Part shown: piece by piece, positions 1 through 64,000 of the stretch
How positions within the stretch are numbered: position 1 is the stretch's first letter
Layout of the letters: each line of letters begins with the position of its first letter
DNA from: Escherichia coli
GTDB lineage: Bacteria > Pseudomonadota > Gammaproteobacteria > Enterobacterales > Enterobacteriaceae
Length of the DNA: 64,000 nucleotides
Assembly (NCBI RefSeq): GCF_051903065.1
Contig: NZ_CP178438.1
Reading direction: 5' to 3' (one strand)
Translations under genes and position numbers: made by a program
Notes under the pieces: model-generated
Database searches by the model: none
What the model saw: only the letters and a program-made list of their open reading frames with translations
What the model was told of the DNA's origin: nothing

Positions 1-142
1 TCGTTATTATCAACCGCGGGCCTACCTTACCTGATTGCGCATTCACAACGCTTTCAGAAAAGTCCATAAAGCCGCGATGAACCTCAGTTAAGAAAATTAT
101 GGTCTACACTGAAAATTACATCGAATTCTAATGGGGGATCAT

Positions 143-472
143 ATGTTTAACCGACCGAACCGCAACGACGTTGATGATGGCGTGCAGGATATCCAGAATG
201 ATGTCAATCAATTAGCTGACAGCCTCGAATCTGTATTGAAGTCCTGGGGCAGCGACGCCAAAGGGGAAGCTGAAGCCGCACGCAGTAAAGCTCAGGCATT
301 GCTGAAAGAAACCAGGGCGCGAATGCATGGTCGTACTCGCGTCCAGCAAGCCGCGCGCGATGCCGTAGGCTGCGCGGATTCTTTTGTTCGTGAAAGACCC
401 TGGTGTAGTGTGGGTACAGCGGCTGCGGTAGGTATTTTTATCGGCGTACTGTTAAGCATGCGCAAATCGTAG
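143..472 (+). CDS. ygaM: YgaM/ElaB-family membrane-anchored protein (DUF883)
   Basis: ORF 131..472; the K-12 protein as I recall it begins MFNRPNRN, and a GGGGGA Shine-Dalgarno precedes the ATG at 143. C-terminal hydrophobic anchor. Confidence 0.8.
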   Translation: MFNRPNRNDVDDGVQDIQNDVNQLADSLESVLKSWGSDAKGEAEAARSKAQALLKETRARMHGRTRVQQAARDAVGCADSFVRERPWCSVGTAAAVGIFIGVLLSMRKS

Positions 473-503
473 TGCAAAAATGATAATAAATACGCGTCTT
501 TGA

Positions 504-534
504 CCCCGAAGCCTGTCTTCGGGGTTTCTTTTTG
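504..534 (+). terminator. Rho-independent terminator after ygaM
   Basis: Hairpin ccccgaag-cctgt-cttcgggg followed by a T-run. Confidence 0.7.
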
Positions 535-719
535 CCTGGTGAATCACAAAAATCCCCCTACCCCGTCACGCTCATACCCAGGGTACTTTCGACCACCATT
601 TGCTATATATTGTGTGGTTGAATCTTTTTTCAACTACATCTAGTATCTCTGTATCAACAGAGAGACAACCCGACGCGTATCATCGCGCCGTATCTTCATT
701 TTAAACGGAAATACGAATC

Positions 720-965
720 ATGCGCATTACTATTTACACTCGTAACGATTGCGTTCAGTGCCACGCCACCAAACGGGCGATGGAAAACCAGGGCTTTGAT
801 TTTGAAATGATTAATGTCGATCGCGTTCCTGAAGCGGCAGAAGCGTTGCGTGCTCAGGGCTTTCGTCAGTTGCCGGTAGTGATTGCTGGCGATCTTAGCT
901 GGTCTGGTTTCCGTCCGGACATGATTAACCGTCTGCATCCAGCGCCACACGCGGCCAGTGCATGA
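720..965 (+). CDS. nrdH: Glutaredoxin-like protein NrdH
   Basis: 81 aa ORF with CVQC redox motif; first gene of nrdHIEF order. Confidence 0.95.
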
Positions 966-1372
966 GCCAGCTCGTCTACTTCTCCAGCAGCTCCGAAAAC
1001 ACGCAGCGTTTTATCGAACGTTTAGGTCTGCCCGCGGTGCGCATCCCGCTCAATGAGCGGGAACGGATTCAGGTAGACGAGCCTTACATCCTGATCGTGC
1101 CCTCTTACGGCGGCGGCGGTACGGCTGGCGCGGTGCCACGACAGGTAATTCGCTTTTTAAACGACGAGCATAACCGGGCATTGCTGCGCGGCGTTATTGC
1201 TTCGGGTAATCGCAACTTTGGTGAGGCGTATGGCCGCGCCGGAGATGTGATTGCCCGGAAATGCGGCGTGCCGTGGCTGTACCGTTTTGAACTCATGGGT
1301 ACGCAAAGCGATATCGAAAACGTTCGTAAAGGAGTAACCGAATTTTGGCAACGACAACCGCAGAATGCCTGA
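962..1372 (+). CDS. nrdI: Flavodoxin-like ribonucleotide reductase assembly protein NrdI
   Basis: 136 aa ORF, overlaps nrdH stop (ATGA); conserved operon position. Confidence 0.95.
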
Positions 1373-3489
1373 CGCAGGAAACGATGGATTATCACGCGCT
1401 GAATGCGATGCTTAACCTCTACGATAGCGCAGGTCGCATTCAGTTCGATAAAGACCGCCAGGCCGTTGACGCCTTTATTGCGACGCATGTGCGTCCGAAC
1501 AGTGTGACCTTCAGTAGCCAGCAGCAGCGCCTGAACTGGCTGGTCAACGAAGGTTACTATGATGAAAGCGTTCTTAATCGCTACTCTCGCGACTTTGTCA
1601 TTACGCTGTTTGCCCACGCACACACCAGCGGTTTTCGTTTCCAGACATTCCTCGGGGCATGGAAGTTTTACACCAGCTATACGTTGAAGACATTCGACGG
1701 TAAACGTTATCTGGAAGATTTTGCCGATCGAGTCACGATGGTGGCGCTGACGCTGGCACAAGGCGATGAGACGCTGGCGTTGCAACTGACAGATGAAATG
1801 CTGTCAGGACGCTTTCAGCCAGCCACGCCAACATTCCTCAACTGCGGTAAGCAGCAGCGCGGCGAACTGGTTTCCTGTTTTTTGCTGCGTATTGAAGACA
1901 ATATGGAGTCGATTGGTCGGGCGGTAAATTCCGCACTGCAACTGTCGAAACGCGGCGGCGGCGTAGCATTTTTGCTGTCGAATCTGCGAGAAGCGGGCGC
2001 GCCAATTAAACGTATTGAAAATCAATCGTCTGGCGTGATTCCGGTGATGAAAATGCTGGAAGACGCATTTTCCTATGCCAACCAGCTCGGCGCGCGTCAG
2101 GGGGCTGGGGCAGTCTATTTACATGCTCATCATCCCGATATTCTGCGTTTTCTCGATACAAAACGGGAAAATGCCGACGAAAAAATCCGGATTAAAACAC
2201 TGTCGCTGGGCGTGGTGATCCCGGATATCACTTTCCATCTGGCAAAAGAGAATGCGCAGATGGCGCTGTTTTCGCCTTATGACGTAGAGCGAGTTTATGG
2301 CAAACCGTTTGCCGATATCGCCATTAGCGAACACTATGACGAACTGGTTGCCGATGAACGCATTCGCAAAAAATACCTCAACGCCCGTGATTTCTTCCAG
2401 CGACTGGCAGAAATCCAGTTTGAGTCCGGCTATCCCTACATCATGTATGAAGACACGGTAAACCGTGCTAACCCTGTCGCCGGGCGCATAAATATGAGTA
2501 ATCTCTGCTCAGAAATTTTGCAGGTTAACAGCGCCTCAGAGTATGACGAGAATCTCGACTATGCCCGCACAGGCCATGATATTTCCTGCAATTTAGGTTC
2601 GTTGAATATTGCGCACACCATGGATTCCCCCGATTTTGCCCGCACGGTAGAGACTGCCGTGCGCGGTTTAACGGCAGTATCAGATATGAGTCATATCCGC
2701 AGCGTGCCGTCCATCGAAGCCGGAAATGCCGCCTCGCACGCCATCGGACTGGGGCAGATGAATTTACATGGTTATCTGGCGAGGGAAGGCATCGCTTATG
2801 GTTCGCCGGAAGCACTGGATTTCACCAATCTCTATTTCTATACCATCACCTGGCACGCACTGCGTACCTCGATGTTGCTGGCGCGCGAACGCGGTGAAAC
2901 CTTCGCCGGGTTCAAACAGTCACGCTATGCCAGCGGTGAATATTTTAGCCAATATCTGCAAGGTAACTGGCAGCCGAAAACCGCGAAAGTTGGCGGACTG
3001 TTTGCCCGTAGCGGTATTACGTTACCTACCCGTGAGATGTGGGCGCAGCTGCGCGACGACGTGATACGCTATGGCATATACAACCAGAATCTTCAGGCGG
3101 TGCCGCCAACCGGTTCTATCTCTTATATCAACCATGCCACGTCGAGTATTCATCCGATTGTGGCGAAAGTAGAGATACGCAAAGAGGGCAAAACAGGACG
3201 CGTTTACTACCCTGCCCCATTTATGACTAACGAAAATCTGGCGCTGTATCAGGACGCTTACGAAATCGGCGCAGAAAAGATCATCGACACCTACGCGGAA
3301 GCGACTCGCCATGTCGATCAGGGGCTGTCGCTGACGCTGTTTTTCCCCGATACCGCCACCACTCGCGATATCAACAAAGCGCAGATTTACGCCTGGCGCA
3401 AAGGTATCAAAACGCTCTATTACATCCGCCTGCGTCAGATGGCGCTGGAAGGCACTGAAATTGAAGGCTGCGTCTCCTGTGCACTTTAA
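1345..3489 (+). CDS. nrdE: Class Ib ribonucleotide reductase alpha subunit
   Basis: 714 aa ORF starting MATTTAECL; class I RNR fold; overlaps nrdI 3' end by 28 nt. Confidence 0.95.
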
Positions 3490-4458
<969 letters not shown>

Positions 4459-4716
4459 GGGTGTTATTTTCAAAAATATCACTACCCGCGACAGGGAAAT
4501 AATTCCCGCCAAATAGCTTTTTATCACGCAAATATTTTGTGGTGATCTACACTGATACTCTGTTGCATTATTCGCCTGAAACCACAATATTCAGGCGTTT
4601 TTTCGCTATCTTTGACAAAAAATATCAACTTTTCTCGATTTGCTCTCAGCCCTTATATCACGGGAAATTCCGGCGATTTGCTCACATCAATATTCATGCC
4701 ACATTTGCCCTCAGGG

Positions 4717-4744
4717 GTTGCCTCAGATTCTCAGTATGTTAGGG
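4717..4744 (+). promoter_or_regulatory. proU osmoregulated promoter (-35 ttgcct, -10 tagggt)
   Basis: ttgcct-N16-tagggt about 70 bp upstream of proV ATG; matches the proU P2 promoter as I recall it. Confidence 0.6.
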
Positions 4745-4813
4745 TAGAAAAAAGTGACTATTTCCATTGGGTAATGTATCGACATAAACAAATAACAGGA
4801 ATCTTTCTATTGC

Positions 4814-6016
4814 ATGGCAATTAAATTAGAAATTAAAAATCTTTATAAAATATTTGGTGAGCATCCACAGCGAGCTTTCAAATATATCGAACAAGGACTT
4901 TCAAAAGAACAAATTCTGGAAAAAACTGGGCTATCGCTTGGCGTAAAAGACGCCAGTCTGGCCATTGAAGAAGGCGAGATATTTGTCATCATGGGATTAT
5001 CCGGTTCGGGTAAATCCACAATGGTACGCCTTCTCAATCGCCTGATTGAACCCACCCGCGGGCAAGTACTGATTGATGGTGTGGATATTGCCAAAATATC
5101 CGACGCCGAACTCCGTGAGGTGCGCAGAAAAAAGATTGCGATGGTCTTCCAGTCCTTTGCCTTAATGCCGCATATGACCGTGCTGGACAATACTGCGTTT
5201 GGTATGGAATTGGCCGGAATTAATGCCGAAGAACGCCGGGAAAAAGCCATTGATGCACTGCGTCAGGTCGGGCTGGAAAATTATGCCCACAGCTACCCGG
5301 ATGAACTCTCTGGCGGGATGCGTCAACGTGTGGGATTAGCCCGCGCGTTAGCGATTAATCCGGATATTTTATTAATGGATGAAGCCTTCTCGGCGCTCGA
5401 TCCATTAATTCGCACCGAGATGCAGGATGAGCTGGTAAAATTACAGGCGAAACATCAGCGCACCATTGTCTTTATTTCCCACGATCTCGATGAAGCCATG
5501 CGTATTGGCGACCGAATTGCCATTATGCAAAATGGTGAAGTGGTACAGGTCGGCACACCGGATGAAATTCTCAATAATCCGGCGAATGATTATGTCCGTA
5601 CCTTCTTCCGTGGCGTTGATATTAGTCAGGTATTCAGTGCGAAAGATATTGCCCGCCGGACACCGAATGGCTTAATTCGTAAAACCCCTGGCTTCGGCCC
5701 ACGTTCGGCACTGAAATTATTGCAGGATGAAGATCGCGAATATGGCTACGTTATCGAACGCGGTAATAAGTTTGTCGGCGCAGTCTCCATCGATTCGCTT
5801 AAAACCGCGTTAACGCAGCAGCAAGGTCTTGATGCGGCGCTGATTGATGCGCCGTTAGCAGTCGATGCACAAACGCCTCTTAGCGAGTTGCTCTCTCATG
5901 TCGGACAGGCACCCTGTGCGGTGCCCGTGGTCGACGAGGACCAACAGTATGTCGGCATCATTTCGAAAGGAATGCTGCTGCGCGCTTTAGATCGTGAGGG
6001 GGTAAATAATGGCTGA
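4814..6016 (+). CDS. proV: Glycine betaine/proline ABC transporter ATPase
   Basis: 400 aa; Walker [13 protein letters not shown] signature LSGGMRQR, C-terminal CBS domains. Confidence 0.95.
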
Positions 6017-7073
6017 TCAAAATAATCCGTGGGATACCACGCCAGCGGCGGACAGTGCCGCACAATCCGCAGACGCCTGGGGTACACCGGCGACTGCACC
6101 GACTGACGGCGGTGGTGCTGACTGGCTGACCAGTACGCCTGCGCCAAACGTCGAGCATTTTAATATTCTCGATCCGTTCCATAAAACGCTGATCCCGCTC
6201 GACAGTTGGGTCACTGAAGGGATCGACTGGGTCGTTACCCATTTCCGTCCCGTCTTCCAGGGCGTGCGCGTTCCGGTTGATTATATCCTCAACGGTTTCC
6301 AGCAATTGCTGCTGGGTATGCCCGCACCGGTGGCGATTATCGTTTTCGCTCTCATCGCCTGGCAGATTTCCGGGGTCGGAATGGGTGTGGCGACGCTGGT
6401 TTCGCTGATTGCCATCGGCGCAATCGGTGCCTGGTCGCAGGCAATGGTTACTCTGGCGCTGGTGTTAACCGCCCTGCTGTTCTGTATCGTCATCGGTTTG
6501 CCGTTGGGGATATGGCTGGCGAGAAGTCCGCGAGCGGCGAAAATTATTCGTCCACTGCTTGATGCCATGCAGACCACGCCAGCGTTTGTTTATCTGGTGC
6601 CAATCGTCATGCTATTTGGTATCGGTAACGTGCCGGGCGTGGTGGTGACGATCATCTTTGCTCTGCCGCCGATTATCCGTCTGACCATTCTGGGGATTAA
6701 CCAGGTTCCGGCGGATCTGATTGAAGCCTCGCGCTCATTCGGTGCCAGCCCGCGCCAGATGCTGTTCAAAGTTCAGTTACCGCTGGCGATGCCGACCATT
6801 ATGGCGGGCGTTAACCAGACGCTGATGCTGGCCCTTTCTATGGTGGTCATCGCCTCGATGATTGCCGTCGGCGGGCTGGGTCAGATGGTACTTCGCGGTA
6901 TCGGTCGTCTGGATATGGGGCTTGCCACCGTTGGCGGCGTCGGGATTGTGATCCTCGCCATTATCCTCGATCGCCTGACGCAGGCCGTTGGGCGCGACTC
7001 ACGCAGTCGCGGCAACCGTCGCTGGTACACCACTGGCCCTGTCGGTCTGCTGACCCGCCCATTCATTAAGTAA
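6009..7073 (+). CDS. proW: Glycine betaine/proline ABC transporter permease
   Basis: 354 aa polytopic membrane protein; overlaps proV end. Confidence 0.95.
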
Positions 7074-7129
7074 CTCTGCACTTGCCCGGTGACACCGGGC
7101 ATATCACCCTGCCAAAAAAAGGAATAACA

Positions 7130-8122
7130 ATGCGACATAGCGTTCTTTTTGCGACAGCGTTTGCCACGCTTATCTCTACACAAACTTTTGCTGCCGATCT
7201 GCCGGGCAAAGGCATTACTGTTAATCCAGTTCAGAGCACCATCACCGAAGAAACCTTCCAGACACTGCTGGTCAGTCGTGCGCTGGAGAAATTAGGTTAT
7301 ACCGTCACTAAACCCAGCGAAGTGGATTACAACGTTGGCTACACCTCGCTTGCTTCCGGCGATGCAACCTTCACCGCCGTGAACTGGACGCCACTGCATG
7401 ACAACATGTACGAAGCTGCCGGTGGCGATAAGAAATTTTATCGTGAAGGGGTATTTGTTAACGGCGCGGCACAGGGTTACCTGATCGATAAGAAAACCGC
7501 CGACCAGTACAAAATCACCAACATCGCACAACTGAAAGATCCGAAGATCGCCAAACTGTTCGATACCAACGGCGACGGTAAAGCGGATTTAACCGGTTGT
7601 AACCCAGGCTGGGGCTGCGAAGGTGCGATCAACCACCAGCTTGCCGCGTATGAACTGACCAACACCGTGACGCATAATCAGGGGAACTACGCAGCGATGA
7701 TGGCCGACACCATCAGTCGCTACAAAGAGGGCAAACCGGTGTTTTACTACACCTGGACGCCGTACTGGGTGAGTAATGAGCTGAAGCCAGGGAAAGATGT
7801 GGTCTGGTTGCAGGTGCCGTTCTCTGCACTGCCGGGCGATAAAAATGCCGATACCAAACTGCCGAATGGCGCGAATTACGGCTTCCCGGTCAGCACCATG
7901 CATATCGTTGCCAATAAAGCCTGGGCCGAGAAAAACCCGGCAGCAGCGAAACTGTTTGCCATTATGCAGTTGCCAGTGGCAGATATTAACGCCCAGAACG
8001 CCATTATGCATGACGGCAAAGCCTCAGAAGGCGATATTCAGGGCCACGTTGATGGCTGGATCAAAGCCCACCAGCAGCAGTTCGATGGCTGGGTGAATGA
8101 GGCGTTGGCAGCGCAGAAGTAA
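7130..8122 (+). CDS. proX: Glycine betaine/proline periplasmic binding protein
   Basis: ORF 7082..8122; start trimmed to [14 protein letters not shown] signal peptide with AAGGA RBS upstream (330 aa). Confidence 0.9.
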
Positions 8123-8130
8123 TTTTTATT

Positions 8131-8212
8131 CGGGCGGATAAGGCGTTTTCGCCGCATCCGCCGCTCTGTACACAATGCCTGATGCGACGCTGGCGCGTCT
8201 TATCATGCCTAC
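8131..8212. repeat. REP/BIME palindromic units downstream of proX
   Basis: cgggcggataaggcgttttcgccgcatccgcc and gcctgatgcgacgctggcgcgtcttatcatgcctac REP consensus palindromes. Confidence 0.8.
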
Positions 8213-8313
8213 AAACCACACCGCACATTTCAACAATCTATCTTTCATCCCATATTCATCAACATCCGCTATTATTGATTTCCAGCTTAATCATCACCTG
8301 ATGAACAAAAATA

Positions 8314-9498
8314 ATGACCAAACCTAATCATGAGCTTAGCCCGGCGCTAATCGTGCTGATGTCTATCGCCACCGGTCTGGCGGTCGCCAGCAACTATTAC
8401 GCCCAGCCATTGCTCGACACCATCGCGCGTAACTTTTCCCTTTCCGCCAGTTCGGCAGGCTTTATTGTTACCGCCGCGCAGTTGGGCTATGCCGCCGGTC
8501 TGCTGTTTCTTGTTCCTCTGGGTGACATGTTTGAACGTCGCCGCCTGATTGTCTCAATGACCTTACTGGCGGCAGGTGGCATGTTAATTACTGCCAGCAG
8601 TCAGTCGCTGGCGATGATGATCCTCGGTACGGCATTAACCGGTTTGTTCTCGGTCGTGGCACAAATTCTGGTTCCGCTGGCAGCAACGTTGGCATCACCA
8701 GACAAACGCGGCAAAGTGGTTGGCACCATTATGAGCGGTCTGCTGCTGGGGATCTTACTCGCACGGACCGTTGCCGGATTGCTGGCGAACCTCGGCGGCT
8801 GGCGCACCGTCTTTTGGGTCGCTTCGGTATTAATGGCACTGATGGCGCTGGCGTTATGGCGTGGTCTGCCACAAATGAAATCAGAAACCCACCTCAACTA
8901 CCCACAGTTGTTAGGTTCCGTTTTCAGCATGTTTATCAGCGATAAGATCCTGCGCACCCGCGCATTGCTGGGCTGCCTGACTTTTGCCAACTTCAGCATT
9001 CTCTGGACCTCGATGGCCTTTTTGCTTGCCGCTCCACCTTTTAACTACAGCGATGGCGTAATTGGTCTGTTTGGACTTGCGGGGGCTGCCGGAGCGTTGG
9101 GCGCTCGTCCGGCGGGCGGTTTTGCCGACAAGGGCAAATCGCACCACACCACAACTTTCGGTCTGCTGCTGCTGTTACTTTCATGGCTGGCAATCTGGTT
9201 TGGTCACACTTCCGTACTGGCGTTGATTATCGGCATTCTGGTGCTGGACCTCACCGTACAGGGCGTGCATATCACTAACCAGACGGTAATTTATCGAATA
9301 CATCCTGATGCGCGTAATCGCCTGACCGCAGGTTACATGACCAGCTACTTTATTGGCGGTGCCGCCGGTTCGCTAATTTCAGCCTCAGCCTGGCAACATG
9401 GCGGTTGGGCTGGCGTTTGTCTGGCTGGCGCGACGATTGCCCTGGTTAACTTACTGGTCTGGTGGCGAGGTTTTCATCGTCAGGAAGCCGCAAATTAA
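8314..9498 (+). CDS. ygaY: MFS transporter, intact
   Basis: 394 aa uninterrupted ORF with 12-TM-like hydrophobic pattern; positionally ygaY. Confidence 0.8.
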   Translation: MTKPNHELSPALIVLMSIATGLAVASNYYAQPLLDTIARNFSLSASSAGFIVTAAQLGYAAGLLFLVPLGDMFERRRLIVSMTLLAAGGMLITASSQSLAMMILGTALTGLFSVVAQILVPLAATLASPDKRGKVVGTIMSGLLLGILLARTVAGLLANLGGWRTVFWVASVLMALMALALWRGLPQMKSETHLNYPQLLGSVFSMFISDKILRTRALLGCLTFANFSILWTSMAFLLAAPPFNYSDGVIGLFGLAGAAGALGARPAGGFADKGKSHHTTTFGLLLLLLSWLAIWFGHTSVLALIIGILVLDLTVQGVHITNQTVIYRIHPDARNRLTAGYMTSYFIGGAAGSLISASAWQHGGWAGVCLAGATIALVNLLVWWRGFHRQEAAN

Positions 9499-9621
9499 GC
9501 AATCAGCAACCGTTTTCGTGGCTTTACACTTATAAGGGTGTTAAGAAGCCCATCAGTCTGATAAGGTTAAGATATTCATTCAGTCTATTTATAATATTAA
9601 CAATCGTTAAGCGTACACTCT

Positions 9622-10359
9622 ATGGAAAGCCCTACTACACAGCCTGCTCCTGGTTCGGCGACCTTCATGGAAGGATGCAAAGACAGTTTACCGATTGTTA
9701 TTAGTTATATTCCGGTGGCCTTTGCGTTCGGTCTGAATGCGACCCGTCTGGGATTCTCTCCTCTCGAAAGCGTTTTTTTCTCCTGCATCATTTATGCAGG
9801 CGCGAGCCAGTTCGTCATTACCGCGATGCTGGCAGCCGGGAGTAGTTTGTGGGTTGCTGCACTGACCGTCATGGCAATGGATGTTCGCCATGTGTTGTAT
9901 GGCCCGTCACTGCGTAGCCGTATTATTCAGCGTCTGCAAAAATCGAAAACCGCCCTGTGGGCGTTTGGCCTGACGGATGAGGTTTTTGCCGCCGCAACCG
10001 CAAAACTGGTACGCAATAATCGCCGCTGGAGCGAGAACTGGATGATCGGCATTGCCTTCAGTTCATGGTCATCGTGGGTATTTGGTACGGTAATAGGGGC
10101 ATTCTCCGGCAGCGGCTTGCTGCAAGGTTATCCCGCCGTTGAAGCAGCATTAGGTTTTATGCTTCCGGCACTCTTTATGAGTTTCCTGCTCGCCTCTTTC
10201 CAGCGCAAACAATCTCTTTGCGTTACCGCAGCGTTAGTTGGTGCCCTTGCAGGCGTAACGCTATTTTCTATTCCCGTCGCCATTCTGGCAGGCATTGTCT
10301 GTGGCTGCCTCACTGCGTTAATACAGGCATTCTGGCAAGGAGCGCCCGATGAGCTATGA
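9622..10359 (+). CDS. ygaZ: AzlC-family branched-chain amino acid (L-valine) exporter subunit
   Basis: 245 aa membrane protein; conserved pair with ygaH. Confidence 0.9.
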
Positions 10360-10684
10360 GGTTCTGCTGCTTGGGTTACTGGTTGGCGCGGCGAATTATT
10401 GCTTCCGCTATTTGCCGCTGCGCCTGCGTGTGGGTAATGCCCGCCCAACCAAACGTGGCGCGGTAGGTATTTTGCTCGACACCATTGGCATCGCCTCGAT
10501 ATGCGCTCTGCTGGTTGTCTCTACCGCACCAGAAGTGATGCACGATACACGCCGTTTCGTGCCCACGCTGGTCGGCTTCGCGGTACTGGGTGCCAGTTTC
10601 TATAAAACACGCAGCATTATCATCCCAACACTGCTTAGTGCGCTGGCCTATGGGCTCGCCTGGAAAGTGATGGCGATTATATAA
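10349..10684 (+). CDS. ygaH: AzlD-family exporter small subunit
   Basis: 111 aa membrane protein overlapping ygaZ end. Confidence 0.9.
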
Positions 10685-10774
10685 CCCACAAGAATCATTT
10701 TTCTAAAACAATACATTTACTTTATTTGTCACTGTTGTTACTATATCGGCTGAAATTAATGAGGTCATACCCAA

Positions 10775-11305
10775 ATGGATAGTTCGTTTACGCCCATTGA
10801 ACAAATGCTAAAATTTCGCGCCAGCCGCCACGAAGATTTTCCTTATCAGGAGATCCTTCTGACTCGTCTTTGCATGCACATGCAAAGCAAGCTGCTGGAG
10901 AACCGCAATAAAATGCTGAAGGCTCAGGGGATTAACGAGACGTTGTTTATGGCGTTGATTACGCTGGAGTCTCAGGAAAACCACAGTATTCAGCCTTCTG
11001 AATTAAGTTGTGCTCTTGGATCATCCCGTACCAACGCGACGCGTATTGCCGATGAACTGGAAAAACGCGGTTGGATCGAACGTCGTGAAAGCGATAACGA
11101 TCGCCGCTGCCTGCATCTGCAATTAACGGAAAAAGGTCACGAGTTTTTGCGCGAGGTTTTACCACCGCAGCATAACTGCCTGCATCAACTCTGGTCCGCG
11201 CTCAGCACAACAGAAAAAGATCAGCTCGAGCAAATCACCCGCAAATTGCTCTCCCGTCTCGACCAGATGGAACAAGACGGTGTGGTTCTCGAAGCGATGA
11301 GCTAA
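10775..11305 (+). CDS. mprA: MarR-family repressor of emrAB
   Basis: 176 aa winged-helix MarR-like ORF immediately upstream of emrAB. Confidence 0.95.
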
Positions 11306-11351
11306 CGCGTCATCTCGCTCAAAAATCCAGATTTATAAAAGAAAAAATGAC

Positions 11352-11381
11352 TGGCCAGCATCGCAACATGCTGGCCTTTTT
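11352..11381 (+). terminator. Hairpin with T-run between mprA and emrA (possible attenuator or partial terminator)
   Basis: ggccagcatcgcaacatgctggcc followed by ttttt. Confidence 0.5.
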
Positions 11382-11431
11382 GGCAAGCAGGTCGGCTCAG
11401 CCGATGAGTTAAGAAGATCGTGGAGAACAAT

Positions 11432-12604
11432 ATGAGCGCAAATGCGGAGACTCAAACCCCGCAGCAACCGGTAAAGAAGAGCGGCAAACGTAAGCGTCTG
11501 CTCCTCCTTCTCACCTTGCTCTTTATAATTATTGCCGTAGCGATAGGGATTTATTGGTTTTTAGTACTGCGTCATTTCGAAGAAACCGATGACGCATACG
11601 TGGCAGGGAATCAAATTCAAATTATGTCTCAGGTGTCTGGCAGCGTGACGAAAGTCTGGGCCGATAACACCGATTTTGTAAAAGAAGGCGACGTGCTGGT
11701 CACTCTCGACCCGACAGATGCTCGCCAGACGTTTGAAAAAGCCAAAACTGCACTGGCTTCCAGCGTTCGCCAAACCCACCAGCTGATGATTAACAGCAAA
11801 CAGTTGCAGGCGAATATTGAGGTGCAAAAAATCGCCCTCGCGAAAGCACAAAGCGACTACAACCGCCGTGTGCCGCTGGGCAATGCCAACCTGATTGGTC
11901 GCGAAGAGCTGCAACACGCCCGCGACGCCGTTACCAGTGCCCAGGCGCAACTGGACGTCGCGATTCAACAATACAATGCCAATCAGGCGATGATTCTGGG
12001 GACTAAACTGGAAGATCAGCCTGCCGTGCAACAGGCTGCCACCGAAGTACGTAACGCCTGGCTGGCGCTGGAGCGTACTCGTATTGTCAGTCCGATGACC
12101 GGTTATGTCTCCCGCCGCGCGGTACAGCCTGGGGCGCAAATTAGCCCAACGACGCCGCTGATGGCGGTCGTTCCAGCCACCAATATGTGGGTGGATGCCA
12201 ACTTTAAAGAGACGCAGATTGCCAATATGCGTATCGGTCAGCCGGTCACTATCACCACCGATATTTACGGCGATGATGTGAAATACACCGGTAAAGTGGT
12301 TGGTCTGGATATGGGCACAGGTAGCGCGTTCTCACTGCTTCCGGCGCAAAATGCGACCGGTAACTGGATCAAAGTCGTTCAGCGTCTGCCTGTTCGTATC
12401 GAACTGGACCAAAAACAGCTGGAGCAATACCCGCTGCGTATCGGTTTATCCACGCTGGTGAGCGTCAATACCACTAACCGTGACGGTCAGGTACTGGCAA
12501 ATAAAGTACGTTCCACACCGGTAGCGGTAAGCACCGCGCGTGAAATCAGCCTGGCACCTGTCAATAAACTGATCGACGATATCGTAAAAGCTAACGCTGG
12601 CTAA
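11432..12604 (+). CDS. emrA: Multidrug efflux membrane fusion protein
   Basis: ORF 11420..12604; start trimmed to MSANAETQ (390 aa); HlyD-family coiled-coil adaptor. Confidence 0.95.
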   Translation: MSANAETQTPQQPVKKSGKRKRLLLLLTLLFIIIAVAIGIYWFLVLRHFEETDDAYVAGNQIQIMSQVSGSVTKVWADNTDFVKEGDVLVTLDPTDARQTFEKAKTALASSVRQTHQLMINSKQLQANIEVQKIALAKAQSDYNRRVPLGNANLIGREELQHARDAVTSAQAQLDVAIQQYNANQAMILGTKLEDQPAVQQAATEVRNAWLALERTRIVSPMTGYVSRRAVQPGAQISPTTPLMAVVPATNMWVDANFKETQIANMRIGQPVTITTDIYGDDVKYTGKVVGLDMGTGSAFSLLPAQNATGNWIKVVQRLPVRIELDQKQLEQYPLRIGLSTLVSVNTTNRDGQVLANKVRSTPVAVSTAREISLAPVNKLIDDIVKANAG

Positions 12605-12620
12605 TCCAGAGGTGCGTGTG

Positions 12621-24068: not shown

Positions 24069-24569
24069 TCAGTCGGCAAAATTTCGCCAAATATCCTGGA
24101 TATCTTCCATCAGATAGCCACGATAGAGCAGAAAACGCTGGATCTTAACTTTTTCTGAAAAGACAGTTGGCAAAGGTTCACCATATTTTCGCGTCGCCTG
24201 ATCGCGCGCCAGTGCGCACCAGTCGATGTCACATTCACGCATCGCTTTTTCTGTCGCTTCGCGGGAAATACCTTTCTGATTCAGTTCCTGGCGAATACGC
24301 GCAGGTCCATAACCTTTGCGGCTACGGCTGGCGATAAAGCGCGCAACAAATCGGCTGTCATCGAGATAGCCATGTTCATGGCACCAGGTAATAACGCGCT
24401 CGTAATCTTCTGCCGTAGCATCAATCTCTTCTGGGCCATTTTTGCCCATAATCGGTGCCGCGAGTTTACGTCGCAGTTCTTGCTCACTGTGATCGCGCAC
24501 CGCCAGAATGCGTACCGCACGATCCAACAGGCGAGCATATGCCGGGCGACGGGACGTTGATTCTGTCAT
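24069..24569 (-). CDS. recX: RecA inhibitor RecX
   Basis: 166 aa ORF immediately downstream of recA. Confidence 0.95.
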
Positions 24570-24617
24570 GGCATATCCTTACAACTTAAAAAAGCAAAAG
24601 GGCCGCAGATGCGACCC

Positions 24618-24790
24618 AGGTTTTGCTGATAAACAGATTTAATAGTCAATGAGTGTGCAGAATGTTCCCGCAGGCCCAATTCGTTAGAGGATCGAGGTGA
24701 GAGTAATTTTTCACGCCAGTGCTGGCCTGTTCCCCTCACCCTAACCCTCTCCCCAAAGGGGCGAGGGGACCGTCCGTGCACACATTATCT
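24618..24790. repeat. About 170 bp extra segment in the recA-recX intergenic region with a GC-rich imperfect palindrome
   Basis: Flanks match my recollection of the K-12 recA terminator sequence (ggcatatccttacaacttaaaaaagcaaaagggccgcagatgcgaccc ... gattaaaaatc); internal ccctcaccctaaccctctccccaaaggggcgagggg. Element family not identified. Confidence 0.5.
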
Positions 24791-24811
24791 ATTATCATCA
24801 ATAACGAACGA

Positions 24812-25952
<1,141 letters not shown>

Positions 25953-26450
25953 TCAAGTGTTTTGTAGAAATTGTTGCCACAAGGTCTGCAATGCATACGC
26001 AGTAGCCTGACGGCGCACCGCATCACGGTCGCCGCTGAAGCATTCCCGCCGGGTAATGCCTTCACCGCGGGCAGTGGCAAAAGCAAACCAGACGGTGCCG
26101 ACAGGCTTCTCTTCACTGCCGCCATCCGGCCCGGCGATACCACTAATAGACACGGCGTAATCAGCACGAGCCGCTTTCAGTGCGCCTATCGCCATTTCCA
26201 CCACGACGGGTTCGCTCACCGCGCCATGCTGCGCCAGCGTCTCTTCGCGTACGCCGATCATTTGCGCTTTGGCTTCGTTACTGTAGGTGACAAATCCGCG
26301 TTCAAACCAGGCGGAACTGCCGGCAATATCGGTAATCACTTTCGCTACCCAACCGCCGGTACAAGACTCAGCAGTTGTTACGGTTGCGCCACGGGCTTTC
26401 AGCGCCTGCCCAACCTGTTCGCTTAACTGCATCAGTTCACTGTCAGTCAT
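25953..26450 (-). CDS. pncC: NMN amidohydrolase (CinA-like C-terminal domain)
   Basis: ORF 25953..26453; MTDSELMQLSEQ start; 165 aa. Confidence 0.9.
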   Translation of the reverse strand: MTDSELMQLSEQVGQALKARGATVTTAESCTGGWVAKVITDIAGSSAWFERGFVTYSNEAKAQMIGVREETLAQHGAVSEPVVVEMAIGALKAARADYAVSISGIAGPDGGSEEKPVGTVWFAFATARGEGITRRECFSGDRDAVRRQATAYALQTLWQQFLQNT

Positions 26451-26594
26451 CACAACCTCTGTCAGTCAAAAATTTATGCCGGACAAGATAGCACTTTCGT
26501 CAGGAAGATGGTGTTGGCGTTGCAATTTTACGAGAAGGATTCAGAAAAAAGCTGATTAGCCAGAGGGAAGCTCACGCCCCCCTCTTGCAAATAG

Positions 26595-27680
26595 TTACTG
26601 CACGCGCGCCAGCGCCACGGCTTGTCCTAACTGCCAGACCGCCATTGCGTAATGGGTGCTGTGGTTATAACGGGTAATGGTGTAGAAGTTCGGCAGACCG
26701 TACCAGTACTGGTAACCGGTACCGACATCCAGACGCAGCAGGCTGGCTTGTTGATGGTTGCCCAGCGGCTGCTGTGGCGTTAAACCTGCCGCGGCAAGCT
26801 GCGAAATGCTGTACTTGGTTTTGAAGCCATTTGGCAAGCCTGGAGCCTGACCGTTTGCCATTACCGCGACCTGATCGCCTTTCACCCAACCGTGCGCTTT
26901 GAAATAGTTCGCCACGCTACCGATCGCATCAACCGGATCCCACAGGTTGATATGCCCGTCGCCGCTGAAATCTACCGCATATTGTTTGTAAGACGACGGC
27001 ATAAACTGTCCGTAGCCCATCGCCCCGGCAAAGGAACCTTTCAGATTGAGCGGATCGTCCTGCTCGTCGCGCGCCATCAGCAGGAAGGTTTCCAGCTCGC
27101 CAGAGAAATACTCCGCGCGGCGTGGGTAGTTAAATGACAGCGTTGCCAGCGCATCGAGGATGCGAGTTTTCCCCATCACGCGCCCCCAGCGGGTTTCAAC
27201 GCCGATAATCCCGACGATAATTTCCGGCGGTACGCCATACACCTGCCACGCGCGATTCAACGCATCTTCATACTGATTCCAGAAAACCACACCGTTCTGC
27301 ACATTGTCCGGCGTAATAAATTTTTTGCGATAACGCAGCCATGCGCCGTTCGGACCTGATGGCGGTTTCACCGATGTCGTTGGTGCCTGGTTATCCATCA
27401 GCCGCAGTACCGAATCCAGACGTTTCGCCTGGGAGAGAATTTCCTGCAACTGCTGACGATCGAAACCGTGTTTGTTCACCATTTTGTCGATGAACTGCTG
27501 GGCATTCGGGTTATTGGCGAAGTCACCGCCCATCTGCATCACATTGTGCTGCGGCTCAAGCAGGAAGCCGCCAGACGGCGTTCCGGTGGTCGTATCAGTC
27601 TCAGTAGGTTTTGGCTTGCTGCTACAGGCGGCAAGCAACACAAAAAGGGGAAGCAATGTTACATAACGACGCTTGAACAT
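26595..27680 (-). CDS. mltB: Membrane-bound lytic murein transglycosylase B
   Basis: ORF 26595..27785; start trimmed to MFKRRYVTLLPLFVLLAACSS lipoprotein signal (361 aa). Confidence 0.9.
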   Translation of the reverse strand: MFKRRYVTLLPLFVLLAACSSKPKPTETDTTTGTPSGGFLLEPQHNVMQMGGDFANNPNAQQFIDKMVNKHGFDRQQLQEILSQAKRLDSVLRLMDNQAPTTSVKPPSGPNGAWLRYRKKFITPDNVQNGVVFWNQYEDALNRAWQVYGVPPEIIVGIIGVETRWGRVMGKTRILDALATLSFNYPRRAEYFSGELETFLLMARDEQDDPLNLKGSFAGAMGYGQFMPSSYKQYAVDFSGDGHINLWDPVDAIGSVANYFKAHGWVKGDQVAVMANGQAPGLPNGFKTKYSISQLAAAGLTPQQPLGNHQQASLLRLDVGTGYQYWYGLPNFYTITRYNHSTHYAMAVWQLGQAVALARVQ

Positions 27681-27917
27681 GAGGGGTCCATTTAACAGAT
27701 TCAACCAGGGGCAAGTATGGTAAAGCATCACGCCCCGCACAAGGAAGCGGTAGTCACTGCCCGATACGGACTTTACATAACTCAACTCATCCCCCTCGCT
27801 ATCCTTTTATTCAAACTTTCAAATTAAAATATTTATCTTTCATTTTGCGATCAAAATAACACTTTTAAATCTTTCAATCTGATTAGATTAGGTTGCCGTT
27901 TGGTAATAAAACAATAA

Positions 27918-29455
<1,538 letters not shown>

Positions 29456-29465
29456 AGGCTGAAAC

Positions 29466-30620
<1,155 letters not shown>

Positions 30621-30665
30621 TCAACAGCGGAGATCCGTTAAGGATCTCCGCGAGACTAATAGAAT

Positions 30666-30694
30666 GCCTGATGCGCTACTCTTATCAGGCCTAC
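30666..30694. repeat. REP palindromic unit between srlD and gutM
   Basis: gcctgatgcgctactcttatcaggcctac; preceded by inverted repeat gcggagatcc-gttaa-ggatctccgc. Confidence 0.7.
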
Positions 30695-30725
30695 AGGACT
30701 TCCGCCACTATATTAAGGATAAGTT

Positions 30726-31085
30726 ATGGTATCCGCACTCATCACCGTCGCCGTTATCGCCTGGTGTGCGCAACTGGCCTTAGGCGGCTGGCAAATTTCT
30801 CGTTTTAACCGTGCCTTCGATGCACTTTGCCAACAAGGGCGCGTTGGCGTGGGACGTTCCAGCGGGCGCTTTAAACCACGGGTCGTGGTCGCCATTGCGC
30901 TGGACGATCAGCAGCGCATCGCCGACACCTTGTTTATGAAAGGACTGACTGTCTTCGCACGACCGCAAAAAATTCCCGCAATTACGGGCATGCATTCTGC
31001 TGATTTACAGCCCGATGTGATCTTTCCCCATGATCCACTATCACAGAATGCTCTATCATTGGCGCTTAAACTGAAACGTGGATAA
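30726..31085 (+). CDS. gutM: Glucitol operon activator
   Basis: 119 aa ORF in conserved position. Confidence 0.9.
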   Translation: MVSALITVAVIAWCAQLALGGWQISRFNRAFDALCQQGRVGVGRSSGRFKPRVVVAIALDDQQRIADTLFMKGLTVFARPQKIPAITGMHSADLQPDVIFPHDPLSQNALSLALKLKRG

Positions 31086-31151
31086 TTTCGTTGTGAATGT
31101 TACTTGCTTGCGAAGTTATCATTTTGAAACCTAAATCAGGTAATCACGCCC

Positions 31152-31925
31152 ATGAAACCTCGTCAGCGTCAGGCCGCCATTCTGGAGTATCTGCAAAAGC
31201 AGGGTAAATGCTCGGTTGAAGAATTGGCGCAATACTTTGACACCACAGGCACAACCATTCGCAAAGATCTGGTCATTCTGGAACATGCCGGAACCGTCAT
31301 TCGTACTTATGGCGGAGTGATGTTGAATAAAGAGGAATCCGATCCGCCTATCGATCATAAAACACTCATCAACACCCACAAGAAAGAGCTGATTGCAGAA
31401 GCTGCCGTTAGTTTTATCCATGATGGCGATTCGATCATTCTTGATGCTGGCAGTACCGTTTTGCAGATGGTTCCCCTGCTCTCGCGCTTTAATAACATCA
31501 CGGTGATGACCAACAGCCTGCATATCGTCAATGCGCTATCCGAACTGGATAACGAACAAACTATCCTGATGCCAGGCGGAACGTTTCGTAAAAAATCGGC
31601 CTCATTTCACGGACAGCTGGCAGAGAATGCCTTCGAGCATTTCACCTTCGACAAATTATTCATGGGTACTGACGGCATCGATCTCAATGCGGGCGTAACC
31701 ACCTTCAACGAGGTTTATACCGTCAGTAAGGCAATGTGCAATGCCGCGCGCGAAGTGATTTTGATGGCGGACTCATCAAAGTTTGGCCGTAAAAGCCCCA
31801 ACGTAGTTTGCAGTCTTGAAAGCGTCGATAAGCTGATTACCGACGCAGATATCGATCCGGCGTTTCGTCAGGCGCTGGAAGAGAAAGGGATCGATGTGAT
31901 CATAACCGGAGAGAGCAATGAGTGA
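31152..31925 (+). CDS. srlR: DeoR-family glucitol repressor
   Basis: 257 aa; N-terminal HTH, DeoR C-terminal sugar-phosphate domain. Confidence 0.95.
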
Positions 31926-32883
31926 AGCACTACTGAACGCGGGACGTCAGACGTTAATGCTGGAATTGCAGGAAGCAAGCCGTTTACCGGAACGTCTGGG
32001 CAATGATTTTGTTCGCGCCGCCAATATCATCCTGCACTGCGAAGGCAAAGTGGTGGTTTCGGGAATTGGCAAATCGGGCCACATTGGTAAGAAAATCGCC
32101 GCAACGCTTGCCAGTACTGGCACACCGGCTTTTTTTGTCCATCCGGCAGAAGCACTACACGGCGATCTGGGGATGATCGAAAGCCGCGATGTGATGCTGT
32201 TTATTTCTTACTCCGGTGGCGCGAAGGAACTGGATCTGATTATTCCGCGTCTGGAAGATAAATCTATCGCGCTGCTGGCGATGACCGGCAAACCGACGTC
32301 ACCGCTGGGCCTGGCGGCGAAAGCGGTGCTGGATATCTCCGTAGAACGCGAAGCCTGCCCGATGCACCTTGCGCCGACCTCCAGCACCGTCAATACCCTG
32401 ATGATGGGTGACGCGCTGGCGATGGCGGTCATGCAGGCGCGCGGATTTAATGAAGAAGATTTTGCCCGCTCCCACCCAGCCGGGGCACTGGGCGCTCGCT
32501 TGCTGAATAAAGTGCATCATCTGATGCGCCGTGATGACGCTATCCCGCAGGTAGCGTTAACCGCCAGCGTGATGGATGCGATGCTGGAACTCAGCCGCAC
32601 CGGTCTGGGGCTGGTGGCGGTATGTGACGCTCAACAACAGGTACAAGGCGTCTTTACCGACGGCGATTTACGTCGCTGGCTGGTTGGCGGCGGCGCACTC
32701 ACCACGCCAGTTAATGAAGCGATGACGGTCGGCGGCACCACGTTGCAATCGCAAAGTCGCGCCATCGACGCCAAAGAGATCCTGATGAAGCGCAAAATCA
32801 CTGCCGCACCGGTGGTAGATGAAAACGGCAAACTCGTCGGCGCAATTAACCTGCAGGATTTCTATCAGGCCGGGATTATTTAA
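31918..32883 (+). CDS. gutQ: D-arabinose 5-phosphate isomerase (SIS + CBS domains)
   Basis: 321 aa; SIS motif GIGKSG, tandem CBS. Confidence 0.95.
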
Positions 32884-34394
32884 TCCTTCAATCCCAGACG
32901 TTTCGCCAGCCGATGCAGGTTGGCGACGTCGGTTTCCAGCATTCGCGCGCAGGCTGCCCAGTTGTGATGATTTTGTGCCAGTGCCTGACGAATAGTTTCA
33001 CGCTGGAACGCTTCTGTCGCTTCACGCAGGTTTTGCTTAACAACGGGCACCGCCGCCGCTTCTGGCGGCGGTAACGTCACCTCAGGAAAAGCAAAATGTT
33101 GCGCCTCAAGAATCACTTCATCGCCGCTGCGGGTGGCTCTCGCCAGCACTACCGCCCGATGAATAGCATGTTCCAGTTCGCGCACGTTCCCCGGAAAACG
33201 ATAGTGTTGCAGTAAATTTCGCGCTCCGGCACTTAATACCACGCGGGAGAGCCCCTGCCGCAAACGACACTGCTCGCAGAAATACCCCGCCAGCAGAATG
33301 ACATCATCGCCCCGCTCACGCAGCGGCGGCACCGAAAGTGGAAACACGCTCAGGCGGTGGAACAAGTCAGCGCGAAATCGCCCTGCCAGCACCTCTTCGC
33401 GTAAATCGCGGTTAGTCGCCGCCAGCACGCGCACATCGACCCGCAAACTACGGTCATCGCCAACGCGCTGAATATCGCCATACTGCAACACCCTCAGCAG
33501 CTTGGCCTGCAATGCCAACGACAACTCGCCGATCTCATCCAGAAACAGCGTGCCGTTATCCGCCATTTCAAACTTCCCACTGCGGTTACTGATTGCGCCA
33601 GTAAACGCTCCTTTCACATGCCCGAACAACTCACTTTCCGCCACACTTTCCGGCAGTGCGGCACAGTTGAGATAGACCAGCGGATTCACCGCCCGTGGCG
33701 AGGCCTCATGAATCGCTTTCGCCACCAGCTCCTTACCGGTTCCCGTCTCACCGCTGATCAGGACGTTGAGATCGGACGCCGCCACAATCTCAATCTCTTT
33801 TTTCAGTTGCGTCATGCCTGGCGACAGACCGATCATCTGCGTCTGTTTCACCGCTTCAAATGGAGCGGCATCGCCCGGCAGCATATTCTGGCTTTCCAGT
33901 TGCTCAATCAGCAACGCATTGCTTAACGCTCCCGCCGCCAGCGCGGCAATCAGGCGTAACTCTTCGTCACTGAAAACATCGAACTGATCGGGCTGCATTC
34001 CGTCGAGCGTCAATGCGCCGATCAGGTTTTGTCCGGCAAACAACGGCAGACCAACGCAGGCGTGGACCTTCAGACTCTCCTGTCCGGGAATCAAACCATC
34101 ATAGGGATCGGGCAATTCGCTGTCTGCGGGAAAGCGCACCACGTCCCCGGCGCGGGCAATCGCTTCCAGCCGTGGATGCCCTTCCAGCGCAAAGCGTCTA
34201 CCGAGTACATCCTTTGCCAGACCGTCGATGGCAAGCGGAATAAACTGCCGCGAATCGTAACGTAGCAACGCAGACGCATCGCACTCCAGCACCTGACGCA
34301 GCGTGGTGATCAGGCGCTGAAAACGATCCTGATGACCAATCCCACGCTGCAATTCGATGGCGATATTCGCCAGCACATCAACGGAAAAACTCAT
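32880..34394 (-). CDS. norR: NO-responsive sigma54 enhancer-binding protein
   Basis: ORF 32880..34469; start trimmed to [18 protein letters not shown] (504 aa) so the CDS does not cover its own binding sites; GAF + AAA+ ([14 protein letters not shown]) + HTH. Confidence 0.9.
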
Positions 34395-34406
34395 CTTTGC
34401 CTCACT

Positions 34407-34462
34407 GTCAATTTGACTATAGATATTGTCATATTGACCATTTGATTGATAGTCATTTTGAC
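34407..34462. promoter_or_regulatory. Three NorR binding sites (GT-N7-AC)
   Basis: gtcaatttgac, gtcatattgac, gtcattttgac in the norR-norV intergenic region. Confidence 0.85.
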
Positions 34463-34517
34463 TACTCATTAATGAGCATAATTCTATTTATATAGTAAAA
34501 ACAATCAGATAAAAAAC

Positions 34518-34533
34518 TGGCACGCAATCTGCA
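34518..34533 (+). promoter_or_regulatory. Sigma54 promoter of norVW
   Basis: tggcacgcaatctgca (-24 GG / -12 GC spacing) about 50 bp upstream of norV. Confidence 0.8.
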
Positions 34534-34580
34534 ATTAGCAAGACATCTTTTTAGAACACGCTGAATAAATTGAGGTTGCT

Positions 34581-36020
34581 ATGTCTATTGTGGTGAAAAA
34601 TAACATTCATTGGGTGGGTCAACGTGACTGGGAAGTGCGTGATTTTCACGGTACAGAATATAAAACGCTGCGCGGCAGCAGCTACAACAGCTACCTCATC
34701 CGCGAAGAAAAAAACGTGCTGATCGACACCGTCGACCATAAATTCAGCCGCGAATTTGTGCAGAACCTGCGTAATGAAATCGATCTGGCGGATATCGATT
34801 ACATCGTGATTAACCATGCAGAAGAGGACCACGCCGGGGCGCTGACCGAACTGATGGCACAAATTCCCGATACGCCGATCTACTGTACAGCCAACGCTAT
34901 CGACTCGATAAATGGTCATCACCATCATCCGGAGTGGAATTTTAATGTGGTGAAAACTGGCGACACGCTGGATATCGGCAACGGCAAACAGCTCATTTTT
35001 GTCGAAACACCAATGCTGCACTGGCCGGACAGCATGATGACTTACCTGACAGGCGACGCGGTGCTGTTCAGTAACGATGCTTTCGGTCAGCACTACTGCG
35101 ACGAGCATCTGTTCAACGATGAAGTGGATCAGACGGAGCTTTTTGAGCAGTGCCAGCGTTACTACGCCAATATCCTTACGCCGTTCAGCCGCCTGGTAAC
35201 GCCGAAAATTACCGAGATCCTCGGCTTTAACTTACCAGTCGATATGATAGCGACCTCTCACGGCGTGGTATGGCGCGATAACCCGACGCAAATTGTCGAG
35301 CTGTACCTGAAATGGGCGGCTGATTATCAGGAAGACAGAATCACCATTTTCTACGACACCATGTCGAATAACACCCGCATGATGGCTGACGCTATCGCCC
35401 AGGGAATTGCGGAAACCGACCCACGCGTGGCGGTGAAAATTTTCAACGTCGCCCGAAGCGATAAAAACGAAATCCTGACCAATGTCTTCCGCTCAAAAGG
35501 CGTGCTGGTCGGCACTTCGACGATGAATAACGTGATGATGCCGAAAATCGCCGGGCTGGTGGAGGAGATGACCGGATTACGCTTCCGTAACAAACGCGCC
35601 AGTGCTTTCGGCTCTCACGGCTGGAGCGGCGGTGCGGTGGATCGTCTTTCCACGCGCCTGCAGGATGCGGGTTTCGAAATGTCGCTTAGCCTGAAAGCGA
35701 AATGGCGACCAGACCAGGACGCTCTGGAGTTATGCCGTGAACACGGTCGCGAAATCGCCCGTCAGTGGGCGCTCGCGCCGCTGCCGCAGAGCACGGTGAA
35801 TGCGGTAGTTAAAGAAGAAACCTCTGCCACCACGACGGCTGACCTCGGCCCACGGATGCAGTGCAGCGTCTGCCAGTGGATTTACGATCCGGCAAAAGGC
35901 GAGCCAATGCAGGACGTTGCGCCAGGAACGCCGTGGAGTGAAGTCCCGGATAACTTCCTCTGCCCAGAATGCTCCCTCGGCAAAGACGTCTTTGAAGAAC
36001 TGGCATCGGAGGCAAAATGA
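34581..36020 (+). CDS. norV: Anaerobic NO reductase flavorubredoxin
   Basis: 479 aa; metallo-beta-lactamase-like + flavodoxin + C-terminal rubredoxin (CxxC...CPxC). Confidence 0.95.
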
Positions 36021-37150
36021 GTAACGGCATTGTGATCATCGGTTCGGGCTTCGCCGCCCGCCAACTGGTGAAAAATATTCGCAAACAGGACGCAACTATT
36101 CCATTAACCCTGATTGCCGCCGACAGCATGGATGAGTACAACAAACCTGACCTCAGCCATGTTATCAGTCAGGGGCAACGTGCCGATGACCTTACCCGCC
36201 AGACGGCGGGTGAATTTGCCGAGCAGTTTACTCTGCGCCTGTTTCCGCAAACCTGGGTGACGGATATCGATGCCGAAGCCCATGTGGTGAAAAGCCAGAA
36301 TAATCAGTGGCAATACGACAAGTTAGTGCTGGCAACCGGTGCCAGCGCCTTTGTCCCGCCTGTGCCTGGGCGTGAGTTAATGCTGACGTTAAATAGTCAG
36401 CAAGAGTATCGCGCCTGTGAAACGCAACTGCGGGATGCCCGACGCGTGTTGATTGTTGGCGGTGGTTTGATTGGTAGCGAACTGGCGATGGATTTTTGTC
36501 GTGCAGGCAAAGCGGTCACGCTCATCGACAACGCTGCCAGTATTCTGGCGTCGTTAATGCCACCGGAAGTAAGCAGCCGCTTGCAGCATCGGTTGACGGA
36601 GATGGGCGTTCATCTGCTGTTGAAATCTCAGTTGCAGGGGCTGGAAAAAACGGATTCTGGCATTCTGGCAACGCTGGACCGCCAGCGTAGTATCGAAGTG
36701 GATGCGGTAATTGCCGCCACCGGACTGCGCCCGGAAACCGCCCTGGCACGACGCGCCGGGCTGACGATTAATCGCGGCGTTTGCGTCGATAGTTATCTGC
36801 AAACCAGTAATGCCGATATTTACGCGCTGGGCGATTGCGCGGAAATTAACGGTCAGGTATTGCCGTTCCTCCAGCCGATTCAACTTAGCGCGATGGTGCT
36901 GGCAAAAAATCTTCTCGGCAATAACACGCCGCTGAAACTACCGGCGATGCTGGTGAAAATCAAAACGCCGGAATTACCGCTGCATCTGGCAGGCGAAACC
37001 CAGCGTCAGGATTTACGTTGGCAGATTAATACCGAACGCCAGGGAATGGTGGCGCGCGGCGTTGACGATGCTGACCAGCTTCGCGCCTTTGTGGTAAGTG
37101 AGGATCGGATGAAAGAGGCATTTGGATTGTTGAAAACGTTGCCGGTGTAG
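36017..37150 (+). CDS. norW: NADH:flavorubredoxin reductase
   Basis: 377 aa; FAD/NAD(P) GxGxxG motifs; overlaps norV stop. Confidence 0.95.
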
Positions 37151-37546
<396 letters not shown>

Positions 37547-37569
37547 ATGGTGTCCAAATGCAACACGTT

Positions 37570-39822
37570 TTATCCGTTCTGGACTTCACCCGCTAACCAA
37601 CGCGCCGCAGCAATAACCCCCTGCCCCAGAGACAAACCGCCATCACCCGCCGGTAAACTCTGTGGAAAGAGCAATGTGAAATCAGCGAGATAATGCGCCA
37701 GACGTGCACGCAGCAAACGGTTATGAATAACCCCGCCGCTAAATACCAGCGTAGTGATACCACGCATCGTGGCCTGCTCACGCATCAACGCGGCAAAACC
37801 CTGCGCCAGCGCATCATGAAACGCCCACGCGCGTTGATTAACCGGTGCCTGCCAGTTCAGCCACTGCTGCCAGAAAGTGGCGAGATCCAGTTGATTGTCC
37901 ACCAGCGGCATTGTCACCGGATGCGTCACTCCGTGGCATGAGGCTGCGAGCGCCTCCAGAGCACAAGCCGCTTCACCTTCATAACTTAACGTGGCTGGCG
38001 CACAGCCCAGTGCCGCCGCCACTGCATCGAACACCCGCCCACACGATGACGCCAGCGGCGCGTTAATTCCACGCTCAATGGCCCGCGCCAGTACGCTCCA
38101 GTTTTGCTGTTGCACACTTGCCGTTTCAGGGTAATTCTGCCACTCCGGCACAAAGCGCAGGCACTGCGCCAGCAGGTTACGCCACGGCTGCTTCGCCGCC
38201 AAATCGCCACCCGGAAGCGCCACTGCAGGCAAGCCGCCCAGGTGCTCACATTCGCGATAGTTCACCCGCAGGCACTCGCCGCCCCACAAAGCGCCGTTCT
38301 CCCCCATACCGATACCGTCGAGCGTCAAAGCAATGACATCACCGCCATCCAGCGGCCAGTGATGTTCTGCCAGACACGCCGCTGCATGGGCATGATGATG
38401 CAGTACCGTTTGCGTCGGCAGATTCATTTCGCGCGCCCACTGGCTGGAGACATAGCCAGGATGTGCGTCATGCACAACGTATTGCGGGGTGAAATCGTAG
38501 ATGTTTTGCATCAGGCGTAACGCTTCGCGCCACTGCATCTGGATGCCATCGTCACTTAAATCGCCCAGATGCTGGCTCAACACCGCTTGTTCACCGCGCA
38601 CCAGGCAGAAGGTATTTTTCAGATCCGCGCCGAGACACAGCACAGGCGGAACATTTTTAAAGCCCGGAGGCAAAGACAGCGCGTCCGGTACATACCCTCG
38701 CGAACGGCGCAGCATTTCGCCGCTTTCGCGCACCACTGAATCATCCATCCGCTGCACGATGTCGCGGTTATGTAGCAAGAATCCGTCGGCAATGCCCTGC
38801 AAATCCGCCAGCGCCTGTTCGTTGCTGATAGCCGGTGGTTTACCGCTCAGGTTGCCAGAGGTCATCACCAGCGGGCATTGCAGTTCCTGTAACAGCAAAT
38901 GCTGGAGCGGGTTCGCAGGCAACATTACCCCGACTTCGTTAAGGCCAGGGGCGATATCATCACAAAGCTCAGGAACGTATTTTTTATCCACCAGCACAAT
39001 CGGCGCGGCGGGCGTGGTAAGCAACTGGCGCGCAGCGTCTGGTAAACCGTCAGCCACTGGCAACATGACCGCCAGCGGTTTCGCCGGGCGATGTTTGCGC
39101 GCCCGAAGTGTCGCCACCGCGTTACTGTTACGTGCATCGCAGGCAAGATGAAATCCGCCAATCCCTTTGATGGCGACAATGTTGCCCATTTTTAACTGTG
39201 CGATAGCCGCCTGTAATGCCGCCTCTTGTTCCGCATGTTCACCATGACTTACCCATTCAAGATGTGGGCCACACTCCGGGCAGGCCACCGGCTGGGCGTG
39301 GAAGCGACGATCGAGCGGGTCGCGGTACTCTTTATCACAGGCTGGACACAGAGGAAACGCCGCCATTACGGTAAACGGGCGGTCGTAAGGCATGGCGCGA
39401 ATAATGGTGAAACGCGGGCCGCAGTGGGTACAGTTGATAAACGGATAACGATAACGCCGTTCGCCTGGGGTATTCATTTCGGCAAGGCAAGCAGGGCAAG
39501 TGGCGGCATCGGGAACAATTTGCGTATTCATGGTGCCGCCTGTGCTCTGGCGGATGGTGAACTCGGTGGGCGGCTGTGACCAGATAAACGGCTCACGCTC
39601 GACGCTATCAATACGCGCCAGTGGCGGACAGTGCTGATGCAATTGAACAAGAAACGTTTCCGGGTCTTCCAGCAGCCGGACTTCTACGCCATCGCCGTCA
39701 TTACAGACATCGCCGTGAAGATTTAATTGCTGTGCCAGTTGCCAGACAAACGGACGAAAACCGACGCCCTGCACTTTGCCACGAATACGCAGTTGGACAC
39801 CGCAAGATGTGTTTTTTGCCAT
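37570..39822 (-). CDS. hypF: [NiFe]-hydrogenase maturation carbamoyltransferase
   Basis: ORF 37570..39894; start trimmed to [22 protein letters not shown] (750 aa); acylphosphatase + Zn-finger + YrdC + Kae1 domains. Confidence 0.95.
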
Positions 39823-39974
39823 TGAGTTATTCCCGCCATCATGAATTGCGTAACCCGCCCAGCCGGACATGACAGCGTCGTATCCGGCAGTCACAGGTCG
39901 GCGATACCGCCCGCTCCGTATTCTACGAATATTTCCGGGAATTCCTTTGATGCCAGAACAGTTCTGTAAGATTT

Positions 39975-40502
39975 TTAGAACATCAGCGCCGTACGGCGGC
40001 GTTTTTCTGCGCTCAGTTGTTCAAGTTTATTACGATCGACACAAATCAGCGCATGAGTTGGGCAAGCCGCCATACACGCCGGGCCGTCTTCACGATGGTT
40101 GCACAGGTCGCATTTATTTGCTTCGGCTTTGTCAGCCCGTACGTTAAGCCCTGCGCCGCTGTTGCGAATCACCGGACGTACCACCACTTCCATCGCACCA
40201 TACGGGCAAGCCACAACGCAGGTTTTGCAACCAATGCAACGTTCCTGCATCACATGAACAAACCCTTTATCACGGCTGATAGCACCATTCGGGCAGACGT
40301 TAGCGCACGGTGCATCTTCACACTGACGGCAAACTGTCGCCGTGGAAATGTTCACACCTTTAATGACATGGATACGCGGTAGAAATGTTTCCGGGGTCAG
40401 CGATGCACAGTCCTGATTTTCCTGATGAGAAACCACGCACGCCACTTCACAGGTACGGCAACCAATACATTTACTCGCGTCAGCAATGATGAAACGGTTC
40501 AT
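39975..40502 (-). CDS. hydN: 4Fe-4S ferredoxin-type electron transfer protein
   Basis: ORF 39975..40517; start [22 protein letters not shown] (175 aa); four CxxCxxCxxxCP clusters. Confidence 0.95.
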
Positions 40503-40651
40503 CAAATTCTCCAGCAATGACAGTTAATGCGCCGATACATTCACAAATCATGCCAGTTTTTAATTCACTGTTATTTAAGGAAATTAATTTCTGTAATGCA
40601 GGAAAAAAAGATGTCATCGACACTAGTGACGATGACATGTGATGACAATGT

Positions 40652-41662
40652 TTATCGCGAAAGAGCAATGAGTGAGTCGCGGCGGATCAGTTTTCCGCTG
40701 AAGGTTTTCGGCGGTGAGAAATCCCCACCATCGAGCATAAAAATCAGCCGTCCAATAATTTCCTGAATCATCTCAGTCACCGGAATTTTTACGCTGGAGA
40801 GCGCCGGAACGGTGTAGGGGGCAATAGCGATATCATCGAATCCGATAACTGACACCTGCTCTGGCACCGCTACGCCGCGCTCGTGTAACGCTTTCATCGC
40901 ACCTATCGCCATATCGTCGTTACTGGCAACTAACGCGCTAAATTTAGCCCCACGTTCGAGCAACGTTTCTACCCCTTCGGCCCCGCTGGCGGGCGTCCAT
41001 TTACCGTTAGCGATAAGTTTTTCATTGAGCGCAATACCATGCTGCACCAGCGCGTCTTTATACCCGGCAAGACGTTCAATGCTGGTGGGGGAATCCATCG
41101 AGCCGGTAAGGAAAGCAATCTCCTGATGCCCGGCGTTTATCAACTCTGCCACGGCGTTAAAGCTGGTCTGTTTATGATCGCACCAGACGCTATGGCTGCT
41201 ATTTTTGCGCAGGCGGCGATTAAGCACCATTATCGGCTGACTGTGCGCGTCAATAATGTCATCGATCTCATCCACGCTTAAAAAACGCGGGTAAATCATA
41301 ATGGCGTCGCAGCGCAAATCCAGCAGATACTGAATCGCCTGGCGCTCTTCTTCGGCGCTGTGTTTACCATCTGCCAATAGCAACTGCCGCCCTTTCTCTT
41401 CCGCCATTCGCGCGGCATGAAACAGTAATTCACTAAAATAAATGCCGTGGTAAAGCGTGTTGGTCACTACCAGCCCCAGCGTCTGAGTACTCTTCGCCGA
41501 CAGATTGCGCGCCAGCAAGTTTGGGCGGTAACCGCTCTCTTCTACCGCCTGAAACACGCGATCTTTAGTCTCCTGGCTGACGTAGCCATTACCTGAAAGC
41601 ACGCGGGAAACGGTCGCTTTTGAAACCCCGGCGCGCTTCGCCACTTCCAGCATCGTCGTCAT
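40652..41662 (-). CDS. ascG: LacI/GalR-family repressor of asc operon
   Basis: ORF 40652..41728; start MTTMLEVAKRAGVSKATVSRVLSG (336 aa). Confidence 0.9.
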   Translation of the reverse strand: MTTMLEVAKRAGVSKATVSRVLSGNGYVSQETKDRVFQAVEESGYRPNLLARNLSAKSTQTLGLVVTNTLYHGIYFSELLFHAARMAEEKGRQLLLADGKHSAEEERQAIQYLLDLRCDAIMIYPRFLSVDEIDDIIDAHSQPIMVLNRRLRKNSSHSVWCDHKQTSFNAVAELINAGHQEIAFLTGSMDSPTSIERLAGYKDALVQHGIALNEKLIANGKWTPASGAEGVETLLERGAKFSALVASNDDMAIGAMKALHERGVAVPEQVSVIGFDDIAIAPYTVPALSSVKIPVTEMIQEIIGRLIFMLDGGDFSPPKTFSGKLIRRDSLIALSR

Positions 41663-41921
41663 CATTTTCATCCCTTTACACGCAATCAACGCAGTGTACT
41701 GCACCGTTTGCCGATTGTCCTTGCGCAATCGGCGGGAAAAATATTCAGGTGACCGGTTTCACAAATATAAAAAATGAACAATTCACTCTCTTGCTTATTC
41801 AGTGACAACTATTCATGATTTTGTGAAACCGGTTTCTTAATTCCGTTTCAGCATCGGCATTTTTCCGTCACGTCGACTGATAACAACCACATCTACCCTA
41901 CTGATAACAGGATAAACTCCG

Positions 41922-44812
<2,891 letters not shown>

Positions 44813-44817
44813 GCAAC

Positions 44818-44900
44818 CGTGCCGGATGCGGCGTGAACGCCTTATCCGGCCTACATAGTTCGTGCGACATGTAGGCCCGATAAGCGCAGCGCATCGGGCA
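44818..44900. repeat. REP/BIME palindromic units downstream of ascB
   Basis: gccggatgcggcgtgaacgccttatccggcctac and gtaggcccgataagcgcagcgcatcgggca. Confidence 0.8.
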
Positions 44901-44970
44901 ATTTAGCATTTGGCATCAGAGCTGGTTCACCCCATCAAGAACATCCCTGTCCTGATTCCTTATTGAAAAA

Positions 44971-45441
44971 CTACTCTTCTTCCACCGCTAACTGCGCGAA
45001 GCCGCCGTTCCCTTCCCAGCCTTCCAGTCGTTGATAAACGGTTTCTACCGCATCTTTAATCGGCTGAGTCATCGGGTAGTAAAAGCCGACGATATCCGGC
45101 TGGATGCCGAGGAAAATCACTTCGCCAATGTCTTCTTTTAACTGGTCGATAAGGTAGTTCAACGGCATGTTATGGGTAGTCATCATAAACATCTCGGCGA
45201 TATCATCCGGGTCGATGATGCGGATTTCGCCGGGGTTTAGCCCCATATCCGTGGCGTCGACAATCAGCAGTCGTGTCGGGCGCAGTTCACGGATAGCGAC
45301 GATGTCGTTTTCCGGTGCGCTACCGCCGTCAATCACCACCCAGTTACCTTTCGGCGCGGCGGCGCACTTTTCCGCCAGCAGCGGACCTGCGCCATCATCG
45401 CCCATCATGCTATTGCCAACACAGAGTAAAACGTCAGTCAC
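44971..45441 (-). CDS. hycI: Hydrogenase 3 large-subunit maturation endopeptidase
   Basis: 156 aa ORF at end of hyc operon. Confidence 0.95.
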   Translation of the reverse strand: MTDVLLCVGNSMMGDDGAGPLLAEKCAAAPKGNWVVIDGGSAPENDIVAIRELRPTRLLIVDATDMGLNPGEIRIIDPDDIAEMFMMTTHNMPLNYLIDQLKEDIGEVIFLGIQPDIVGFYYPMTQPIKDAVETVYQRLEGWEGNGGFAQLAVEEE

Positions 45442-45844
45442 GCAGTCTCCTCACCATCAAATAGATGGCGTTTTCCTGATGAATATCATGCAGCATACTT
45501 AACAGCATTGTACTCCATTCCTGCTGCTGCGAAGTTTGCGCTGCCCGGGCTTTATCGAATGCATTGGCCAGCATCGGCACATGGTTAATGTCGATGACGA
45601 TCTCACCATATTTCGGCACACCTTCCATTTTGCGGCGGGCTTCGCTGCCCGCCTCCAGAGTGGCAATCCATGCCAGATATTCATCCCACGGGCAGGTGAG
45701 CGCCGCTTCCAGGCAATCGATAACCCCAAGGTGGTGACCAATCGCCAGGCTGTAATAGACCACCTGCTGCGCCTCGGCGGGCGTGGCATCGTTCTCATCA
45801 ATAAATTTACGGCTCAGTTGACTCAACACCACCTTTTCACTCAT
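45434..45844 (-). CDS. hycH: Formate hydrogenlyase maturation protein
   Basis: 136 aa ORF. Confidence 0.95.
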
Positions 45845-46608
45845 CGGATACGCGCCTCTTCTACAACATGATTCAGATGGCTGACAATCTCGTTCAGACG
45901 CGGATCGTTTTCCGCTTCCAGCCAGCGTGCAACCTGTTCTTCGCCCTGCCCTAACTGTGTAAGGTAATCATCGGCAATCTGACGACCGTAACGATAACCC
46001 GCCAGTCGACGTGCTTCGCGATCCACTTTCACACGCAGCGGCTGCACCATATCGCCATGCAGAATTTCTGCCGGTTGTTCATCCTGCTCACCCGGCCCAC
46101 GGGCGTGAATTTTCTGCTCCAGCAGGCCGAGCGCCATTGCAAAGCCGTACAGCGTGGCGGCAGGCGTTGGCGGGCAGCCAGGGATATAAACATCCACCGG
46201 GACGATTTTATCCGTACCGCCCCACACGCAGTAGAGATCGTGGAAGATCCCGCCGCTGTTACCGCAGGCACCGTAGGAGATACAAATTTTCGGGTCCGGC
46301 GCGGACTGCCACGCACGCAGCGCAGGGGATCGCATTGCACGGGTGACCGCGCCGGTAAACAGTAAAATATCCGCATGACGCGGTGAAGGAACGACTTTAA
46401 TGCCGAAGCGTTCTGCATCAAACAGCGGCGAAAGCGTGGCGAAAATTTCGATTTCGCAGCCGTTGCAGCCGCCGCAGTCCACGCGGTAAACGTAGGCAGA
46501 GCGTTTGATTTTTTTCAGTAACGACGCCTTCATACTGGCGATGGATTCATCCACCGTCATCGGGACCGGAATGCCGTTGGCGTCACGGGGGCCTAATAAA
46601 TTGCTCAT
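45841..46608 (-). CDS. hycG: Hydrogenase 3 small subunit
   Basis: 255 aa; NuoB-like Fe-S cysteine pattern. Confidence 0.95.
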
Positions 46609-47150
46609 CAGATGGCCTCTTTCATATGGCGAGTCAGTTCAATACGGTCGGACGGCACCAGGCATTTCTGGCGCTTACATTCCGGGCAAGTCTCAAAGCT
46701 TTCGCGGTGGTTTTCCGCGCGGCTGTCGCCGTTGTGCTTAAGCAGCGCAATGGCGTAGTCGATCTCTTTCTGGACGGCGAAAGGACGATTGCAGACGCGA
46801 CAGTTGCACAGCGCGAAGCGGGACTGTTGCAGGAAGTCTTCTTTCTTCCACACCGCCAGTTCGTACTCTTGCGACAGCTTAATCGCCGCCGTCGGGCAAA
46901 CTTCTTCGCAGCGTCCACAGAAGATGCAACGCCCGAGATTAAACTCCCACGCAAGCTCTCCTGTGGCGAGGTCAGTTTCAACCGTTAAGGCGTTTGACGG
47001 GCAGGCATTGACGCAGGCCGCGCAGCCGATGCACTGCTGCGGGTTCTGCTCTGGCTTACCACGGAAGTTTTTATCAACCGCAATCGGCTCCAGCGGATAA
47101 GACGAGGTCGCCGTGCCGGTTTTGATGACTTTTTTGATAAAGGTAAACAT
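46608..47150 (-). CDS. hycF: Formate hydrogenlyase Fe-S subunit
   Basis: 180 aa; two CxxCxxCxxxCP motifs. Confidence 0.95.
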
Positions 47151-47159
47151 GGCGATTCC

Positions 47160-48869
47160 TTATTTCAGCGGCGAGTTTTTACGCTCAATGCTGTAACGCT
47201 CGAGTTCTTTGTACGGCACCACTTTGCTCTTCTTCTTACGCACATCGACCACGGTCATGCGGTCGGTACAGGAGTAGCAAGGGTCGAGGCTACCGATAAT
47301 CAGCGGCGCATCGGAAACGGTATTGCCACGCAGCATGTAGCGCAGGGTCGGCCAGTTCGCGTAAGTCGCGGCACGGCAGCGCCAGCGGTACAGCTTCTGG
47401 TTGTCGCCGGTCATGCTCCAGTGGATATCATCGCCGCGCGGCGCTTCGGCAAAGCCCAGCGCAAAGCGGTGCGGAATGTAGGTAAAGCCTTCCACCATCA
47501 GTGGGCCACCCGGCAGGTTATCCAGACCGTAGTCGATCATGTTCAGCGCGGTATAGACTTCGTTGATACGCACTTTCAGACGGGAAATAACGTCGCAGCC
47601 CTGCTCGCTGTGGACTTCCATTGGCAGCAGGCCATAACCAACAAACGGGTGATCGGCGCGAGTATCGCGAGCGTGACCGCTGGCACGGACCATCGGGCCG
47701 ACGTTACTGAAGTCGCGAGCGATTTCCGGGTCCAGACGACCAATGCCGACAGTGCGTTGTTCCATGTTCGGTGTGCTCAACAGCACATCCACCAGCTCCT
47801 GCACTTCACGACGCATCTGTTGCGCCAGTTGGCGGGTCTGGATCATGTCATCTTTCAGCAGATCGCGACGAATCCCGCCGATCAGGTTCAGGCCGTAGGT
47901 TTTACGCGCACCGGTAAGGATCTCTGCCATTTTCATGGAGGTTTCACGCACGCGGAAGAACTGCATAAAGCCGGAGTCAAAGCCGGTAAAGTGGCAGGCA
48001 AGACCGAGGTTGAGCAGATGCGAGTGCAGGCGTTCCACCTCCAGCAGAATGGCGCGGATCATCTGCGCACGTTCTGGCACCTGAATACCCATCGCGTTTT
48101 CCACCGACGTGGTGTAGGCGGTGCTGTGAGCAAAGCCGCAGATCCCGCACACACGGTCAGAGAGGAAGGTCACTTCGTTGTAACCCATGCGGGTTTCCGC
48201 CAGTTTTTCCATGCCGCGATGGACGTAGAACAGACGGTAGTCGGCGTCGATAATGTTTTCGCCATCGACGAACAGACGGAAGTGACCCGGTTCGTCGGAA
48301 GTGACGTGCAACGGACCAATCGGCACGACGTTGTTTTTCTTGTCGCCCAGTTCGTTGATGAACTCGTAGGTTTCAGCATCAGTAGTTGGTGCCGGACGCT
48401 GACGGTAATCCATGCTGTCTTTACGCAGCGGATAAAGTTCATCCGGCCAGTCATCCGGCAGCACCAGACGACGTTCATCCGGCAGACCAACCGGAATCAA
48501 ACCGTACATATCGCGCACTTCGCGCTCGCCCCACACCGCCGCCGGAACGCGCGGCGTCACGGACGGATACTCCGGTTTGTTGGCATCAACTTCGACGCGC
48601 ACCGTAATCCAGCACTTGGTACCCTTCTCCATCGACAGCACGTAATAAACGGCGTAATGACCATTCAGTTTGCGTTCGTCGTTACCAAAAAGCACCGACA
48701 GCCAGCCCCCCTGCTTGTAGTAGAGAAACTCCACCACTTCCGGCAGATAGTTCACCTTTACGGTAACAGTCAGCTGATCTTTGGTCTGCCAGGCGTGGTC
48801 CAGCACGACGCCCGGAAATGCCTCATTCAGCGCGGCGAGATAATGTTGACCTAATTTTTCTTCAGACAT
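47160..48869 (-). CDS. hycE: Hydrogenase 3 large [NiFe] subunit
   Basis: ORF 47160..48890; start MSEEKLGQHYL (569 aa); NiFe-ligating RxCGxC near N-terminal region and C-terminal DPCxxC. Confidence 0.95.
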   Translation of the reverse strand: MSEEKLGQHYLAALNEAFPGVVLDHAWQTKDQLTVTVKVNYLPEVVEFLYYKQGGWLSVLFGNDERKLNGHYAVYYVLSMEKGTKCWITVRVEVDANKPEYPSVTPRVPAAVWGEREVRDMYGLIPVGLPDERRLVLPDDWPDELYPLRKDSMDYRQRPAPTTDAETYEFINELGDKKNNVVPIGPLHVTSDEPGHFRLFVDGENIIDADYRLFYVHRGMEKLAETRMGYNEVTFLSDRVCGICGFAHSTAYTTSVENAMGIQVPERAQMIRAILLEVERLHSHLLNLGLACHFTGFDSGFMQFFRVRETSMKMAEILTGARKTYGLNLIGGIRRDLLKDDMIQTRQLAQQMRREVQELVDVLLSTPNMEQRTVGIGRLDPEIARDFSNVGPMVRASGHARDTRADHPFVGYGLLPMEVHSEQGCDVISRLKVRINEVYTALNMIDYGLDNLPGGPLMVEGFTYIPHRFALGFAEAPRGDDIHWSMTGDNQKLYRWRCRAATYANWPTLRYMLRGNTVSDAPLIIGSLDPCYSCTDRMTVVDVRKKKSKVVPYKELERYSIERKNSPLK

Positions 48870-48886
48870 GCTCAAACTCTCTTTAA

Positions 48887-49810
48887 TCACGCCGCCAGCA
48901 AGGAGACGAACGCTAAAAATGCAAAGCCAAACCCAGCCCAGGTAATGCGCGGAGTAATATCAAGACGCAGACGGGCCATGCTGTTTTCGAACAGCGCGAT
49001 AACCAGGACGCCGACGACCAGTTTGACGATGGCAATCACCAGCGCCAGCAGCAGCCCACCGACGGTGAAGGTTTCCATTTGTCCCCACGGAATAAACACC
49101 CCGACGAACATCTGCAGCACCACCAGCTGTTTCAGGCTGATACCCCATTTCATGACGCCAAAGCCGCTGCCGCTATACTCAGAGAGCGGACCTTCCTGCA
49201 ACTCCTGCTCGGCTTCCGCCAGGTCGAACGGCAGTTTGCCCATTTCGATAAAAGTGGCGAACGCACAGGCACAAAGCGCCAGCACCAGCGGGATGCTCTG
49301 GCTCAGCGGCCAGTGATAAACGGTGTCGGTGATGTTGCTGATGTTGGTGGAACCGGCAACCTGTGCGGCAACCCACAGACCAAGCAGCAGCATCGGTTCG
49401 ACCAGCACGCCAAGCATCGCTTCACGGCTCGCGCCGATAGCGGTAAACGGGCTACCGGTATCCAGACCAGAAATGGCAAAGAAGAAACGCGCGATGGCAA
49501 AGAGATACAGTAAGGTGATCAAATCACCCAGTTGCGGCAGCGGAGAACCGACGGTCACCACCGGCAGCGCAGTAGCGATAGTCAGCATGACGCCCACCAT
49601 CACATACGGCGTCAGGCGGAACACCCAGCCGGAGGCATCCGGGCCAACGCTCTGGCGGCCCAGCAGTTTGAAAATGTCACGATACTCCTGCAACACACCC
49701 GGCCCACGACGGTTATGCAGACGGGCGCGCGCCACGCGGGTAATACCGGAGAGCAGCGGCGCAACGGCAAATAACACCAGCGCCTGAATTAACGGATATA
49801 AAACACTCAT
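48887..49810 (-). CDS. hycD: Formate hydrogenlyase membrane subunit (NuoH-like)
   Basis: 307 aa membrane ORF. Confidence 0.95.
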   Translation of the reverse strand: MSVLYPLIQALVLFAVAPLLSGITRVARARLHNRRGPGVLQEYRDIFKLLGRQSVGPDASGWVFRLTPYVMVGVMLTIATALPVVTVGSPLPQLGDLITLLYLFAIARFFFAISGLDTGSPFTAIGASREAMLGVLVEPMLLLGLWVAAQVAGSTNISNITDTVYHWPLSQSIPLVLALCACAFATFIEMGKLPFDLAEAEQELQEGPLSEYSGSGFGVMKWGISLKQLVVLQMFVGVFIPWGQMETFTVGGLLLALVIAIVKLVVGVLVIALFENSMARLRLDITPRITWAGFGFAFLAFVSLLAA

Positions 49811-49812
49811 TC

Positions 49813-51639
49813 TCAGGCTCCTCGTGAAACAATAATCACCACCAGTACCGCCAGTTCAACCAGCGCCATCCGGCGGAACAGCAACGCACTCCCCTCGCAC
49901 TGCCAGCCCGGCACCAGAGACACCGGATTCAGCCATTTGCGTAGTTTCAGCACCGGCGCAAACGCCTGTTTCACCGGCATGGCAAAACCGTGAGCGGTAA
50001 TCACCATTGATTTTTCGTGGTCGTAGCCGCACACCCAGGCCGCGCCGCGGGAACGCGATGGCAAACGATCGCCTTTGCAAATCGCCATAATGATGAATGG
50101 CAGCAGCGGGCAGGCAATCAGCAGCAACGTGATCATCGGTTGAGAAACGGTGGTGTTAGCAGGCTCCAGCGGCAGAGGTACAGCAGCAGACAGCATCGGC
50201 AGCAGCCACGGCGCAGCAACACCGCCAATTACGCAGCAAATCGCCAGTGCCACTACGCTTACGCTCATCAGGAGCGGCGCACAGGTGGCGTTTTCGGCTT
50301 CTTTGGTACGCGGCGCGCCGAGGAACGTGACGCCATAGACTTTCGCCATACACATCACCGCCAGCGCACCGGTAATTGCCAGACCCACAGCGAGCAGCGG
50401 CCCCAGCAGACGGGCAATAAACGCGCCACTATTGCTCAGTTTGAAGAAGGATTGATAGATAACCCATTCCCCGGCAAAACCGTTCAGCGGCGGCAGTGCA
50501 GCCATTGCCATCAGCCCGACTAACATAGCGATGGAGATAACCGGCATTTTCTTGCCAATACCACCGAGTTTTTCGATATCGCGATGACCGGTACGGAACC
50601 AGACGCTCCCCGCCCCGAGGAACAGTACGCTTTTGAACAGGCTATGGTTAAGCAGATGGTACAGACCACCGACCAGGCCAAGAGCAATCAGCGCCGGTTG
50701 TTCGAGCGCGATACCCGTTACGCCAGCGCCCAGCCCCAGCAGGATAATGCCGATATTTTCCAGGGTGTGGTAAGCCAGTAGACGCTGGATGTTATGCTCC
50801 ATCAGCGCATACAGACCACCGACGAACGCGGTGATCATACCGAGCACCAGCAGCGCGATCCCCCACCACAGCGGTGCATTACCGCCCAGCAGTGACAGGG
50901 TTAAAATGCCCAGCAGGCCAATTTTCATGACTACCGTAGAAAACAACGCGGCAGCTGGCGCAGAGGCGTTCGCATGTGCCTGCGGCACCCAGCCGTGCAG
51001 CGGAATAATCCCGGCCAGCAGGCCAAAGCCAATCACACCGAGCAGCCAGATATCGGAACCGAGCGGCAGCTGTTGCATACGCATATCCAGCAGGCGCAGA
51101 TCCAGCGTGCCGTAACGCTGCCACAGCAGCCAGCAAGCAATCGCCAGCAGCAGAGTGCCAAGACGCCCCAGCGCAAACCACAGTTTGCCCTCTTTGCTGT
51201 TGTTGGTGAGGAACACCGCACACAAGGCCATGACTTCAGCCATTACCACGAACATGCCGAGGTTGCTGGCGATGACGGCGCAGACGGCGGCAGCCATCAA
51301 CATATTGATCTGCAAGCCGTTGCACTTCACCTGCGCGTGGCGATGCCAGTCAATGTTGTAGAGGCTGACAAACAGACCGCACAGACCGAGCGTAATCAGC
51401 CAAATCGCGTTAAGCGGAGAGATTTGCACATCGTAGCTTACCAGCGACAGCGCACCGCTCACGCCAACCGCGCCAGTCAGTACAGTGAAGCCCGCGGCTG
51501 CCGTATACAGACTACCAACAACGCCGCCAATTCCGGCTATCCAGCCGCTTAGCGCCTTTTGAAAAGAAAAGAGAAATGCCAGAACAGCGGCGGCGACAAA
51601 CCACGCCACGCCGCTATTGATCAGGGAAATTGCGCTCAT
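49813..51639 (-). CDS. hycC: Formate hydrogenlyase membrane subunit (NuoL/antiporter-like)
   Basis: 608 aa polytopic membrane ORF. Confidence 0.95.
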   Translation of the reverse strand: MSAISLINSGVAWFVAAAVLAFLFSFQKALSGWIAGIGGVVGSLYTAAAGFTVLTGAVGVSGALSLVSYDVQISPLNAIWLITLGLCGLFVSLYNIDWHRHAQVKCNGLQINMLMAAAVCAVIASNLGMFVVMAEVMALCAVFLTNNSKEGKLWFALGRLGTLLLAIACWLLWQRYGTLDLRLLDMRMQQLPLGSDIWLLGVIGFGLLAGIIPLHGWVPQAHANASAPAAALFSTVVMKIGLLGILTLSLLGGNAPLWWGIALLVLGMITAFVGGLYALMEHNIQRLLAYHTLENIGIILLGLGAGVTGIALEQPALIALGLVGGLYHLLNHSLFKSVLFLGAGSVWFRTGHRDIEKLGGIGKKMPVISIAMLVGLMAMAALPPLNGFAGEWVIYQSFFKLSNSGAFIARLLGPLLAVGLAITGALAVMCMAKVYGVTFLGAPRTKEAENATCAPLLMSVSVVALAICCVIGGVAAPWLLPMLSAAVPLPLEPANTTVSQPMITLLLIACPLLPFIIMAICKGDRLPSRSRGAAWVCGYDHEKSMVITAHGFAMPVKQAFAPVLKLRKWLNPVSLVPGWQCEGSALLFRRMALVELAVLVVIIVSRGA

Positions 51640-52247
51640 TTAACCTCTCCACTTTGAGCCTGCTGAAACAAGGTGAGATCGCCAAAGTCCGTGTTAAAGG
51701 TCAGCTCACGCTTACGTTTGCTGACGCGGGCGATATCGGTGTTATCCACCAGATGCAGGGCTTTAGTCGGGCACATCCGCACGCAGGCCGGACCTTGTTC
51801 ATCAAAGCTACAAAGGTCACATTTGACGGCGATCGCGCGAATACCTGGCACCCAGTCAAGCAATGTGCTGACACGCGCCGGAGCAGGCGGTGCCGGTGGC
51901 GCTTTCGGGGTATTGGCGTTTGCCGGAATATCCAGCGGACGGCTGCCGGAAAATTCAATTGCGCCAAACGGGCAGGCGATGCCGCACAGTTTGCAGCTTA
52001 CGCACAGGCTTTCATTCAACTGCACGGCCCCATCAACGCGGGTGATGGCGTTAACCGGGCAGACCACCGCGCAGGGTGCATCTTCACAGTGGTGACAGAG
52101 CTGCGGCGCAGATTCTTTTTCATTTAGCATCACTCTCAGGCGCGGCATTGATTGCAGGCCGTGCTGGCGATGCGTCTCTGAACAGGCGGCCTCACAAGTG
52201 TGGCAGCCGATACAGAGCGTGGAGTCAGCAATTACAAAACGATTCAC
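51636..52247 (-). CDS. hycB: Formate hydrogenlyase Fe-S subunit
   Basis: 203 aa; multiple 4Fe-4S CxxCxxCxxxC motifs. Confidence 0.95.
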   Translation of the reverse strand: MNRFVIADSTLCIGCHTCEAACSETHRQHGLQSMPRLRVMLNEKESAPQLCHHCEDAPCAVVCPVNAITRVDGAVQLNESLCVSCKLCGIACPFGAIEFSGSRPLDIPANANTPKAPPAPPAPARVSTLLDWVPGIRAIAVKCDLCSFDEQGPACVRMCPTKALHLVDNTDIARVSKRKRELTFNTDFGDLTLFQQAQSGEVK

Positions 52248-52371
52248 CAGGCATTCCTCAGGTGATTGTCATTTTTGACGAAAACATGCCGATGAAATGT
52301 CATTTTCGACACTCATCGACACGCCCATCCCCAAACAGGCGTAACGCCTGCAAAACGGGCAAAGCCTCAGC

Positions 52372-52833
52372 TCATGCTGCCGGGCTTTGTCCCTTTACCA
52401 GTTGGCTTAAATTCACCGGCACATTGTTTTCAATAGCGGTGTATAAGCTGTCGTAAACGCCAGCGATTTTTTCGAGATAGTGTTCCAGAACCTGTTCGCG
52501 ATCGCGGATGTTGACCTTGCCATCAATCATGCCGTCAATGCTCAGTTGTGCCTGCGCAATCCGCTGTTTGTCTTCGCCATCTTTTGTTTCGACGTAATAC
52601 TCGATGGTGTGGCTGTTAAAGCCATCCGCCAGGGTGACGTAAATACGAAAATGTTCAAAAAGGACGAAACAGAGTTCTTTGTCCGGCGCGCAGCTCATGG
52701 CGTGATGCAGGCGAGCTTTCGATAACGTGATCCCCTGAACCAGCGAATTGCAGTAGATGTGCCACTGGTCCTGTAGGCGACGATGCCGCTGTGCGATGTA
52801 ATCGGCTTTCTCGCTTATTTCCCAAATAGTCAT
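52372..52833 (-). CDS. hycA: Formate hydrogenlyase regulatory protein
   Basis: 153 aa ORF, first gene of hyc operon. Confidence 0.95.
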   Translation of the reverse strand: MTIWEISEKADYIAQRHRRLQDQWHIYCNSLVQGITLSKARLHHAMSCAPDKELCFVLFEHFRIYVTLADGFNSHTIEYYVETKDGEDKQRIAQAQLSIDGMIDGKVNIRDREQVLEHYLEKIAGVYDSLYTAIENNVPVNLSQLVKGQSPAA

Positions 52834-52870
52834 TGTCAGGTTACCCGTTTAACAGAGATGCCAGCTTTAA

Positions 52871-52885
52871 GCATTTTTTGTGCCA
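52871..52885 (-). promoter_or_regulatory. Sigma54 promoter of hyc operon
   Basis: Reverse complement tggcacaaaaaatgc (-24 GG / -12 GC) upstream of hycA. Confidence 0.7.
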
Positions 52886-52998
52886 ACTTTTAATTTATTG
52901 TTATTAAAGCGATTTTTAAGATTTTGGTGAATTTCGTCGCCGTGTCGACGTGTCATTTCGACATCATCGACATTATTCACTGCAGGGATAATCAACAC

Positions 52999-53013
52999 TG
53001 GCACAATTATTGC
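52999..53013 (+). promoter_or_regulatory. Sigma54 promoter of hyp operon
   Basis: tggcacaattattgc upstream of hypA; divergent from the hyc promoter. Confidence 0.8.
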
Positions 53014-53044
53014 CTGTAGCTGGCAATAGTTAATGGGAGGCGAT

Positions 53045-53395
53045 ATGCACGAAATAACCCTCTGCCAACGGGCACTGGAATTGATCGAACAGCAGGCCGC
53101 AAAACACGGCGCAAAACGCGTAACTGGGGTCTGGCTCAAAATTGGCGCATTTTCTTGTGTCGAAACCAGCTCTCTTGCCTTTTGTTTTGATCTGGTTTGC
53201 CGCGGCAGCGTGGCGGAAGGTTGTAAACTGCACCTCGAAGAACAAGAGGCCGAATGCTGGTGTGAAACATGCCAACAGTATGTGACGCTACTGACCCAGC
53301 GCGTCCGCCGCTGTCCACAGTGTCATGGTGACATGCTACAGATTGTGGCAGACGACGGTTTACAGATTCGGCGGATAGAAATAGACCAGGAGTGA
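53045..53395 (+). CDS. hypA: Hydrogenase nickel incorporation protein
   Basis: ORF 53033..53395; start MHEITLCQRALE (116 aa); CxxC...CxxC zinc site. Confidence 0.95.
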   Translation: MHEITLCQRALELIEQQAAKHGAKRVTGVWLKIGAFSCVETSSLAFCFDLVCRGSVAEGCKLHLEEQEAECWCETCQQYVTLLTQRVRRCPQCHGDMLQIVADDGLQIRRIEIDQE

Positions 53396-53398
53396 GCG

Positions 53399-54271
53399 AT
53401 GTGTACAACATGCGGTTGCGGTGAAGGCAACCTGTATATCGAGGGTGATGAACATAACCCTCATTCCGCGTTTCGTAGCGCGCCATTTGCCCCGGCGGCA
53501 CGCCCGAAGATGAAAATCACCGGCATTAAAGCGCCTGAATTTACCCCCAGCCAGACTGAAGAAGGCGACCTGCATTACGGTCATGGCGAAGCGGGCACTC
53601 ACGCACCGGGCATGAGCCAGCGCCGGATGCTGGAAGTCGAAATTGACGTGCTGGACAAAAACAACCGTCTGGCTGAACGCAACCGCGCGCGCTTTGCTGC
53701 CCGCAAGCAACTGGTGCTCAACCTGGTTTCCAGCCCTGGTTCCGGTAAAACCACCCTGCTGACGGAAACCTTAATGCGCCTGAAAGACAGCGTTCCGTGC
53801 GCGGTTATTGAAGGCGATCAGCAAACCGTGAACGATGCCGCACGCATTCGCGCTACCGGCACACCAGCGATTCAGGTGAATACCGGTAAAGGCTGCCATC
53901 TTGACGCACAGATGATTGCTGACGCCGCACCGCGCCTGCCACTGGACGATAACGGTATTCTGTTTATCGAAAACGTTGGCAACCTCGTATGCCCGGCCAG
54001 CTTCGATCTCGGTGAAAAACACAAAGTGGCGGTGCTTTCCGTTACCGAAGGTGAAGACAAACCGCTGAAATATCCGCATATGTTTGCCGCCGCCTCGCTG
54101 ATGCTGCTCAACAAAGTTGACCTGTTGCCGTATCTCAACTTTGACGTTGAGAAGTGCATCGCCTGCGCCCGCGAAGTCAATCCAGAAATTGAAATCATCC
54201 TTATTTCCGCCACCAGCGGCGAAGGGATGGACCAGTGGCTGAACTGGCTGGAGACACAGCGATGTGCATAG
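53399..54271 (+). CDS. hypB: Hydrogenase nickel incorporation GTPase
   Basis: 290 aa; N-terminal MCTTCGCG metal site, P-loop GSPGSGKTT. Confidence 0.95.
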
Positions 54272-54534
54272 GCGTTCCCGGCCAGATCCGCACCATTGAC
54301 GGCAACCAGGCGAAAGTCGACGTCTGCGGCATTCAGCGCGATGTCGATTTAACGTTAGTCGGCAGCTGCGATGAAAACGGTCAGCCGCGCGTGGGCCAGT
54401 GGGTACTGGTACACGTTGGCTTTGCCATGAGCGTAATTAATGAAGCCGAAGCACGCGACACTCTCGACGCCTTACAAAACATGTTTGACGTTGAGCCGGA
54501 TGTCGGCGCGCTGTTGTATGGCGAGGAAAAATAA
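54262..54534 (+). CDS. hypC: Hydrogenase maturation chaperone
   Basis: ORF 54235..54534; start [11 protein letters not shown] (90 aa). Confidence 0.95.
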
Positions 54535-55655
54535 TGCGTTTTGTTGATGAATATCGCGCGCCGGAACAGGTGATGCAGTTAATTGAGCATCTGCGCGAAC
54601 GTGCTTCACATCTCTCTTACACCGCCGAACGCCCTCTGCGGATTATGGAAGTGTGCGGTGGTCATACCCACGCCATTTTTAAATTCGGCCTCGACCAGTT
54701 ACTGCCTGAAAACGTTGAGTTTATCCACGGTCCGGGTTGCCCGGTGTGCGTACTGCCGATGGGCAGAATCGACACCTGCGTGGAGATTGCCAGCCATCCG
54801 GAAGTCATCTTCTGTACCTTTGGCGACGCCATGCGCGTGCCGGGGAAACAGGGATCGCTGTTGCAGGCAAAAGCACGCGGTGCCGATGTGCGCATCGTCT
54901 ATTCGCCGATGGATGCGTTGAAACTGGCGCAGGAGAATCCAACCCGCAAAGTGGTGTTCTTCGGCTTAGGTTTTGAAACCACCATGCCGACCACCGCCAT
55001 CACTCTGCAACAGGCGAAAGCGCGTGATGTGCAGAATTTTTACTTCTTCTGCCAGCACATTACGCTTATCCCGACGCTTCGCAGTTTGCTGGAACAGCCG
55101 GATAACGGTATCGACGCGTTCCTCGCGCCGGGCCACGTTAGTATGGTTATCGGCACTGATGCCTATAATTTTATCGCCAGCGATTTTCAGCGTCCGCTGG
55201 TGGTCGCTGGTTTCGAACCCCTTGATCTACTGCAAGGCGTGGTGATGCTGGTGGAGCAGAAAATAGCGGCCCACAGCAAGGTAGAGAATCAGTATCGTCG
55301 GGTGGTACCGGATGCCGGTAACCTGTTGGCGCAACAGGCGATTGCCGATGTGTTCTGTGTCAACGGCGACAGCGAATGGCGCGGCTTAGGCGTGATTGAA
55401 TCTTCTGGCGTGCACCTGACGCCGGATTATCAACGATTCGATGCCGAAGCACATTTCCGCCCGGCACCGCAGCAGGTCTGCGATGACCCGCGCGCGCGTT
55501 GTGGCGAAGTCTTGACGGGCAAATGTAAGCCGCATCAATGCCCGCTGTTTGGTAACACCTGTAATCCTCAAACCGCGTTTGGTGCGCTGATGGTTTCCTC
55601 CGAAGGAGCGTGCGCCGCGTGGTATCAGTATCGTCAGCAGGAGAGTGAAGCGTGA
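54534..55655 (+). CDS. hypD: Hydrogenase maturation protein
   Basis: 373 aa; CGxH and CPVC motifs. Confidence 0.95.
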   Translation: MRFVDEYRAPEQVMQLIEHLRERASHLSYTAERPLRIMEVCGGHTHAIFKFGLDQLLPENVEFIHGPGCPVCVLPMGRIDTCVEIASHPEVIFCTFGDAMRVPGKQGSLLQAKARGADVRIVYSPMDALKLAQENPTRKVVFFGLGFETTMPTTAITLQQAKARDVQNFYFFCQHITLIPTLRSLLEQPDNGIDAFLAPGHVSMVIGTDAYNFIASDFQRPLVVAGFEPLDLLQGVVMLVEQKIAAHSKVENQYRRVVPDAGNLLAQQAIADVFCVNGDSEWRGLGVIESSGVHLTPDYQRFDAEAHFRPAPQQVCDDPRARCGEVLTGKCKPHQCPLFGNTCNPQTAFGALMVSSEGACAAWYQYRQQESEA

Positions 55656-56662
55656 ATAATATCCAACTCGCCCACGGTAGCGGCGGCCAGGCGATGCAGC
55701 AATTAATCAACAGCCTGTTTATGGAAGCCTTTGCCAACCCGTGGCTGGCAGAGCAGGAAGATCAGGCACGTCTTGATCTGGCGCAGCTGGTAGCGGAAGG
55801 CGACCGTCTGGCGTTCTCCACCGACAGTTACGTTATTGACCCGCTGTTCTTCCCTGGCGGTAATATCGGCAAGCTGGCGATTTGCGGCACCGCCAATGAC
55901 GTTGCGGTCAGTGGCGCTATTCCGCGCTATCTCTCCTGTGGCTTTATCCTCGAAGAAGGATTGCCGATGGAGACACTGAAAGCCGTAGTGACCAGCATGG
56001 CAGAAACCGCCCGCACGGCAGGCATTGCCATCGTTACTGGCGATACTAAAGTGGTGCAGCGCGGCGCGGCAGATAAACTGTTTATCAACACCGCGGGCAT
56101 GGGCGCAATTCCGGCGAATATTCACTGGGGCGCACAGACGCTAACCGCAGGCGATGTATTGCTGGTTAGCGGTACACTCGGCGACCACGGGGCGACTATC
56201 CTTAACCTGCGTGAGCAGCTGGGGCTGGATGGCGAACTGGTCAGCGACTGCGCGGTGCTGACGCCGCTTATTCAGACGCTGCGTGACATTCCCGGCGTGA
56301 AAGCGCTGCGTGATGCCACCCGTGGTGGTGTAAACGCGGTGGTTCATGAGTTCGCGGCAGCCTGCGGTTGCGGTATTGAAATTTCTGAATCAGCGCTGCC
56401 GGTTAAACCTGCCGTGCGCGGCGTTTGCGAATTGCTGGGACTGGACGCCCTGAACTTTGCCAACGAAGGCAAACTGGTGATCGCCGTTGAACGCAACGCG
56501 GCAGAGCAAGTGCTGGCAGCGTTACATTCCCATCCACTGGGGAAAGACGCGGCGCTGATTGGTGAAGTGGTGGAACGTAAAGGTGTTCGTCTTGCCGGTC
56601 TGTATGGCGTGAAACGAACCCTCGATTTACCACACGCCGAACCGCTTCCGCGTATATGCTAA
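55652..56662 (+). CDS. hypE: Hydrogenase maturation carbamoyl dehydratase
   Basis: 336 aa; PurM-like fold; C-terminal PRIC. Confidence 0.95.
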   Translation: MNNIQLAHGSGGQAMQQLINSLFMEAFANPWLAEQEDQARLDLAQLVAEGDRLAFSTDSYVIDPLFFPGGNIGKLAICGTANDVAVSGAIPRYLSCGFILEEGLPMETLKAVVTSMAETARTAGIAIVTGDTKVVQRGAADKLFINTAGMGAIPANIHWGAQTLTAGDVLLVSGTLGDHGATILNLREQLGLDGELVSDCAVLTPLIQTLRDIPGVKALRDATRGGVNAVVHEFAAACGCGIEISESALPVKPAVRGVCELLGLDALNFANEGKLVIAVERNAAEQVLAALHSHPLGKDAALIGEVVERKGVRLAGLYGVKRTLDLPHAEPLPRIC

Positions 56663-56735
56663 TAAAATTCTAAATCTCCTATAGTTAGTCAATGACCTTT
56701 TGCACCGCTTTGCGGTGCTTTCCTGGAAGAACAAA

Positions 56736-58814
56736 ATGTCATATACACCGATGAGTGATCTCGGACAGCAAGGGTTGTTCGACATCACTCGGACACTATT
56801 GCAGCAGCCCGATCTGGCCTCGCTGTGTGAGGCTCTTTCGCAACTGGTAAAGCGTTCTGCGCTCGCCGACAACGCGGCTATTGTGTTGTGGCAAGCGCAG
56901 ACTCAACGTGCGTCTTATTACGCATCGCGTGAAAAAGACACCCCCATTAAATATGAAGACGAAACTGTTCTGGCACACGGTCCGGTACGCAGCATTTTGT
57001 CGCGCCCTGATACGCTGCATTGCAGTTACGAAGAATTTTGTGAAACCTGGCCGCAGCTGGCCGCAGGTGGGCTATACCCAAAATTTGGTCACTATTGCCT
57101 GATGCCACTGGCGGCGGAAGGGCATATTTTTGGTGGCTGTGAATTTATTCGTTATGACGATCGCCCCTGGAGCGAAAAAGAGTTCAATCGTCTGCAAACA
57201 TTTACGCAGATCGTTTCTGTCGTCACCGAACAAATCCAGAGTCGCGTCGTTAACAATGTCGACTATGAGTTGTTATGCCGGGAACGAGATAACTTCCGCA
57301 TCCTGGTCGCCATCACCAACGCGGTGCTTTCCCGCCTGGATATGGACGAACTGGTCAGCGAAGTCGCCAAAGAAATCCATTACTATTTCGATATTGACGA
57401 TATCAGTATCGTCTTACGCAGCCACCGTAAAAACAAACTCAACATCTACTCCACTCACTATCTTGATAAACAGCATCCCGCCCACGAACAGAGCGAAGTC
57501 GATGAAGCCGGAACCCTCACCGAACGCGTGTTCAAAAGTAAAGAGATGCTGCTGATTAATCTCCACGAGCGGGATGATTTAGCCCCCTATGAACGCATGT
57601 TGTTCGACACCTGGGGCAACCAGATTCAAACCTTGTGCCTGTTACCGCTGATGTCTGGCGACACCATGCTGGGCGTGCTGAAACTGGCGCAATGTGAAGA
57701 GAAAGTGTTTACCACTACCAATCTGAATTTACTGCGCCAGATTGCCGAACGTGTGGCAATCGCTGTCGATAACGCCCTCGCCTATCAGGAAATCCATCGT
57801 CTGAAAGAACGGCTGGTTGATGAAAACCTCGCCCTGACCGAGCAGCTCAACAATGTTGATAGTGAATTTGGCGAGATTATTGGCCGCAGCGAAGCCATGT
57901 ACAGCGTGCTTAAACAAGTTGAAATGGTGGCGCAAAGTGACAGTACCGTGCTGATCCTCGGTGAAACTGGCACGGGTAAAGAGCTGATTGCCCGTGCTAT
58001 CCATAATCTCAGTGGGCGTAATAATCGCCGCATGGTCAAAATGAACTGCGCGGCGATGCCTGCCGGATTGCTGGAGAGCGATCTGTTTGGTCATGAGCGT
58101 GGGGCTTTTACTGGTGCCAGCGCCCAGCGCATTGGTCGTTTTGAACTGGCGGATAAAAGCTCCCTGTTCCTCGACGAAGTGGGCGATATGCCACTGGAGT
58201 TACAGCCGAAGTTGCTGCGTGTATTGCAGGAACAGGAGTTTGAACGCCTCGGCAGCAACAAAATCATTCAGACGGACGTGCGTCTAATCGCCGCGACTAA
58301 CCGCGATCTGAAAAAAATGGTCGCCGACCGTGAGTTCCGTAGCGATCTCTATTACCGCCTGAACGTATTCCCGATTCACCTTCCGCCACTACGCGAGCGT
58401 CCGGAAGATATTCCGCTGCTGGCGAAAGCCTTTACCTTCAAAATTGCCCGTCGTCTGGGGCGCAATATCGACAGCATTCCTGCCGAGACGTTGCGCACCT
58501 TGAGTAATATGGAGTGGCCGGGTAACGTACGCGAACTGGAAAACGTCATTGAGCGCGCGGTATTGCTAACACGCGGCAACGTGCTGCAGCTGTCATTGCC
58601 AGATATTGCTTTACCGGAGCCTGAAACGCCGCCTGCCGCAACGGTTGTCGCCCAGGAGGGCGAAGATGAATATCAGTTGATTGTTCGCGTGCTGAAAGAA
58701 ACTAACGGCGTGGTTGCCGGGCCTAAAGGCGCTGCGCAACGTCTGGGGCTGAAACGCACGACCCTGCTGTCACGGATGAAGCGACTGGGAATTGATAAAT
58801 CGGCATTGATTTAA
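56736..58814 (+). CDS. fhlA: Formate hydrogenlyase transcriptional activator (sigma54 EBP)
   Basis: ORF 56700..58814; start MSYTPMSDLGQQ (692 aa); GAF domains, AAA+ GETGTGKE and GAFTGA, C-terminal HTH. Confidence 0.95.
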   Translation: MSYTPMSDLGQQGLFDITRTLLQQPDLASLCEALSQLVKRSALADNAAIVLWQAQTQRASYYASREKDTPIKYEDETVLAHGPVRSILSRPDTLHCSYEEFCETWPQLAAGGLYPKFGHYCLMPLAAEGHIFGGCEFIRYDDRPWSEKEFNRLQTFTQIVSVVTEQIQSRVVNNVDYELLCRERDNFRILVAITNAVLSRLDMDELVSEVAKEIHYYFDIDDISIVLRSHRKNKLNIYSTHYLDKQHPAHEQSEVDEAGTLTERVFKSKEMLLINLHERDDLAPYERMLFDTWGNQIQTLCLLPLMSGDTMLGVLKLAQCEEKVFTTTNLNLLRQIAERVAIAVDNALAYQEIHRLKERLVDENLALTEQLNNVDSEFGEIIGRSEAMYSVLKQVEMVAQSDSTVLILGETGTGKELIARAIHNLSGRNNRRMVKMNCAAMPAGLLESDLFGHERGAFTGASAQRIGRFELADKSSLFLDEVGDMPLELQPKLLRVLQEQEFERLGSNKIIQTDVRLIAATNRDLKKMVADREFRSDLYYRLNVFPIHLPPLRERPEDIPLLAKAFTFKIARRLGRNIDSIPAETLRTLSNMEWPGNVRELENVIERAVLLTRGNVLQLSLPDIALPEPETPPAATVVAQEGEDEYQLIVRVLKETNGVVAGPKGAAQRLGLKRTTLLSRMKRLGIDKSALI

Positions 58815-58858
58815 CAGATGTGGTTATACTCGATCAACATTCAATGAAAGGAGGCAGT

Positions 58859-59287
58859 ATGGCAGTTTCAGCAAGAAATCAATTAACCGGAACAGTTAGC
58901 GCAGTAGCAATGGGCGCGGTGAATGACGAAGTAGAACTGACGCTGGCAGGTGGTGCAAAGCTGGTGGCAATTGTGACTCACAGCAGCCAGCAGGCTCTGG
59001 GTCTGGCGAAAGGGAAAGAAGCGATTGCCCTGATTAAAGCCCCGTGGGTAACGCTGGCAACGGAAGACTGTGGACTGAAATTCTCTGCTCGCAACCAGTT
59101 TGCTGGCAGCGTGTCGACAATCACCGAAGGCGCAGTGAACGCCACTGTCCATATCAAAACGGATGCGGGTTTTGAAATTGTGGCAGTGGTAACAAATGAA
59201 AGTCAGGATGAAATGAAACTCACCACTGGCTCACGCGTTATTGCATTGATCAAAGCATCAGCCATCCTGATTGCCACCAAAGCGTAA
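58859..59287 (+). CDS. Stand-alone di-Mop (tandem TOBE) molybdate/tungstate-binding protein, ModG-like
   Basis: ORF 58820..59287; AAAGGAGG RBS before ATG at 58859 (142 aa); two internally repeated Mop units each beginning SARNQ(L/F)xGxV. Confidence 0.75.
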   Translation: MAVSARNQLTGTVSAVAMGAVNDEVELTLAGGAKLVAIVTHSSQQALGLAKGKEAIALIKAPWVTLATEDCGLKFSARNQFAGSVSTITEGAVNATVHIKTDAGFEIVAVVTNESQDEMKLTTGSRVIALIKASAILIATKA

Positions 59288-59296
59288 ACGCCTTAT

Positions 59297-59322
59297 TTGC
59301 CGGAGAGTATGGCTCTCCGGCA
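59297..59322. terminator. Inverted repeat / bidirectional terminator between mop and ygbA
   Basis: gccggagag-tatg-gctctccggc followed by T-rich tract. Confidence 0.6.
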
Positions 59323-59325
59323 GAT

Positions 59326-59670
59326 TTATTTCTTTGGACGATATTTTTCTGGCAACTCCGGCACCGGACGCTTGTCATCGATGAGATGACGCACGGTTAA
59401 GATCGGATGACGCCACAGCATTCTCGGCCCGGCCCAACGCATAATCTGTTTCATCTCTTCACGCTTTGCAGGCTGGTAACAGTGCACCGGACACTGCTTA
59501 CAGGCTGGTTTCTCTTCGCCGAACACACATTTATCCAGCCGCTTTTGCGCGTAAGCAAACAACGCCTCGTAATGCTCCGGCTCCGCTGACGCCTGCGGGC
59601 ATTTCGCTTGATAAAGATCGATCATTTTTTTAATCGTCAGTTTTTCACGAGAGATACGCTTGCCGGACAT
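59326..59670 (-). CDS. ygbA: Cysteine-rich small protein, positionally ygbA
   Basis: 114 aa ORF with C-x-x-C-x-x-x-C cluster, divergent from mutS; symbol assigned by position only. Confidence 0.6.
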   Translation of the reverse strand: MSGKRISREKLTIKKMIDLYQAKCPQASAEPEHYEALFAYAQKRLDKCVFGEEKPACKQCPVHCYQPAKREEMKQIMRWAGPRMLWRHPILTVRHLIDDKRPVPELPEKYRPKK

Positions 59671-59956
59671 GCTGCCTCCATCTCATTAAGATGCATTTAT
59701 ATTACAACTTAATCTTAAAGGGCACTATGACTCTAAAGAAGAAGGGTTCGCCAACCGATACAATTTTGCGTACTTGCTTCATAAGCATCACGCAAAAGCT
59801 GCAAAACAGCATCTTTCCCGGAACCAGCATCAAGAACTCGCCGTTCGCTTCTTCCCCTGAAATGATTAACTCCGGTATCATGTGCGCCTTATGTGATTAC
59901 AACGAAAATAAAAACCATCACACCCCATTTAATATCAGGGAACCGGACATAACCCC

Positions 59957-62518
59957 ATGAGTGCAATAGAAAATTTCGACGCCCATACGCCCATGATGCA
60001 GCAGTATCTCAAGCTGAAAGCCCAGCATCCCGAGATCCTGCTGTTTTACCGGATGGGTGATTTTTATGAACTGTTTTATGACGACGCAAAACGCGCGTCG
60101 CAACTGCTGGATATTTCACTGACCAAACGAGGTGCTTCAGCGGGAGAGCCGATCCCGATGGCGGGGATCCCCTACCATGCGGTGGAAAACTACCTCGCCA
60201 AACTGGTGAATCAGGGCGAGTCCGTTGCCATCTGCGAACAAATTGGCGATCCGGCGACCAGCAAAGGTCCGGTTGAGCGCAAAGTTGTGCGTATCGTTAC
60301 GCCAGGCACCATCAGCGATGAAGCCCTGTTGCAGGAGCGTCAGGACAACCTGCTGGCGGCTATCTGGCAGGACAGCAAAGGTTTCGGCTACGCGACGCTG
60401 GATATCAGTTCCGGGCGTTTTCGCCTGAGCGAACCGGCTGACCGGGAAACGATGGCGGCAGAACTGCAACGCACTAATCCTGCGGAACTGCTGTATGCAG
60501 AAGATTTTGCTGAAATGTCGTTAATTGAAGGCCGTCGCGGCCTGCGCCGTCGCCCGCTGTGGGAGTTTGAAATCGACACCGCGCGCCAGCAGTTGAATCT
60601 GCAATTTGGCACTCGCGATCTGGTCGGTTTTGGCGTCGAGAACGCGCCGCGCGGACTTTGTGCTGCCGGTTGTCTGTTGCAGTATGCGAAAGATACCCAA
60701 CGTACGACTCTGCCGCATATTCGTTCCATCACCATGGAACGTGAGCAGGACAGCATCATTATGGATGCCGCGACGCGTCGTAATCTGGAAATCACCCAGA
60801 ACCTGGCGGGTGGTGCGGAAAATACGCTGGCTTCTGTGCTCGACTGCACCGTCACGCCGATGGGCAGCCGTATGCTGAAACGCTGGCTGCATATGCCAGT
60901 GCGCGATACCCGCGTGTTGCTTGAGCGCCAGCAAACTATTGGCGCATTGCAGGATTTCACCGCCGGGCTACAGCCGGTACTGCGTCAGGTCGGCGACCTG
61001 GAACGTATTCTGGCACGTCTGGCTTTACGAACTGCTCGCCCACGCGATCTGGCCCGTATGCGCCACGCTTTCCAGCAACTGCCGGAGCTGCGTGCGCAGT
61101 TAGAAACTGTCGATAGTGCACCGGTACAGGCGCTACGTGAGAAGATGGGCGAGTTTGCCGAGCTGCGCGATCTGCTGGAGCGAGCAATCATCGACACACC
61201 GCCGGTGCTGGTACGCGACGGTGGTGTTATCGCATCGGGCTATAACGAAGAGCTGGATGAGTGGCGCGCGCTGGCTGACGGCGCGACCGATTATCTGGAG
61301 CGTCTGGAAGTCCGCGAGCGTGAACGTACCGGCCTGGACACGCTGAAAGTTGGCTTTAATGCGGTGCACGGCTACTACATTCAAATCAGCCGTGGGCAAA
61401 GCCATCTGGCACCCATCAACTACATGCGTCGCCAGACGCTGAAAAACGCCGAGCGCTACATCATTCCAGAGCTAAAAGAGTACGAAGATAAAGTTCTCAC
61501 CTCAAAAGGCAAAGCACTGGCACTGGAAAAACAGCTTTATGAAGAGTTGTTCGACCTGCTGTTGCCGCATCTGGAAGCGTTGCAACAGAGCGCGAGCGCG
61601 CTGGCGGAACTCGACGTGCTGGTGAACCTGGCGGAACGGGCCTATACCCTGAACTACACCTGCCCGACCTTTATTGATAAACCGGGCATTCGCATTACCG
61701 AAGGCCGCCATCCGGTGGTTGAACAGGTGCTGAACGAGCCATTTATCGCCAACCCGCTGAACCTGTCGCCACAGCGTCGCATGTTGATCATTACCGGTCC
61801 GAATATGGGCGGTAAAAGTACCTATATGCGCCAGACCGCACTGATTGCGCTGATGGCCTACATCGGCAGCTATGTACCGGCACAAAAAGTTGAGATTGGA
61901 CCTATCGATCGCATCTTTACCCGCGTAGGGGCAGCGGATGATCTGGCATCCGGGCGTTCAACCTTTATGGTGGAAATGACCGAAACCGCCAATATTTTAC
62001 ATAACGCCACCGAGTACAGTCTGGTACTGATGGATGAGATTGGGCGCGGAACTTCCACTTACGATGGTCTGTCGCTGGCGTGGGCGTGCGCGGAAAATCT
62101 GGCGAATAAGATTAAAGCATTGACGTTGTTTGCTACCCACTATTTCGAGCTGACCCAGTTACCGGAGAAAATGGAAGGCGTCGCCAACGTGCATCTCGAT
62201 GCACTGGAGCACGGCGACACCATTGCCTTTATGCATAGCGTGCAGAATGGCGCGGCGAGCAAAAGCTACGGCCTCGCGGTTGCAGCTCTGGCCGGCGTGC
62301 CAAAAGAGGTTATTAAGCGCGCACGGCAAAAACTGCGTGAGCTGGAAAGCATTTCGCCGAACGCCGCCGCTACGCAAGTGGATGGTACACAAATGTCTTT
62401 GCTGTCCGTACCGGAAGAAACCTCGCCTGCGGTCGAGGCACTGGAAAACCTCGATCCAGATTCACTCACCCCGCGTCAGGCGCTGGAATGGATTTATCGC
62501 CTGAAGAGTCTGGTGTAA
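59957..62518 (+). CDS. mutS: DNA mismatch repair protein MutS
   Basis: 853 aa; Walker [10 protein letters not shown], mismatch-binding N-terminal domain. Confidence 0.98.
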
Positions 62519-62523
62519 TAATA

Positions 62524-62552
62524 ATTCCCGATAGTCTTTTGCTATCGGGAAT
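62524..62552 (+). terminator. Inverted repeat after mutS (weak terminator)
   Basis: attcccgatag-tcttttg-ctatcgggaat; no strong T-run. Confidence 0.4.
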
Positions 62553-62623
62553 ATTAACGATAACTGACGAATCAAATAAAAATACCCTGTATAATAGGAA
62601 AGCTTATTTTACAGGGTAAAACC

Positions 62624-63280
62624 ATGCCATCTACACGCTATCAAAAAATCAATGCCCATCACTATCGCCATATATGGGTCGTTGGTGATATTCATGGTGA
62701 ATATCAGTTATTACAATCCCGCTTAAATCAACTCTCTTTTTTCCCCGAAACCGACTTACTTATTTCTGTCGGTGATAATATTGATCGTGGGCCGGAGAGT
62801 CTTAACGTCCTGCGCCTGCTAAACCAGCCCTGGTTTATCTCCGTTAAAGGCAACCACGAAGCAATGGCGCTGGATGCGTTCGCGACCGGCGATGGCAATA
62901 TGTGGCGTGCCAGCGGTGGTGACTGGTTTTTCGATTTAAATGATTCAGAGCAACAAGAGGCAATAGATCTGTTGCTGAAATTCCATCACCTTCCACATAT
63001 TATTGAAATCACTAACGACAACATAAAATATGTCATCGCACATGCAGATTATCCGGGGAGTGAATATCTCTTTGGTAAAGAAATAGCGGAGAGCGAATTA
63101 CTCTGGCCTGTTGATCGTGTGCAGAAATCACTTAATGGCGAGTTACAACAAATAAACGGCGCTGATTATTTTATATTTGGACATATGATGTTTGATAACA
63201 TTCAGACGTTCGCTAACCAGATTTATATTGATACCGGATCGCCGAAAAGCGGGCGGCTGTCATTTTATAAAATAAAGTAA
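62624..63280 (+). CDS. pphB: Serine/threonine protein phosphatase 2 (PPP family)
   Basis: 218 aa; metallophosphatase motifs GDIHG, GDNIDRG, GNHE; AT-rich codon usage. Confidence 0.9.
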   Translation: MPSTRYQKINAHHYRHIWVVGDIHGEYQLLQSRLNQLSFFPETDLLISVGDNIDRGPESLNVLRLLNQPWFISVKGNHEAMALDAFATGDGNMWRASGGDWFFDLNDSEQQEAIDLLLKFHHLPHIIEITNDNIKYVIAHADYPGSEYLFGKEIAESELLWPVDRVQKSLNGELQQINGADYFIFGHMMFDNIQTFANQIYIDTGSPKSGRLSFYKIK

Positions 63281-63284
63281 TGAG

Positions 63285-63320
63285 GCCGGGTAAAGCAAAG
63301 CCACTACCCGGCACTTTTTA
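63285..63320 (+). terminator. Terminator hairpin after pphB
   Basis: gccgggta...tacccggc stem followed by acttttta. Confidence 0.6.
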
Positions 63321-63557
63321 TTAGCGCTTACCTTCCGCCAGCAGCGGCGGGATGCTCGGCACCATTGGCGCGTCATCAATATCTTTCTGCGTCATGCGGA
63401 ACGCTTCGGGATAATGTTCGCGGCTGGTACGGCGCAGCGGTTCGGTATCGCGCCAGGTATAAAGGCAATGCTGGCACTGATATACCGTCCAGACATCTTT
63501 CACCGGCGATTTCGCCATCACTTCAATCTGTTCATCGGCACAACGTGGACAAATCAT
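63321..63557 (-). CDS. Hydroxyarylic acid decarboxylase small subunit D (zinc-ribbon)
   Basis: 78 aa; CPRC...CQHC zinc ribbon; resembles the small D subunit of non-oxidative phenolic acid decarboxylases (EcdD/BsdD/VdcD type). Confidence 0.7.
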   Translation of the reverse strand: MICPRCADEQIEVMAKSPVKDVWTVYQCQHCLYTWRDTEPLRRTSREHYPEAFRMTQKDIDDAPMVPSIPPLLAEGKR

Positions 63558-63567
63558 CTTGTTCTCC

Positions 63568-64000
63568 TTATTTACGTGCAGCCAGCATAGCGGTCAGTTT
63601 TTCAGCCCAGGCTTTGGTTTCCGGCAAATCCACCACCGGCTGGCTGTAGTGACCACGGTTGTCCGGGGCGACAGGCGTGGTGGCGTCGATAATCAGCTTG
63701 TCGGTGATCCCCGCCGGGCTTGAGCCAGGGTCGAGTTCCAGCACGGACATATTCGGCAACTGCACCAAATCCCCTGCCGGATTTACTTTCGAGGAGAGCG
63801 CCCACATCACCTGCGGCAGGTTGAACGGGTCAACGTCTTCATCGACCATAATCACCATCTTTACGTAGCCCAGACCGTGCGGCGTGGTCATCGCACGCAG
63901 GCCCACCGCGCGGGCAAAGCCGCCGTAGCGTTTTTTGGTGGAGATAATCGCCAGCAGGCCGTGGGTGTACATGGCGTTTACCGCCTGCACTTCCGGGAAC
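63568..64000 (-). CDS. UbiD-family decarboxylase subunit C, C-terminal portion (partial; N-terminus beyond window end)
   Basis: Minus-strand ORF running off the window edge; the listed Met is internal; UbiD-like C-terminal domain immediately upstream of the D subunit. Confidence 0.65.
   Translation of the reverse strand, partial: FPEVQAVNAMYTHGLLAIISTKKRYGGFARAVGLRAMTTPHGLGYVKMVIMVDEDVDPFNLPQVMWALSSKVNPAGDLVQLPNMSVLELDPGSSPAGITDKLIIDATTPVAPDNRGHYSQPVVDLPETKAWAEKLTAMLAARK

Follow-up and report, generated by a model that had tools for sequence, protein, structure and literature searches.

Intact ygaY, encoding a conserved MFS transporter of Escherichia coli, and the 7-bp deletion that disrupts it in K-12

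The ygaY locus and its upstream region

The window is a stretch of 64,000 nt from the Escherichia coli contig NZ_CP178438.1 (assembly GCF_051903065.1). At positions 8314 to 9498 of its plus strand it contains an uninterrupted open reading frame of 394 codons plus TAA, which runs from the ATG at 8314 to the stop codon at 9496-9498 and has no internal stop codons. An earlier note on this DNA had described this ORF as an uninterrupted ygaY gene for a 394 aa protein with an MFS pattern. The description was borne out, as the protein matched the Pfam family MFS_1 (PF07690) with an E value of 2.6e-41 and 142.2 bits (gathering score 33.4 bits), and 12 transmembrane (TM) helices were predicted by hydropathy as well as by AlphaFold2. 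Together, the Pfam match, the 12-TM hydropathy, and the confident AlphaFold2 model exclude a chance ORF, and 8314-9498 is a real gene. Its start codon is in line with the annotated starts of K-12 and Citrobacter in the alignment. The identical protein is the RefSeq entry WP_000165699.1, which is encoded at the same position in strains ECNB21-M121 and BL21. In ECNB21-M121 the 1.6-kb ygaY region is 100% identical to that of the window, and the gene is annotated there as an intact 'MFS transporter' under this accession.

The ygaY gene sits between proX and ygaZ. Upstream are proV (4814-6016), proW (6009-7073), and proX (annotated start 7130, end 8122), while downstream ygaZ (9622-10359), ygaH (10349-10684), and mprA/emrR (10775-11305) are followed by emrA. 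In K-12 the same genes flank ygaY, proVWX upstream and ygaZ-ygaH-mprA-emrA downstream, and the nucleotide identity between the two copies is 95.7%, which makes the two loci orthologs. In the list of ORFs, proX begins at TTG 7082 (7082-8122) and emrA at GTG 11420 (11420-12604); the reference starts are ATG 7130 and 11432, respectively, and the longer ORFs are upstream extensions. The region also has its usual landmarks, the MicA sRNA at 16866-16937 (+) and four clustered tRNA-Arg(ACG) genes with a tRNA-Ser(GCT) gene at 19848-20575 (-).

The spacer between proX and ygaY contains, outside ygaY itself, a REP-type palindromic element at 8132-8209 (+), which matched the Rfam family naRNA4 (RF02564) with 73.5 bits at a gathering score of 59.5 bits. 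This element accounts for the median of 9 BLAST matches per genome. BL21 and E24377A have two tandem REP units, which adds about 100 bp, and in other strains the element is partly missing. The 91 nt directly in front of ygaY, 8223-8313 (+), are the presumed promoter and 5' leader. In an alignment of seven phylogroup representatives this region was nearly invariant, with two variable sites that are both BL21 singletons, at a synonymous divergence of about 13% in the ORF. The core TCCGnTATnATTGnTTTC is common to Citrobacter and contains a -10-like TATTAT (8270-8275), for which a relaxed hexamer scan found only a weak -35 element. A strict sigma-70 scan yielded no promoter in the spacer or in 8223-8313, and no Rfam family matched within the 91 nt. 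In the scan of 8050-9700 for sigma-70 promoters and terminators the counts did not exceed the shuffle expectation, and the sole hit, 9567-9595, precedes ygaZ. The sequence conservation suggests that 8223-8313 is a conserved regulatory region or promoter.

The K-12 deletion and the ygaY alleles of E. coli

In MG1655 (NC_000913.3), ygaY (b2681, 2808316-2809493) is annotated as a pseudogene of 1178 bp and not as an intact gene of the length found in the window, in agreement with what the earlier note had stated about K-12. In BW25113 the gene is labelled 'MFS transporter, frameshifted' by PGAP, and the copies of BW25113 and DH1 also span 1178 bp. A MAFFT alignment of the window gene with that of MG1655 contained a single indel, a 7-bp deletion in K-12. 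The seven nucleotides that are absent from K-12, GGCAGGT, are located at 8571-8577 (+), which corresponds to gene nt 258-264 in codons 86-88 and thus to TM3; this placement is ambiguous by 4 nt, as GGCA is repeated at 8578-8581. The frameshift leads to a stop at codon 89, and the K-12 product ends with ...MTLLAAC after 88 residues. Translation of the K-12 sequence 3' of the lesion in the shifted frame yields the window protein, and all remaining differences between the two genes are synonymous (51 synonymous, 0 nonsynonymous). A split working protein in K-12, produced by re-initiation at an ATG that overlaps the new stop codon, was also considered and is unlikely on sequence inspection, as the break lies inside TM3 and a properly spaced Shine-Dalgarno motif is missing.

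The origin of the deletion can be traced with E. coli C, whose ygaY region is closely related to that of K-12. Its ygaY is intact, has 1185 bp, and, apart from the 7 bp, deviates from that of K-12 in a single base. Where K-12 has the lesion, E. coli C has the sequence GGCATGC-GGCATGT, a 7-bp tandem near-repeat that results from a Gly88Cys variant, and K-12 keeps exactly one of the two units. We therefore regard the K-12 deletion as a recent event of replication slippage on the Cys88 allele, and this slippage within TM3 is how K-12 lost ygaY. The window has GGCAGGT-GGCATGT at 8568-8581, and the sequence of the Cys88 allele is the more slippage-prone of the two.

The distribution of the alleles was quantified in 5,426 complete E. 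coli genomes. A 44-mer spanning the deletion junction was fully matched in 353 genomes, and all 19 carriers that were sampled look like K-12 derivatives or laboratory-type genomes of K-12 size, including MG1655, ER1709, MFDpir, and O16:H48. A further 789 genomes, among them E. coli C and NCTC9087, matched only the first 28 nt of the 44-mer, a pattern that identifies the undeleted Cys88 precursor allele. The ygaY ORF was matched over at least 80% of its length in 5,413 of the 5,426 genomes. Among 60 genomes sampled at even spacing, the 55 full-length non-K-12 copies all span exactly 1185 bp, four K-12 derivatives span 1178 bp, and one strain, PCP06021, carries a deletion (L012, 4001-4463) that fuses nt 1-158 of ygaY to ygaH. 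Seven alleles (O157:H7, UTI89, E24377A, BL21, SMS-3-5, NIST0056, and C) translate without stop codons, and most of ygaY is missing from only about 0.2% of the non-K-12 genomes. An intact ygaY is the normal state of wild-type E. coli, from which K-12 deviates: about 93% of the complete genomes are intact (about 5,060 non-K-12 genomes at full length), a value that rests on match length and sampled translations and leaves rare nonsense alleles uncounted. The strain analyzed here does retain ygaY, as had been proposed, but this retention gives it no special status. It does show that the window derives from an E. coli outside the K-12 lineage, and it places ygaY among the known pseudogenes specific to K-12.

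Independent lesions occur elsewhere as well (proteins P0146, P0226, P0249, P0121, and P0123): the N-terminus of YgaY is joined to MprA or EmrA sequence, an internal stretch is deleted in frame, or the frame shifts near codon 230. A few truncated or fused YgaY variants are also present in protein databases. The fusions to MprA and EmrA imply deletions that take out ygaZH together with mprA, the repressor gene of emrAB, and such deletions might have been selected through derepression of emrAB. One protein from a 5.4-kb ENA metagenome contig (P0001) has 596 aa and scored 1092 bits against YgaY at 73% identity, whereas a perfect single copy scores 834 bits; this suggests that ygaY was duplicated internally or fused in tandem there, or that the contig was misassembled.

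The window allele is matched at 99% identity or more in just 3 of the 5,426 genomes. Compared with K-12, the divergence has a spike at about 7750-9350, from the 3' end of proX to most of ygaY, with 4-7% mismatches versus about 0.4-1% in the flanks. Accordingly, the dS values between window and K-12 are 0.186 for ygaY and 0.10 for proX, and 0.01-0.05 for proV, proW, ygaZ, ygaH, mprA, and emrA. This pattern looks like a recombination mosaic or like old allelic lineages. An allele that is uniquely divergent, or was imported from another species, was rejected because the major E. coli ygaY alleles are all mutually divergent (dS 0.08-0.2) and the protein, which hardly changes among them, is the standard E. 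coli YgaY.

Nine ygaY alleles were used to quantify selection. The mean pairwise dS was 0.131 and the mean dN was 0.0035, resulting in a dN/dS of 0.026. Between the window and BL21 there are 50 synonymous and 0 nonsynonymous differences. Orthologous proteins are present in E. fergusonii (98% identity), E. marmotae (about 98%), E. albertii (about 96%), and Citrobacter (93%). The low dN/dS, the complete lack of amino acid changes versus BL21 and K-12, and the orthologs across genera show that YgaY is under strong purifying selection. This is strong evidence, drawn from sequence comparisons, that YgaY is made and selected in nature, and it agrees with the earlier proposal that the gene is probably functional in this strain.

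The pseudogene status of ygaY in K-12 is standard knowledge; the gene has been described as cryptic, and intact copies are routinely annotated elsewhere. In the literature, K-12 ygaY is widely used as a neutral locus, both as a pseudogene control in experiments with Keio strains and for integrations into engineered MG1655. The additions made here are modest: they define the lesion exactly, trace it to slippage on the Cys88 allele, count the alleles in the population, estimate how strong purifying selection is, and caution that the assumption of a 'neutral' locus is specific to K-12. It fails to carry over to BL21 and to wild strains, in which the gene is intact and selected.

Family, fold and conserved residues

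The AlphaFold2 model of YgaY, which was based on a 60-sequence alignment, is all-helical and has a pLDDT of 93.9 and a pTM of 0.92. The 12 helices are arranged in two six-helix halves with a central loop at residues 185-195. Relatives of YgaY form 8,983 clusters of 50% identity at E<=1e-3 and 1,144 clusters at E<=1e-30, and all 60 aligned relatives also matched MFS_1. In a published table (PMC5417439), E. coli YgaY (P76628) is listed as TCDB 2.A.1.36.3 in the 'Acriflavin-sensitivity (YnfM) family' with the remark that the function is unknown. BLASTP of YgaY versus K-12 YnfM gave 26% identity over 409 columns (E 2e-20) and covered the full length, and a profile comparison with hhalign resulted in a probability of 99.7% (E 1.3e-26). 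By sequence, YgaY is a distant paralog of YnfM and not its ortholog. The full-length similarity to the SotB-type family PRK03545 (E 1.4e-17) is about as strong.

The search for an equivalog name in NCBIfam returned 25 weak matches, none of them near its curated cutoff. The full-length matches among them are efflux families, i.e. SotB-type PRK03545, Cmx/CmrA, and Bcr/CflA. A sequence search of the PDB yielded only marginal matches, with GlcP at E 3e-8 and SotB at E 5e-4, which are uninformative on the substrate. The best solved folds for the YgaY model, as determined with Foldseek, were SotB, with TM-scores of 0.84-0.90, followed by MdfA and NorA.

The conserved residues were analyzed with the alignment of 60 relatives. 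The cytoplasmic loop between TM2 and TM3 contains a motif-A-like sequence, G70-D71-M-F-E-R75-R76-R77 (8523-8546, +; sequence inspection), which was counted as a variant of G-x-x-x-D-R/K-x-G-R-R/K, and its counterpart in the second half is GGFADKGK at residues 268-275. G70, D71, and D272 are each kept in at least 90% of the 60 family members. The DHA1 antiporter motif C (GxxxGPxxGG) was absent from YgaY and from all 60 relatives in a regex search, and therefore YgaY was not filed as DHA1. TM5 of YgaY has the sequence GTIMSGLLLGILLARTVAG, and an invariant arginine takes the place of the canonical motif C. This residue, Arg151 (codon 8764-8766, +), is membrane-embedded, present in 60 of 60 sequences, and aligned with an arginine in YnfM. 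In TM10, Asp312 (codon 9247-9249, +) is an aspartate in 54 and a glutamate in two of the 60 sequences. Further conserved polar residues are Q316 (52 of 60), N322, and Q323 in TM10, Y28 and Q31 in TM1, and Q56 and Y59 in TM2. Arg151 is a candidate residue for coupling to substrate or protons, and Asp312 is a candidate protonation site.

Transport direction and comparison with known systems

With a probability of roughly 85%, the ygaY of the window is a wild-type functional allele that encodes a 394-aa, 12-helix MFS secondary transporter and belongs to a YgaY subfamily within the YnfM family (TCDB 2.A.1.36). Identity, intactness, purifying selection, and MFS fold are established by the results above, and from there we infer the mechanism. 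YgaY would operate by the rocker-switch alternating access of MFS proteins, powered by the proton gradient. R151, D312, and a polar ring of Y28, Q31, Q56, Y59, N322, and Q323 would form the site for substrate and proton, and a small organic metabolite or xenobiotic, possibly an anionic one, would be exported. An anionic substrate would be in keeping with the buried, invariant arginine, by analogy with the dicarboxylate exporter YnfM.

The earlier note had called the substrate unknown, which agrees with the TCDB entry quoted above and with our literature searches. The latter, directed at YgaY function, retrieved only uses of the K-12 gene as a pseudogene or neutral site, chromatin studies of H-NS and proU, list entries, and unrelated materials science. 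YnfM has been reported to be a CCCP-sensitive glutarate exporter, and in BL21(DE3) deletion of ynfM alone abolished glutarate export (PMC12622518). Glutarate export was not transferred to YgaY, as the BL21 ynfM deletion mutant has no residual export although it encodes the identical YgaY.

The similarity of MFS folds decides neither direction nor substrate. Nevertheless, export is somewhat favored as the likeliest direction, because the best structural neighbors of YgaY are DHA1 exporters, the NCBIfam families matched over the full length are efflux families, and YnfM is reported to be an exporter. Alternatively, YgaY might be functional as an importer, i.e. a proton symporter for a nutrient such as an aromatic or another organic acid. 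This is clearly less probable. In its favor, the top-scoring NCBIfam match is the aromatic acid/H+ symport family TIGR00895 (E 6e-22), the symporters DgoT and GlpT are also among the fold neighbors, and the lack of motif C in YgaY and its relatives would fit as well. However, the TIGR00895 match is confined to the generic N-terminal half (residues 20-187) and is far below the cutoff (78 versus 418 bits), and the full-length sequence matches, the best structural matches, and the characterized relative YnfM are all exporters.

It is also conceivable, albeit improbable, that YgaY works together with its neighbors, either in an osmoregulatory module with proVWX, e.g. for the release of compatible solutes, or in an 'efflux island' with ygaZH, which encodes a valine exporter, and mprA-emrAB. 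The gene order nrdEF-proVWX-ygaY-ygaZH-mprA-emrAB is indeed common to Escherichia and Citrobacter, but the two genera are so closely related that their synteny tells little. The neighborhoods of homologs with 57, 50, 46, and 41% identity were four unrelated ones, without a recurring regulator, enzyme, or partner. Transcript data from K-12 have also been taken into account (PMC10656529; bioRxiv 10.64898/2026.02.10.705075). In these studies ygaY transcript levels were low, rose moderately after hyperosmotic shock, and rose 11-fold in an stpA mutant; the osmotic induction, which would fit an osmoregulatory module, was attributed by the authors to read-through from proX or to local decompaction. 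A minor H-NS peak at ygaY was not always reproducible, and the ygaY region bridges to the downstream regulatory element of proV via H-NS (same references).

With low transcript levels in K-12 and no consensus sigma-70 promoter upstream, the expression of YgaY is uncertain. These two observations, the H-NS signal in some ChIP data sets together with the bridge to proV, and the occasional independent truncations and deletions in other strains would fit a gene that is intact yet silenced by H-NS in wild strains, has no current role, and took the first step of decay in K-12, but this is very improbable, as a dN/dS of 0.026 over a dS of about 0.13 with 0 amino acid changes at 50-51 synonymous ones (BL21 and K-12) cannot be reconciled with a gene unseen by selection, orthologs across genera keep 93-98% of the protein sequence, the 91 nt upstream are conserved as well, and so few non-K-12 genomes have lost most of the gene.

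A wider and rather speculative view, which we regard as improbable, is that YgaY is a strongly conserved core-genome transporter whose role has been overlooked since nearly all E. coli genetics was performed with K-12, the single lineage in which it is broken. If true, YgaY might export a metabolite or a compound derived from host or environment, possibly tied to osmotic transitions via the conserved upstream region and read-through from proVWX, and repair of the gene in K-12 or its deletion in BL21 or wild strains would expose a new substrate and phenotype. BL21, which encodes the identical YgaY, is a convenient host for finding the substrate of this orphan transporter.

The closest known systems are the copies of the gene in other E. 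coli strains. K-12 ygaY (b2681; UniProt P76628; TCDB 2.A.1.36.3) is at the same locus and has identical amino acids once the 7 bp of the window are restored; without 8571-8577 it terminates at codon 89. The immediate ancestor allele of K-12, as present in E. coli C, has Cys88 in contrast to Gly88 in the window. E. coli B and BL21(DE3) have an intact 394-aa YgaY (WP_000165699.1) that is identical to that of the window, and their DNA differs by the 50 synonymous differences (dS 0.18) and by the second REP unit in tandem upstream.

Among characterized transporters, YnfM (b1596; TCDB 2.A.1.36.1) is a full-length homolog from the same TCDB family that shares the arrangement of the 12 TMs and the arginine of TM5, and it is a reported exporter of glutarate and other dicarboxylates and a candidate for arabinose efflux. 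It differs from YgaY in that the residue aligned to D312 is non-acidic, and ynfM adjoins the divergent LysR regulator gene ynfL, whereas ygaY has no such neighbor. The solved DHA1 antiporters SotB (6KKK/6KKL), MdfA (4ZOW), and NorA (8TTE) share the 12-TM fold with YgaY (TM-scores of 0.80-0.90 for the entire chain), at a sequence identity of 15-18%.

Follow-up and report, generated by a model that had tools for sequence, protein, structure and literature searches.

In Escherichia coli, the rplL-rpoB attenuator and the rpsU-dnaG terminator are known as leaky intercistronic terminators, for which read-through has been measured and the products of the flanking genes are unequal. Other intercistronic hairpins, such as the REP elements of malE-malF and the puf hairpins of Rhodobacter, have no U-tract, act after transcription and protect the upstream mRNA. 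The emrRAB operon was reportedly described by Lomovskaya et al. in 1995 as having one EmrR-repressed promoter upstream of emrR. A more recent report (PMC6469979) summarizes the accepted model, in which a single promoter upstream of emrR is under EmrR repression and emrA and emrB are co-transcribed with emrR. Chen et al. (PNAS 2025, PMC12704781) found in Northern blots that the main mprA isoform is ~900 nt, compared with a ~3.5-kb operon transcript; they explain its end by a "Rho-independent terminator" located between the two genes, and place its start site by 5' RACE at codon 49 of ygaH. Our study examines the hairpin found in this intergenic region in a 64-kb stretch of DNA (contig NZ_CP178438.1, assembly GCF_051903065.1), referred to here as the window, all positions being given in its coordinates.

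The window comes from an E. coli chromosome, and the segment 10700-11500 has a match in 5417 of 5426 complete E. coli genomes, several of them 100% identical, where the annotated genes are emrR (= mprA) and emrA. All the genes considered here lie on the + strand. According to the list of open reading frames and to annotated E. coli genomes, ygaZ (9622-10359) and ygaH (10349-10684) precede mprA (10775-11305), which encodes the 176-amino-acid MarR-family repressor of emrAB and is 100% identical to annotated emrR; the pump genes emrA (11432-12604) and emrB (12621-14159), identified in the same list and by annotation, lie 3' of the terminator. The spacer between mprA and emrA measures 126 nt and contains ggccagcatcgcaacatgctggcc (11353-11376), whose halves GGCCAGCAU and AUGCUGGCC form a perfect stem of 9 bp, including 6 G-C pairs, closed by a loop of 6 nt. 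The 5' arm GGCCAGCAT (11353-11361) and the 3' arm ATGCTGGCC (11368-11376) were delimited by the sequence, the terminator scan, the fold and the alignment of 77 spacers, and the loop CGCAAC (11362-11367) by the sequence and the fold. The U-tract TTTTT (11377-11381) abuts the stem directly and is followed by GG, and the whole element lies 48 nt past the mprA stop codon and 50 nt ahead of the emrA start. The initial annotation, which reported a hairpin with a T-run between mprA and emrA, was thus right about the element and gave its sequence exactly; the start that it proposed, 11352, is one base too early, and what it called an operon leader is the intercistronic spacer between the two genes.

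The combination of this hairpin and its T5 run is far beyond chance. It was the best-ranked site on both strands in a terminator scan of 9500-15500, and the isolated segment 11345-11385 folds at -16.7 kcal/mol, compared with -9.7 +/- 2.2 for shuffled sequences (z = -3.16), an energy that none of 200 dinucleotide shuffles reached. The hairpin is present in both the minimum-energy and the centroid structures of 11300-11440, and its nine pairs have predicted equilibrium probabilities of 0.87-1.0 in three contexts containing from 80 to 230 nt of upstream RNA. In a strict scan, sites had to combine a perfect stem of 9 bp, five or more of them G-C, with a loop of 3-8 nt and no fewer than 5 T among the 8 nt that follow; the 64-kb window yielded five such sites, and 30 dinucleotide-shuffled versions of it yielded none. 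These five include the mprA-emrA hairpin and the operon-end terminator located 3' of emrB (14167-14197, AAAGGGAGC-TTCG-GCTCCCTTT with a T-rich tail), which the terminator scan detected as well. The d'Aubenton-Carafa score of the E. coli hairpin is +12.4 against a classical cut-off of 0, a value that is approximate because ViennaRNA energies were used, so that the zero threshold is indicative only. The stem is G+C-rich and has a short loop and a length within the range of about 5-14 bp expected of intrinsic terminators; a U-tract is present, and its shortness, five residues followed by GG, speaks against a terminator. On the minus strand, the palindrome at 11353-11376 was also scored as terminator-like, with a T-run offset by 5 nt, because of the A-rich tract at 11337-11347 in the mprA 3' UTR. 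We found no minus-strand genes converging on this site, where the palindrome might stop antisense transcription that originates inside emrA.

The published data place an in vivo 3' end within this U-tract. In Supplementary file 1 of Adams et al. (eLife 2021, PMC7815308), the sheet for LB at OD 0.4 includes a Term-seq 3' end at position 2811376 (+) of MG1655, and the 61-nt string given for it, ATTTATAAAAGAAAAAATGACTGGCCAGCATCGCAACATGCTGGCCTTTTTGGCAAGCAGG, is identical to 11331-11391 of the window, its 51st base being the fifth T, at position 11381, that is, the last U of the run. It is important to note that this signal is weak: its mean of 861 reads is near the lowest values of the list, it was classified as 'orphan', and the coordinate appears in one of three growth conditions. 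The table of Rho regions in the same study has no entry for mprA or emrA, a weak and indirect hint that termination here does not depend on Rho. With respect to the transcript, codon 49 of ygaH, reported by Chen et al. as the start site of the main ygaH'-mprA transcript, corresponds to 10493-10495 in the window, and the distance from there to 11381 is 887-889 nt, in agreement with the 888 nt that the same authors give for this transcript. The initial annotation had proposed that a terminator at this site would produce a short mprA-only transcript detectable by Term-seq or Northern blotting, and both kinds of evidence, the 3' end at 11381 and the ~900-nt isoform, are therefore already in print. 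The terminator is a known one, the same element as in PMC12704781 and PMC7815308; since its 3' end and the short mprA-only transcript had both been published, the finding is correct but ordinary.

Taken together, we consider it likely that the hairpin and its U5 run are a constitutive intrinsic (Rho-independent) terminator that ends mprA and allows read-through into emrAB, leaving the repressor message in excess. RNA polymerase coming from the mprA promoters would transcribe the G+C-rich stem and then the U-tract, where a large share of the complexes would release their RNA at or near 11381 to give a short mprA-only mRNA, with a main isoform of ~888 nt, while the other polymerases would continue into emrAB. 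In this way, the same EmrR-controlled promoters would yield more repressor message than pump message, as partial release at 11381 implies. The structure, its conservation, the in vivo 3' end and the short transcript are established facts; that the 3' end arises by termination rather than by processing, and that termination is incomplete, we infer from them and from the organization of the operon. Termination is probably partial because emrAB depends on the EmrR-controlled promoter and a scan for sigma-70-like promoters on the + strand of 11306-11431 found none. In Salmonella, the deletion of emrR raises emrA RNA 5.7-fold and emrB RNA 5.9-fold according to PMC6469979, as the emrRAB operon model predicts, and transcription from upstream must therefore cross the hairpin in that organism. 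It is plausible that the terminator sets the MprA:EmrAB ratio.

Special attention was given to the conservation of this element beyond E. coli. One genome per species was scanned, from Escherichia to Kosakonia and Kluyvera, which gave 80 loci whose MprA proteins are 90-99% identical; the stem is kept in all 80, and emrA lies 114-133 nt 3' of mprA in every locus except one, which has a spacer of 189 nt. In the alignment of the 77 distinct Enterobacteriaceae spacers, eight core stem pairs are paired in every sequence that has letters in both columns, and there are compensatory changes at three pairs: pair 66-91 goes from GC to AU in 2 sequences; pair 70-87 goes from AU to UA in 1 sequence and is GU in 3; and pair 74-83 is GC in 31 sequences, CG in 6, UA in 3 and UG in 3. 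The loop differs among genera in both sequence and length (3-8 nt). As for the tail, TTTTTGG is confined to the Escherichia loci and to three loci of Kosakonia/Enterobacter among the 80, and the tail in most genera is TTTCTGA. Five loci, from Klebsiella indica, Raoultella planticola, Citrobacter braakii and Enterobacter sp. JUb54, have the tail TGTCTGA, and in four of these five the stem is a perfect 16 bp and the U-run is missing; in Citrobacter braakii the stem is longer by four pairs. The approximate d'Aubenton-Carafa scores range from +12 to +14 in Escherichia and from -27 to +19 outside it, where about half of the loci fall below 0. These results indicate that the stem is ancestral to the sampled Enterobacteriaceae and that its quality as a canonical terminator varies. 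Because the tails and scores vary in this way, termination alone does not explain the conservation of the hairpin, and the stem may have a second role, either in blocking exonucleases or within a larger structure.

Homologues of ygaZ and ygaH are found upstream of mprA in many genomes of Citrobacter, Klebsiella, Raoultella, Trabulsiella, Phytobacter and Kosakonia (loci L009, L011, L014, L019, L024-L029, L033, L034, L037-L039, L041, L043, L047, L055, L061, L062, L066, L071, L072, L074, L075, L078 and L079 of our set); in our sample of species, this gene order thus extends beyond Escherichia. We considered whether the stronger U-tract of Escherichia had evolved along with the acquisition of ygaZH, and this idea was rejected because many loci of Citrobacter, Klebsiella, Raoultella, Trabulsiella and Kosakonia combine ygaZH with the UUUCUGA tail.

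Within E. coli, about half of the 5417 genomes have one or two base differences from the window in 11336-11395. Two of the spacer variants were read, 11349 G to A and 11352 T to C, which lie just 5' of the stem and leave the hairpin intact. In the blood isolate AF57 (NZ_OZ546943.1, 2538-4000), IS4 has inserted into the hairpin, interrupting its 3' arm at the equivalent of position 11373 and leaving a target duplication of 12 bp (CGCAACATGCTG); this insertion, read in one genome, separates mprA from emrA. Besides AF57, four of the 5417 matching genomes cover less than 80% of the probe. Laboratory selection has also reached this spacer: a preprint (bioRxiv 10.1101/392977) reports that E. coli W3110 evolved under CCCP acquired six mutations in the mprA-emrA spacer, along with mutations in the mprA coding sequence. 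At the other end of the operon, two overlapping open reading frames lie on the + strand directly 3' of emrB (14417-16233). The first (235 amino acids) matches the Pfam family RNA_ligase, PF09414 (E = 6.5e-28), and the second (370 amino acids) carries an AAA_33 kinase domain at its C-terminus (E = 3.5e-32) and, by eye, HD-like motifs near its N-terminus. This RNA-repair-like pair looks like a strain-variable insertion, because luxS directly follows emrB in E. coli APEC O78.

An unlikely account of the same data is that the hairpin serves mainly in RNA processing or stability: the transcript would be cut downstream, exonucleases would trim it back, the mprA segment would be protected by the stem, and the lifetimes of the segments would set the mprA:emrAB ratio. 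The preservation of the stem in 80 of 80 loci, many of which have no usable U-tract, agrees with this idea, particularly in the five loci with UGUCUGA tails, four of them with the 16-bp stem. The mapped 3' end lies only 5 nt beyond the stem, and Term-seq by itself cannot tell whether such an end arose by termination or by cleavage and subsequent 3' trimming up to a hairpin. Moreover, the alignment and the fold identified a second conserved hairpin in the emrA 5' untranslated region, GTCGGC-TCA-GCCGAT (11391-11405), located 14 nt past the terminator stem and 9 nt past the T-run and itself lacking a T-run. In the 77 sequences its pairing reaches 97%, with compensatory changes at two pairs, and it might protect a processed emrAB message at its 5' end or join a larger structure. 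Against processing as the main function, the E. coli element has a canonical U-run with the 3' end on its last U, as intrinsic termination predicts, Chen et al. name a Rho-independent terminator here, and cleavage sites in the mprA-emrA spacer are not reported in the literature. Termination and processing can coexist at one hairpin.

The spacer around the terminator is conserved to an extent that calls for its own explanation. The mprA 3' UTR upstream of the hairpin (11306-11352), as defined by the 77 aligned Enterobacteriaceae spacers, has three conserved blocks, CGCG (11306-11309), CGCTCA (11316-11321) and TCCAGATT (11326-11333). The translation-initiation region of emrA (11415-11450), comprising the Shine-Dalgarno GGAG (11422-11425), the ATG (11432-11434) and the first six codons, reads AAGATCGTGGAGAA...ATGAGCGCAAATGCGGAGA and is invariant or nearly so in the 77 sequences, most wobble positions included, with two GGA motifs ~24 nt apart; the EmrA N-terminus, at 50-65% identity in most genera, is far less conserved than the spacer. 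We also observed a mini-ORF at 11404-11412, flanking the second hairpin on its 3' side, which reads ATG AGT TAA in Escherichia and is replaced in most other genera by a bare start-stop, ATG TGA (GCCGATGTGAAA).

Such conservation would fit a reading that we regard as improbable, in which the hairpin is the central stem of a structured intercistronic RNA of ~130 nt whose mprA 3' UTR pairs with the ribosome-binding site, the start codon and codons 4-5 of emrA. The stretches 11306-11334 (CGCG, CGCUCA and UCCAGAUU) and 11415-11446 are complementary, and the minimum-free-energy fold of 11300-11455 predicts three long-range helices between the mprA 3' UTR and emrA: CGCGU (11306-11310) with emrA codons 4-5, CGCUCA (11316-11321) with UGAGCG at the emrA start codon, and UCCAGAUUU (11326-11334) with AAGAUCGUGGA at the emrA Shine-Dalgarno. 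The predicted duplex reaches -20.5 kcal/mol in E. coli, compared with -13.6 for shuffled sequences (z = -2.2), but the median z across species is just -1.6. Most of the 77 sequences are predicted to form the same three helices, and both partners are strongly conserved, emrA wobble positions included; nevertheless, the invariance of the 3' partner, which presumably reflects the needs of translation, makes two-sided covariation impossible, and about half of the one-sided changes break pairs. The CGCUCA:UGAGCG helix is 96.5% paired, with 20 of 28 departures from the commonest pair keeping the pairing by wobble. In addition, the initiation region pairs with its mprA 3' UTR partner with a predicted probability of 0.30, as opposed to 0.125 in shuffled sequences, and each is the preferred partner of the other, whereas the total pairing from the Shine-Dalgarno to the AUG is 0.40 versus 0.38 in shuffled sequences, that is, no net extra occlusion. 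The modelling thus leans against the idea that the mprA 3' UTR occludes the ribosome-binding site and leaves the long-range pairing as an unproven lead. Were it real, translation of the pump from the read-through mRNA would be gated, for example by being opened by ribosomes that terminate at the mprA stop codon, or the gating might be mimicked in trans by the terminated mprA 3' UTR, whose U-tail is not long enough for a typical Hfq-dependent small RNA and for which Rfam has no family. As a circumstantial observation, the emrA mRNA is described in a proximity-ligation preprint as having few rRNA contacts (depletion).

The initial annotation had also suggested an attenuator. In the regulated sense, with an antiterminator, a leader peptide, or a ligand-binding RNA or protein deciding whether the terminator forms and so tuning emrAB, this is highly improbable. 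The unusually good conservation of the spacer and the six mutations that CCCP selected within it, reported in the preprint cited above (bioRxiv 10.1101/392977), could be accommodated by such a mechanism, but the hairpin pairs at 0.87-1.0 in every context and forbidding it costs 14-17 kcal/mol. No antiterminator competing with the hairpin was found in the three upstream contexts, where inspection by eye gave only an alternative pairing of 4 bp. The sole open reading frame that crosses the hairpin, with an ATG at 11347 and 21 codons, is not conserved: E. albertii, E. whittamii and Escherichia sp. E1V33 lack its ATG, and all other genera carry CTG at this position. An Rfam scan of 9500-15500 at E <= 1 returned no match. 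With neither an antiterminator nor a conserved leader peptide found, and with Rfam giving no match, regulated attenuation is unsupported and is largely refuted on sequence grounds. Finally, a perfect inverted repeat beside a MarR-family repressor gene might suggest that the palindrome acts as DNA, as the operator of a dimeric regulator such as EmrR itself. This is highly improbable and was rejected because the arm spacing varies from 3 to 8 nt among genera, intolerable for a protein site of fixed geometry. The free variation of the loop and the compensatory changes at three stem positions point to an RNA hairpin, and the known EmrR operator, as described in PMC6469979, lies upstream of emrR, where an inverted repeat is found close to the -10 box of the promoter.

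The constitutive terminator, our preferred reading, would partly uncouple the repressor MprA/EmrR from the EmrAB multidrug pump, and the textbook picture of a single emrRAB message is therefore incomplete. This should be taken into account in reading expression data for mprA and emrAB and in interpreting spacer mutations that confer resistance. The uncoupling was already pointed out in print by Chen et al. (PMC12704781); what our study adds is the cross-genus picture of the stem and U-tract, and the observation that the spacer and the emrA initiation region are more conserved than a terminator needs.

When compared with known systems, the mprA-emrA element has a terminator hairpin upstream of regulated genes, as have trp, pyrBI and riboswitch expression platforms, but unlike these it has no antiterminator, conserved leader peptide or aptamer. 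Its resemblance to the 3'-UTR small RNAs CpxQ and UhpU lies in a conserved 3' UTR that ends at an intrinsic terminator and has conserved single-stranded blocks upstream of it; unlike them, however, the mprA 3' UTR has no reported short RNA and no Rfam family, and its U-tail has 5 residues, and 3 in most genera. With the malE-malF REP elements and the puf hairpins it shares a stable stem-loop after the first cistron, and it differs from them in E. coli by a U5 run with the 3' end on that run; the Klebsiella and Raoultella versions that lack a U-tract resemble these hairpins more closely. With the terminator of Chen et al. (2025) and Adams et al. (2021), position, sequence, 3' end and the 888-nt transcript all agree and there is no difference in E. 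coli, the text of the two papers giving neither a termination efficiency nor a cross-genus comparison of stem and U-tract. The element is also like rplL-rpoB and rpsU-dnaG in being an intrinsic terminator between cistrons, a likeness that depends on the read-through we infer here, and it is set apart from both by an upstream gene that encodes the operon's own repressor.

Follow-up and report, generated by a model that had tools for sequence, protein, structure and literature searches.

The spacer between recA and recX in the analysed Escherichia coli DNA (the window, a stretch of 64,000 nt) contains a 190-nt segment that belongs to the BoxC family of intergenic repeats, is present in some strains and absent from others, and leaves the recA terminator in its place. 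The best explanation of the observations as a whole, and one that we consider quite probable, is that the segment is a full-length palindromic BoxC pair, composed of one type A and one type B unit, which lies at a hot spot of repeat turnover, downstream of the recA stop codon and ahead of the recA terminator, and is close to neutral. The element is real but ordinary, and what is new may be only the locus, that is, a BoxC element between recA and recX.

The genes alaS (21311-23941), recX and recA are all encoded on the minus strand, and the spacer is bounded by the following coding sequences.

24069-24569, minus strand: recX, 166 aa, taken from the ORF list and from the RefSeq annotation of identical DNA; the protein is present in the collection as E. 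coli RecX.
24812-25873, minus strand: recA, 353 aa, stop codon at 24812-24814, taken from the ORF list and from RefSeq at the homologous position.

The RecA protein has exact matches on many E. coli contigs. The spacer occupies 24570-24811 and is 242 bp long, compared with 68 bp in K-12 MG1655 (recX start at 2822639, recA stop at 2822708), and the first-pass annotation, which had put the excess over K-12 at about 170 bp, was correct in this respect. The surrounding gene order, luxS-gshA-csrA-alaS, is normal and is the same in strain IAI1. Two mechanical open reading frames of 71 and 51 aa run across the element (24566-24781, minus strand, and 24719-24874, plus strand), and no RefSeq gene is annotated over it in the two long-allele genomes inspected. 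Some public RecX gene calls have an N-terminal extension (191-207 aa instead of 166; P0001, P0002, P0005-P0008), and at least one assembly with an extended call contains frameshifted recA fragments; these calls are irrelevant to the window, because an in-frame stop is located four codons upstream of the recX ATG.

The segment has the following features of the BoxC family.

24732-24767, minus strand: an intact BoxC/PIT/TMECO type A unit, reading CCCTCGCCCCTTTGGGGAGAGGGTTAGGGTGAGGGG on the recA sense strand and containing the HPG1 G-quadruplex motif.
24665-24703, plus strand: a type B BoxC arm in decayed form, inverted relative to its type A partner and located by alignment with six canonical copies.
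24623-24801, no strand assigned: the outer inverted repeats of the element, TTGCTGATAA ... TTATCATCAA, which are the inverted repeats I1 and I7.

The type A unit is identical at 36 of 36 bases to the MG1655 TMECO copies nos 7, 11 and 15 (Table 1, PMC4666352), and it displays the complete three-block architecture within about 36 nt: a C-rich block, a loop, GGGGAGAGGG, a TTA loop, and GGGTGAGGGG. The HPG1 sequence GGGAGAGGGTTAGGGTGAGGG (PMC5100583) is matched exactly at 24733-24753 on the minus strand, with the C-rich block CCCTCGCCCC 3 nt upstream of the match, as the HPG1 motif prescribes. The motif picked out in the first-pass annotation lies at 24733-24769 and occurs once in the window, with zero occurrences expected from shuffled sequence. 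The A/B arrangement and its spacer align with those of canonical inverted pairs; however, the pair is a decayed one, as 14 of 47 conserved columns are changed in the type B arm and no G3 run is left there, against 3 changes in 57 columns in the type A arm. In the alignment with six double copies, the homology extends over about 180 bp and includes the outer inverted repeats, which are homologous to the ends of other full-length copies; the double copies at ygfF-gcvP, yggN-yggL, gldA-yijF, alx-sstT and fepB-entC align with the segment end to end.

In a sensitive search with the segment, 5,399 genomes contained related sequence, the median number of places per genome being 15, and the copies inspected (ygfF-gcvP, yggN-yggL, gldA-yijF and alx-sstT) are all intergenic. 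The earlier suggestion of a small interspersed intergenic repeat is confirmed by the full TMECO match and by this dispersal, and the contrary case, a motif lacking additional copies elsewhere, does not hold. Elsewhere in E. coli, the best-matching copies reach no more than 89% identity, over about 95 nt, and no source copy was found. Rfam returned no match at E<=1 in 23900-26000 and none within the spacer when the whole window was scanned at gathering thresholds; elsewhere in the window, the gathering-mode matches were naRNA4 (a REP325-type repeat), the MicA sRNA and five clustered tRNA genes (8132-8209, plus; 16866-16937, plus; 19851-20575, minus).

The name BoxC reportedly originates from Bergler 1992. 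The repeats were discovered in the 1990s; Maher's group later came upon them again as PIT (potential intrastrand triplex) elements, and the name TMECO was then introduced (Holder 2015, PMC4666352). That article cites Bachellier 1999 and Hoyne et al. 2000 (Maher's group) for BoxC and PIT. MG1655 has 23 TMECO copies, either of type A (loop TTA) or of type B (loop CCG), and five sites with an inverted A+B pair; palindromic pairs tend to lose one motif, and a hairpin can still form (PMC4666352). The same sequences were found as the G-quadruplex motifs HPG1 and HPG2 by Kaplan et al. 2016 (PMC5100583), whose text does not mention BoxC, and oligonucleotides of identical sequence form a triplex or a G-quadruplex in vitro (PMC4666352, PMC5100583). 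Our literature search found no paper mentioning a BoxC element between recA and recX, and the names recA, recX and oraA were not found in the supplements of Holder 2015. The recA-recX copy is missing from K-12-based lists because the locus is empty in K-12. Possibly it is already among the 63 TMECO loci that Holder 2015 left unnamed, and the long allele has been present in public genomes such as IAI1 for years.

Alignment of the window and one other long-allele genome with two short-allele genomes placed the boundaries of the extra DNA next to the recA terminator.

24588-24617, minus strand: the recA intrinsic terminator, a stem-loop GGGTCGCATCTGCGGCCC at 24617-24600 followed by the U-tract.
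24618-24627, minus strand: the new junction 5' of the terminator stem, reading AGCAAAACCU in recA mRNA.

The long-allele segment 24618-24807 (190 nt) stands in place of 16 nt, a net gain of 174 nt. The 16 nt of the short allele that are replaced, TTGTGTATCAAACAAG (plus strand), lie past the recA stop codon and before its terminator. Comparison of the filled and empty alleles revealed no target-site duplication or flanking direct repeat at the junctions; with 16 nt swapped for 190 nt and no direct repeat, a clean insertion into an empty site is rejected. Thus, of the insertion of about 170 bp described in the first-pass annotation, the extra DNA stands, whereas the clean insertion does not, and the proposed end at 24790 falls about 17 nt short of the actual boundary.

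The terminator itself is unchanged between the short and long alleles and still adjoins recX; its hairpin and U-tract are identical in both, in line with the conserved terminator flank of the first-pass annotation, and it is conserved in Salmonella and C. koseri as well. Because the terminator is intact beside recX, the extra DNA sits within the recA 3'UTR, upstream of the terminator. The native hairpin at 24617-24600 is the sole terminator-like site in 24400-25000. The bases just 5' of its stem change from GAUACACAA in the short allele to AGCAAAACCU in the long one, the two junction forms ahead of the same terminator being GATACACAA versus AGCAAAACCT. The junction sequence AGCAAAA is complementary to UUUUGCU of the terminator, and the predicted fold of the local terminator hairpin amounts to -19.0 kcal/mol in the long allele versus -16.6 kcal/mol in the short one.

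In this position, the element would be transcribed as part of the recA 3'UTR, and a hairpin of about 130 nt would fold ahead of the terminator.

24655-24785, minus strand: a long imperfect hairpin of the two arms within recA mRNA, as predicted by folding.

The long-allele spacer, folded in the recA sense, is predicted to reach -99.1 kcal/mol (z = -5.1) with both the element-long hairpin and the terminator hairpin kept; the K-12 spacer reaches -20.1 kcal/mol, and a 131-nt stretch over the core of the element -65.8 kcal/mol (z = -6.2). The core 24655-24785 gives a predicted -61.5 kcal/mol in the sense orientation versus -45.5 kcal/mol in the antisense one, whereas in canonical copies the two orientations differ little. 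Of the 14 changes in the decayed arm, five are G>A, corresponding to C>U in the sense RNA, and maintain G.U pairing. Selection for the RNA hairpin, hence a function, is one possible source of this asymmetry; C deamination on the non-template strand of a gene that is highly transcribed would account for it just as well, and the sample of about five G>A changes is too small to choose between selection and deamination.

Expression of recX is said, after Pages et al. 2003, to depend on read-through of the recA terminator, and the first-pass annotation had proposed that the insert could shift the recA:recX ratio. This proposal found no computed support: the terminator is intact, the element contains neither a sigma-70-like promoter nor a U-tract terminator, and the published tests were negative. 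A scan of 24400-25000 found no sigma-70-like promoter in or near the element, and the element as a promoter of recX is therefore rejected; a second terminator within the element is rejected as well, no hairpin followed by a U-tract being found there. As summarised in PMC4666352, Maher's group detected neither promoter nor terminator activity in PIT elements and saw no effect of them on RNA polymerase; those tests concerned copies other than the recA-recX one, placed in different contexts. An effect of the element on recX read-through is possible but unsupported, since PIT elements lacked promoter and terminator activity in these tests. Two features keep a shift of the recA:recX ratio alive as a hypothesis, namely the predicted hairpin of -62 to -66 kcal/mol and the altered sequence directly ahead of the terminator stem. 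Most likely, the element would be a nearly neutral passenger, neutrality being our assumption, which at most might modestly shift recA mRNA stability or recX read-through through the added hairpin and the changed junction.

A stronger role is unlikely in our judgement, although it is the likeliest of the alternatives. The element may be a functional 3'UTR regulator, whose hairpin, possibly an RNA G-quadruplex, would alter the decay of recA mRNA, e.g. through cleavage by RNase III or a block to 3' exonucleases, and, together with the A-tract-like junction, would change terminator efficiency and hence the recA:recX ratio in long-allele strains. Such a regulator is consistent with the predicted stability of the hairpin (z of about -6), with pairing being kept on the sense strand only, with the G-rich, G4-capable strand being the recA sense strand (PMC5100583), and with the pairing of AGCAAAA to the U-tract in a more stable local hairpin. 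REP elements located in 3'UTRs can terminate transcription partially and stabilise the mRNA (bioRxiv 10.64898/2026.03.23.713779), and recX shares a transcript with recA (Pages et al. 2003, as cited in PMC3062782). However, the earlier PIT/BoxC tests argue against a regulator, the strand asymmetry is explained equally well by deamination, and 70% of strains do without the element.

The distribution of the two alleles was determined with a 601-nt query across the spacer, which matched 5,425 of 5,426 complete E. coli genomes. The match was full-length in 1,634 of the 5,426 (30%), which carry the long allele, while the other matches sampled consisted of two pieces spanning 426-427 nt versus 601, a net difference of 174-175 bp. 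The majority is short, so the possibility that most E. coli have the same 242-bp spacer, which had been raised together with the call for this comparison, does not hold. Among the named strains checked singly (IAI1, K-12, O157:H7 and Nissle 1917), the B1 reference strain IAI1 has the long allele, and K-12, the sampled O157:H7 strains and Nissle 1917 have the short one; an O145 strain is also long. The short allele occurs with spacers of 68 nt and 67 nt, one T apart in the terminator U-tract (TTTTGCTTTTTT versus TTTTGCTTTTT; L135:2563-2630 and L141:2563-2629). The sampled O157:H7 genomes probably carry the 67-nt form, to which they are assigned because their span is 426 nt, not 427. This one-T difference could affect recX read-through.

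Comparison of ten 4-kb loci together with the window and K-12 placed the long allele on at least two flanking haplotypes, the flanks of the window being closest to those of locus L141, which has the short allele with a spacer of 67 nt, one T less than in K-12. The presence of the long allele on at least two haplotypes points to later spread between E. coli backgrounds by homologous recombination.

The same site is variable outside E. coli. The recA-recX spacer is 116 nt long in Salmonella and 106 nt in C. koseri, where it has a REP-like palindrome, and a third allele of 239 nt is found in the cryptic-clade Escherichia sp. E4742 and in CP055649 (L153:262-500, L154:262-500). In Salmonella, C. 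koseri and E4742, the variable stretch lies between TAATCGT, just past the recA stop codon, and the conserved terminator. In the E4742 allele, the short-allele 16-mer comes first and is intact; it is followed by a second, degenerate copy of the terminator stem (GGGGCGCATCTGCGAC), by two REPs that make up a BIME, and, last, by a CAGCAAAACCT-terminator junction, which is the junction of the E. coli long allele. The E4742 allele resembles an insertion with a target duplication of about 30 nt. The E4742-type BIME allele was found in none of the 5,426 E. coli genomes. The E. coli long allele and the E4742 allele may share part of their history.

Two further loci behave similarly. The full BoxC pair is present in only 65 genomes at yggN-yggL and in 641 at gldA-yijF, and in the one representative inspected per locus the alternative allele is a BIME rather than an empty site (L004:1500-1680 compared with L151:255-390 for yggN-yggL, and L005:1440-1620 with L152:240-370 for gldA-yijF). 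At yggN-yggL, the two alleles have their outer sequences in common, GATTGATAACAAA ... TTTGTCATC, as though what lies inside had been swapped. Together with recA-recX, where the BIME is that of E4742, these are three sites at which BoxC pairs and BIMEs are alternative occupants, and each seems to adjoin a terminator or a terminator-like hairpin. It has reportedly been noted already that boxC insertions occur at polymorphic BIME sites (Bachellier et al. 1997, in Genetics). Hypervariability around TMECO elements has been described, with no transposase found (Holder 2015, PMC4666352).

From these observations, a bolder hypothesis may be put forward, to which we give little credence: the recA-recX copy would be a domesticated RNA element, whose sense hairpin is kept by G.U pairs while the DNA palindrome decays and which, together with the new junction 5' of the terminator, sets a different recA:recX stoichiometry, and, linked to this, BoxC and BIME cassettes would be interchangeable and swapped by an undescribed hairpin-targeted mechanism that replaces palindromic repeats in bacteria. 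If the domesticated reading were true, about 30% of E. coli, IAI1 included, would have a different SOS/recombination set-point.

Returning to the BoxC pair as a near-neutral occupant of a turnover site, we take the short arrangement for the ancestral state in Escherichia and the two long alleles for derived ones, because the E4742 allele still holds the short-allele 16-mer. The pair would have arrived by a replacement or recombination-type event and not by cut-and-paste transposition. A classical MITE, recently transposed into the site by an IS-encoded transposase, would share with the element a length of about 180 bp without coding capacity, long terminal inverted repeats (I1 and I7), many dispersed copies, and presence/absence polymorphism. 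Nevertheless, we find this origin very improbable: 16 nt are missing at the site rather than duplicated, the low identity to the closest other copies does not suit a recent arrival, no associated transposase was found (Holder 2015, PMC4666352), and the alternative allele inspected at yggN-yggL and at gldA-yijF is a BIME instead of an empty site. Scarcely credible is the reverse course, with an ancestral long allele from which the 68-bp spacer arose by deletion: palindromes are deletion-prone, motifs of this family are frequently lost or partially deleted (Holder 2015, PMC4666352), and the copy looks old, having diverged from all others, but a simple deletion cannot yield the short allele, because the 16-mer of the latter is not contained in the long one, E4742 keeps that 16-mer intact beside a different insert, and the sampled short-allele genomes are diverse (K-12, O157:H7, Nissle 1917).

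Compared with known systems, the element is closest to BoxC/PIT/TMECO/HPG, with which it shares the 36-nt three-block motif, the intergenic location, the arrangement of an inverted, though decayed, A+B pair with about 28 nt between the units, multi-copy dispersal, and strain-to-strain polymorphism of the surrounding intergenic DNA. It differs from other members in its heavily mutated type B partner and in its position in what would be a transcribed 3'UTR, ahead of a terminator controlling the regulator gene that follows. REPs and BIMEs are likewise palindromic intergenic repeats found between a stop codon and the next gene, at the same kind of site; however, BoxC has triplex- and G4-capable purine blocks, which REPs lack, and no REP consensus palindrome (of the GCCGGATGCGGCG...CGCCTTATCCGGCCTAC type) is present in 24618-24807. 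The RAYT/TnpA-REP system goes with REPs, and we know of none for BoxC. MITEs such as ERIC/IRU, Correia/NEMIS and YPAL are also small, with long inverted repeats, an RNA hairpin when co-transcribed, and insertion polymorphism, whereas the recA-recX element has no target-site duplication and no known transposase. ERIC and RU-type elements have no sequence similarity to it. The elements RU-1, RU-2 and RU-3 of Delihas were considered and rejected, RU-3 (Delihas 2007) being a BIME and unrelated; Delihas 2011 mentions neither BoxC nor recA.

recA and recX determine how far the SOS/recombination machinery is raised and how far it is restrained. The locus offers a natural variant with a structured 190-nt element in the recA 3'UTR of about 30% of sequenced E. 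coli, absent from K-12. If the element has no effect, this would add support for BoxC elements as inert passengers; if it has one, RecA:RecX numbers based on K-12 would not be transferable to a sizeable share of the species. In addition, its three alleles (empty, BoxC pair and BIME) make the locus a clean example of the turnover of palindromic repeats beside terminators.

Finally, the core motif is not confined to enterobacteria. The pattern CCCTCACCC-N3-CCCTCTCCC, followed by GGGAGAGGG or GGGCGAGGG, was seen as a multi-copy repeat in distant phyla (L011-L090), and among the listed contig matches to CCCTCACCCNNNCCCTCTCCC were Archangium, Afipia, Candidatus Contendobacter and an unclassified MAG. 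The wide occurrence of the motif has been reported before (Holder 2015, PMC4666352). The motif copies of Contendobacter include inverted pairs that are like the A+B pairs of E. coli.

Follow-up and report, generated by a model that had tools for sequence, protein, structure and literature searches.

An internal methionine codon as the very probable start of norR in Escherichia coli, and phased NorR sites as the source of its over-long reading frame

Introduction

The closest described relative of the locus analysed here is the norR (b2709, ygaA)/norVW region of Escherichia coli K-12 (PMC2831303). In K-12, norV is known to be activated in response to NO, and NorR to bind in vivo (PMC2831303). 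NorR binds three sites and oligomerises, and when NO nitrosylates the iron centre of its GAF domain, sigma54-RNA polymerase is activated at the norV promoter (PMC2831303, PMC2941729). All three NorR sites are needed for activation of norV (Tucker et al., 2010; PMC2831303), and IHF binds between the NorR sites and the norV start (PMC2831303). NorR regulates norR as well as norVW (PMC8249747).

Related NorR regulons occur in other proteobacteria. The Salmonella norVW, Ralstonia norAB and Pseudomonas and Vibrio hmp systems share with the present locus tandem GT-N7-AC sites before a sigma54 promoter and a norR gene divergent from its target, but outside the enterobacteria the target genes of NorR differ (Rodionov et al., 2005; PMC1274295).

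The norR gene also has an annotation history. The exact 529-aa K-12 sequence was deposited as 'putative ORF 529AA; ORF529 [Escherichia coli K-12]', and other records, including that of strain H617, carry it under the name 'NorR'. In public protein collections this K-12 form is found on 48 contigs, whereas the 504-aa form is on at least 1,000. The ORF529 record resembles other over-extended 'longest ORF' calls and is the exact K-12 equivalent of the long reading frame described below; unlike that record, current RefSeq/PGAP annotation has the corrected start. The divergent norR/norVW control region of E. coli is already well characterised, and current references annotate norR correctly. Here we ask which start codon the sequence itself favours. 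The sequence features, conservation, coding signature and stop-codon alleles come from our own analysis. For the binding of NorR to its three sites, the binding of sigma54 and the position of the norR transcript start we rely on the literature.

Results

The window is the whole stretch of E. coli DNA that was analysed, 64,000 nucleotides in length. Direct reading of the sequence identified positions 34200-34800 as the divergent norR/norVW control region; Rfam found no RNA family in this interval. The locus is built as in K-12: the gene order is gutQ, norR, norV, norW, the three GT-N7-AC sites are spaced by 24 and 21 bp, the sigma54 promoter is identical, norR has the 504-aa start, and the intergenic region is 186 bp long. 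It differs from K-12 at NorR site 2, which is GTCATATTGAC in the window and GTCATATCGAC in K-12, and by three further substitutions in the A+T-rich spacer. The genes are as follows.

32880-34394, minus strand: norR coding sequence, 504 aa plus stop, with GAF, sigma54-interaction AAA+ and predicted C-terminal DNA-binding regions (RefSeq, NF003451, Pfam)
34581-36020, plus strand: norV (flavorubredoxin, 479 aa), intact (ORF list and RefSeq annotation)
36017-37150, plus strand: norW (NADH:flavorubredoxin reductase, 377 aa), overlapping norV by 4 bp (ORF list and RefSeq annotation)

The norV/norW overlap (ATGA, 36017-36020) suggests translational coupling. At the other end of norR, gutQ (plus strand) and norR (minus strand) overlap tail to tail by 4 bp (32880-32883). 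A 185-aa reading frame runs antisense to the beginning of norV (34551-35108, minus strand), and nothing points to its being a gene.

A 451-bp query (34250-34700) matched 5,425 of 5,426 complete E. coli genomes; its identity was 100% to strain ECNB21-M121 and 97.8% to K-12. At least 99% identity over these positions was reached in only four of the 5,426 genomes, the others lying at 95-99%. The window therefore comes from a sparsely sampled lineage, of which the best match, ECNB21-M121, is a meat isolate.

The longest norR reading frame runs on the minus strand from an ATG at 34469 to 32880 and encodes 529 aa. The preliminary description had it reaching 25 codons upstream to 34469, and these coordinates agree with the ORF list. 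An internal ATG in this frame, at 34394 (plus-strand CAT, 34392-34394), would give a protein of 504 aa. Pfam placed GAF at residues 47-179 and Sigma54_activat at residues 212-378 of the 529-aa translation and also detected AAA_lid_14; no separate Pfam HTH model was found at E<=0.001, and the C-terminus of NorR is covered by the NCBIfam profile described below. The GAFTGA motif lies at residues 262-267 of the 504-aa protein. The iron-centre and repression residues of the GAF domain listed in PMC2941729 (R75, Y98, D99, H111, C113 and R81, in 504-aa numbering) are all present.

Several results place the start of norR at 34394. RefSeq/PGAP annotates this codon as the start in all five E. coli genomes inspected (ECNB21-M121, K-12 BW2952, AR_0013, AF3 and PMV-1), and the equivalent ATG followed by a conserved M[SRG]FS is found in 80 of 80 Enterobacteriaceae loci. 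The NCBIfam NorR equivalog NF003451 (512 positions) scored 824 bits versus a curated cutoff of 476, which marks the protein as a full-length member of the NorR family. The alignment pairs its positions 2-511 with residues 26-528 of the 529-aa frame, and therefore the N-terminus of the family is the internal methionine at 34394. The ten residue labels used in mutant work of the Dixon laboratory (R75, R81, Y98, D99, H111, C113, F264, G266, S292 and Q304; PMC2941729) all fit the 504-aa numbering. Thus, the NO-responsive NorR that was studied in vivo and in vitro was numbered from the 34394 start.

The 34394 codon is preceded by a Shine-Dalgarno element.

34400-34403, minus strand: norR Shine-Dalgarno GAGG, 5 nt before ATG 34394 (duplex energy and conservation)

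The duplex energy with the 3' end of 16S rRNA is -6.5 kcal/mol before 34394, versus +0.2 kcal/mol for the best pairing before 34469. Across 78 Enterobacteriaceae species the main norR start has a mean of -6.3 kcal/mol, and the four GAGG columns are conserved in 72/72 (G), 72/72 (A), 72/72 (G) and 71/72 (G) aligned species. At codon -25, 17 of the 78 species have an ATG or GTG in an open frame, and in all 17 the Shine-Dalgarno energy is about zero.

These observations also bear on a start further downstream. The first codons of norR (MSFSVDV) include an in-frame GTG at codon 7 that could in principle serve for initiation, but the universal ATG with its M[SRG]FS, the conserved GAGG 5 nt before it, the family profile that begins at this methionine and the codon-type conservation that sets in directly past 34394 all speak against it. 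We consider such a start exceedingly improbable.

The stretch between the two candidate start codons lacks the signature of coding DNA.

34395-34469, minus strand: spurious, non-coding 25-codon upstream extension of the norR frame (flat entropy, stop codons, no Shine-Dalgarno, upstream of the mapped transcript start)

Among 76 non-redundant Enterobacteriaceae loci, column entropy at the three codon positions was 0.33, 0.16 and 1.04 in the first 29 codons after 34394, compared with 0.75, 0.68 and 0.67 in the extension. Third-position variation thus begins only past 34394, and the extension shows no excess of it. The frame of the extension is open in 44 of 78 species and contains a stop in the other 34. 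Stops also segregate within E. coli. Using 35-nt allele-specific queries of the 5,426 complete genomes, we found a TCA>TAA stop allele in 623, a double-stop allele in seven and the open, window-type allele in 4,121; extension stops are therefore present in at least 630 of these genomes. Strain AR_0013 has two stops in the extension, and PMV-1 has a stop there and yet an intact annotated 504-aa norR.

The upstream start codon is not conserved either. ATG or GTG occupies codon -25 in only 17 of 78 species, so that an open frame headed by a start codon is not a shared feature of these species, and in close relatives the codon is replaced by GTG (two Escherichia genomes) or ATT (E. albertii). The recurrence of ATG or GTG at exactly this codon is somewhat above what one might expect, with columns that are only about 50% conserved. 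We rejected it as a real alternative start because of this low conservation and because a Shine-Dalgarno element precedes it in none of the 17 species.

The open frame is accounted for by the NorR binding sites that it contains.

34407-34417, no strand assigned: NorR enhancer site 3 (GTCAATTTGAC), nearest norR; pattern match, core invariant in 72 species
34428-34438, no strand assigned: NorR enhancer site 2 (GTCATATTGAC; GTCATATCGAC in K-12); pattern match and published site
34452-34462, no strand assigned: NorR enhancer site 1 (GTCATTTTGAC), nearest the norV promoter; pattern match

The preliminary description had placed three GT-N7-AC sites at 34407-34462, inside the long frame, and the pattern matches fall exactly there. 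The pattern GTCANNNTGAC has eight matches in the 64-kb window versus 0.88 expected from shuffles, and three matches within 56 bp are far beyond chance. The three inverted repeats upstream of the norVW promoter coincide with the published sites. The 21-bp site-1 oligonucleotide GATAGTCATTTTGACTACTCA of Tucker et al. (2010; PMC2831303) equals the window sequence at 34452-62, and site 3 is identical to the target of their Site3 primers. Taken together, their mutagenic primers (PMC2831303) match window sites 1-3 with one natural substitution, a T in site 2 where K-12 has C.

The arrangement of the sites is conserved along with their sequence. Of the Enterobacteriaceae loci that have three or more sites, 76 in all, 75 show the 24- and 21-bp spacing, and in 70 loci the proximal site begins 23 nt before the norR ATG. 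With first bases at -68, -44 and -23 relative to the ATG, the three sites are in one codon phase, each read as xGT CAn nnT GAC. Because they share this phase, each site amounts to four codons that cannot be stops. Of the 25 extension codons, 14 are stop-proof in this way: 12 lie in the three NorR sites and two in the GAGG Shine-Dalgarno element (GAG-Gnn). An unconstrained 25-codon stretch of the local composition stays open with P of about 0.12, so the extension is not statistically remarkable; the stop-proof codons raise the expected chance of an open frame to about 0.40, and 44/78 was observed. The long norR frame is thus a geometric by-product of phased NorR sites.

The same phasing bears on the case for a 529-aa NorR. 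If NorR began at 34469, its own binding sites would lie inside its coding sequence. This version of the protein has the longest frame, and it has been deposited for K-12 ('ORF529') and several other strains (the 48 contigs mentioned above). Its translated extension looks conserved across genera, with a recurring SQND...QYD...QND pseudo-peptide. This conservation arises from the phased DNA sites, not from conservation of a protein, and the sites explain it fully. The extension also shows no codon periodicity, has no Shine-Dalgarno element before 34469, is not covered by NF003451 and begins upstream of the mapped transcript start. Stops interrupt it in 34 of the 78 species and, within E. coli, in at least 630 genomes whose norR is intact. 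As the position of the transcript start and the stop alleles contradict it, we give a 529-aa NorR as the regular product next to no credence.

Transcript mapping agrees with the internal start. The start codon lies 18 nt from the norR transcript start in MG1655 (RegulonDB 10.5) and 20 nt in O157:H7 EDL933 (Cappable-seq) (PMC10469882, Table S5 sheet 3), and only this one norR start was reported within the 250 bp screened under eight culture conditions (PMC10469882). The figures are quoted from a secondary table and stem from cultures without NO exposure or anaerobiosis. Judged by the sequence identity of the stretch, the start would fall in the window as follows.

34412-34414, minus strand: approximate norR transcript start, 18-20 nt upstream of ATG 34394, inside site 3

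This is 55-57 nt downstream of the 34469 ATG, and therefore the 34469 ATG is not on that transcript. In other datasets, a Cappable-seq supplement for K-12 has no norR or norV entry by name, and a supplement of transcript starts in Shigella M90T lists norR only as an annotation record.

A second, upstream norR promoter may be used under other conditions. A two-isoform model would have NorR made mostly from 34394 and, in strains whose extension is open, a 529-aa form translated from a scarce longer mRNA in some conditions. An open frame with ATG at codon -25 is indeed present in the window and in K-12, as well as in about 4,100 E. coli genomes and 12 further species, and the transcript maps were made without NO stress. 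Against this, no species has a ribosome-binding site at codon -25, the -25 start itself varies among close relatives, where it is GTG, ATT or missing, the extension evolves as non-coding DNA, and a single start was seen within 250 bp in eight conditions. We regard two isoforms as very unlikely. The more specific proposal that, in the open-frame majority of E. coli lineages, a rare longer norR transcript (perhaps nitrosative or anaerobic) yields a minor 529-aa NorR from 34469 seems to us more doubtful again; if it were true, the coding sequence of that isoform would contain NorR's own operator sites.

Returning to the internal start, initiation at 34394 is supported by seven independent lines of evidence that agree: annotation, family profile, Shine-Dalgarno, substitution pattern, stops, transcript start and residue numbering. 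The preliminary description had proposed this methionine as the start of a 504-aa NorR, and the proposal holds on each of these counts. None of the evidence gathered favours initiation at 34469, and all of it favours 34394. A literature search turned up neither start-site ribosome profiling of norR nor N-terminal proteomics of its product, and the TRAINSPOTTER N-terminomics supplements have no NorR entry.

A possible norR promoter lies within the site cluster.

34423-34431, minus strand: candidate extended -10 element of the norR promoter (TGACAATAT), which we infer from sequence; overlaps the promoter-side half of site 2

Among 72 species, the TG of TGACAATAT is conserved in 71-72, the A at position 2 in 67 and the T at position 6 in 68. 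These key bases are kept though most of them fall outside the GT-N7-AC cores. The element is a weak one (CAATAT, 34423-34428) and ends 8-10 nt upstream of the mapped start, at the long end of the usual range. A simple sigma70 -35/-10 scan found no promoter on the minus strand. On the plus strand it gave one hit, at 34426-34453, which we dismissed as chance level (1.2 hits expected). A second -10 candidate for norR, TATAGT (34416-34421, minus strand), was rejected because just 1-3 nt separate its end from the mapped start.

Hutchings and co-workers reportedly found in 2002 that NorR negatively autoregulates norR. We propose that the norR promoter lies inside the enhancer cluster, so that NorR occupying sites 2 and 3 would sit over both the -10 region and the start point, and bound NorR would also limit its own synthesis. 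Such occlusion is in keeping with the reported regulation of norR by its own product (PMC8249747).

On the norV side, the remaining elements follow the K-12 pattern.

34463-34517, no strand assigned: A+T-rich spacer between the enhancers and the sigma54 promoter; IHF-binding region as reported in the literature
34518-34533, plus strand: sigma54 (-24/-12) promoter of norVW, TGGCAC-N5-CTGCA, TGGCACGCAATCTGCA, read directly

Direct reading bore out the sigma54 promoter of norV that the preliminary description had given at 34518-34533, with the norV ATG at 34581; position 34580, where that description ended, is the last intergenic base before this ATG. The element TGGCACGCAATCTGCA has the -24 GG and -12 GC and is identical to the norV site defined by ChIP-seq. 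In the sigma54 ChIP-seq study of Bonocora et al. (2015; PMC4591121), the 17-mer CTGGCACGCAATCTGCA is site OS25, assigned to norV in K-12 with a listed distance of 37, and the window carries CTGGCACGCAATCTGCA unchanged. If the listed distance runs from the transcript start to the ATG, norV transcription would begin near 34544. Within 34463-34517 the IHF consensus WATCARNNNNTTR has no match at <=1 mismatch; near-matches occur only between sites 1 and 2, outside the spacer in which IHF binding is reported. The sequence AAAAACAA at 34497-34504 is 80-90% conserved. By analogy with K-12, NorR would assemble on the three sites and activate the sigma54 promoter at 34518-34533.

Discussion

We are highly confident that NorR is a 504-aa protein starting at ATG 34394, and that the 75 nt upstream of it, open in the same frame, are non-coding regulatory DNA. 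This leaves the biology of the locus unchanged, as the 504-aa NorR, its three enhancer sites and the sigma54 norV promoter were already established. The practical value is that of a small cautionary case for gene callers and comparative pipelines. At norR, a longest-ORF rule swallows the regulatory region, and this has happened in deposited records. The remark in the preliminary description that the locus is a useful check for automated annotation is borne out by public databases, which contain the 529-aa 'ORF529 [E. coli K-12]' along with several 'NorR' entries of that length. For the window's own sequence, the protein collection holds the 504-aa form on 189 contigs and lacks the 529-aa form.

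Because the sites are spaced by multiples of three in one phase, protein-level conservation alone would mislead at this locus. Each of four approaches resolves the norR start: codon-position variation, within-species stop alleles, Shine-Dalgarno conservation, and transcript start data.

Two further observations concern the NorR sites. A fourth exact match to GTCANNNTGAC (GTCAACGTGAC) lies at 34618-34628, inside norV codons 13-16, and about 23 of 78 species have it in the equivalent position; it probably reflects coding conservation rather than a NorR site. E. coli AF3 (NZ_OZ547117.1), a blood isolate, has lost 45 bp between site 3 and site 1 (equivalent to window 34407-34451) and retains a single GT-N7-AC site, an arrangement unique among the 5,426 complete genomes. 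As all three sites are required (PMC2831303), AF3 is predicted to be unable to induce norVW.

Follow-up and report, generated by a model that had tools for sequence, protein, structure and literature searches.

The window, i.e., the whole 64-kb stretch of Escherichia coli DNA that was analyzed, carries between fhlA and mutS a small gene that we refer to as mop. Its upstream neighbor is fhlA (56736–58814, plus strand; stop codon at 58812–58814), the gene for the transcriptional activator of formate hydrogenlyase (FHL), and across a spacer of 44 bp (58815–58858) this is followed on the same strand by an intact, ATG-initiated open reading frame of 142 codons plus a TAA stop (58859–59287). On the other side, ygbA (59326–59670, minus strand) is convergent with mop, and mutS starts at 59957. 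The preliminary description of this DNA had pointed to a 142-aa reading frame with a strong ribosome-binding site, and we found both in place: the Shine-Dalgarno sequence AAAGGAGG lies on the plus strand at 58847–58854, 4 nt upstream of the ATG at 58859, and the comparison of loci revealed a Shine-Dalgarno sequence of GGAGG type ahead of the ATG in nearly all orthologous genes. A longer version of the frame that begins with a GTG at 58820 (155 aa) is used by a few database entries. We rejected it because the orthologues of ca. 40 species all begin with M-[ASTQ]-[VI]-S-A-R-N at the ATG, and it is also opposed by the spacers upstream of the orthologues, which range from 36 to 101 bp with lengths that are out of frame. 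The GC content of mop (0.51) is unremarkable. RefSeq names its product “TOBE domain-containing protein” or “molybdopterin-binding protein” (WP_000301062.1), while “transporter” and “molybdenum-pterin-binding protein” are found as labels in other sources.

The whole 142-aa polypeptide is made up of two tandem Mop/TOBE domains and contains no other domain. Pfam TOBE (PF03459) matches it twice, at residues 4–66 (58868–59056, plus strand; E = 1.6e-17) and at residues 76–137 (59084–59269, plus strand; E = 6.2e-16), and NCBIfam TIGR00638 “Mop” likewise matches twice, with 142 bits (cut-off 55). The two SARNQ-led repeats that had first drawn attention to the gene are indeed present as SARNQLTGTV (residues 4–13) and SARNQFAGSV (residues 76–85). 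In sequence searches of the PDB, the best match was ModG of Azotobacter vinelandii (1h9j; E = 5e-33, residues 1–140), followed by the di-Mop domain of ModE (E~1e-15) and then by single-domain Mop and Tub proteins that align to each half, e.g., Tub residues 2–67 to residues 74–139 of the mop protein. An AlphaFold2 monomer model built from an alignment of 37 homologs reached a mean pLDDT of 96.8 and was superimposed by Foldseek on ModG 1h9j with a TM score of 0.95 and an rmsd of 1.3 Å at 48% identity, and on ModE with TM scores of 0.88–0.90 at 34–36% identity. The suggestion that this is a di-Mop protein of ModG-type architecture is therefore borne out by the paired PF03459 and TIGR00638 matches and by ModG as the closest solved relative, and the identity of the mop product as a ModG-type molbindin, as judged from its sequence and predicted fold, is well supported.

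Proteins of this kind bind oxyanions at two types of sites. In Tub of Eubacterium limosum, the type-1 site is formed by the backbone of A20, V21, and N22 and the type-2 site by S4, R6, K60, and A61 together with S40 of a neighboring chain, and the sites of ModG, Mop, and ModE are described as similar (PMC11980592). We transferred the ligand roles from the Tub, Mop, and ModE structures as described there. The mop protein has both site types, i.e., the backbone A-V-N site on the three-fold axis and the S, R, S/T, K, A site at the subunit interface, with the contact residues of both types present in each of its Mop domains. The predicted ligands are S4, R6, A20-V21-N22, T40, and K60-A61 in domain 1 and the same set shifted by 72 positions in domain 2 (S76, R78, A92-V93-N94, T112, and K132-A133). 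In the alignments of 37 homologs, which extend to 46% identity, each of these positions is either invariant or conserved to 90% or more. Binding of molybdate or tungstate, its stoichiometry, and the formation of a trimer are properties that the mop protein would be expected to share by analogy with these relatives.

Since the Mop/TOBE sites of ModE (1h9r), MopII (1gug), and Tub (9beb) bind tungstate as well as molybdate, one might suppose that the mop protein is mainly a tungstate sink that would keep the wrong metal out of FDH-H and other Mo enzymes in the gut. The ModG architecture is also common in gut species that are predicted to use tungsten (PMC11980592). However, nothing in the sequence separates a preference for W from one for Mo, and the loci that we examined have no linked genes for W-enzymes or tupABC, so that we regard a role primarily in tungstate sequestration as improbable.

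Comparison with structurally characterized proteins places mop more closely. Like ModG of A. vinelandii (PDB 1H9J/1H9K/1H9M), the mop product is a stand-alone protein of ca. 142–145 aa with two tandem Mop/TOBE domains, both of which keep the motifs SARN and AVN as well as K-A at the ligand positions, and it is 48% identical to ModG over the full length, at the close structural agreement given above (TM 0.95, rmsd 1.3 Å for the predicted fold). Unlike ModG, whose gene lies in a mod context, mop forms the 3′ end of hyp-fhlA without a detected ModE box, and its host does not fix nitrogen. In work by Mouncey et al. of 1995/1996, A. vinelandii modG was reportedly found linked to modEABC and regulated by ModE. 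Neither linkage to mod genes nor co-regulation with them by ModE was seen for mop, which follows fhlA away from the mod genes; linkage to mod genes and control by ModE characterize the gene of Azotobacter and do not define the protein family.

The C-terminal di-Mop part of E. coli ModE (PDB 1H9R/1H9S/1O7L/1B9M) has the same two-domain fold (TM 0.88–0.90, 34–36% identity) and the same type-2 ligand residues (SARN, T/S, KAPWV). ModE, however, carries an N-terminal winged-helix DNA-binding domain (ca. 262 aa in total) that the mop protein lacks, and the alignment of PDB sequences shows that the second domain of ModE has ADNQ where the mop protein keeps SARN with full ligand motifs. Consistently, the ModE profile NF007957 gives the mop protein 88 bits (cut-off 369), with coverage limited to profile positions 124–261. 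An identity as a ModE regulator was rejected because the protein has 142 aa and no DNA-binding domain, while the upstream spacer does not code for protein and differs in length between loci. Mop/MopII (C. pasteurianum 1GUG, S. ovata 1FR3) and Tub (Eubacterium limosum 9BEB) are proteins of ca. 70 aa with 30–40% identity to each half of the mop protein, and the numbering of their type-1 (A20, V21, N22) and type-2 (S4, R6, S/T40, K60, A61) residues is identical to it. These relatives are hexamers of single-domain chains, whereas the fused mop protein would, judging from ModG, need to form a trimer for the same 32-symmetric assembly. The TOBE domains of ABC ATPases (ModC/WtpC/MalK type) were considered and rejected as well, given that ModC and WtpC models match the last 60–70 positions only and stay far below their cut-offs; the chains of MalK and PotA are remote fold matches only (TM ca. 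0.63–0.66). The ModG architecture is a known storage class in a survey of TOBE proteins (mBio 2025). Taken together, mop represents an annotated yet uncharacterized enterobacterial orthologue group of the known ModG family; whatever the role of mop may be, both this family and its chemistry have been well worked out.

The signals around mop suggest that it is transcribed together with the genes upstream. Our scans found neither a terminator-like site nor a σ70-consensus promoter between fhlA and mop and no σ70-consensus promoter anywhere from 58300 to 60000, and the spacer (58815–58858, plus strand) contains no significant RNA structure (z = −0.06). Downstream of mop, a strong hairpin with a U-rich tail at 59295–59325 appears to serve as a bidirectional intrinsic terminator for mop on the plus strand (dG −23.7, z = −5.2) and ygbA on the minus strand (z = −4.2), and alignment shows that it takes the position of the hairpin located right after fhlA in K-12. 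Because no terminator or σ70-consensus promoter separates fhlA from mop and a strong terminator hairpin comes after it, co-transcription of mop with hyp-fhlA is likely. The distal promoter of such a hypABCDE-fhlA(-mop) unit is likely the exact σ54 consensus TGGCACAATTATTGC upstream of hypA (52999–53013, plus strand) that we found by pattern scan, as suggested by its position and the known FhlA regulon. The only exact σ54 matches are at 52871 and 52999, none of them near mop, and we take these two to be the known divergent hyc/hyp promoters. An anaerobic internal promoter within hypA is also established. A search of the 64-kb window for ModE operators yielded no TATATA-N5-8-TATATA and no CGNTATATA-N6-TATATANCG at up to 3 mismatches, and Rfam gave no match at gathering score from 50000 to 64000.

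The spacer does hold one motif that might indicate some promoter activity of its own. The sequence TGTGGTTATACT at 58819–58830, ca. 29 nt upstream of the ATG, resembles a −10 element without a −35 and is conserved in the form TGTGGyTATACT in Escherichia, Citrobacter, Kluyvera, and Pseudocitrobacter, with GGCTATAAA in the Pluralibacter group. We did not adopt a reading of the TATACT motif as an extended −10 element because there is no usable −35 and the TG is one base out of register, though the −10-like motif leaves room for an additional promoter in the spacer that would belong to mop itself.

Across E. coli, mop is present in some genomes and absent from others. The preliminary description gave ygbA as the only gene between fhlA and mutS in K-12, and MG1655 indeed has no mop and just 36 bp from the stop of fhlA to that of ygbA. 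We found mop in 1892 of 5426 complete E. coli genomes (35%), including ST131 and Nissle 1917, always as a single chromosomal copy that is full-length in all but three (1889/1892), and because so many genomes carry the same gene at the same site, it is not a chance reading frame. The empty junction of K-12 type is found in 3500 genomes (64.5%), including O157:H7, and the two states together account for 99.4% of all genomes. The block that separates the haplotypes (58815–59359) consists of the spacer, mop, and 72 diverged bp, in place of which K-12 has ca. 80 bp. The K-12 allele does not equal the window allele minus mop, given that 59288–59359 are diverged as well (ca. 29 differences, among them an indel of 8 bp). 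The terminator hairpin and the final codons of ygbA fall within these 72 bp, whose K-12 counterpart is 6418–6500 of the extracted K-12 locus, and YgbA ends with ...RPKK in the window and with ...RPKKPHE, i.e., 3 residues longer, in K-12. The sequence flanking the block is ca. 99% identical between alleles. The window-type hairpin is common to B2 strains, E. albertii, and a cryptic Escherichia clade; the K-12 block is 59% identical to the Escherichia allele with mop and 67% identical to that of C. amalonaticus. None of the 5426 genomes has an intermediate haplotype that would combine mop with the K-12-type terminator. The K-12 allele therefore looks like the result of a block replacement rather than of a simple deletion.

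To place this polymorphism in a wider context, we scanned one genome per species, which resulted in 80 loci in which HypE, FhlA, YgbA, and MutS were positioned by tblastn. Among 42 species representatives with an orthologue of at least 79% identity, 36 have fhlA directly upstream of mop on the same strand, mostly with a spacer of 36–56 bp and at most with 101 bp. They comprise Citrobacter, Pseudocitrobacter, Klebsiella, Raoultella, Kluyvera, Pluralibacter, Enterobacter, Lelliottia, Yokenella, and Kosakonia as well as E. albertii and a cryptic Escherichia clade. E. fergusonii shows the gene order hypBCDE-fhlA-mop-ygbA, and E. albertii, E. fergusonii, the cryptic clade, and ca. 12 other enterobacterial genera share hypE-fhlA-mop-ygbA. 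Because this order is conserved across Escherichia and other genera, mop is ancestral at the fhlA site and the K-12 state is a loss: in Escherichia, and in most genera of Enterobacteriaceae that we examined, the hyp-fhlA cluster originally ended with mop. Of the proposal that mop might be strain-variable content, the variability thus stands, but the gene is not an accessory addition to some strains; it is an ancestral gene that strains with a K-12-type junction have lost.

Where it is present, mop is under strong purifying selection. Its dN/dS is 0.02–0.10 in comparisons with 14 species of other genera, between which synonymous sites are saturated, and the 6 nt that distinguish it from the Nissle 1917 allele and the 9 nt that distinguish it from the FUJ80154 allele are all synonymous changes. 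These data effectively refute the idea that mop is a relic without function, in decay and about to disappear from E. coli, for which one could cite its absence from 64.5% of complete genomes and the truncation by IS1 in one of them. A relic would hardly be full-length in 1889 of 1892 carriers, differ among three E. coli alleles at synonymous positions only, and retain its Shine-Dalgarno sequence and all ligand residues at such low dN/dS across genera, so that we give this explanation almost no credence.

Not all relatives of mop are found next to fhlA. The copies in Salmonella (87–89% identity) lie away from it in chaperone-usher fimbrial islands with fragments of IS66 and IS21, and from this location it follows that mop has also moved horizontally. 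Varied contexts were found for homologs of up to 75% identity in Buttiauxella, Yersinia, Edwardsiella, Brenneria, and Cedecea, the last four not near fhlA, and also for homologs of ca. 50% identity in Pseudomonas and Herbaspirillum, those of Pseudomonas again not near fhlA. Linkage of a homolog to modABC was seen only in gamma proteobacterium HdN1, in a Thiobacillus MAG, and in part in one proteobacterial MAG (with no match to ModA); other apparent “ModC/ModF” neighbors were discounted as generic ABC ATPases. One of the islands with mop in Salmonella enterica also has an MsrPQ-like pair of molybdoenzyme genes ca. 3 kb away.

Conversely, some genomes have kept mop at its ancestral site after losing the genes around it. 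In Raoultella sp. BIGb0138 (7647–8447 of the extracted locus), ascF-ascB and a C-terminal fragment of HycI are directly followed by mop, i.e., the hyc-hyp-fhlA cluster is deleted and mop has been retained between ascB and ygbA. Enterobacter sp. BIGb0383 shows a similar loss of the cluster with mop kept between ascB and ygbA, where a NadS-family gene intervenes. In three genomes of Phytobacter/Kosakonia type, mop follows hypE without fhlA. We considered the hypE-mop spacer of Phytobacter (128–132 bp) as a possible remnant of the fhlA 3′ end and make no such claim, given a weak peptide resemblance and no nucleotide similarity.

These observations bear on a reading in which mop encodes a general-purpose molbindin without a specific tie to FHL that is driven by a weak or constitutive promoter of its own within the spacer and sits after fhlA as a frozen accident of ancestral gene order. 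The retention of mop in genomes that no longer have the FHL cluster or fhlA, its location elsewhere in Salmonella and more distant Enterobacterales, the conserved −10-like TGTGGyTATACT upstream of the ATG, and the dispensability of the gene in most E. coli would all fit. On the other hand, a frozen accident does not readily account for the tight same-strand adjacency of fhlA and mop across ca. 12 genera in spite of saturated synonymous sites, and an own promoter is at odds with a spacer that has no recognizable −35, no match to the σ70 consensus, and no terminator toward fhlA. We therefore consider this reading possible, if doubtful.

The preliminary description called the position after fhlA suggestive and proposed a role in Mo/W homeostasis or signaling for FHL. 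K-12, the model strain for FHL, has normal FHL without mop. This functional FHL weakens the link, and so do the genomes that have lost hyc-hyp-fhlA (or fhlA in Phytobacter) and kept mop and the homologs in Salmonella and more distant organisms that sit elsewhere. For the homeostasis part, the same-strand order in 36 of 42 representatives and the missing terminator speak weakly in favor, while K-12, carriers without FHL, and the scattered homologs speak against it; for the signaling part, we found nothing in favor. The link to FHL is one of synteny only and, as such, a reasonable hypothesis about the timing of mop expression, not about a dependency. Our literature search retrieved no paper that links a molbindin, molybdenum-pterin binding protein, or TOBE protein to FHL or fhlA.

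Stronger versions of the link fare accordingly. That mop might be a functional member of the FHL regulon, induced along with hyp-fhlA and involved in capturing molybdate, handing it over, or telling it apart from tungstate for the synthesis of the FDH-H cofactor, or else in modulating the molybdate signal that acts through ModE/MoeA at hyc and fdhF, seems unlikely to us. A dedicated sensor or regulator, whose Mo-loaded form would act on FhlA, ModE, or MoeA and thereby tune hyc/fdhF or the delivery of Mo to FDH-H, could draw on the conserved operon-like linkage to the FHL activator gene, on the ca. 35% identity to the sensing domain of ModE, and on the requirement of hyc/fdhF expression and FHL activity for molybdate and ModE (PMC3149613). 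However, the protein has no DNA-binding or other effector domain, the Mo-dependent regulation of hyc was defined in K-12 and thus in a strain without mop, and mop persists in some genomes that lack fhlA. A sensor function for FHL is accordingly hard to credit.

The reading that we favor, and consider probable, is that mop encodes a cytoplasmic ModG-type molbindin that buffers Mo/W, is expressed by read-through from hyp-fhlA, and is dispensable, having been lost in strains of K-12 type. By analogy with ModG, the protein would assemble into a trimer, i.e., a pseudo-hexamer of Mop domains, that could reversibly bind up to eight molybdate or tungstate ions and thereby buffer or store the cytoplasmic pool of these oxyanions. 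Its mRNA would arise mainly by read-through of the hyp-fhlA unit from the σ54-, FhlA-, and formate-dependent promoter ahead of hypA and from the anaerobic internal promoter. If so, the cell would be able to buffer more Mo at times when it produces anaerobic molybdoenzymes, among them the Mo/Se enzyme FDH-H. The gene might then be helpful when Mo is scarce or fluctuates and yet be dispensable, and it is due to this proposed dispensability that most E. coli lineages would tolerate its loss.

What is known of FHL and of gene control by Mo comes almost wholly from K-12, which carries a derived allele without mop. Should mop be a functional part of the FHL regulon after all, the standard picture of how FHL is made and regulated, as drawn from K-12, would miss an ancestral and widely conserved operon member. 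If mop affects the supply of Mo to FDH-H or another of the anaerobic molybdoenzymes, then the trace-metal economy of ExPEC and probiotic lineages such as ST131 and Nissle 1917, and of most Enterobacteriaceae beyond E. coli, would not be that of K-12 when Mo runs short or tungstate is present in the gut, and this would matter for how H2 and formate are metabolized during colonization. If mop has no such effect, it would be a tidy case of the lineage-specific loss of a dispensable metal-buffering protein.

A few further observations concern individual genomes and the vicinity of the locus. In the clinical isolate E. coli FDAARGOS_1285 (NZ_CP070152.1; 1501–3126 of the extracted locus), IS1A truncates mop after ca. 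126–138 nt and the next annotated gene is nlpD, so that the segment ygbA-mutS-...-rpoS appears to be deleted; if it is, this strain would likely have a mutator and rpoS-null genotype. Between ygbA and mutS, RefSeq annotates a 44-aa hypothetical protein (WP_000611936.1; window ca. 59747–59881, minus strand; 6889–7023 in the extracted locus with mop) in strains that carry mop; it is missing from the annotation of MG1655. Toward the end of the window (63321–64000), pphB is followed by genes for subunits D and C of a hydroxyarylic acid decarboxylase on the minus strand where K-12 has ygbI, a variant that is present in 2415 of the 5426 complete genomes including O157:H7; this is the known polymorphic mutS-rpoS region. 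Finally, the window falls into one lineage with the human isolates 23CRST027 and 23CRST031, to which its positions 52000–64000 are 100% identical, and with ECNB21-M121 from meat, to which they are essentially identical.

Follow-up and report, generated by a model that had tools for sequence, protein, structure and literature searches.

A segment of an Escherichia coli genome very probably ends within a hosA-regulated hydroxyarylic acid decarboxylase operon between pphB and rpoS

What lies beyond pphB in an E. coli strain whose mutS–rpoS interval differs from that of K-12, and do the genes found there form a complete system? The question was raised by a stretch of 64,000 nucleotides from contig NZ_CP178438.1 (hereafter the window, meaning the entire stretch at its full length), which breaks off inside a gene shortly after pphB. 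An earlier note, made from the letters of this DNA alone, had described the mutS–rpoS interval as polymorphic; it has been published as such (PMC4209514), and the polymorphism has already been typed in hundreds of strains. We conclude with high confidence that the window ends inside a hosA-regulated B-C-D operon for a reversible non-oxidative hydroxyarylic acid decarboxylase of the 4-hydroxybenzoate/vanillate type, placed between pphB and rpoS in the pattern I allele of the interval.

When the open reading frame (ORF) layout was recomputed, the coordinates and the ORF description of the earlier note were reproduced exactly (Table 1). The left-hand neighbour of the decarboxylase genes, which is named pphB in identical genomes too, is convergent with them, and the gene for subunit D lies on the opposite strand 40 nt beyond the pphB stop codon. 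The ORF for subunit C has its stop codon at 63568–63570 (minus strand) and continues without another stop up to base 64000, which places 143 codons inside the window. Its stop codon is separated from the start codon of D by 10 nt that include a GGAG ribosome-binding site (...CGT AAA TAA GGAGAACAAG ATG...). Antisense ORFs on the plus strand across 63365–63868 were treated as spurious because the minus-strand frames hold strong family matches, and an Rfam scan of positions 59000–64000 detected no RNA family. Over its last 1.5 kb the window is 100% identical to at least seven complete E. coli genomes among the matches listed, and in these the two genes are annotated as subunits D and C.

Table 1. 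Positions of the features at the right-hand end of the window.
Feature	Position	Strand	Basis
mutS	59957–62518	+	ORF layout
pphB (protein-serine/threonine phosphatase 2)	62624–63280	+	218-aa ORF; NF007425, 469.5 bits (cutoff 332)
Hairpin GGCCGGGTA...TACCCGGC followed by T-run	63284–63312, T-run to ~63320		Folding
Subunit D gene (VdcD/YclD/KpdD type)	63321–63557	−	78-aa ORF; NF041205
GGAG ribosome-binding site of D	63564–63567	−	Read from sequence
Subunit C gene, 3′ part	63568–64000	−	Codons 333–475 of 475 plus stop; NF041204

The 78-aa protein had been proposed to be the D subunit of a non-oxidative hydroxyarylic acid decarboxylase, and this assignment was borne out by NCBIfam and PDB, on which it rests, rather than by Pfam. 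The protein matches the VdcD equivalog model NF041205 over positions 1–70 of 70 (E = 1.2e-35; 121.2 bits against a cutoff of 30), indicating that the ORF is not a chance one, and its residues 1–72 align with chain a of PDB 7AE4, the crystallized ShdD/VdcD protein (E = 3.4e-11). A Pfam scan of the protein found no dedicated family; the sole match at E ≤ 0.001 was a weak one to DUF1062 (E = 7e-4), and generic zinc-ribbon models were far weaker again (E ≥ 0.1). The architecture is that of the small D subunits (~70–80 aa) of the VdcBCD/BsdBCD/KpdBCD type, with two CxxC zinc knuckles and a proline-containing tail at the C-terminus (...APMVPSIPPLL...). The knuckle cysteines of the zinc ribbon, Cys3/Cys6 and Cys28/Cys31, occupy the same positions as the Zn ligands of ShVdcD (C3, C6, C28 and C31; PMC8379154). 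Among the ShVdcD residues that form salt bridges with the C subunit, R36 and E39 are kept in the alignment to 7AE4, but the E. coli protein has Glu in place of R12, so that details of the interface differ.

The partial ORF likewise proved to be the C-terminal part of a UbiD-family C subunit. The fragment, which is free of frameshifts and stops, matches the VdcC model NF041204 at positions 330–466 of 467 (231.4 bits) and the UbiD-family model TIGR00148, and alignment to ShVdcC places it on the C-terminal side of the hinge, located here at approximately residues 321–322 and in ShVdcC at T325/S326 (PMC8379154). In the terms of that study the window holds the oligomerization domain and the C-terminal helix, amounting to ~30% of C, and the prFMN-binding domain with the catalytic residues falls outside it. 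The same 143 residues form the C-terminus of a 475-aa protein in strains PS10-3, O157:H7 and 23CRST027. In the last of these, full-length C reaches 787.8 bits with NF041204 (cutoff 650) and aligns over residues 3–471 with ShVdcC (7ae4_A; 535.9 bits). It retains the motifs NVGIYR (161–166) and EGPFGEF (269–275), aligned with the segments of ShVdcC that bear the catalytic Arg and E273/E278, and thus has the Arg/Glu/Glu motifs in addition to passing the VdcC model. Against the equivalog model of UbiD proper, NF008175, it scored 174.6 bits where the cutoff is 788, and as judged from sequence it is a paralogue only. The earlier note had suggested a comparison with EcdBCD/VdcBCD; EcdBCD, however, is the name of the Enterobacter cloacae proteins (PMC5779730). 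Publications refer to the E. coli genes as pad1/yclC or treat them as homologues of kpdBCD, and call the regulator hosA/slyA (PMC4209514, PMC5491219).

Subunit B, the catalytic domain of C, the operator and hosA were read not from the window but from the public genome of E. coli 23CRST027 (NZ_AP045789.1), whose source is human faeces from Ecuador. This genome matches the window at 100% identity over the last 20 kb, with zero mismatches across 57861–64000, and at 99.994% over the first 50 kb (one mismatch and two gaps); because identity is complete over the last 20 kb only, the two need not be the same isolate. Downstream extension, which had been recommended as a check, revealed in this genome the order pphB, D, C (475 aa), a UbiX-like B (197 aa), a 146-nt intergenic region, a divergent 135-aa MarR-family gene and rpoS. 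B, whose gene belongs to this operon but lies beyond the window, is a flavin prenyltransferase of the UbiX type: it scored 312.2 bits with NF041206 (cutoff 290) and 432 bits with PDB 1SBZ, aligning over residues 1–197 of the 197-residue chain, and it is also above the cutoffs of the generic UbiX models NF004685 (257 bits) and TIGR00421 (246 bits). The 1SBZ chain is Pad1 of E. coli O157:H7. In the annotation of three loci (L001, L002 and L006) the order on one strand is B-C-D with tight coupling. The stop codon of B overlaps the start codon of C (TAATG), and this overlap together with the 10-nt gap between C and D indicates a translationally coupled operon.

In the 23CRST027 locus extract (L006) the divergent MarR-family gene occupies positions 7875–8282, and a 14-bp perfect palindrome, GTTCGTATACGAAC, is located at 7746–7759, 20 nt short of the start codon of B on its upstream side. 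Together with the bases flanking it, this palindrome, which like the gene is outside the window, matches the HosA probe oligonucleotides in the supplement of PMC6261655, where an electrophoretic mobility shift assay showed that HosA leaves its operator when 4-hydroxybenzoate is added. As summarized in the same paper, Roy & Ranjan (2016) found that HosA of E. coli UMN026 represses the non-oxidative hydroxyarylic acid decarboxylase operon and that 4-hydroxybenzoate releases it. The MarR-family gene at this locus has been named hosA, slyA or kpdR (PMC5491219, PMC4209514), and HosA with its operator is already characterized and in use in biosensors. Between hosA and the rpoS terminator, at ~8290–8330 of the extract, a REP-like palindromic element (GCCGGGTAGGACGCTGACGTGTCTTATCCAGGC) sits on the right-hand border of the decarboxylase segment; it differs in sequence between window-type and O104:H4 genomes.

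Because the 5′ two-thirds of C are not visible in the window, the D gene and the C fragment might be read as a decaying remnant, left without functional partners by rearrangements in the mutS–rpoS hotspot. The region is indeed known for gene loss, the module is missing from ~3000 of 5426 genomes, and in at least one genome (UTME-1) the match to the probe is confined to its final 161 bases, which lie in C. However, 23CRST027, with zero mismatches to the window across the relevant positions, has an intact C, B and hosA, all above curated cutoffs, and the part of C and D within the window is undamaged. The exact D and C proteins are each found on at least 1000 contigs, and the D and C-terminal protein sequences recur unchanged in O157:H7 and PS10-3 despite differences in the DNA around them (111 mismatches over 13.5 kb in PS10-3). 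The earlier note had itself stated that a truncated UbiD-like gene without partner genes would overturn its interpretation; examined in 23CRST027, the gene is full length and accompanied by its partners. Decay is thereby refuted for this matching public genome, and as an account of the locus we find it scarcely credible.

If the operon is intact, its products would be expected to act together, by analogy with characterized homologues. B would prenylate FMN to give prFMN; C would use covalent prFMN catalysis to remove CO2 from para-hydroxy aromatic acids, producing phenol or guaiacol; and D, predicted to associate 1:1 with C and to be needed for activity, would steady the loops bearing the catalytic Glu-Arg-Glu. 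Transcription would proceed from the promoter/operator beside the divergent hosA, with HosA occupying the 14-bp palindrome ~20 nt upstream of the B start codon until freed by 4-hydroxybenzoate. Reversible, oxygen-sensitive decarboxylation of 4-hydroxybenzoate/vanillate by C, D and prFMN has been described for the Sh and Bs enzymes (PMC8379154). There, VdcC without VdcD was inactive, making VdcD an obligatory structural and allosteric subunit; VdcCD was oxygen-sensitive and accepted 4-hydroxybenzoate and vanillate; and UbiD enzymes are reversible (PMC8379154). The K. pneumoniae kpdBCD genes, in E. coli lysate, converted 4-hydroxybenzoate to phenol (Lupa 2005, as reported in PMC6424909). Co-expression of a D subunit with the protocatechuate decarboxylase AroY in engineered strains had a negligible or even negative effect (PMC5779730); the requirement for D is therefore specific to the cognate C.

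The cluster of proteins at 90% identity to which C belongs includes members from Enterobacter, Cronobacter and Salmonella, and that of D has members from Shigella dysenteriae and Salmonella and a partial sequence from Klebsiella; these shared clusters support orthology with the enterobacterial 4-hydroxybenzoate decarboxylases. The likely substrate range was carried over from the Klebsiella/Enterobacter, Bacillus and Sedimentibacter enzymes, and by the same analogy the E. coli complex would be oxygen-sensitive and would assemble as a C6D6 hexamer. Its physiological role, to go by the characterized homologues, may be to detoxify or convert dietary and plant phenolic acids in the gut. An enzymatic assay of the E. 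coli CD complex was not found in the searchable literature.

An intact module could also have another main role, either with Pad1 (B) making prFMN alongside UbiX as a reserve for ubiquinone synthesis, or with C and D carboxylating their substrate or acting on a protocatechuate- or gallate-like acid. Such a role would fit the scores of B above the generic UbiX family cutoffs, the ability of related B subunits to boost other UbiD enzymes such as AroY (PMC5779730) and the reversibility of UbiD enzymes (PMC8379154), and literature searches returned no direct in vivo phenotype in E. coli. However, 4-hydroxybenzoate is the specific signal of the adjacent regulator, and C is at least ~90% identical to proteins of the enterobacterial 4-hydroxybenzoate decarboxylase group, with which it shares its 90% cluster. 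The curated VdcC and VdcD models are both the best and the passing matches, whereas the model of UbiD proper falls well short of its cutoff, and the operon is dispensable, being absent from K-12 and from over half of the genomes. A different main role for the intact genes therefore seems very unlikely.

Decarboxylase DNA was present in 2415 of 5426 complete E. coli genomes and absent from ~3000. In K-12 MG1655 the order is pphB-ygbIJKLMN-rpoS and the decarboxylase is not present, and E. coli O104:H4 has both clusters (pphB-ygbI..N-D-C-B-hosA-rpoS). The statement of the earlier note that K-12 carries ygbI–ygbN at this place was thus accurate, but the idea that it does so instead of the decarboxylase holds for K-12 and not in general: both clusters, with a ygbN–D junction, occur in 1602 genomes, and the decarboxylase without ygbI–N, with the pphB–D junction of the window, in 806. 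These counts offer a modest refinement, in that the two clusters are not alternatives and their combination is twice as common as the decarboxylase alone. The layouts counted correspond to the published patterns I (EDL933), IV (E2348/69) and II/III (K-12/B2), pattern I being diagnosed by a mutS–yclC amplicon as in EDL933 (PMC4209514); the same arrangement is also given in PMC5491219. With its remainder taken from the matching genomes, the layout of the window (pphB, then D-C-B-hosA-rpoS, and o454/ygbN-negative) is the published pattern I of EDL933 type, in agreement with the proposal that the allele belongs to decarboxylase-carrying lineages and marks the strain as other than K-12. This EDL933-like, ygbN-negative allele has served as a phylogenetic and pathotype marker.

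The junction between pphB and D contains a hairpin that occurs once in the window. Direct folding gave −19.6 kcal/mol on the plus strand (z = −3.85) and −18.4 on the minus strand (z = −3.19). It is likely to be the pphB terminator and may also stop the convergent D transcript. A consensus terminator scan did not report the hairpin, most likely because 12 nt separate its two 8-nt arms, more than the loops of 3–8 nt that were covered. The ~35-nt stretch that contains it is private to the pphB–D layout: it is missing at the pphB–ygbI and ygbN–D junctions of K-12 and O104:H4, and it is kept in O157:H7 and in a lineage that is 96.4% identical over 63300–64000 of the window. Neither layout can therefore be a simple deletion derivative of the other. 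The right-hand boundary common to all layouts is the rpoS terminator, which in K-12 is directly adjoined by the ygbN terminator, showing that the module is cleanly absent there. An exact-pattern scan for the hairpin in one genome per species, which diverged copies would escape, gave a single match, in contig DXKH01000072.1 of a metagenome-assembled genome labelled Citrobacter sp. This contig (5967 bp; L008) is 94.6% identical over its whole length to E. coli mutS-pphB-D-C-B-hosA-rpoS, in the same layout, and is probably Escherichia-derived or mis-binned. The match hints that the pphB–D layout is old and is too little to decide which layout is ancestral.

A fuller history may be sketched, which we consider possible but doubtful. 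The pphB–D arrangement might be near the ancestral Escherichia layout, with the 6.1-kb ygbI–ygbN tetronate cluster inserted later at the pphB terminator and the decarboxylase lost independently in K-12-type and B2 lineages, and carriers (~45% of E. coli) might be producers of phenol from 4-hydroxybenzoate in the anaerobic gut. In line with an ancestral pphB–D junction are the private hairpin, the 94.6%-identical contig with the same layout, and the state of K-12, where the module looks as if it had been cleanly excised from between the terminators of ygbN and rpoS. If carriers do make phenol in the anaerobic gut, this would have a bearing on uraemic-toxin precursors.

Several other features of the window were recorded. 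Between emrB and luxS (14417–16233, plus strand) there are two overlapping genes, one for a 235-aa ‘RNA ligase family protein’ and one for a protein of 370 aa that has an HD(IG) domain at its N-terminus and, at its C-terminus, a P-loop region similar to the kinase portion of bacterial Pnkp (TIGR04075, 34 bits). Together they look like an RNA heal-and-seal repair pair, which gave no match to a PADLOC defence system. Of the 5426 complete E. coli genomes, ~1000 have the pair, ST131 among them. O157:H7 TR01 matches just the luxS-proximal 41 bases of this stretch and thus is without the pair, and K-12 presumably has no gene at its position. Between norW and hypF, direct repeats with a period of ~100 nt, whose copies are 88–91% identical, were seen as self-matches in the intergenic region at 37155–37558, and self-matches at 19712–20480 correspond to the expected tRNA-Arg array argQZYV-serV.

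Between fhlA and ygbA (58859–59287, plus strand) the window encodes a 142-aa di-Mop/TOBE molybdenum-pterin-binding protein (TIGR00638, 142 bits). This gene is missing from K-12, O157:H7 and O104:H4 and is the CFT073 ‘c3292’ of PMC4209514. In that study an enlarged fhlA–mutS amplicon is reported in pattern III (B2) strains only, although that paper's own Table 1 gives a c3292–mutS amplicon for the pattern IV strain E2348/69 too (PMC4209514); the window combines a c3292-like gene with the pattern I layout of mutS–rpoS. PS10-3 is identical to the window over the last 1.5 kb and has 111 differences in the last 13.5 kb, a pattern that indicates mosaic relatedness around mutS.

The system as a whole has already been described: its genes are named in RefSeq, there is a crystal structure of B from O157:H7, and the regulator and operator are characterized. 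The significance of the present assignment beyond correct annotation is accordingly small. What was established here is which genes are present and that they are complete, how they are ordered and coupled, that the zinc ligands and catalytic motifs are conserved, that the operator is present, and how the layouts are distributed. The predicted phenotype is that the window strain, unlike K-12, should turn 4-hydroxybenzoate, and probably vanillate, into phenol (or guaiacol) anaerobically under the control of HosA.

Among known systems, the closest is the ‘2.9-kb segment’ of the mutS–rpoS interval in O157:H7 and EPEC (hosA/slyA-pad1-yclC with the small D gene), which has the same genes in the same order and orientation with the same flanks, from pphB through D-C-B and hosA to rpoS. 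In O157:H7 PV15-279, neither D nor the final 143 residues of C differ from the window, and the DNA is 99.3% identical. The module itself shows no difference between O157:H7 and the window strain, which adds the c3292-like di-Mop/TOBE gene between fhlA and ygbA. The VdcCD enzymes of Sedimentibacter hydroxybenzoicus and Bacillus subtilis (ShdCD and BsdCD; PDB 7AE4, 7AE5 and 7AE7) share with the E. coli system the whole-length alignment of C, the positions of the Zn ligands, the proline-containing tail of D and the logic of a B-C-D operon, and they are the source of the mechanistic proposals made here of an obligatory allosteric D, prFMN and oxygen sensitivity (PMC8379154). They differ in that D is 68 aa in ShVdcD and 78 aa in E. 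coli, with a 6-residue insertion after the zinc ribbon, and in that the E. coli operon resides in a Gram-negative facultative anaerobe and is regulated by a divergent MarR-type HosA. The 4-hydroxybenzoate decarboxylases KpdBCD of K. pneumoniae and EcdBCD of Enterobacter cloacae are enterobacterial orthologues, as judged by the 90%-identity clusters. Finally, UbiD and UbiX of E. coli belong to the same superfamilies and share the prFMN chemistry, C scoring 163 bits against the UbiD structures 2IDB/5M1C; UbiD, however, works without a D subunit, and its substrate is polyprenylated.
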